DNA of 32,000 nt from positions 510,001 through 542,000 of the forward strand of contig NZ_CP046579.1 in NCBI RefSeq assembly GCF_013365475.1, given 5' to 3'. The translations under genes and the position numbers were made by a program. The notes under the pieces were generated by a model. The model was not told the origin of the DNA, searched no databases, and worked only from the letters and a program-made list of their open reading frames with translations. The stretch is from Candidatus Saccharimonadota bacterium (GTDB taxonomy: Bacteria > Pseudomonadota > Alphaproteobacteria > Rickettsiales > Anaplasmataceae). The stretch's first letter is position 1. The number at the start of each line of letters is the position of its first letter. Shown here one piece after another: positions 1 to 32,000 of the stretch.

Positions 1-537
1 GGTGAAATAGTGCAGAATAAGTGTAAAAAGTGTGGTGGGAATGGACGAAGAAGAGATGAAGTGAATATATCAGTTTCAATCCCGAAGGGGATAGAGGATG
101 GTGCCAAGGTAAGGGTAAGTGGTAAAGGAGAGGCTGGAGCAAGGGGTGGAGAAAATGGAGATTTATATGTATATATAAAAATTCTTCCACATAAAATCTT
201 TACTCGTGATAAAGCTGATTTACATTGCAAAGTACCTATAAAAATGACATTAGCAGCTCTTGGTGGTGAAATAGATGTTCAATCAATTGATAAAGCTAAA
301 ATAAAAATAAAAGTCCCTGAAGGTACTCAAACTGGTACTAAATTACGTTGTAGAGAAAAAGGTATGCCATATATAAACTCAAATGCACGTGGTGATTTGT
401 ATGTGCAGGTGATAATTGAAACTTTAAACCCAAAAACATTAACTAAAAAACAAATTGAGTTGTTAAAAGCACTTGAAGAAGAAGAAAATATGCAGCAGCC
501 CCCAGAAGGGTTTTTTAGCAAAGTAAAAAAAAAGTAA
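1..537 (+). CDS. dnaJ: Chaperone DnaJ, C-terminal ~178 codons (5' end lies left of the window)
   Basis: The frame is open from base 1. It contains the last zinc-finger repeat CKKCGGNG (CxxCxGxG), then DnaJ C-terminal domain motifs (GDLYVYI, GDLYVQV). Stop TAA at 535-537. Confidence 0.9.
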
Positions 538-1015
538 AAAACTTATTAGATGATGCTAAGAATAATTTTAAGTCTCTTTAATTACTAAAATACTTGGTGC
601 GTAACTATACAGATATTTCTACGTGAGGTTAACTCTATCTGATTTTTAAATTGAGTAATGAGATAGGTGATGGAAGAGGAAGCTCTATGTGTTTATATGT
701 TTAATTTAATAGTTTTTAAAAAAGTCTTAAATTAAGTTGTAAATATACAGGTGTCTGATAATATTTTAAACTACCGTCTTCTATTTTTTAGTGCAATATA
801 GAAATAATATAATTAAGCAATAATCTAGTAAATCGTTCATTATAAAGTGGTAATATGCTACAAAAGTATGTTACTGCTATACTTAGCGACATTAGTGTAA
901 TAAAGTAGAATATCATAAACGCATAATCCATGGAAGAAAAATAGCATCGAAATATACCACTTTACTAAACCATGTAATCCTGATATAGTTACCTTCAAAG
1001 TATGCAAAAATATAA

Positions 1016-2014
1016 ATGGCAACTTTAAGCGTTAGAGAAGCTCTATGTACGGCAATTAGGGAAGAAATGCAAAATGACTGTGATGTGTTTATCATAGGGG
1101 AAGAGGTTGCAGAGTATGATGGTGCTTACAAAGTAACGAAAGGATTGCTGAAAGAATTTGGAGAGGGTAGGGTAGTTGATGCCCCAATCACTGAGCACGG
1201 GTTTACTGGCCTTGCTGTTGGAGCAGCGCTTGCTGGACTTAAGCCAATTGTTGAGTTTATGACCTTTAATTTTTCTATGCAGGCAATCGACCAAATCGTA
1301 AACTCTGCAGCAAAAATCAGCTATATGTCAGGTGGTCAGCTTGGGTGTTCTATAGTGTTTCGTGGACCGAATGGTGCTGCAACAAGAGTATCTGCACAAC
1401 ATTCTCAATGCTTTGCATCTTGGTACTCACATATACCGGGATTAAAAGTAATAGCACCTTACTTTTCATCTGATTGTAGAGGTCTACTCAAAGCAGCAAT
1501 CCGTGATCCAGGTCCAGTAATATTTTTAGAAAATGAAATTGCTTATGGGCATGAGCATGAAGTCTCTGATTCTGAGCTATCAAATAAAGATTATCTACTT
1601 AAGATAGGTAAAGCTGCTATTATCCGAAGAGGAAAGGATGTAACCATTACTGCTTTCTCGTTGAAGTTAGTAGATGCTTTAAATGCAGCAGATTTACTTT
1701 TAAATGAAGGTATAGAAGCTGAAGTTATTGACCTTAGAACTTTAAGGCCACTTGATACCAAAACTATTATTAATTCTATTAAAAAAACTAATAAGTTAGT
1801 AAGTGTAGAGGAAGGTTGGCCGTTTGCAGGAATAGGAGCAGAGTTATCCGCCATCATTATGGAACATGGATTTGATTATCTAGACGCCCCAATTGCTCGA
1901 GTAGCTAGTAAGGATGTCCCATTGCCTTATGCTGCAAACCTGGAAAAGAAAGCATTACCACAGGTAGAGGATATAATTAAAGCTGTACATCATACTTGCT
2001 TTAGAAAAGCTTAG
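1016..2014 (+). CDS. pdhB: Pyruvate dehydrogenase E1 component, beta subunit
   Basis: 332-aa ORF starting at ATG 1016. It shows the transketolase-like pyrimidine-binding and C-terminal domain pattern typical of E1-beta ([43 protein letters not shown]). Confidence 0.9.
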
Positions 2015-3381
2015 CTATTCATTAAAAAGATTGCAGCTAAACCTAGAAATATAAAAGCAGAAAGAATATCAGTTGTTGCTGATGTTAGAATTGAAGAAGA
2101 AACTGCAGGGTCGGATTTTAAACGATGGAGCATTATAGGAATAAAAGTTCCAATAAATGTTGCAATAGTTGACATCATAACCATGGAAGCTACAAAAATA
2201 ACCTCTACTTTAAAACTATGAAATCTGATTACTAACACTACAAGTGATATGATAGATAAAATTATTCCATTTATCAAACCTATTAAAAGCTCTTTTATTA
2301 GTATTCTGTTTGCATTTTGCTCAGTTAAATATTTTGTTGCAATTGCTCTGATAGTTAGAGTTACTGTTTGAGATCCTGCGTTTCCACTCATTGATGCGAT
2401 TATTGGCATGATTATTGAAAGTACTATAAAACTTTCTATTACGCTATCGAAAAAACCAACTACTATAGAACATAGAGTTGCTGCTAAAAGGTTAAATAAT
2501 AGCCAAGGTAACCTCTGAATTATAGTTTTATGTATAGGAGCATTTATATCAGCTTTAGATGATACACCACTTATTTTAAGTACGTCCTCTTCTGTTTCTT
2601 GTTGGACAACCTTTATTACATCTTCAATTAAGATTACACCTATAATCTTGCCTCGTTTATTTACTACTGGAGCTGATAGTAGAGAATAATCTTTAAATAT
2701 TCTTGCTACCTCTTCCTGGTCTACTCCAGTTTTGATGATTTTTATATCCTGACTCATTATCTCTTTTATTATTGTTTCTCCTGAGTGGGATATTACTTTA
2801 CTTAAATTAACACTACCTATGGGTTCTAATTTTGAATTGATAATAAAGACCTGGTGAAATTTCTCTGGTATTTTTCTATAGTTTCGCAAAAATTCTGTTA
2901 GCTCATTTACTGTCCAATAATATGGTGCTATAACCATATTTTTATGTATTAACCTACCTGCACTTTCTTCTGGGTATGATAATAACTCTTCTACCAGTTT
3001 TTGAGTTGAACTTGGCAAGTAATCAAGTATACTACCTATAGACTTTTTGTCTAAATCTTTGACTATGGTCACTATATCTTCTACTTTAAGAAGCATTAAT
3101 AACTTTGCAGTATTTTCTACTCCAAGTGTCTCTATAATTTCCATTTGTAAATCTGGCACCACATGTACTAGGGCATCACTTAACAAGTGCTGATCTAGAA
3201 TACCAACTAGTTTTTCCCTGTGATCACTAATTGAAGTAGATAAAAAATATGCTAACTGAATGCTGTCTATTGCTTTTACAATCTTACGAGTATTTTCTAA
3301 CTCCTCATTATCAAGAGACTCAATCAAGTCATCAATAGCTTTTTTGTCTAAGCCATAATGAGAATTTATTTCAATATCCAT
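2011..3381 (-). CDS. mgtE: Magnesium transporter MgtE
   Basis: 456-aa ORF starting at ATG 3381. It has an N-terminal MgtE_N region, a CBS pair ([10 protein letters not shown]...[17 protein letters not shown]) and a C-terminal membrane domain with the MSGNAGSQ motif. Confidence 0.9.
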
Positions 3382-3414
3382 ATCTTTACCTTACTTTTTA
3401 ATAAATATATGTAC

Positions 3415-3442
3415 TTGATCCATTTAAGCATTAGAGTATAAT
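3415..3442 (+). promoter_or_regulatory. Candidate sigma70-type promoter for prfB
   Basis: TTGATC (3415-3420), a 16-nt spacer, then TATAAT (3437-3442), about 90 nt upstream of ATG 3536. This is a motif match only, in AT-rich DNA. Confidence 0.3.
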
Positions 3443-3535
3443 AAGATTGTTTTAAATTAACTACTATATGGTTAAATTTCTCTTTTGTGTACTGTTATTG
3501 TTATTGATAGTAAATATATTAAAACCCAAAGCGTA

Positions 3536-4652
3536 ATGAGAACTCATTTAGAAATCCTTGAACATTTTCAGAGCTTAGCTAAAAGTATTTCAGTTATTAG
3601 GAGGTGTCTTTGACTTAGAAAAATTAAAATTACGCCTTGCAGATCTGGAATCCCAAGCTATAGATGATAATTTATGGGAAGACAACAAAAAGGCGAAGAA
3701 AATTTTAATGGAGCGTTCTAAAATCAAGAATGATGTAGAGTCATTTTTAAAACTAGAGAGTGAATACAAGGATATTATTGCCTTAATGAAATTTGCTATT
3801 GACGAGAATGATGAAGGATTTTTTTCTAAAATTGAAAATGAACTAATAGAACTAGAAAAGTTAATCAAGCATAAGGAAGCAGAATCTTTATTTACTGGTG
3901 AAGCAGATAATAATAATTGCTTTTTAGAGATCCACTCAGGAGCTGGTGGAACTGAAAGTAATGATTGGGCTGAAATGCTTATAAATATGTATATAAGGTG
4001 GGCTGAAGTTTATCATAACTTTGAAGTTGAAATTGTGGAAAAATTAGATGGGGAATTAGTTGGAATAAAATCTGCAACAATAAAGATTATTGGAGAAAAA
4101 GCTTATGGATGGGCAAAAAGTGAAAGTGGCATTCACAGACTAGTTAGGATATCACCATTTGATGCAAGCAATAAACGCCATACCAGTTTTGCAAGTATAG
4201 GCGTTACTCCAGTAATAGATGATTCAATTGATATTGCTATAGATGGTAAAGATTTAAAAATTGATACTTACCGCGCCTCTGGAGCAGGAGGTCAGCATGT
4301 AAATAAAACTGAAAGCGCAGTGCGCATAACACATATCCCAACAGGCATTATAGTTCAATGCCAAAACAGCAGATCCCAGCATCAAAATAAAAATGATGCA
4401 TTAAAATTGCTTAAAGGACGTTTATATCAAATTAAATTGGAAGAAAAAGAACAAAAAATGGCTCAAGATTATAGCAAAAAACACGATATAAGTTGGGGCA
4501 ATCAAATTAGATCATATATCATGCACCCATATCAAATGGTAAAAGATTTAAGAACTGGATATGAAATTAGTAATATAAGTTCTGTTTTTAATGGTGACAT
4601 AGATTGCTTTATAGTTAGCATGCTCACCAATAAAAAAAATAGGTGTGATTAA
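3536..4652 (+). CDS. prfB: Peptide chain release factor 2, made by a programmed +1 frameshift (frame 0 3536-3610, then +1 frame 3612-4652; ~371 aa)
   Basis: ATG 3536 opens a 25-codon frame ending in CTT TGA C at 3608-3614. The +1 frame continues as DLEKLKLRLADLE into the 314-aa track ORF. RF2-specific SPF (RISPFDA) and GGQ (SGAGGQHVNKTES) motifs are present. Confidence 0.9.
3599..3614 (+). promoter_or_regulatory. prfB autoregulatory +1 frameshift site: internal Shine-Dalgarno-like AGGAGG, 3-nt spacer, slippery CTT followed by TGA C
   Basis: The sequence AGGAGG TGT CTT TGA C is read directly at 3599-3614. It matches the established RF2 frameshift cassette (SD-like element, CUU, UGA, C). Confidence 0.85.
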
Positions 4653-4854
4653 TTTTTGTATGATGTATTTATGGAACTTTGCTATGTTGTCCCGATTTGG
4701 AAACTCTAACTTATTATTAAGTAGGTGATTGTATAAAAGCAAAATTTTCAGTGTAAAGTCATCTACTTGAATGAGACTTCTTTCTGCACAGCTTTATTAT
4801 TTACTCCAGGTGTATTACATGTATACTTATTACTAAATTAAACTTAAAACGATA

Positions 4855-6690
4855 ATGAATGAGTTTAAATCGATTCGTAATATTGCAATAATCGCACACG
4901 TTGACCACGGCAAGACTACTTTGTTGGACAACATGTTAAAGCAGAATGGTATATTTCGCGAGAATCAAGGAATACAAGAACGGATTATGGATAGTAGCGA
5001 TCAAGAACGTGAACGTGGAATCACAATACTTGCGAAATGTACATCAATAATGTGGGAAAATGAAAAAATCAACATTATTGATACACCAGGACATGCAGAC
5101 TTTGGTGGAGAAGTAGAAAGGGTGCTATGCATGGCAGATGGTGTGCTACTGCTTGTTGATGCTGTCGAAGGTCCAATGCCACAGACCAAGTTTGTATTAT
5201 CAAAAGCACTAAAAGCAAATTTAAAGCCAATTGTAGTAATAAATAAGGTTGATCGACCAGACAGCAAAATTGATGAAGTATTAAATGAAATATACGAACT
5301 ATTTTTTAATCTTGATGCAACTAATGAGCAGCTAGATTTTCCAGTACTGTATGCCTCAGGTAGGAATGGCTGGTGTGTTAAGGATCTTTCTGATGAAAGG
5401 AAAGACTTGAGCCCATTATTTTCAACAGTTATAGATCACATAAAACCTTTTGTTTATGATCAAAAAGCACCTTTTGCTATGCTGGTCACTTTGCTTGAAT
5501 CTGATAAATTTCTTGGAAGAATATTAACAGGGAAAATTTATCAAGGAGTTGTGAAAGTTAACTCTGATCTTAAAGTATTTACCCTCGATGGTAGAGTAGT
5601 TGAGCGAGGAAGATTGATAAAATTGCTATCATTTTCTGGTTTAAAACGTATTCCAGTAGAACAAGCCGTAGCAGGTGATATAATTGCAATTGCAGGTCTT
5701 GAAAAAGCTTCAGTTTCAGACACTATAGCAGCACCTGAGGTTACAACTGCAATAAGCTCGACTCCTGTTGATCCACCAACTATGGCAGTCATGATAAGTG
5801 TTAATGATTCACCTCTTGCTGGACAAGAAGGAACAAAGCTTACCTCAAACGTTATAAAGGACCGTCTATATGCAGAGGCAGAAACAAATGTTGCAATTAC
5901 TGTAACTACAACACCTAGTGGCGAAGCGTTTGAAGTTGGTGGGCGTGGCGAACTACAACTTGGAGTGTTAATCGAGAACATGAGAAGAGAAGGCTTTGAA
6001 CTTTCTGTTTCACGTCCTAGGGTCTTTTTTAAAGAGGAAAATGGTAAAAAGCTTGAACCTATAGAGGAAGTAGTAATCGATGTAGATGATGAGTATAGCG
6101 GTATTGTCATGGAAAAACTCAGCTTGCGCAAAGGTGAAGTGACTGATGTGAGATCTTCCGGTAAGAATAGAACAAGATTAACTTTTTTGGTGCCATCAAG
6201 AGGATTGATTGGCTATCAAGGAGAGCTCTTAACTGATTCTCGTGGTACTGGTATAATTAATCGTTTATTTCATAGTTATGCTCCACATAAGGGGCAAATT
6301 TCAGGAAGGCGTAATGGAGTGCTGATTTCTACTGATAAAGGTGAAGCTGTAGCGTATGCAATTTTTAATTTACAAGACAGGGGAACAATGTTTATTAAGC
6401 CACAAGATAAAATGTATTGTGGTATGATCATTGGCCAGCATAGTCGTGAAAATGATTTGGAGATAAATGTTCTTAAAAGCAAGCAATTAACAAACATAAG
6501 AGCTACAGGTAGCGATGAAGCTATAAAACTTACTCCACCAAAGATAATGACTTTAGAGGAAATGATATCGTATATAGACGATGATGAATTGGTAGAAGTA
6601 ACTCCGAAATCTATACGTTTGCGTAAAAAATTACTTAACCCTAATGAACGTAAACGTGCAGAAAGGGAGAAAAAAATGAAGAATAGATAG
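4855..6690 (+). CDS. typA: Translational GTPase TypA/BipA
   Basis: 611-aa ORF with GTPase motifs AHVDHGKTT, DTPGHADFGGEVER and NKVDR. The EF-G-like domain order and C-terminal region are typical of BipA. Confidence 0.9.
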   Translation: MNEFKSIRNIAIIAHVDHGKTTLLDNMLKQNGIFRENQGIQERIMDSSDQERERGITILAKCTSIMWENEKINIIDTPGHADFGGEVERVLCMADGVLLLVDAVEGPMPQTKFVLSKALKANLKPIVVINKVDRPDSKIDEVLNEIYELFFNLDATNEQLDFPVLYASGRNGWCVKDLSDERKDLSPLFSTVIDHIKPFVYDQKAPFAMLVTLLESDKFLGRILTGKIYQGVVKVNSDLKVFTLDGRVVERGRLIKLLSFSGLKRIPVEQAVAGDIIAIAGLEKASVSDTIAAPEVTTAISSTPVDPPTMAVMISVNDSPLAGQEGTKLTSNVIKDRLYAEAETNVAITVTTTPSGEAFEVGGRGELQLGVLIENMRREGFELSVSRPRVFFKEENGKKLEPIEEVVIDVDDEYSGIVMEKLSLRKGEVTDVRSSGKNRTRLTFLVPSRGLIGYQGELLTDSRGTGIINRLFHSYAPHKGQISGRRNGVLISTDKGEAVAYAIFNLQDRGTMFIKPQDKMYCGMIIGQHSRENDLEINVLKSKQLTNIRATGSDEAIKLTPPKIMTLEEMISYIDDDELVEVTPKSIRLRKKLLNPNERKRAEREKKMKNR

Positions 6691-6965
6691 AAAAGAATAG
6701 ACATGATTATATATTTCTAATGTCAAACTTTTACTTATAGATGATAGCACATGCGTTCATCATTTCTACCTTGACAGTTACATTTTTCATTTTTTGCTAA
6801 GTTTCATTGCCATATATTTTTGGTAGTGAGCATTGGACCTTTAGGTCTTTATGATAGAGAGTAGTTCGTGTCTACCAGCAGTTACTAAAATTCCTAATTA
6901 GGATGGAGAAAATAGAATGAAATATCAAATAATATGCTCTATAATCAAGGTTTTAAGATAAGAAA

Positions 6966-7949
6966 ATGGCAATTTCTGTAGGAATTAATGGTCTTGGTAG
7001 AATAGGAAGGAATGTATTACGTGCTATTTTTGAAATAGAAAAATACAGTAAACAAATAGAAGTTATAGCTGTAAATGGATCACTTAGTGCTAAACAACAT
7101 GCACATTTGATTAAATATGACTCTATTCATGGTAAATTCAATGGTAATATTAGTTTTAGTGAATCTGAAAACTGGATTTCTATGAACGGCAGAAAATTTT
7201 TCTTGTATAGAGAACGGGATCCTGCAAACATTCTATGGGACGTTGATATAGTGTTTGAATGCACAGGTGCATTCAATAAGCGAACAGAAGCAATAAAGCA
7301 TAATGCAAGAAGAATAGTTGTCTCTGCTCCAGTTTTAGATGCTGATGTAACTATAGTTTATGGTGTGAACAATGATATGCTAAAAAAAGAGCATAAGATA
7401 ATATCTGCAGGTTCTTGTACTACAAATTGCCTAGCTCCTGTTGTTCAAGTTTTGCATTATAATTTAGGAATAAAAAGTGGTTTTATGACCACTATACATG
7501 CCTATACAAATGATCAAAACATTCTTGATGGCAATCATGAAGATTTACGAAGAGCAAGAGCTTGTGCGCTATCTATAGTACCAACTACAACTGGAGCAGC
7601 AAAAACAATCAATTCTATTATTCCTGAATTAAAAGGAAAGATAGACGGTACTGCCATTAGAGTTCCAATTAGTAATGTTTCCATGATTGATTTTAAATTT
7701 ATAACTGATAAAAAAGCAACTGCTAATGAAATAAATAAAATATTTAAGAATTCGACAAGTTATATACTTTCCACATGTGAGGATCCTTTAGTCTCAATAG
7801 ACTTCATACACACTCCTTATAGTGCAATTGTAGATCTAACTAGTACATATGTTACAGGTGATATATATAGGATTGCAGCATGGTACGATAACGAATGGGC
7901 CTTTTCATTGAGAATGCTAGATATAGCATTACTATGCTATAATAAATAA
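6966..7949 (+). CDS. gap: Glyceraldehyde-3-phosphate dehydrogenase (type I)
   Basis: 327-aa ORF with the NAD-binding motif INGLGRIGR, the catalytic motif SCTTNCLAP and the C-terminal WYDNEW. Confidence 0.9.
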   Translation: MAISVGINGLGRIGRNVLRAIFEIEKYSKQIEVIAVNGSLSAKQHAHLIKYDSIHGKFNGNISFSESENWISMNGRKFFLYRERDPANILWDVDIVFECTGAFNKRTEAIKHNARRIVVSAPVLDADVTIVYGVNNDMLKKEHKIISAGSCTTNCLAPVVQVLHYNLGIKSGFMTTIHAYTNDQNILDGNHEDLRRARACALSIVPTTTGAAKTINSIIPELKGKIDGTAIRVPISNVSMIDFKFITDKKATANEINKIFKNSTSYILSTCEDPLVSIDFIHTPYSAIVDLTSTYVTGDIYRIAAWYDNEWAFSLRMLDIALLCYNK

Positions 7950-7955
7950 TAGAGT

Positions 7956-8720
7956 ATGAAGAAAAAACAAGAAAAATATACTTCATTTTATGAGCACTTT
8001 GCAGAGCTTAGAAGAAAGGTCATTTTCTGCTTTCTATTTTTTCTTGTCGCTTTTTGTTTTTGCTATTATTTTAAGGAGAACATATACTATTTTTTGCTTA
8101 CACCACTAATGGAAATCACAAAAGGTAGTGGTGACTTTTCTCTAATCTACACAGATTTGACAGAAGCATTTTTTGTATATCTAAGGGTTGCTATAATGAG
8201 TGCTCTTCTGTTTTCTTTTCCTGTATTTGCGTGGAAATTTTATACATTTTTAGCACCTGGCTTATATAAAAGAGAAAGGGCAGTGTTGTTGCCATATTTA
8301 ATTGCGACGCCAGTCTTATTTATAACTGGGGCTGCTGTGGTTTATTACTACATATTTCCTTTAGCATGGAAATTTTTTATTGCTTTTGAGTATAGTAGTA
8401 AACCCTTCGGTATACCAATAGAATTTATGCCATCAGTGAGCGAATACTTAGATCTTGTTCTCCAATTCATGTTCGCATTTGGAACTGCATTTCAAATTCC
8501 AGTTATACTCACATTAATGGTCAGAGCTGGACTACTTACTACACAAAGTTTGTCGAATAGGCGTAGAATTGCAATAGTGTTAATTTTCATTATCGCTGCA
8601 ATTTTAACTCCACCTGATGTATTAAGCCAAGTAGGACTTGCTGTACCAATGTTGATTTTATATGAGATATCCATCTTAGTGTGTAGGTATATTGAAAAAA
8701 AAGCAAAGAGTAATACTTGA
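7956..8720 (+). CDS. tatC: Twin-arginine translocase subunit TatC
   Basis: 254-aa polytopic membrane ORF starting 6 nt after the gap stop. It carries the conserved TatC signature LTPPDVLSQ and a six-helix hydropathy pattern. Confidence 0.9.
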   Translation: MKKKQEKYTSFYEHFAELRRKVIFCFLFFLVAFCFCYYFKENIYYFLLTPLMEITKGSGDFSLIYTDLTEAFFVYLRVAIMSALLFSFPVFAWKFYTFLAPGLYKRERAVLLPYLIATPVLFITGAAVVYYYIFPLAWKFFIAFEYSSKPFGIPIEFMPSVSEYLDLVLQFMFAFGTAFQIPVILTLMVRAGLLTTQSLSNRRRIAIVLIFIIAAILTPPDVLSQVGLAVPMLILYEISILVCRYIEKKAKSNT

Positions 8721-8802
8721 GTATCAATATCTATCTGTATCTATAAATTACATAATATATATTATGGAAAATAGAACTAAAAACAAAGCATTTCATTTGT
8801 AT

Positions 8803-11800
8803 TTAAGTAGGCTTAGATTTCCTTTTTAGACCCTTAGTAAGGGCATCATTAGTCTTTGTCATAGCACTATCAAACACCTCCAATAATCTTTTAAATAGGC
8901 TTGGAGTTAATGAAAAAATAGGGTTAACAGATACGTTATTATTTTTATTATCACCACTTGCTTTGTAATCTATTGAAATAATACCCCTACTTTTTCCACC
9001 AGTAAGAAATTTTCCAATTATAGGAATTTTTAATAGAAATTTATTAATTAAGTATGCTGGTATTACTTGTCCTTCAACCTGAAATTTATGATCTTTAATA
9101 TCAATCTTACCACTAGTACTAATGCCTAATTCTGCTCCTTCAACCCATGACTCCTCAATTTTTATGAGACCACTTTTATACAAAAAGGGAGCATTATATT
9201 TATCAAAATACACACCCTCATTCTTTATAACATTTACAATACCAGGGAGCGAAGACATCGACAATAAAGTAGTGAGTAGTGGAGCATCTTTGATATAAAA
9301 ATTGCTAATGGATAACATGCCATAACGTTCACCATTTTCTCTCTGAGATGATAGATAAAAAGATAATTTCCCATTTTTAACTGATTTGCTAATGCCTAAG
9401 GACCGTAAAAACATACCTGAATTATCCGTGTATATTTCAAGACCTACTCCACTATACTCTGCAAATATATTACCGCTATCTTTAAGGAACTGCCCTGTAA
9501 ATCGACTCCCATTGCAACTACCCTTAGTACAAATCAAAGCTAGCTTAGCATCTTTAATAATAATATCTTCTTTCATAATTATGTTATCAACATTCATATC
9601 AATTTCTATTCCTATATCTCTGCTTAATTTATTATTATCTTTGCTGAAGAAATCCAAAATATTGCCTAAATTTACTTTCTTTCCCAAGATAGTTATAACG
9701 TTTTTCTCTTTACTTGATTTGATTTTTACACTTAAGTCACTGTTAGGCAGCATGAAGTTGCTAGAGTTTAAATGTAAATTCCCGTTTTCTAATTTTCCAC
9801 TGAATCTTATATCTAAGCCATTTCCAATAACATCTAGGCTATCTATTAATAGTTTTCCTATTCCATTTAATCTTGTAGAAAACACAATTTTATTGTGTGT
9901 ATTAGAATATTTTTTTTGTCCTAAGCAGCTTAAGCTCAATTCTAGCTTTGATAAATCTATGCTACCATTAATATATCCAGTCTTATCTGGATTTATCATT
10001 GATTCTATGTTAGCATTAATATGCCCACTATCTAGATTAAGTATCTTAGCTGGTAAATCACCAGTTAAATTCCAGGAAAGCCCCTTATTTTTATTACTGC
10101 TTTTCAGATCAAACAATAGCTGTGTGTTATTTACCATGCCACTTCCATGAAAATCAATGAAATCTCTGCCAAAATCAAGCTTAATATCATAGTTACCGAG
10201 ACTTGCACCGTAGATAACTAAATTATCAATTTTGGAATTAAAGCTGGCTAAAAAGTCTGCTTTTTTGTTACCAGAGTTTAGATTAAAAATACGTAAACTG
10301 AATACAGATTCCGCTCTTCCATTTATCTTATCACTTGTAACCTGAATGATATCATCTAGCTTAAATTTTATATGTTCATATAACCCATAAACATCACTTA
10401 CAGCTTGACCATTAATGATAAGAACTGAATCTTCTTTATTGAGAGAATTCATTTCAATTTGTCCGGCATTAATAATAAAATTCTGAAATTTAGCACTGTT
10501 TACAGTAATTTTAAGATCATTATTTTTAAGAGTCAGATTACCATTTAATTCCTTTACTTGTTTTGAATTTTCATCAAACTTTATGCTACCGTTTTCTATA
10601 TCAGCAACAATCATAATGTCTGACAGGTCATTATTATTGATTAAGCTATTGATTTTGCCGTTAAAATTTGTAATTATATTTACAATGTCACCACCAATAT
10701 GGTTGCAATACCATTTTTTAAATTTATTATTCACTATACCATCTGGTACATATGTGCATAAATCCCTTGTAGTGAGTCTACTAATATTAACCATAAGCAG
10801 AGCATTATTTGTATTAAAGTTTATCTTCCCTATTAAAGAAAGATATATGTTATCCAAGTTAAAATGGAAACTTTTTATACTAATGATTCTGTCTCCATAT
10901 GTTAAATTTATATTTACGTCAGTCATGGGTAAGCCTTTACTCACACTGCTCTCTATATTATTTAACACGTATATGTTCCCATCTATTACTTCATCATTTT
11001 CATTGATCCTTATAGAAAAGGTTCCTTTGAATCCTATGTCTTTACATAAATTGTAATCTTTAACTAATGTAATAAACCAACTTAATGATTCTAATTTTAG
11101 GTTATAGAACTTACCATGCATATCTAACAAACCATTACAATTTTTTATCACAATAGATAAGTTATCTAGAACTCCTTTCTTATCTTTTGTACGAATATAA
11201 ACATCTAAAGTATCAAAATTCTCTCCTTTCCCTATATACACCTTATTAATGAAAAATTTGCTCCCCATATCTTTATGGATTGAAATATTAGTAATTTCAA
11301 TCTTTGAATCTGTGCTTAATTTAAGGAATAATTTCCTTATTGCTTTCAAAAAGCTTTGGAAATTGAAATCAATTGTTTTGGAGTCAGATTTTTTTTTATT
11401 ATCTGCAGTCCAATCTATTATCATTAAATCTGCTGGTACTGTGACCCATTTTCTTTTCTCTTGAATTCCAGAGTCATGCGCTGGAACTACAGTTGTAGGA
11501 CAAATACGTATGTATATTTTGTCAGCTAAAATCTGAGAAAATTGCATATTGGTTTTAAATAATGAACTTAGCTTAAAATGTGCAGAAAAGTTAGAGATCT
11601 TTACAGCAAGAGCTTGGTTTGTTATTTTAAGGTCTGTAACAACCAAGCATATATCCTTGATGCCTTTTTGCCATACAACTGAAATGCTCTCCATATCAAT
11701 ATTTGCATTTGCAAACATTTTTGATATTTTTTTCTTTATATAAAAATTAATATAATTATTATTGATTTCTAAAGAATCATTCTTTTTAAATAAGATAAAA

Positions 11801-11850
11801 AAGCAAAATATAAATAATAAAGCTAAAAAAAATAATGCATTCTTAAGCAT
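8803..11850 (-). CDS. Large AsmA-like / YhdP-type (DUF3971-like) envelope protein with an N-terminal membrane anchor
   Basis: 1015-aa ORF with one N-terminal hydrophobic helix (ALFFLALLFIFCFFILF) followed by a long, N/K/I/S-rich, beta-prone body. The C-terminal block (GQVIPAYLINKFLLKIPIIGKFLTGGKSRGIISIDYKASG...VSVNPIFSLTPSLFKRL) resembles the conserved C-terminus of AsmA/YhdP-family proteins. The family assignment is from motif memory, not a search. Confidence 0.65.
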   Translation of the reverse strand: MLKNALFFLALLFIFCFFILFKKNDSLEINNNYINFYIKKKISKMFANANIDMESISVVWQKGIKDICLVVTDLKITNQALAVKISNFSAHFKLSSLFKTNMQFSQILADKIYIRICPTTVVPAHDSGIQEKRKWVTVPADLMIIDWTADNKKKSDSKTIDFNFQSFLKAIRKLFLKLSTDSKIEITNISIHKDMGSKFFINKVYIGKGENFDTLDVYIRTKDKKGVLDNLSIVIKNCNGLLDMHGKFYNLKLESLSWFITLVKDYNLCKDIGFKGTFSIRINENDEVIDGNIYVLNNIESSVSKGLPMTDVNINLTYGDRIISIKSFHFNLDNIYLSLIGKINFNTNNALLMVNISRLTTRDLCTYVPDGIVNNKFKKWYCNHIGGDIVNIITNFNGKINSLINNNDLSDIMIVADIENGSIKFDENSKQVKELNGNLTLKNNDLKITVNSAKFQNFIINAGQIEMNSLNKEDSVLIINGQAVSDVYGLYEHIKFKLDDIIQVTSDKINGRAESVFSLRIFNLNSGNKKADFLASFNSKIDNLVIYGASLGNYDIKLDFGRDFIDFHGSGMVNNTQLLFDLKSSNKNKGLSWNLTGDLPAKILNLDSGHINANIESMINPDKTGYINGSIDLSKLELSLSCLGQKKYSNTHNKIVFSTRLNGIGKLLIDSLDVIGNGLDIRFSGKLENGNLHLNSSNFMLPNSDLSVKIKSSKEKNVITILGKKVNLGNILDFFSKDNNKLSRDIGIEIDMNVDNIIMKEDIIIKDAKLALICTKGSCNGSRFTGQFLKDSGNIFAEYSGVGLEIYTDNSGMFLRSLGISKSVKNGKLSFYLSSQRENGERYGMLSISNFYIKDAPLLTTLLSMSSLPGIVNVIKNEGVYFDKYNAPFLYKSGLIKIEESWVEGAELGISTSGKIDIKDHKFQVEGQVIPAYLINKFLLKIPIIGKFLTGGKSRGIISIDYKASGDNKNNNVSVNPIFSLTPSLFKRLLEVFDSAMTKTNDALTKGLKRKSKPT

Positions 11851-12280
11851 CTACTATTGCTTTTCTCGCTAAACTATCAGCCTCCTCATTGTACATATTA
11901 TCACTATGTGCTTTAACCCACTTCCAATCAATCTCATGTTGTAAGATAACACTATCCAACTCCTTCCATAACTCTATGTTCTTCACTGACTTTTTATTGC
12001 TTGTTTTCCAACCGTTTATTTTCCATCTGTTTACCCATTTTGTTATACCATGTTTAACATAAAAACTATCTGTATATAAACTAACATTACAAGGGAACCT
12101 TAACACCTTTAGCCCATTGATTACTGCTGTTAACTCCATTCTATTGTTTGTAGTATTTTCTTCTCTACCAAAAATATTCTTTCTATGACCTTTGAATAGT
12201 ACTATTACCGCCCATCCTCCTGTCCCTGGATTACCAGAACAGGCTCCATCTGTGTATATTGTTACTTCCTTTTTGTTCAT
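11843..12280 (-). CDS. rnhA: Ribonuclease HI
   Basis: 145-aa ORF with RNase H motifs IYTDGACSGNPGTGGWA, TNNRMEL, YTDS and WVKAHSD..NEEAD. Its last 8 nt overlap the start of the downstream AsmA-like gene. Confidence 0.9.
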   Translation of the reverse strand: MNKKEVTIYTDGACSGNPGTGGWAVIVLFKGHRKNIFGREENTTNNRMELTAVINGLKVLRFPCNVSLYTDSFYVKHGITKWVNRWKINGWKTSNKKSVKNIELWKELDSVILQHEIDWKWVKAHSDNMYNEEADSLARKAIVDA

Positions 12281-12362
12281 CTTTTTACTATGTAGATAGA
12301 TAAAGTATATATTTGCTTCTACGAAAGTTCAATTTTAATGAGATTTATATGCTAAGGCAAAC

Positions 12363-12470
12363 TTAAACTGTATTTTTAAGTTTTACTATAGAAACAAAAA
12401 AAAGCCCAACAACGAGCAACATTAATAGAAAAAGCAAAAAGTAGTTTTTATATTTCTGCTGTTCTTTCAT
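12363..12470 (-). CDS. Hypothetical 35-aa single-pass membrane peptide immediately downstream of ctaB (speculative)
   Basis: ATG at 12470-12468 lies 2 nt after the ctaB stop. The translation is MKEQQKYKNYFLLFLLMLLVVGLFFVSIVKLKNTV, a polar head followed by a ~20-residue hydrophobic helix. It is below the ORF-track cutoff, has no clear SD, and could be chance in AT-rich DNA. Confidence 0.2.
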   Translation of the reverse strand: MKEQQKYKNYFLLFLLMLLVVGLFFVSIVKLKNTV

Positions 12471-12472
12471 AT

Positions 12473-13360
12473 CTAGAACCAATCGATAGAGCAAAAAATA
12501 ATACTAGCAAACAAAGAAAATAGGTAAGAAATTGAATAAGAAAACATTCTTTTTTGTGAATGGTAATCCTTGAACTTAATAATAGATATAGCATACCAAA
12601 TAAAAACACAACCTTCAAGAATTGCTATACTCAGGTAAAGTAGAACATTTTTTAAAAACAGTGATGGAAGTAAGCTAATTAACACTAAAAGTATACTATA
12701 AATTAGTATATATTTTCTTGTTCTCTCTGATCCGTAAACAACATTAAACATTGGAATTGATGCTTTTGCATATTCTTCAGACTTGTTTAAAGACAGAGAC
12801 CAAAAGTGTGGTGGAGTCCATATAAAAATTATTAAAAATAGAATAAAACTCTCCCAACTAACAGCATTAGTTACGGTTGCCCAACCAATCATTGGAGAGA
12901 AAGCACCTGATGCGCCACCGATAACAATATTTTGCGGGGTGCGTCTTTTAAGCCAAAATGTGTATATAAAAACATAAAATAATATGCTAACTGCAAGTAA
13001 AACAGCAGAAATATAATTTACTGCTACTGCCATAATAAATACTGACAATATTCCAAGAATAGCCCCAAATGCAAGAGCGCTTTCTGCAGAAACTTTACCA
13101 GAAGGTATAGGACGACTTTGTGTCCTCTCCATAAGTAGATCTATATCCCTGTCATACCACATATTTATTACTCCTGCAGACCCTGAGCCAAGAGCAATAC
13201 ATATGATAGATATTAGTGCAAGAAAAGGATGTATACTATCTGGAGCAACAACTACTCCAGCGACTGCAGTAAATACTACAAGGCACATTATCTTTGGTTT
13301 TAGCAAACACAAAAAATCTAGTATTGTTGACTCAATATTCAATAAGGTACCTGTATACAT
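12473..13360 (-). CDS. ctaB: Protoheme IX farnesyltransferase (heme O synthase)
   Basis: 295-aa UbiA-family polytopic ORF with the Asp-rich motif [26 protein letters not shown] 13360 directly abuts the coxA stop at 13361-13363. Confidence 0.9.
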
Positions 13361-14910
13361 TTATTTTATCACTGGCGGTTTTTCGAAGGTGTGGAAAGGT
13401 GGAGGTGAAGATACTGTCCATTCTAAAGTATTACCTCCCCAAGGATTATCTTCAACTTTTTTACCCCATTTGAATAGATGTATAATTATAAATATAAAAA
13501 GGACAACTGAAGAGAAAGACATGTATGATCCAATTGATGATACATAATTCCAAGGAATAAATGCATCAGGATAATCAGGTATACGTCTTGGCATACCTGC
13601 TAGTCCCAAGAAATGTTGGGGGAAAAAAGTAATATTGGTACTAATAAAGGTAAGCCAAAAGTGTATTTTCCCTAGGCATTCATTGTATTGCTTACCTGAC
13701 ATCTTGCCTATCCAGTAGTAAAAGCCAGAAAAAACTGCGAATAACACAGCTAGTGACATAACATAATGAAAGTGAGCGACAACATAATATGTATCGTGCA
13801 ATAATCTATCTACTCCACCTTGAGATAGAACTATTCCAGTTACACCCCCACCAGTAAACATAAAAATAAAACCTAATGCAAACAGCATAGGAGTTTTGAG
13901 CTCAATTGCCCCACCCCACATAGTTGCAATCCAACTAAAGACTTTTATACCAGTGATAACACCAATGAAGATTGTACTAGTACTAAAAAATATAACTGCA
14001 TCTTTACTAAGTCCAACAGTAAACATGTGATGAGCCCAGACCATAAATCCAAACACTGCTATACCTATCATAGCATAAATCATTCCCATATGACCAAACA
14101 CTGGTCTATGAGAGAAAGTTGATACGACTTGACTTATTATGCCAAATGCAGGGAAGATAATGATATAAACTTCTGGATGACCAAAAAACCAAAATAGATG
14201 TTGAAATAATACAGGGTCACCACCACCAGCAGGATCGAAAAAGGAAGTACCAATATTACGGTCAGTAAGTAGCATAGTTATAGCACCGGCAAGTACAGGT
14301 AAAGCAATAATTAGCATAAATGATGTCAATAAGATTGACCAAACGAATAATGGCATTTTGGTCAATAGCATACCTTTTATGCGCATATTGAGTATAGTAA
14401 CTATGAAGTTAATTGCTCCAACAATTGATGATATACCAGCAATATGAAGTGCAAATATAGCAAGATCAACTCCTGTACTTGGATGGAATATAATTTGTGA
14501 TAAGGGTGGATATAAAGTCCATCCTGTTCCTGGCCCTTCACCAGCAAATGTTGAAAAAATAAGCAGAATAAAAGATGATACTAATAACCAGAAACTCAGA
14601 TTATTCATACGAGGGAATGCCATATCTGGTGAACCAATCATAAGAGGTACAAACCAATTACCAAATCCCCCATTAGAGCTGGCATTATCATAAAGAATAG
14701 CATTATTATTGCATGTCCTGTAACCATTACATTGTACATTTGATAATTGTTGTTAAGTATATTAACGTGCATTAGCTGAGTACGAATAACTATTGATAAC
14801 AACCCACCAATAATCCCAGTTAATATAGAAAAAATAATATATAGTGTCCCTATATCCTTATGGTTAGTAGAAAATAACCAACGCCTTATACCTTTTGGTA
14901 TATCACTCAT
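13361..14910 (-). CDS. coxA: Cytochrome c oxidase subunit I, reading frame interrupted as sequenced by a 1-nt shift in a G5 run (C5 on + strand, 14667-14671); the repaired length would be ~516 aa
   Basis: Track ORFs 14638-14922 and 13361-14641 are the N- and C-terminal parts of one CoxA. The N part ends ...MPALMG then goes out of frame. The -1 frame continues [23 protein letters not shown]. Motifs [16 protein letters not shown] and VAHFHYV are present. The likely true start is ATG 14910 (MSDIPKG) with GGAGA 5-6 nt upstream; the track start at 14922 is TTG. Confidence 0.85.
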
Positions 14911-14924
14911 GCCTGTCTCCAAAT

Positions 14925-15686
14925 TTAACTTGCTAATTTTTTGCTTTCAATCCATTCATTGAAATCTTTCTTACTCACTGCCTTAACAACAATTGGCATG
15001 AATCCATGGCCTTGACCACATAATTCATAACATTGCCCGTAGTAAATACCAGGGTTTTTGACATTAAACCATGCTTCATTTAACCTTCCTGGTATTGCAT
15101 CGACTTTTATGCCGAAAGCTGGTATTCCCCAACTATGTATTACATCCCCTGCAGTAACTTGCAGACGAATATTAGTATCAATAGGTAAAACAACATTATT
15201 GTCAACAGAAAATAGCTTTAAATCTTCTTTAGCAAAATCATTTGCTTCCTTGATATAACTATCAAATGACATTTGGTATTCAGGATACTGATAGCTCCAA
15301 TACCACTGGTGGCCAATAACCTTCAAGGTTATATCAGACTTTGGTATTTTTTCTTGTAGCTTAATTAATTGAGCATTCTTAAATGCTAACACACCAACAA
15401 TAATCGTTGGTATAATAAACCAGGCAATTTCTAAGGTGACATTATGATTTGTTTGGCTTATATTTATAACTTTATTTTTGCGAAATCGGAATATCACATA
15501 AGCAAGTAGCATCCATATAAGAAACATTATCCCAACCATTACAGCAGTGACAAATGAATGTGCCCTAACTATAACTTCCATCATTTCAGTTGCAGGTTTA
15601 GGAAATCCTAATTGCCAAGGAGTAGGAAAAGAAGCAATTGATATGTTTGAATAAAAGACTATCAATAATGCAAACAACCTTGACAT
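14925..15686 (-). CDS. coxB: Cytochrome c oxidase subunit II
   Basis: 253-aa ORF with two N-terminal helices and the CuA centre motif HSWGIPAFG...CYELCGQGHGFMP. Confidence 0.9.
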   Translation of the reverse strand: MSRLFALLIVFYSNISIASFPTPWQLGFPKPATEMMEVIVRAHSFVTAVMVGIMFLIWMLLAYVIFRFRKNKVINISQTNHNVTLEIAWFIIPTIIVGVLAFKNAQLIKLQEKIPKSDITLKVIGHQWYWSYQYPEYQMSFDSYIKEANDFAKEDLKLFSVDNNVVLPIDTNIRLQVTAGDVIHSWGIPAFGIKVDAIPGRLNEAWFNVKNPGIYYGQCYELCGQGHGFMPIVVKAVSKKDFNEWIESKKLAS

Positions 15687-15968
15687 ACTTATTTATTAGT
15701 AATGGTGTAAAACTAACTATATAATATTGTATACAAATTTGTTATGCAATAAAGATTAGTGATTTTTAATATCCAGTGTTATAAAAAATATAGCCCTAAT
15801 GAAGGGGGATCGTATTTATCTTGAGCTATGCTATAATGATATCTGTTGTTGCTAGTAATTTTCTAGCTTCAAACTCAAAAGCAGTGATAGGCTTATTAAG
15901 CTTTTTATTTTTACTTGTACCCATTTGTTTAGAATGGGAGCATTCCTATGGTATAGCAAAATGCGTAA

Positions 15969-17408
15969 CTATCTTTCTATAAAAGACCTATCAATCGTTG
16001 CAATTATAGGTGTAAATAAGAATGACAAAAGTGTGCGTGATTGAGTGACTATGTATACTTCTACTGGCATACCAGGATATAGGTACACATTTTTAAACTG
16101 AGCAAGTTCTGACTTTGGTATCATTATACGCACTGAATAATAACGTCCTAACCTTTGATCATCAAGAGCATCAGGAGAGATATGGCTTACTATGCCATTA
16201 ATCAAACTCAAACGACGTGCATTATATGCACTCAGTCTCACTTTGACTTTTAACCCCTTTAATCCGTCAATAGAGACTATGTTGCTGTCTTTTTTTTGCG
16301 CTGATATTATTTCTTCTATATTTCTTGTCTGAATCTTAGTGTCTATCATAAGATCATCATTGGAAGGTACTACGCTCATAACTGGCACTCCAGATTGTAT
16401 AACACCGCCTTCAGTGTGATATCTTATGTCTGTAACTATTCCATCCTGAGGTGACCTAATTACTGTATGTGCTAACGTGTCTTCTGCAACCATTAGCCTC
16501 TCTCTTAAGTCAGCAATAGATATAGCAATTTCCTTGAGTTCTGTATTTGCTTTTTCTTGAGAATCATTTCTTATGTTTAAAATTTCTAATTCGTTCTCTC
16601 CAATTTTTTGCTGCGTTTGAGATATTGCAGTGCGATAATGACCGACTCTACCATTAATCTCAGCAAGCTGCTTTTCTAGAGCTAAAATATTTGGTTTACC
16701 AATATATCCATTGCTAAGAAGCTGTCTTTTTATTTCCAATTCCTCAACTATTAATTTACATTGCTTTAGAGCTGCGTCCAATTGATAGTTTAGCCCTACT
16801 AACTCATCATGTAGCTGCCTTATGCGCAGTTGTAGTATGTTAGTTTTTCCTAATATGCTACTGCAATGAGAATAGAATAATTTTATCTGATTTTTTACTA
16901 CTTTATTTACGAGCTCACTCTTAGTCAATTTTTTGACTTCATCAGGAAAATTAATTTTATCTAATCCTTCTCTAATAGAGATTAGTCTTGATTCATTTGC
17001 TAAAAGCGATAAGAGCTTTTCTTTGATTATATTTAGATTCGCCTTTTCATTAATATCATTTAGCAAAACTAAAGGCTCATCTTTCTTAACTATTTGACCT
17101 TCTCTGACTAGAATCTTTTTTATTACTCCGCCTCCTAAATGCTGAATTACCTTTCTATTTGAAGATACAACGACCTCTCCATTTGCACGTACTGCACCAT
17201 CAATTGGAGCTATAGCTGCCCAAATACCACCTATTCCAAAGAAAATGACTATTATTACCAGGCCAAAAAATAGTGGTCCACGTGTTACTCTCAAGACCTC
17301 GTTTGAGTGATTCCTCTCAAGGTTTAAAATAAAACTTGTTATTGTGTCAATTAATATAAAAGTTCTATCCAAAAATTTTAGTTTTTTTTTCTTTTTTATC
17401 ACTTGCAT
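15969..17408 (-). CDS. Type I secretion membrane fusion protein, HlyD family
   Basis: The ORF has an N-terminal anchor (LFFGLVIIVIFFGIGGIWAAIAPI), a long coiled-coil middle and a C-terminal barrel region typical of HlyD/AprE MFPs. The track start at 17444 is TTG, so I use the first ATG at 17408 (MQVIKKKKK). Confidence 0.85.
   Translation of the reverse strand: MQVIKKKKKLKFLDRTFILIDTITSFILNLERNHSNEVLRVTRGPLFFGLVIIVIFFGIGGIWAAIAPIDGAVRANGEVVVSSNRKVIQHLGGGVIKKILVREGQIVKKDEPLVLLNDINEKANLNIIKEKLLSLLANESRLISIREGLDKINFPDEVKKLTKSELVNKVVKNQIKLFYSHCSSILGKTNILQLRIRQLHDELVGLNYQLDAALKQCKLIVEELEIKRQLLSNGYIGKPNILALEKQLAEINGRVGHYRTAISQTQQKIGENELEILNIRNDSQEKANTELKEIAISIADLRERLMVAEDTLAHTVIRSPQDGIVTDIRYHTEGGVIQSGVPVMSVVPSNDDLMIDTKIQTRNIEEIISAQKKDSNIVSIDGLKGLKVKVRLSAYNARRLSLINGIVSHISPDALDDQRLGRYYSVRIMIPKSELAQFKNVYLYPGMPVEVYIVTQSRTLLSFLFTPIIATIDRSFIER
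16782..16888 (-). repeat. Copy A of a perfect 107-bp inverted repeat (inside the HlyD-family CDS, codons ~174-209)
   Basis: Base-by-base comparison shows the reverse complement of 16782-16888 equals 18877-18983, 107/107. Confidence 0.9.
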
Positions 17409-17414
17409 ATTTAT

Positions 17415-17444
17415 ATTATCACTATAGATAAAAAACCATGTCAA
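17415..17444 (-). promoter_or_regulatory. Candidate promoter for the HlyD-family gene, which would give a near-leaderless mRNA
   Basis: On the minus strand: TTGACA (17444-17439), an 18-nt spacer, then GATAAT (17420-17415), only 6 nt before ATG 17408. This is a motif match only. Confidence 0.25.
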
Positions 17445-17697
17445 AGAAAATAAGACACAAGTTTGCTTATTCAGTAAATACTACTGTTGACATATAGGAT
17501 TACATCTAAAAATTAAAGTATGTGACTCAAGCACATAACTTAGACTGTTTTGTACTTTGGATAAACCGTTTAGTAATAATCTGTACTATACTTAGCATGA
17601 ATTGAGCTCTTGTAAGTATTAAACCATTTATGCATGTAAAAAATGCATTGCTAATTAAACAATGTTCTGTTAGTAATATCAGGAAAACAAAATCATT

Positions 17698-18432
17698 ATG
17701 TTCCAATTGGAAGGCAGGAAATTTCTCGTTACTGGTGCTTCAGGTGGGATAGGCCAAGCAATTGTAGGGATTATGCATAAAGCTGGAACAACTTTATGTA
17801 TCTCTGGTACAAAGAGAGAGATCCTTGAAGGAATTGCTAAGCAGTACAAAAAGAACATACACGTACTTCCTTGCAATTTATTAAGTACTGAGGAAGTAAA
17901 TAATTTAATAGAAAGAGCAAGCGAATTGATGACAGGTTTTGATGGGCTTATATGCAATGCAGGCATTACACAAGATAGGTTACTACTAAAAATGACAGAT
18001 GAAGCATGGCAAAAAGTAATTGATATAAACTTGAGCTCTACATTTAAGTTGAGTAGAGAAGCGTGTAAAAAATTAATTAAAAATAACTGGGGAAGGATTA
18101 TAAATATTTCTTCAATAGTAGGGTTAACAGGAAATGCTGGACAAGCAAATTACGCAGCAGCGAAAGCTGGAATAATAGCTATGAGTAAATCTATAGCAAA
18201 AGAAGTTGCAAGTCGAAATATAACAGTTAATTGTATTGCTCCTGGGTTTATAGATACTAAGATGACTGGAGGTTTAACTAAAGAACAAAAAAGAAAAATA
18301 ATAGATAATATCCCGATGAAAAAGATTGGAACTGCAGAAGAAGTAGCAGCAGGTGTTTTATTTTTAGCAAGCAATGAAGCAAAATATATCACAGGTCATG
18401 TATTAAATATTAATGGCGGCTTATTTATGTAG
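17698..18432 (+). CDS. fabG: 3-oxoacyl-[acyl-carrier-protein] reductase (SDR family)
   Basis: 244-aa ORF with the cofactor motif TGASGGIGQAI, the NAG motif and the catalytic YAAAKAG (YxxxK). Length and end (INGGLFM) are typical of FabG. Confidence 0.85.
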   Translation: MFQLEGRKFLVTGASGGIGQAIVGIMHKAGTTLCISGTKREILEGIAKQYKKNIHVLPCNLLSTEEVNNLIERASELMTGFDGLICNAGITQDRLLLKMTDEAWQKVIDINLSSTFKLSREACKKLIKNNWGRIINISSIVGLTGNAGQANYAAAKAGIIAMSKSIAKEVASRNITVNCIAPGFIDTKMTGGLTKEQKRKIIDNIPMKKIGTAEEVAAGVLFLASNEAKYITGHVLNINGGLFM

Positions 18433-18511
18433 AGCACCATTATTTATATAGTCTATAGACAAGTTGTAGACTTTGCTTTAAAATAAAATGTGTATAAACT
18501 AAAATGAGGAA

Positions 18512-18859
18512 ATGGGCTCTGTAATAAGAAAAATTTTTAATATCTTGTATGCGGCACTACTTCTTTCAGGTTACCCAACTACCTCAGATGCTGGAAGTAG
18601 CGATATAGATGATACAACTGCTCAAGTAATATGCAATATTATTGGTTATATTTGGGGGATAGGTGGTCCACTCATGACTGTAGTAATAATTGGTGCATCT
18701 TTGCTTGCAATATTCGGTAGGATGCCTTGGCCAGCCCTGTTTGCTTTAGGGATGTTTTGTGGTGTATTTTTCGGTGCTAAGGCAATTATAATGAAAGTTA
18801 TACCTAACATGAATGATAGTGTAAAGATTATGCTAGAAAACTGCGGAACGAAAAAATAG
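18512..18859 (+). CDS. TrbC/VirB2-family type IV secretion pilin-like protein
   Basis: 115-aa ORF with a good RBS (GAGGAA 2-3 nt upstream). It has a signal-like N-terminus ending TTSDA, then two hydrophobic helices separated by a short basic loop (LLAIFGRMPWPALFALGMFCGVFFGAKAI), which is the VirB2 pilin architecture. Confidence 0.6.
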   Translation: MGSVIRKIFNILYAALLLSGYPTTSDAGSSDIDDTTAQVICNIIGYIWGIGGPLMTVVIIGASLLAIFGRMPWPALFALGMFCGVFFGAKAIIMKVIPNMNDSVKIMLENCGTKK

Positions 18860-18876
18860 TAAAAGTAAAAAGGATT

Positions 18877-18983
18877 AGATAAAATTATTCTATTCTCATT
18901 GCAGTAGCATATTAGGAAAAACTAACATACTACAACTGCGCATAAGGCAGCTACATGATGAGTTAGTAGGGCTAAACTATCAA
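18877..18983 (+). repeat. Copy B of the 107-bp inverted repeat: an untranslated fragment of the HlyD-family gene (sense orientation on the + strand) in the virB2-like/ribB spacer
   Basis: Identical to the reverse complement of 16782-16888. It would encode IKLFYSHCSSILGKTNILQLRIRQLHDELVGLNYQ, but a TAG closes the frame at 18876-18878 and there is no in-frame ATG. Confidence 0.9.
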
Positions 18984-19010
18984 CATTTTTCATATATTTT
19001 CGATACTAGC

Positions 19011-19664
19011 TCAACTTCTTTTTTTGACATAGCTAATTAGTTTATCAATGGTAGTTAACTTAATCTTATGTTGTCCAGCAAACTCAAGTAACTGAGGTAA
19101 ACGCATCATAGAACCATCATCATTAACTAATTCACATCCAACAGCTGCATGATTAAGATCAACTAACTTTGCTATTTCTACACTAGCTTCAGTATGACCA
19201 TTGCGTGCCAAGACTCCGCTATCATTTGCAATAATAGGAAAAACGTGGCCAGGAGTAATAATGTCATCCTTAGTGCTCTTTTCATCAATAGCAATAAGTA
19301 TTGTACGTGTCCTGTCATTAGCGGAAACGCCTGTTGTAATACCATAACGTGCATCGATTGATGTAGTAAATGCAGTATGAGGAGTAAGTTTCTCATCCAC
19401 ATTACTTCTTCTCATAAACTCAAGACCTAGCCTATTCATGTGAATCTTTGTCATAGCTAAGAATACGATGCCAGTACCATATCTAATCATAAAAGCTACG
19501 TGCTTTGGCTTTAATTTTTCAGCTAAGATGATCAAATCTCCTTCATTTTCCCTATCTTCATTATCAACTAAAATAAATAATTTACCAGACTGGGCATCCT
19601 CTAATACATCTTCTACAGGAGAAATATATGATAGATCCATTGATGCATAAGTAGCTTCTACCAT
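19011..19664 (-). CDS. ribB: 3,4-dihydroxy-2-butanone 4-phosphate synthase (riboflavin biosynthesis)
   Basis: 217-aa ORF with DHBP synthase motifs (DRENEGDLI, TAFTTSID, NGHTEASV). It is monofunctional in length, with no fused GTP cyclohydrolase II domain. Confidence 0.9.
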   Translation of the reverse strand: MVEATYASMDLSYISPVEDVLEDAQSGKLFILVDNEDRENEGDLIILAEKLKPKHVAFMIRYGTGIVFLAMTKIHMNRLGLEFMRRSNVDEKLTPHTAFTTSIDARYGITTGVSANDRTRTILIAIDEKSTKDDIITPGHVFPIIANDSGVLARNGHTEASVEIAKLVDLNHAAVGCELVNDDGSMMRLPQLLEFAGQHKIKLTTIDKLISYVKKRS

Positions 19665-19667
19665 AAT

Positions 19668-20162
19668 TTATTTAAACTCAATCCTAACTACTTTATATAA
19701 TTTCTCTCCGCTTGGGACTACTACCTCTACGTATTCACCAATTTTTTTGCCAATTAAAGCACTACCTAAAGGTGAGCTAGTAGATATTAATTGCCTTGAA
19801 ACATCAGCCTCATATTCACCTACAATTTTATAAATATACTCTACTTCACTACCATCGTCATTTAACATGCTTAATGTTACTGTTGCACCAAACATTACTG
19901 AATTACCAGATAAATTCTTTACCTCTATTACTTCTGCATGAGAAAGCTTGTTTTCTAGCTCTATTATACGACCTTCAATAAACCCTAACCTTTCTCGTGC
20001 AGCATGATACTCTGCGCTCTCAGACAAATCACCTTGATCGCGTGCATCAGAAATAGCCTGTATAATAGAAGGTTTTTCTTCTTTTAATTTCTCAAGCTCA
20101 GCTTGCATAAATCCAAAACCTTCTTTTGTTATAGGAAATTTTTTAATGACGGATGAAGTCAT
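19668..20162 (-). CDS. greA: Transcription elongation factor GreA
   Basis: Motifs FPITKEGF..ELEKLK and GDLSESAEYHAARE are present, plus the C-terminal FKBP-like domain. The track start at 20171 is GTG, so I use ATG 20162 (MTSSVIKK), preceded by GGTGG. Confidence 0.9.
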   Translation of the reverse strand: MTSSVIKKFPITKEGFGFMQAELEKLKEEKPSIIQAISDARDQGDLSESAEYHAARERLGFIEGRIIELENKLSHAEVIEVKNLSGNSVMFGATVTLSMLNDDGSEVEYIYKIVGEYEADVSRQLISTSSPLGSALIGKKIGEYVEVVVPSGEKLYKVVRIEFK

Positions 20163-20177
20163 AACCACCACCTAAAC

Positions 20178-21713
20178 TCAATTAAATTGAGTAATAAAAC
20201 TACTAACGATATTAAAAATATCCTTTTTGATAACATTATTCATGTCACTTGACAACTTTTCTAAAACTTCAGGATATTCATTATGAAAATAATTGATAAG
20301 CTCACATTCAAATTTACTAACGTTACTTATTTGTATCTTGCCTAGCTGATCATATAAATTAGAAAAAATGTACATCAGTACTACTTGTTCTTCTATCGGC
20401 ATAGGTGAATGCTGTTTTTGTTTTAATAGCTCAATAAGATATTTACCCTTATCCAAGGATAATTGGACACTAGCATCAAGATCAGAACTAAATCTTGCAA
20501 AATCCTCCAGTTCTCTATACTGAGCTAGACTTAGCTTTACAGAGCTAGAGACTTTTTTTACAGATTTCAGTTGTGCAGCAGAACCAATTCGCGAAACTGA
20601 TAAACCTATATTCACTGCAGGACGGAACCCTTTATGAAACAGCTCAGACTCAAGAAAAATTTGCCCATCAGTAATTGAAATTACATTAGTTGAAATGTAT
20701 GCAGATACATCACCTGCTTGAGTTTCAATAATCGGCAAAGCAGTCAAAGACCCATGTCCTTTCTCATTAGACATTTTAGCAGCTCTCTCAAGTAAACGAG
20801 AATGTACATAAAATATATCTCCAGGATAGGCCTCACGTCCAGGAGAACGTCTCAGCAGTAAAGATATTTGTCTGTACGCTATAGCATGCTTAGACAAATC
20901 ATCATATACTACCAAACAATGCATTCCATTATCACGGAAAAATTCTCCAATAGTGCAACCAGCATAAGGCGCTAAAAACTGCATAGGTGCACAGTCAGAT
21001 GCACTAGCCACAACTACAACTGTATAATCTAATGCTCCACTTTCTTTTAGTTTATTTACTACTTTTGCCACTGATGAAATTTTTTGCCCGATAGCAACAT
21101 AAACACAATAAATCTTTTGATACTCATCTGCCTTATCATTAATCCTTCTCTGATTAATGATAGTATCAAGTGCAATAGTAGTTTTCCCGATTTGTCTATC
21201 GCCAATAATTAGTTCACGCTGTCCTCTGCCTATTGGGATTAGTAAGTCTATAATTTTAATTCCGGTCTGTAGAGGTTCATGGACAGATTTACGATCAATA
21301 ATTCCTGGGGCCTTAGGGTCTATGTCCATTTTGTTCTTAACTGTAATCTTTCCACCACTGTCTATTGGGTAACCAAGTGCATTTACTACCCTTCCAAGTA
21401 ATTCATGTCCCACAGGCACTTGCATAACATCACCACTACATTTTACAATATCTCCTTCTTTTATATCACGATCATTACCAAGCACCACTACTCCAGCAGT
21501 ATCATGATCTAAATCAAAAACTATCCCTTCTATGCCACTCGCAAAAAGTACCTTTTCGCTAAACTTTGCTTCTTCAAGTCCGTAAATCAGTGCAATACCA
21601 TCAGTCACTGAAATCACTTCGCCTATATTTTCTCGTTTTATAGGATAATCAAATGTATCAACCTTTTCACGTATTATATTTACTATCTCAGAAGCATTTA
21701 TACTATCCTTCAT
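20178..21713 (-). CDS. atpA: F1 ATP synthase alpha subunit
   Basis: Walker A GDRQIGKT and typical alpha-subunit blocks ([23 protein letters not shown]). The track start at 21719 is TTG. ATG 21713 overlaps the atpH stop (ATGA). Confidence 0.95.
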
Positions 21714-22270
21714 ATACAACTCCTAATCTTTAATATCTCGGTTTTGCTAAAACCAACTAATCTATCTAAGTAACTTTTCAGCGAAACATCGATTAAACTA
21801 AAACCATACTTTACTACAAAACCACCAATTATGGAAGTGTCTACTATATTATCTACTTTTATTATCTTACCAATAGAACTCAAAGATTCAGTAATTATTT
21901 TTATGTCAGTCCCACTCAGCATCTCTGCTGACTTTATAGTAACTTCTAACTCATTATCATTTTCTCTTACAAGATTTAAGAACTTTTTTAGTATAAAGAG
22001 TAATAAATTAGAGCGCCTGTTTGCAAGTATTACTATAATGAATCTTACTAAGCTTTCATTCAGATCTCTACCTATGGAAAGTAGAACCTCTCTCTTGTGC
22101 GTAAGAGAAATTATAGGATGAGACAGATACATAAAAACCTCAGGTCGACTTTCAAAAAAATCCAATAAAAACTGGACTTCTTTTTTTATAGGACCTAACT
22201 TGTTTTTTGCAACATAAAACAGGACCTTAGCATAAGATGAAATTAAATTAATGTATTGAGCCTTTTTCAC
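21710..22270 (-). CDS. atpH: F1 ATP synthase delta subunit (OSCP)
   Basis: 186-aa ORF directly upstream of, and translationally coupled to, atpA. Length and C-terminal pattern ([19 protein letters not shown]) are typical of the delta subunit. The start codon is GTG at 22270. Confidence 0.8.
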
Positions 22271-23441
22271 ATTAAATTACACATATATAAAAAGCTAAAT
22301 ATCTTACAGTTTGGCCATATGGTCAACTAAAAAGCTTAGACCTCAGCTGATATACAACCAAAACTTTTATGGCTTAAATTCATTTAGTTATTTGTCTGCT
22401 AAGGAAAAACATGCTAAAAATAGTTAGATCCAACGATCAAGTTAATTATAACGATTTTCTTAGAATAAAGGAAAATACTTTTCACTACTTACCTATTACT
22501 AATTGCTAACTACTAGCTAAAAAGATCACATCACCAAAGATAACACATAATTTTATAAACATTTCTTCTTAATTTAACAAAAGAATATCGCTAAAGCAAC
22601 TTGAAAAGTGTATTCTCAGCAGAGCATGACAATCTAAATACATTGTGGTTTTACTTTTTTAAGTTTAAAAGTTGCTGATTGCAACCTTTGTTCTAGGCAG
22701 CTCTTTACTGACATCCTGCCCTTTCTTCAAAAAAAAATTCCTAGTATATATAGATCAAGAAACGGATCATGAGAAAAAAGGCACATACAGACATGTTTCA
22801 AGATGAACATATCCTTTTAGATTAGATGCTACTTCTACAGCCTATCTATAGTAATTACTATATACACATATGTTCTCGACTCACTTTTAACAATACAACA
22901 TGACATTTACCTATTCTTCTTTAAGCTAAAATATAGTAACTTACCAAGTAGGTTAATTGCAAGATGTTCCTTTCTTGCTTAATTTTAAGAGCATTAATCT
23001 TCCTTTCTTTAGAAAAAGAGATAGCAAATTTCTCTTATTTGTATTCTTCAAAGGTTTATCTTATTTTGTTTTTATACTTAAACTCTCAAAATCAATTATC
23101 TTTACTTATATATCCCGCTAGCGGGAGTCCTAGATATTAAGAGCCCATATTCCAGTCTAATTGCTTTTTCAGTAGTTTGTTTCTTGTTTTCGAGTATGCT
23201 ATATGTCGGTAAAGCCAGATAATTCAATAAGGAGTCTTGAAATTCTCTCACCATGTACTTATACTAACTCCTAGATCTGTAAAGGTTGTACTTATGGTTT
23301 ATTATCTATATACAACATTTATTTACCTTCTTAAAATAGTCATAAATAGTTATGAGTTCTAATGATAGAAGGGATTTTCGCAATTTCAATAAAAATTTCA
23401 AATATATTTAGATTGAATTAGCTTTTACAAAAAAAGAGAAA

Positions 23442-24140
23442 ATGGGTAAGTCACAACTAGTCAAGAAGGTATTTGATACTGTAGCAGACTACTATGATAT
23501 TATGAATGACATGATGAGCTTTGGTATGCACAGGATATGGAAGGATAAGATGGTTAGTAGCACGTATTTTATAAAAGACTCAAAGGTTTTAGATATTGCC
23601 GGAGGGACAGGAGATATAGCAATAAGAATCGCAAGAAAAGAACCAAGTGCTCAAATAACAGTATGCGATATAAATCAAAATATGCTAAACAGAGGAATTG
23701 ATAAAGCTATAAATTCAAACCAGCTTAATTTTAATTGGGTATGCGCAAATGCAGAAAATTTACCATTTGAAGACTCAACATTTGATTACTGTACAATAGC
23801 TTTTGGTATTCGAAATGTTTCTGATCGTAAAAAAGCTTTAAGTGAAGCATATAGAGTACTGAAACTAAGCGGGAAATTCATTTGCTTAGAATTTGCTCCT
23901 ACGAACTATGAAAATAAGATGTTTAATAAATTTTATGACTTATATTCATTTAAAGTAATCCCAAAAATCGGCGGCTTAGTTGCTAAAGACAAAAATCCTT
24001 ATGAATACTTAGTGAGAAGTATCAGAAAGTTTCCAACTCAAGCTGAGTTCCAAATGGAAATTATAGAAGTAGGGTTTCATAACGTTGAGTTTCATAACAT
24101 GAGCTGCGGAATAGTGGCATTATATATTGGAGTAAAATAA
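23442..24140 (+). CDS. ubiE: Ubiquinone/menaquinone biosynthesis C-methyltransferase UbiE
   Basis: 232-aa ORF with the UbiE signature [17 protein letters not shown] and the SAM-binding motif [10 protein letters not shown]. Confidence 0.9.
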
Positions 24141-24166
24141 TCATCAGAATGTGATATAGAACATAT

Positions 24167-24197
24167 GGTATTAACTTAGATTTAGTACCCTTTTTGG
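24167..24197 (+). terminator. Weak candidate intrinsic terminator after ubiE
   Basis: GGTATT (24167-24172) pairs with AGTACC (24184-24189) as a 6-bp stem with one G-U pair and an 11-nt loop, followed by CTTTTTGG. The stem is short and the loop is large. Confidence 0.3.
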
Positions 24198-24875
24198 TCT
24201 CATAAGATTTACTCTTAATTTAGTAAAGATACACTTGCATATTCTTCATTTTAGACAATATATTTTGCATACATCATAGTAATATACTACTAAACCATAC
24301 TTAACCTCTCGTTTAGCAATCCCATTATGGGTTTTACTCAGTAATACTAGGTAATACTAATTAAAGACATAAATTGATTAATGCTATTAACTCAAATAGT
24401 AAGCTCTGATTCACACCAAGAAGATTTACTAGGAAATAGCATAAACCAGCTCTAACTATGGAGATAGCTTTCAGGTTATAATACTAATTTATCAGCCTAC
24501 CTTAAATATACCTTAGCAGCATAGTACTGAACATTCTCCTTAAACCATTTAGCAAAAGGCAATTTACATTTTTACAATAATATTGTCCCAACTTTCCTTC
24601 CTGCACACATGTGCAGGTAGCCAAAGTGGCATTGTTTTCAAGAGCTATTTAGAAGGCCAGTACCTAAAGTATATATCACCAATTCCTACTTAACTTTTGT
24701 AGTAATATCTAAAATATTACTTATTCTTATGTAAACCTATGTTTGATCTATCTGATAAATCTACAAATTAACTCTTATTAGATAAATAAGCTTGCTTTCA
24801 GCTAGTAAATTATATCTTTCTCCTTTCCCCTAAAACTGAAATCCATATACTTAATTCTTGAAACTTTAAAATGAA

Positions 24876-26582
24876 ATGCGATCTGAAATCAGGCAGTTAC
24901 TTTACTATATAAAACCTAATCTACATTATTTCATTATAGCTTTTATTTCAGTTTTATTTTCTGCTCTAATGATTCTCCTTTTTGGTAGAGGGCTAAGCAG
25001 CATAATAGACTCTAGCGCAGAGAATAATTTTATCACCAAATTAGCAATGACTATGTTTATAATTCTGTCCATTTCTCTTACTGCATTTATTAGGTTGTAT
25101 TTCATTGGAATTGGTAGTGAAAAAGTTATTGCGAGGATCAGGTATGACTTATATAGTAACATTACTGATTTACAACCAAGTTTTTTTGAAAACACAGGTG
25201 TGCAAGATATAATTTCGGCATTAATCACTGATACTTCTGTGCTTCAATCAATAATAAATAGTAGCTTACTTACTATATTACGAAATTTTGTATTACTAAC
25301 TGGCAGTGTTGTTATGTTGTTATGTACAAATCTATACTTAACTACATATGCAGCTACAATAGTGCCAGTATTATTGATCATTATGACATCACTTGGGAAA
25401 AAGGTACGAGGTTATGCACGCCTTGCCCAGAGTAAGTTAAGCGAATTAGCATCATTTAGTGAAGAAAATTTCAGGTCTATAGTAACTATTAAATCATTTG
25501 TACTAGAAGAAAATGAGAAAATACGTTTTAAGAAACACTTGAACTCAGTATCTGAATCATACATAAGATTGGTTCTTTTACGTGCTATTTTGGTAACTTT
25601 GATTATTTTATGTGTAATAGGTTCATTAGTTATTTTGCTCTTTTTTGGTATCAAAGAAGTCTTAAACAGTAATATGACTATTGGAGAGCTATCTTCATTT
25701 GTGTTCTACTCAGCGCTTGCAGCAGGAGCTATAAATAATTTAAGTGATAATGTTAGTGATTTACAACGAGGCCTTGGGGTAGTGGAGCATTTATTTGAAT
25801 TCAAAGGTATAAAAAGCTCTATAGTGGACACTAGCAATCCTATAAAAATTTCTAATGTTCAGAAAGAAATTGCATTTAACAATGTAACATTTTTCTATGA
25901 ATCTCACCTTGATAAACCAGTATTAAGCAATGTATCCTTTTCCATAAAGGTAGGTCAGTCTATTTCAATCATAGGACCCTCTGGTAGTGGTAAAAGCACT
26001 ATTTTAAAACTTTTGCTTCGCTTTCATGATCCAAGTAAAGGTAGCATTACTATTGATGGGTACAACATTAAGTCAATTGCACTAAGTAACCTCAGATTGT
26101 TATTTGGTTTAGTGCCGCAAGATCACATGATGTTTTCTTGCTCAATAATGGAAAATATACTATACGGTAAACCGGGTGCTAAGTATGAAGAAGTAAAACA
26201 AGCAGCCATTAGTGCTTATGCAATGGAATTTATTGATAAGCTACCTAATAAATTTGATACATTTGTAGGGAAAAGAGGACTAAAGCTTTCTGAAGGACAA
26301 AAACAACGTATTGTAATAGCGAGAGCCATGCTCAAAAATCCTCAGATTCTAATGTTAGATGAGGCAACTTCTGCCTTAGATTACAAAAGTGAGGACCTCG
26401 TGCAGAAGGCACTAAACAAATTAATGCAAAACAGAACGACGATAATGGTTACGCATAGGCTATCGTCCACACTAAAAACAGATAAGATAGTAGTAGTTAA
26501 TCAGGGGAAAATAGAAGAAGTAGGAACTCATGACTCCCTGATGCGTAAAAAGGGACTATATGCAAAATTGGCGAAAATATAG
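24876..26582 (+). CDS. ABC exporter, fused permease/ATPase (ABCB / MsbA-like type)
   Basis: 568-aa ORF with a six-helix N-terminal TMD, Walker A GPSGSGKST, signature LSEGQKQR, Walker B ILMLDEATSALD and H-loop VTHRLS. I cannot tell from sequence whether it partners the HlyD-family protein. Confidence 0.85.
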   Translation: MRSEIRQLLYYIKPNLHYFIIAFISVLFSALMILLFGRGLSSIIDSSAENNFITKLAMTMFIILSISLTAFIRLYFIGIGSEKVIARIRYDLYSNITDLQPSFFENTGVQDIISALITDTSVLQSIINSSLLTILRNFVLLTGSVVMLLCTNLYLTTYAATIVPVLLIIMTSLGKKVRGYARLAQSKLSELASFSEENFRSIVTIKSFVLEENEKIRFKKHLNSVSESYIRLVLLRAILVTLIILCVIGSLVILLFFGIKEVLNSNMTIGELSSFVFYSALAAGAINNLSDNVSDLQRGLGVVEHLFEFKGIKSSIVDTSNPIKISNVQKEIAFNNVTFFYESHLDKPVLSNVSFSIKVGQSISIIGPSGSGKSTILKLLLRFHDPSKGSITIDGYNIKSIALSNLRLLFGLVPQDHMMFSCSIMENILYGKPGAKYEEVKQAAISAYAMEFIDKLPNKFDTFVGKRGLKLSEGQKQRIVIARAMLKNPQILMLDEATSALDYKSEDLVQKALNKLMQNRTTIMVTHRLSSTLKTDKIVVVNQGKIEEVGTHDSLMRKKGLYAKLAKI

Positions 26583-27691
26583 CAAATATAGTTTTGATAG
26601 AATGAGGCTTAAATTAAAGTTAATATCCTAAAACTCAGAGTAAAATCATTTATATTTCTAGATATTTAGCTCATAGATATGTACTCATGCTATTAGTTTT
26701 AGCCCATAGTTTTTATCTATGTTAGAGTTATCATGATATACACCACAATCATCGTAGTGCACTGATTCTATTCACTAAAAAGTCATTTTAAAAATTTATA
26801 CATATATAAGTGTTGCTTTAGTATAATATGCTTTATCTCCTTACATTTGAAGTATGTGAACACTACTTGAGTTTATCTATATAAGAATATAAGATATAAA
26901 TAAATCTACCAGCTTGTAAGGATGACTTAAACACACCAAACTTGGCTCCTATGCTACAAAATTGCAATCATTTTGCCTGTGATAATTTAAAATAGGTGTC
27001 TTAAAATGATCTTGTGACTTGCTATCTAATTTTATAGCCATATATAGGATGTCTGTTCCATAACATAACATGGATAAACTTTATTATCAGATGTAAAGCA
27101 TGATACCACATGATAAGTTTGGTAACAGAATATATAAAAACATTTCCTCAAGAATACAAAAGTTTTTCTACACACGTGCGGTTCGATTACTATGTTCTTA
27201 ATTGCACATCTTTTAAGTTAGGTATTATTCTCCATCTTAGAGAGATTTTAACTGATATATCGAGCACTGCTGTAACCTCTCCTAGAGCAGTTCAGTATGA
27301 TATAGTAATGTATAATGTGCCACATTTATGACTCTAGCAATACAGAAATCAAAGATGATGAAAGTAAGGAAACATGTAGAGGAATCAAAAATGAATAGTA
27401 CCATGCTAAGACAATAACCAATATTTACTTAATACTTTAAGTAGAGTAAAAGATGAAAAAGAAAATGTAGATTATATGTTTTTACATATTCATTTGCTAT
27501 CAGCAGTCTATTCAGTAAGAGTGAATCAATATATGCTTAGGTTATGAAGTTTCTGACTGTTATTAATTATGGAAAGAAAAGGAATATTTATTTCTTGCAA
27601 TTTCTCTTTATGCTCACGAGATACATTATGAGAAGCTTTCAACTCATGCCACTTATTTACTATACTGTACATGATTTTAGCTTTTTGATTA

Positions 27692-29398
27692 ATGAACATT
27701 TTTAAACGAATTTCCTCGCTAATCTCTAGAAAACTAGATGAGTTAAAGCAAAGTGGTATTATAAATATGGAGGTAGAGAATTTTATCTTAGAGCCACCAA
27801 GTAATAGAGCGCGTGGAGATATTTATACAAACGTTGCTATTGTGATTGCAAGATATGAAAGGAAAAACCCTATTGAGATTGCAGAAGTACTAGCAAAAGA
27901 ATTTAAACTCTTTAATGAAGTTAAGAAAGTAGAGATAGCTCACCCTGGTTTTATCAATATGTACTTAAAAATAGAAGTATGGCACGGGATTGTTAAACAA
28001 ATAAATGAGCAGAAAACAGAGTTTGGTACTCTAAACGTTGGAAATAACCAAGCCATTAATCTTGAATTTGTATCTGCAAATCCAACTGGTCCACTGCATA
28101 TTGGTCATGCAAGAGGAGCAGTATTTGGTGACGTCTTAGCAAATTTGCTAGAAAAAGTCGGATATAAAATCACTAAGGAGTATTACATTAATGATGCTGG
28201 AGCACAGATAGATAATTTAATCCGATCAGTATATCTACGATATAGAGAAGCCCTAGGAGAGAAGATTAGTATTGAAAAAGGTTTATATCCAGGTGAATAT
28301 TTAAAAGCAATAGGAGAAGGATTAAGCAAAAAATATGGCAAAGGTCTCTTAGAAAAGCAAGATTATCAAGTAATTAGAAATTATACCTTAAATTCTATTT
28401 TAAGACTCATAAAAGAAGATATGCGCTTACTTGGAGTAAGTCATGATGTCTTTACTTCAGAATATGAGTTACAAAAAAGTGGTAAAATTGAAGAGAGCAT
28501 AAAGATATTATCTAATAAGGGTTTAGTATATGAGGGATATCTAGAAAAACCAAAAGGTAAGGAAAAAAAAAATTGGGCTTCTAGAAAAGAGATGTTGTTT
28601 TGCTCCACAAAGTTTGGTGATGATGTTGATCGTGCGTTAAAAAAAGAAGATGGAAGCTGGACTTATTTTGCATCAGATATTGCCTATCATTTTGATAAGA
28701 TATCACGCGGTTTTAACAATATGGTAGTAGAGCTTGGCAGTGATCATGGTGGCTATATCAAAAGGCTCAAAGCAGTTGTATCCGCGTTAAGTGGCAACAA
28801 GGCAAAGATAGAGGTAAAGCTACATAATATTGTAAATTTCTTAGAAAATGGAAAACCTGTTAAAATGTCCAAAAGATCAGGAAATTTTCTGACAGCAAGG
28901 GATGTAGTTAAGAAAGTTGGCAGGGATATTACCCGTTTTACAATGCTAACGCAAAAAAACGACATGGTTCTTGATTTTGATTTTGCAAAAGTAAAGGAGC
29001 AATCAAAAAACAATCCTATTTTTTACGTGCAATATGCATACGCTCGTGCTCACTCATTAATGCGCAATGCTCCAAAAGAACTTCCAAACGCAAATCCCTC
29101 ACTTTTGAAAAATGATGGAGAGCTATCACTTATAAAAATCTTGGCAAAATGGCCAAGTATAGTAGAAGTATCAGCAAAGCTTTATGAGCCACATAGAATT
29201 ACTTTTTATTTACTTGAAGTTGCAGAAGCATTCCATGCTTTATGGGGATATGGGAAAAACGATTCGAATATGCGATTTATACTGAAAGATGATTTAGATC
29301 TGACTGCTGCAAGAATATTCCTTGTTCAAGCTTTAGCACACATCATTGCTTCCGGATTTTCTATTTTTAATATAGAGCCTCTGAAAGAGATGAAATAA
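27692..29398 (+). CDS. argS: Arginine--tRNA ligase
   Basis: 568-aa class I synthetase with the HIGH motif (ANPTGPLHIGHARG), a KMSK-like motif (VKMSKRSGNF) and the anticodon-binding end FYVQYAYAR. Confidence 0.9.
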   Translation: MNIFKRISSLISRKLDELKQSGIINMEVENFILEPPSNRARGDIYTNVAIVIARYERKNPIEIAEVLAKEFKLFNEVKKVEIAHPGFINMYLKIEVWHGIVKQINEQKTEFGTLNVGNNQAINLEFVSANPTGPLHIGHARGAVFGDVLANLLEKVGYKITKEYYINDAGAQIDNLIRSVYLRYREALGEKISIEKGLYPGEYLKAIGEGLSKKYGKGLLEKQDYQVIRNYTLNSILRLIKEDMRLLGVSHDVFTSEYELQKSGKIEESIKILSNKGLVYEGYLEKPKGKEKKNWASRKEMLFCSTKFGDDVDRALKKEDGSWTYFASDIAYHFDKISRGFNNMVVELGSDHGGYIKRLKAVVSALSGNKAKIEVKLHNIVNFLENGKPVKMSKRSGNFLTARDVVKKVGRDITRFTMLTQKNDMVLDFDFAKVKEQSKNNPIFYVQYAYARAHSLMRNAPKELPNANPSLLKNDGELSLIKILAKWPSIVEVSAKLYEPHRITFYLLEVAEAFHALWGYGKNDSNMRFILKDDLDLTAARIFLVQALAHIIASGFSIFNIEPLKEMK

Positions 29399-29433
29399 AC
29401 TAAAGAAATTTTATAAGTCTATCCGTAATTAAA

Positions 29434-30726
29434 TTACAGTATCATAGAGCCCTTTTCTTTCTTACTGTTAACAATTATTTCTCCTACTGTAACTACTACT
29501 AAGATAAAACAGTAATGTACTTGCTTTGACAAAGAAATAGGCGATACAGTAGCTATGCTACCTGCTAGCAATAATTGAGAACCATAAGGCAAAATACCTT
29601 TTGTAGCACAAGCGAAAACGTCTAGTAAGTACGCACTACGGTATGGCGCAATATCATGTTTTTTTGCAAGCCTTTTTACAATACTACCACTTAGTAGAAT
29701 AGCAATAGTATTATTAGCAACCAAAACAGTAAATATGGATGCTATTCCTGCTATCGCAAATTCAGCTTTAGTTTTTGTGATTCTACTTTCATCGATAAGT
29801 TTATACAATGCTTTTTGACCTTGTTTATACATTATATTACTTAACCCACTAATAAATAGTGCAAACAGTACTATCTCATTCACCTTCCTGAATCCCTTAT
29901 ATATGTCGTGAGAAAATTGAATGATTGAATAGTCAAAAAAAGTTACTCCTAGTACACCAGCAATAACTATGTTTACAGTTATTACTACTAGTGTAGTAAC
30001 TTCAAATAGTACCATGACTATTAAAGAAATGTAAGGAATAACTTTTATTATTGAAAAACAATCTAAGCTTGATATAGTAACAATCTTTGTATTATCTGAA
30101 GTTACTACCAGATAGGCTAGTGTTATAATGCTAGCAATAAATGCTACTTTATAGTTTATTTGAAGTTTATCCTTTATTGTAGCATCCTGTGATGAAACAG
30201 ATGCAATAGTGGTATCAGATATCATTGATAAGTTGTCACCAAATACTGCACCACCAACTACAGTTGCAGCTCCTATCTCAAGATCAAAAGCTCCACTTTT
30301 TGCTAAATTAACTGCGATTGGTACCATTAGCGCAACAACTCCCATGGATGTTCCGATTGCAGTTGAAATAAAAGCAGAGGTCAAAAATACTCCAGGCAAC
30401 AATAACTTTGCTGGAAGAAAATTGAGAATCAAATTAGCAACAGTATCTGCACTACCAATTGATTGGCTAACAGAAGAGAACGCTCCAGAAAATAGGAAAA
30501 TCAAACACATAGTAAGGGTATTTTTATCACCCATACCTTCAATGACAGTGTCAATGTTATGTTGAATTTTACCTGGTCTGCATGAGATGGCAAAAAATAG
30601 TGCTGGCAATAAGCAAACTACGGGAGAAATCTGATGAAGTGGATTATCAGTTCCAGTGAAGAAGAAGTAGGTTCCGCTTCCAAGATGTAAGACTAAAAAA
30701 ATAAGTAAAGGAATAAAAGCAATCAT
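29434..30726 (-). CDS. Na+/H+ antiporter, NhaC family
   Basis: 430-aa polytopic membrane ORF (about 10-12 helices) with NhaC-like blocks (GAVFGDNLSMISDTTIAS, GILPYGSQLLLA). The family call is from motif memory. Confidence 0.7.
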   Translation of the reverse strand: MIAFIPLLIFLVLHLGSGTYFFFTGTDNPLHQISPVVCLLPALFFAISCRPGKIQHNIDTVIEGMGDKNTLTMCLIFLFSGAFSSVSQSIGSADTVANLILNFLPAKLLLPGVFLTSAFISTAIGTSMGVVALMVPIAVNLAKSGAFDLEIGAATVVGGAVFGDNLSMISDTTIASVSSQDATIKDKLQINYKVAFIASIITLAYLVVTSDNTKIVTISSLDCFSIIKVIPYISLIVMVLFEVTTLVVITVNIVIAGVLGVTFFDYSIIQFSHDIYKGFRKVNEIVLFALFISGLSNIMYKQGQKALYKLIDESRITKTKAEFAIAGIASIFTVLVANNTIAILLSGSIVKRLAKKHDIAPYRSAYLLDVFACATKGILPYGSQLLLAGSIATVSPISLSKQVHYCFILVVVTVGEIIVNSKKEKGSMIL

Positions 30727-31121
30727 TTTATTACAATTGAAAGTTCGAACTATAACTAATTAAATAATTTTAAGCAAGTCTGGTTTTACCAGATCTGTAG
30801 AGAGTTGATAGTAAAGTTTTAAGCTTCATGCTTAATATATTTAACTAATAATACAGAACATTCTATTGACAATAGAATCTTCCAGCGTCATGCTTGAATG
30901 CAAATCTTTACTTCATTAAGTAGAAGAATATGAGATCAAAAAAGCTTTTTGCGAGTAAATGAGCTAATTCATTGAGATGAGAAGCAGCTTATTTATGTTA
31001 AATTTAACAAGATTTTATAAAATCTTAATTTTAATGTCCGCTACCTATGTAGTATCATGCAGTTGATATTGGGTCAATATCGATAATTGATGTTCTACTA
31101 GAAGTTTTTATAAATAACAAA

Positions 31122-32000
31122 ATGTCTCGAAGTACTAAAACTATACCGATAGAAGATGATAACGTTAGGCTAGATAAGTACATAAGAAGAATTTTCCCAG
31201 ACCTAAAGCAGTCTATGATTGAAAAATCTTTAAGGAGAAGACTGATCAAGGTTGACAATTATAAAGCAAAGTCAAGTGATAGAGTATACTCTGGGCAGGT
31301 CATAACAATAAAGTACTTTAATTATATAAAAAGGACTAATTTCAATACTAAACATAACCAAGAGTTAGTAAATATACTGAAAGACAACATATTATATGAA
31401 GATGAATATATACTGGCTATAAACAAACCTGTGGGAGTAATTATTCAGGGTAGTGTAAAGACAAAAATTAGTATTAGTGATTTACTTGATCAAATCAGAG
31501 AAGGAGAAACATTAAAAATTGTACATAGGTTAGATAAAGATACAAGTGGAGTAATGATATTTGCGCGTAATACTAATGTTGCAAGGTTTCTTATGGAAGA
31601 ATTTAAAGGACGAAGAATAAAAAAGATTTATTTAGCACTAACTTCTGGTATGCCTAGTATGGATAAAGGGACAATAGATCTTCCATTGGTAAAAAAGTAT
31701 ATTTCAGGCCAAGAAAAAATGGTTGTCGACAAAAATTCACCACAGAATGCTGTTACACACTTTTCAATTATAGCAAGACTAGGAAGGAATGTTGCTTATG
31801 TAAAATTACAACCAATTACTGGTAGGACTCATCAATTAAGAGCACATCTAGCTCATATAAATTGTCCTATTCTTGGTGATGGTAAATACGGTGGTAAAAG
31901 AGCTTTTGTTGATGGAGCAGTCAATAAAATTCACCTACATTCATATTCTTTGTCCTTAAAACTGCCAAGTAATAAAAAAATCACCATTACTGCCCTTTGC
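31122..32000 (+). CDS. RluA-family 23S rRNA pseudouridine synthase (RluC/RluD-like), N-terminal 293 codons; the 3' end lies right of the window
   Basis: ATG 31122 opens a frame that stays open to base 32000 (not in the ORF track). It has an N-terminal S4-like domain (RLDKYIRRIFPDL...), the catalytic motif HRLDKDTSGVMIFAR and TGRTHQLRAHLAH. Confidence 0.85.
   Translation, partial: MSRSTKTIPIEDDNVRLDKYIRRIFPDLKQSMIEKSLRRRLIKVDNYKAKSSDRVYSGQVITIKYFNYIKRTNFNTKHNQELVNILKDNILYEDEYILAINKPVGVIIQGSVKTKISISDLLDQIREGETLKIVHRLDKDTSGVMIFARNTNVARFLMEEFKGRRIKKIYLALTSGMPSMDKGTIDLPLVKKYISGQEKMVVDKNSPQNAVTHFSIIARLGRNVAYVKLQPITGRTHQLRAHLAHINCPILGDGKYGGKRAFVDGAVNKIHLHSYSLSLKLPSNKKITITALC

Follow-up and report, generated by a model that had tools for sequence, protein, structure and literature searches.

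What does a 107-nt piece of a secretion gene do, in inverted orientation, in the spacer between two other genes of a Wolbachia genome: does it serve a genetic switch, or is it a scar? The fragment occurs in wCtub, the Wolbachia of the filarial worm Cruorifilaria tuberocauda, whose genome is among the two smallest known in Wolbachia and has a near-frozen gene order. This genome (contig of 863,988 bp, 864 kb) was assembled from PacBio CCS reads by means of Canu, and its circularity was verified by PCR (PMC8116671). We analysed a 32-kb stretch of it, hereafter called the window. Most likely, the repeat is no on/off switch but a scar that error-prone DNA copying left behind recently.

The inverted repeat and its two copies

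Alignment of the reverse complement of 16782-16888 with 18877-18983 gave 107/107 identical positions, with identity ending at 16889/18876 on one side and at 16781/18984 on the other. The perfect inverted repeat with abrupt ends, which had been claimed by an earlier, sequence-only reading of this DNA, was thus confirmed. The window holds no other long repeat. With copy B masked, the longest exact inverted match was 18 nt, and 30 shuffles of the window yielded longest matches of 15-20 nt. A search with TRF over 15500-20500 detected no tandem repeat, a tRNA scan gave no hit, and a 48-nt stretch of the repeat had 0 matches among public metagenome contigs. The coordinates of the features are given in Table 1.

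Table 1. Features of the wCtub locus around the inverted repeat (window coordinates).
Feature	Position	Strand	Support
hlyD, intact HlyD-family type I secretion periplasmic adaptor, 479 aa, ATG at 17408; donor of the copy	15969..17408	-	TIGR01843, 1.6e-107
Copy A, native hlyD codons 174-209	16782..16888	-	107/107 reverse-complementary to copy B
Second hlyD site, AAGGATT and then, in gene sense, the 11-nt direct repeat AGATAAAATTA	16952..16969	-	
Promoter-like site, TTGACA, 18-nt spacer, GATAAT, 11/12 matches	17415..17444	-	consensus match only
fabG, 3-oxoacyl-ACP reductase, in bracketed segment	17698..18432	+	TIGR01830, 2.9e-89
TrbC/VirB2-family pilin-like gene, stop 18857-18859, in bracketed segment	18512..18859	+	PF04956, 1.2e-13
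Inner flank of copy B, 17 nt, probably leftover ancestral M48-virB2 spacer	18860..18876	.	
Copy B, non-coding hlyD-sense 107-nt fragment at deleted M48/TPR site	18877..18983	+	
Outer flank of copy B, 27 nt	18984..19010	.	
ribB, 3,4-dihydroxy-2-butanone-4-phosphate synthase, stop 19011-19013	19011..19664	-	TIGR00506, 2e-60

We then compared the locus with Logan contigs from SRR10898805, a public run on C. tuberocauda, which showed 100% and 99.99% identity to the window. Contig L030 terminated at window position 16811 and contig L025 at 18954, each exactly 30 nt inside a copy of the repeat. Contigs from a k=31 graph are expected to stop 30 nt into a true two-copy repeat and cannot resolve a repeat of 107 bp. 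Thus, both outer junctions are present in the reads of this run. For the inner contig (16859-18906), no record of FabG (244 aa, or 241 aa from an alternative start) or of VirB2 was found in public short-read assemblies, so that the inner junctions are confirmed by the deposited assembly only. Close to the repeat, we also observed at least one probable homopolymer error of the reference in coxA.

The two copies differ in status, as the sequence-only reading had proposed. The hlyD product exactly matched QKX01710.1 (Wolbachia of Cruorifilaria tuberocauda), and the gene showed 71-84% identity to 23 near-full-length Wolbachia loci and 67% to a partial one (L024). Alignment with hlyD of 10 other Wolbachia showed copy A to be collinear in all of them and free of insertions, as expected of the native segment. 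Copy B bears wCtub-specific substitutions and was thus copied from wCtub's own hlyD; together with the collinearity of copy A, this identifies copy B as the derived fragment. It is also untranslatable, since its hlyD frame is closed by a TAG at 18876-18878 and the fragment holds no in-frame Met. We found no copy B, or any second copy, at the loci of 24 other Wolbachia species, and no inverted repeat at the loci of wDcau, wOo and wDimm.

Copy B at the site of a lost metalloprotease gene

In wDcau, the sister genome, and in 15 other Wolbachia species, the gene order is ribB, M48, virB2, fabG, hlyD, with a metalloprotease gene of the M48/TPR type (BepA-like, ~1.3 kb) between ribB and the virB2-like gene. 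This gene follows ribB on the same strand in the relatives, at a distance of 75 nt in wDcau. We observed no M48 match, and no remnant of the gene, in the wCtub window. Moreover, of 128 M48 homologues, 120 were listed; none of these came from the wCtub contig, while wDcau, wBm, wDimm and wLbra were represented. Homology between wCtub and wDcau ends at the last codons of ribB and a few nucleotides past the virB2 stop; the 151-bp convergent spacer between these genes is thus composed of 27 nt, the 107 nt of hlyD and 17 nt. The M48/TPR gene was lost in the wCtub lineage, and copy B occupies the exact site of the deletion. This deletion context went unnoticed in the sequence-only reading. The exact position at the deletion offers a simpler origin for copy B, probably as filler at the junction.

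At least one further lineage can do without M48. In the Wolbachia L012, the gene was lost independently through a simple internal deletion, with 66 aa remaining and no filler inserted.

The two flanks of copy B differ in how well they can be traced. The inner flank is similar to spacers found in other Wolbachia (...CC(C)TT..ACTTTTA). In the outer flank, homology to the ancestral ribB-M48 spacer is recognisable only in GCTAG(TAT) beside the ribB stop; the spacer of wDcau, at 75 nt against 27 nt, aligned poorly with it. Elsewhere in the window, no match to the outer flank exceeded 10 nt, and its alignment with ancestral spacers was weak. Its length, far below the ancestral 75 nt, and its poor alignment hint at additional steps.

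Junction signature and proposed origin of the fragment

We next turned to the junctions of copy B. At the inner junction, AAGGATT (18870-18876) together with the first 11 nt of copy B forms an exact 18-nt match to hlyD 16952-16969. This second hlyD site lies 74 nt away, beside an 11-nt direct repeat, AGATAAAATTA, with which copy A likewise begins (16878-16888, gene sense). With 11 occurrences of AAGGATT in 64 kb (both strands), the chance of such a 7-nt extension is ~3e-4, a value to be read with the post hoc recognition of the match, the AT-rich sequence and the scoring of the inner junction alone in mind. The pattern suggests a microhomology signature of template switching.

Based on these observations, we favour an explanation, with a probability of about 0.6, in which a deletion scar received copy B recently, as templated "filler DNA" that has no function. 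The M48/TPR gene was deleted between ribB and the virB2-like gene in the wCtub lineage. During the deletion or its repair, the growing DNA end would have left its own template and paired, through the AAGGATT microhomology, with an opposite-strand template inside hlyD, ~2 kb away. It may then have slipped over the direct repeat, skipping 74 nt, so that 107 nt of hlyD would have been copied in inverted orientation before the end rejoined beside ribB. We infer that deletion and insertion were one event, that template switching was the mechanism and that the perfect identity of the copies reflects recency. The proposed lack of function accords with a series of negative results: the window has no recombinase or mobile element, the locus no tandem repeat and no Rfam match, the spacer no terminator, and fold z-scores were only -1.8.

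A hairpin hot-spot was considered, as RNA folding gave a 12-bp stem inside the copy; it was dropped because the wCtub segment, at -7.2 kcal/mol (DNA parameters), folded no better than its homologue in 24 other Wolbachia (-3.9 to -11.2). GC skew was uninformative as a guide to the direction of replication, because it tracks gene orientation.

Template-switch or microhomology-mediated replication errors are known as FoSTeS/MMBIR-type rearrangements and as short-range template-switch mutations (PMC7954356, PMC5120786, PMC3907307). The wCtub locus resembles them in that a deletion junction holds an inverted insert identical to a donor a few kilobases away, with putative microhomology at one junction and signs of more than one switch. 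Most descriptions of such rearrangements come from the genomes of eukaryotes and from experimental work on E. coli, whereas the wCtub case is fixed in an obligate endosymbiont, and its microhomology can be scored at one junction only.

A parallel raised by the sequence-only reading applied in part. Ehrlichia ruminantium and other Anaplasmataceae reportedly carry duplicated and truncated gene fragments, as Collins et al. are said to have described in 2005; in E. ruminantium these fragments go with tandem repeats that vary in copy number. Copy B, too, is derived from a gene that is itself intact, cannot be translated and lies in the non-coding DNA of an Anaplasmataceae genome. It differs in being single, inverted, at a gene-deletion scar and free of tandem repeats, so that the tandem-repeat half of the analogy fails.

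The deletion and the insertion may also have been separate, with M48 lost first and the hlyD fragment copied into the spacer much later, for instance during break repair on an ectopic template. This is possible but doubtful. The compact wCtub genome tolerates insertions in few places, intergenic spacers among them, the short and poorly aligned outer flank suggests further erosion, and perfect identity bears on the age of copy B but not on that of the deletion. However, copy B coincides exactly with the deletion, and the wCtub window retains no M48 remnant at all, whereas the independent loss in L012 left one. Under two events, copy B would still be a non-functional templated insertion.

Perfect identity and abrupt ends would also fit an older duplication, the copies of which are held identical by ongoing gene conversion. 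wCtub is not listed among the genomes without rec and ruv genes (PMC8116671), so that homologous recombination may be available to it. We looked for a conversion footprint in codons 174-209 and rejected it, as wCtub-specific residues were not in excess there (4/36 amino acids versus 7.4% elsewhere, Fisher p = 0.51); this speaks against conversion, which should often bring in such changes from a copy that is free of constraint. In addition, copy B is present in no relative and 107 bp is a short target, which makes gene conversion improbable. The donor cassettes of Anaplasma msp2/p44, from the same family, are comparable in that a truncated copy can recombine with an expressed gene. They are, however, multiple and divergent and serve a hypervariable surface antigen, whereas copy B is single and would target a periplasmic adaptor; being identical to its target, it can give rise to no diversity.

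Possible activity of the repeat and its biological meaning

The inverted copies bracket ~2 kb (16889-18876) with fabG, the virB2-like gene and the 5' third of hlyD together with its promoter region, including the promoter-like site just upstream of the hlyD ATG. The sequence-only reading had proposed that recombination between the copies reversibly truncates the adaptor and thereby switches type I secretion ON or OFF. Its arithmetic was reproduced: a flip would join 209 native residues to an 18-residue tail ending at the TAG at 19038-19040, giving a computed product of 227 aa. The geometry thus permits a switch, and a repeat of 107 bp is longer than the shortest homology that supports RecA-dependent exchange in E. 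coli.

The switch itself was not upheld. Among the large open reading frames tested in the 32-kb window, we detected no invertase, recombinase, transposase or other mobile element; those with a family match were all housekeeping genes, and the frame at 8803-11850 had no family match. The flipped form would offer no alternative functional output, and synteny with the relatives identifies the deposited orientation as ancestral. The sequence-only reading had itself stated that a fragment absent or decayed in close relatives, with no read in the alternative orientation, would be a neutral relic; the fragment is missing from all relatives examined (0/24 species loci; no inverted repeat in wDcau, wOo or wDimm). 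Moreover, the M48 deletion accounts for the position of copy B. In invertons of the Hin/Gin/Fim type, inverted repeats likewise flank a segment with a promoter and a gene's 5' end; unlike them, the wCtub repeat has no recombinase in the window, no conservation and no alternative ON product, and it copies coding sequence. We thus consider a reversible switch very unlikely. The repeat could still occasionally flip the fabG/virB2/hlyD-5' segment by homologous recombination, with no designed function.

We also considered copy B as a trans-antisense regulator, in which read-through from ribB would perfectly complement 107 nt of hlyD mRNA and couple the adaptor to the atp-greA-ribB operon. The strand logic can be read off the sequence itself, we found no terminator in the spacer, including the part that separates copy B from the stop of ribB, and read-through is plausible because relatives carry M48 on the same strand 75 nt after ribB. 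However, the arrangement is not conserved in the 24 species loci or in wDcau, wOo and wDimm, an Rfam scan matched no RNA family, and folding showed no significant structure (z-scores of only -1.8). Regulation of this kind thus has a very small chance of being correct; a read-through transcript would be antisense to hlyD mRNA as a side-effect, with no designed function. Taken together, a repeat that is active in living wCtub, by flipping the segment at measurable frequency or by an antisense RNA that tunes hlyD, appears quite improbable. If the segment flipped in this way, there would be subpopulations without type I secretion, and if flipping or antisense control were true, a deletion scar would have been co-opted as a regulator without nearby mobile elements or invertases.

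Finally, an assembly or library artefact, such as a PCR chimera from the capture-enrichment (LEFT-SEQ) libraries, which include PCR steps (PMC8116671), or a mis-join in a reference with a probable homopolymer error close by, is scarcely credible, since the contigs of SRR10898805 match the window and contain both outer junctions, the ribB contig continues into hlyD-derived sequence rather than into M48, and a wCtub M48 protein is without record among the 120 listed of 128 homologues.

As a probable templated insertion at a deletion scar, copy B is a single instance within 32 kb and most probably neutral; its worth thus lies in being a mechanistic example, not a new biological system. The leftover perfect inverted repeat could destabilise the gene of the type I secretion adaptor. 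The wCtub locus represents one gene loss with a junction that can still be read: a conserved M48/BepA-like gene was cleanly removed and replaced by an inverted copy, putatively linked by microhomology, from 2 kb away. If the explanation favoured here is true, template switching during replication or repair, besides slow erosion, would be able to delete genes in the reductive evolution of an endosymbiont.

Setting of the inverted repeat

The window proteins match those of wCtub, the Wolbachia endosymbiont of the filarial nematode Cruorifilaria tuberocauda, exactly (QKX01709-QKX01713; genome of 863,988 bp). This supergroup J genome was assembled by Canu from PacBio CCS reads after capture enrichment of the library, and PCR confirmed that it is circular; no Wolbachia genomes smaller than this one and that of its sister wDcau are known, and synteny between the two is strongly conserved (PMC8116671).

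Genes at the repeat locus (window coordinates)
Gene	Position	Strand	Evidence
HlyD-family type I secretion adaptor	15969-17408	-	TIGR01843, 1.6e-107
fabG	17698-18432	+	family match
TrbC/VirB2-family gene	18512-18859	+	PF04956
ribB	19011-19664	-	family match
greA	19668-20171	-	family match

We found that 18877-18983 on the plus strand (copy B) is the exact reverse complement of 16782-16888 (copy A) at 107 of 107 bases, with mismatches directly beyond both ends, as the sequence-only reading had described. This pair is the sole long repeat within the 32-kb window. The longest exact inverted matches were 15 to 20 nt in 30 shuffles of the window and only 18 nt in the real window with copy B masked, which excludes a chance origin of the 107-nt repeat.

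Both outer junctions are present in the reads of run SRR10898805. Two Logan contigs of this run, L025 and L030, are 100% and 99.99% identical to the window; L030 enters from the coxB side and stops at 16811, and L025 enters from the ribB side and stops at 18954, each exactly 30 nt into a repeat copy, as happens in a 31-mer assembly graph when a unique flank runs into a two-copy repeat, a graph in which the two orientation isomers look alike. A contig of run SRR10898807 (L026) ends instead at 18987, 4 nt outside copy B; a gap in coverage, an effect of the read technology or a minor variant at the junction could account for this.

No recombinase, transposase or phage gene was found among the tested large ORFs of the window; the remaining ones with a family match are housekeeping genes (dnaJ, pdhB, mgtE, prfB, typA, gap, tatC, rnhA, ctaB, atpA, atpH, ubiE, argS and genes for an MsbA-like ABC transporter and an NhaC-like antiporter). 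The ORF at 8803-11850 (-), of 1015 aa, had no NCBIfam match; the contig annotation gives PF13116 (YhdP) for its product. The match of prfB (3590-4652) to its family model begins only at model position 49, as would fit the programmed +1 frameshift that usually divides this gene between two reading frames. Three stretches of 0.7 to 1.2 kb in the otherwise compact gene array (22271-23441, 24141-24875 and 26583-27691) have no ORF of at least 90 aa and may be eroded pseudogenes. The neighbors of ubiE differ from those in wDcau, where pheT lies beyond it.

In the deposited genome, coxA is split (14638-14700, -) into ORFs of 94 and 426 aa. The short-read contig L030 has one extra G in a coxA G-run near 14666 (G6 versus G5 in the window) and encodes an intact 516-aa CoxA, so a homopolymer error probably accounts for the frameshift, the alternative being real heterogeneity. 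The opposite case was observed for wDcau hlyD: the reference has G6 (L027:11800-11806) and an intact 478-aa HlyD, and a short-read contig of SRR10900510 has G5 (L028:6036-6042), giving products of 93 and 347 aa. Both genomes may contain further poly-G tracts on whose length long-read references and short-read contigs disagree.

Derivation of copy B and loss of the M48 gene

Copy A comprises hlyD codons 174-209 and is collinear, with zero indels, with the hlyD genes of wDcau and nine more Wolbachia. Copy B reproduces the wCtub version of hlyD exactly, down to the substitutions unique to wCtub, and over this stretch the wDcau and wCtub DNAs are only ~76% identical. On this comparison, copy B is the derived copy, made from the wCtub gene after the split from wDcau. 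Its hlyD frame is shut by a TAG (18876-18878) and has no in-frame Met. The earlier proposal that copy A is native and copy B derived and untranslatable thus holds. No second copy of the 107-mer was found in 24 loci of other Wolbachia species, where matches fell only inside hlyD, and the wDcau, wOo and wDimm loci have no inverted repeat of at least 30 nt.

Genes are ordered ribB(+), M48(+), virB2(-), fabG(-), hlyD(+) in wDcau and 15 further species, where M48 encodes an M48/TPR metalloprotease of ~426-428 aa, named "beta-barrel assembly-enhancing protease" in one source. The wCtub locus has the same order and orientations minus M48. By tblastn, no trace of M48 was detected in the window, and no wCtub protein is among the 120 listed of 128 homologues of wDcau M48, which include the wDcau, wBm, wDimm and wLbra proteins. 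Homology between wCtub and wDcau runs out within the last ribB codons and, at the other end, a few bases beyond the virB2 stop; the distance between the two stops is 1,377 nt in wDcau versus 151 nt in wCtub, composed of 27 nt, copy B and 17 nt. Copy B therefore fills the scar left where this lineage alone deleted a conserved gene in this way. Most of M48 was lost independently at the matching locus of Wolbachia sp. C61_2 (L012:4295-4500), by a plain internal deletion that spared the ancestral upstream spacer and a C-terminal remnant of 66 aa and brought in no filler; M48 is thus dispensable in more than one lineage.

Possible inversion and antisense transcription

Since ribB is on the minus strand and no terminator-like site precedes copy B in the spacer, strand logic predicts that ribB read-through transcripts would carry 107 nt perfectly antisense to the hlyD mRNA. 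Searches for signs of function came back negative: there was no Rfam family and no tRNA, and fold z-scores were -1.8 on both strands. A hairpin inside the copy was rejected as a special feature, being no more stable with DNA parameters than in relatives.

PMC8116671 names wDcau, wOo and wOv as genomes in which rec and ruv genes went undetected; wCtub is not on that list, so RecA-type exchange over 107 bp is conceivable, but only as a rare, probably deleterious accident. The sequence-only reading had gone further, proposing that inversion between the copies would truncate the HlyD adaptor and switch type I secretion ON or OFF. Its arithmetic is right (a 227-aa product, with 209 native residues and 18 more, ending at the TAG at 19038-19040), and a promoter-like site of hlyD (17415-17444) falls within the bracketed segment; however, no recombinase was found in the window, the repeat is not conserved, the flipped form would lack an alternative functional output, and the deposited orientation is the ancestral one.

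Origin of copy B

The 11-mer AGATAAAATTA (hlyD sense) is present twice in hlyD: it opens copy A (16878-16888) and recurs 74 nt farther upstream in the gene (16952-16962). Toward the virB2-like gene, copy B is flanked by 7 nt (AAGGATT, 18870-18876) that also directly precede the upstream occurrence, and the copy B junction matches 16952-16969 exactly over 18 nt. With 11 occurrences of AAGGATT in 64 kb of both strands and only two 11-mer sites besides copy A, such a 7-nt extension has a chance of ~3e-4, for a match noticed after the fact. Since the 17-nt inner flank is similar to the spacer between M48 and virB2 in other Wolbachia (...CC(C)TT..ACTTTTA), AAGGATT may be the ancestral acceptor sequence. 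On either view, the inner junction shows 7 nt of microhomology between acceptor and hlyD and then an apparent slip across the 11-nt direct repeat, a pattern characteristic of microhomology-mediated template switching. Of the outer 27 nt, GCTAG(TAT) is the only part that could be traced to the ancestral spacer between ribB and M48.

We favor, with a probability of roughly 0.6, a replication or repair accident that would have removed M48, in which the 3' end jumped to the opposite-strand template inside hlyD, ~2 kb away, copied 107 nt in inverted orientation and then switched back. Copy B, with its observed position, derivation, lineage specificity and microhomology pattern, would then be the product of a single event by this mechanism and a recent, neutral scar, its perfect identity due to youth. 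Repeated conversion from an unconstrained copy might leave an excess of lineage-specific amino acid changes in copy A, and none was seen (p = 0.51).

Among known phenomena, the nearest is the templated insertion that arises through template-switch replication errors, in events of the FoSTeS/MMBIR type and in short-range template switches (PMC7954356, PMC5120786, PMC3907307). The locus lacks the features that define invertons and msp2/p44-type donor pseudogenes. The suggested analogy to the duplicated and truncated gene fragments of Ehrlichia ruminantium is only loose, because the wCtub locus has no tandem repeats. The locus is best read as a fresh example of a known mutational process rather than as a regulatory device, and its value is that of a still readable record of how an extremely reduced endosymbiont genome lost a gene.
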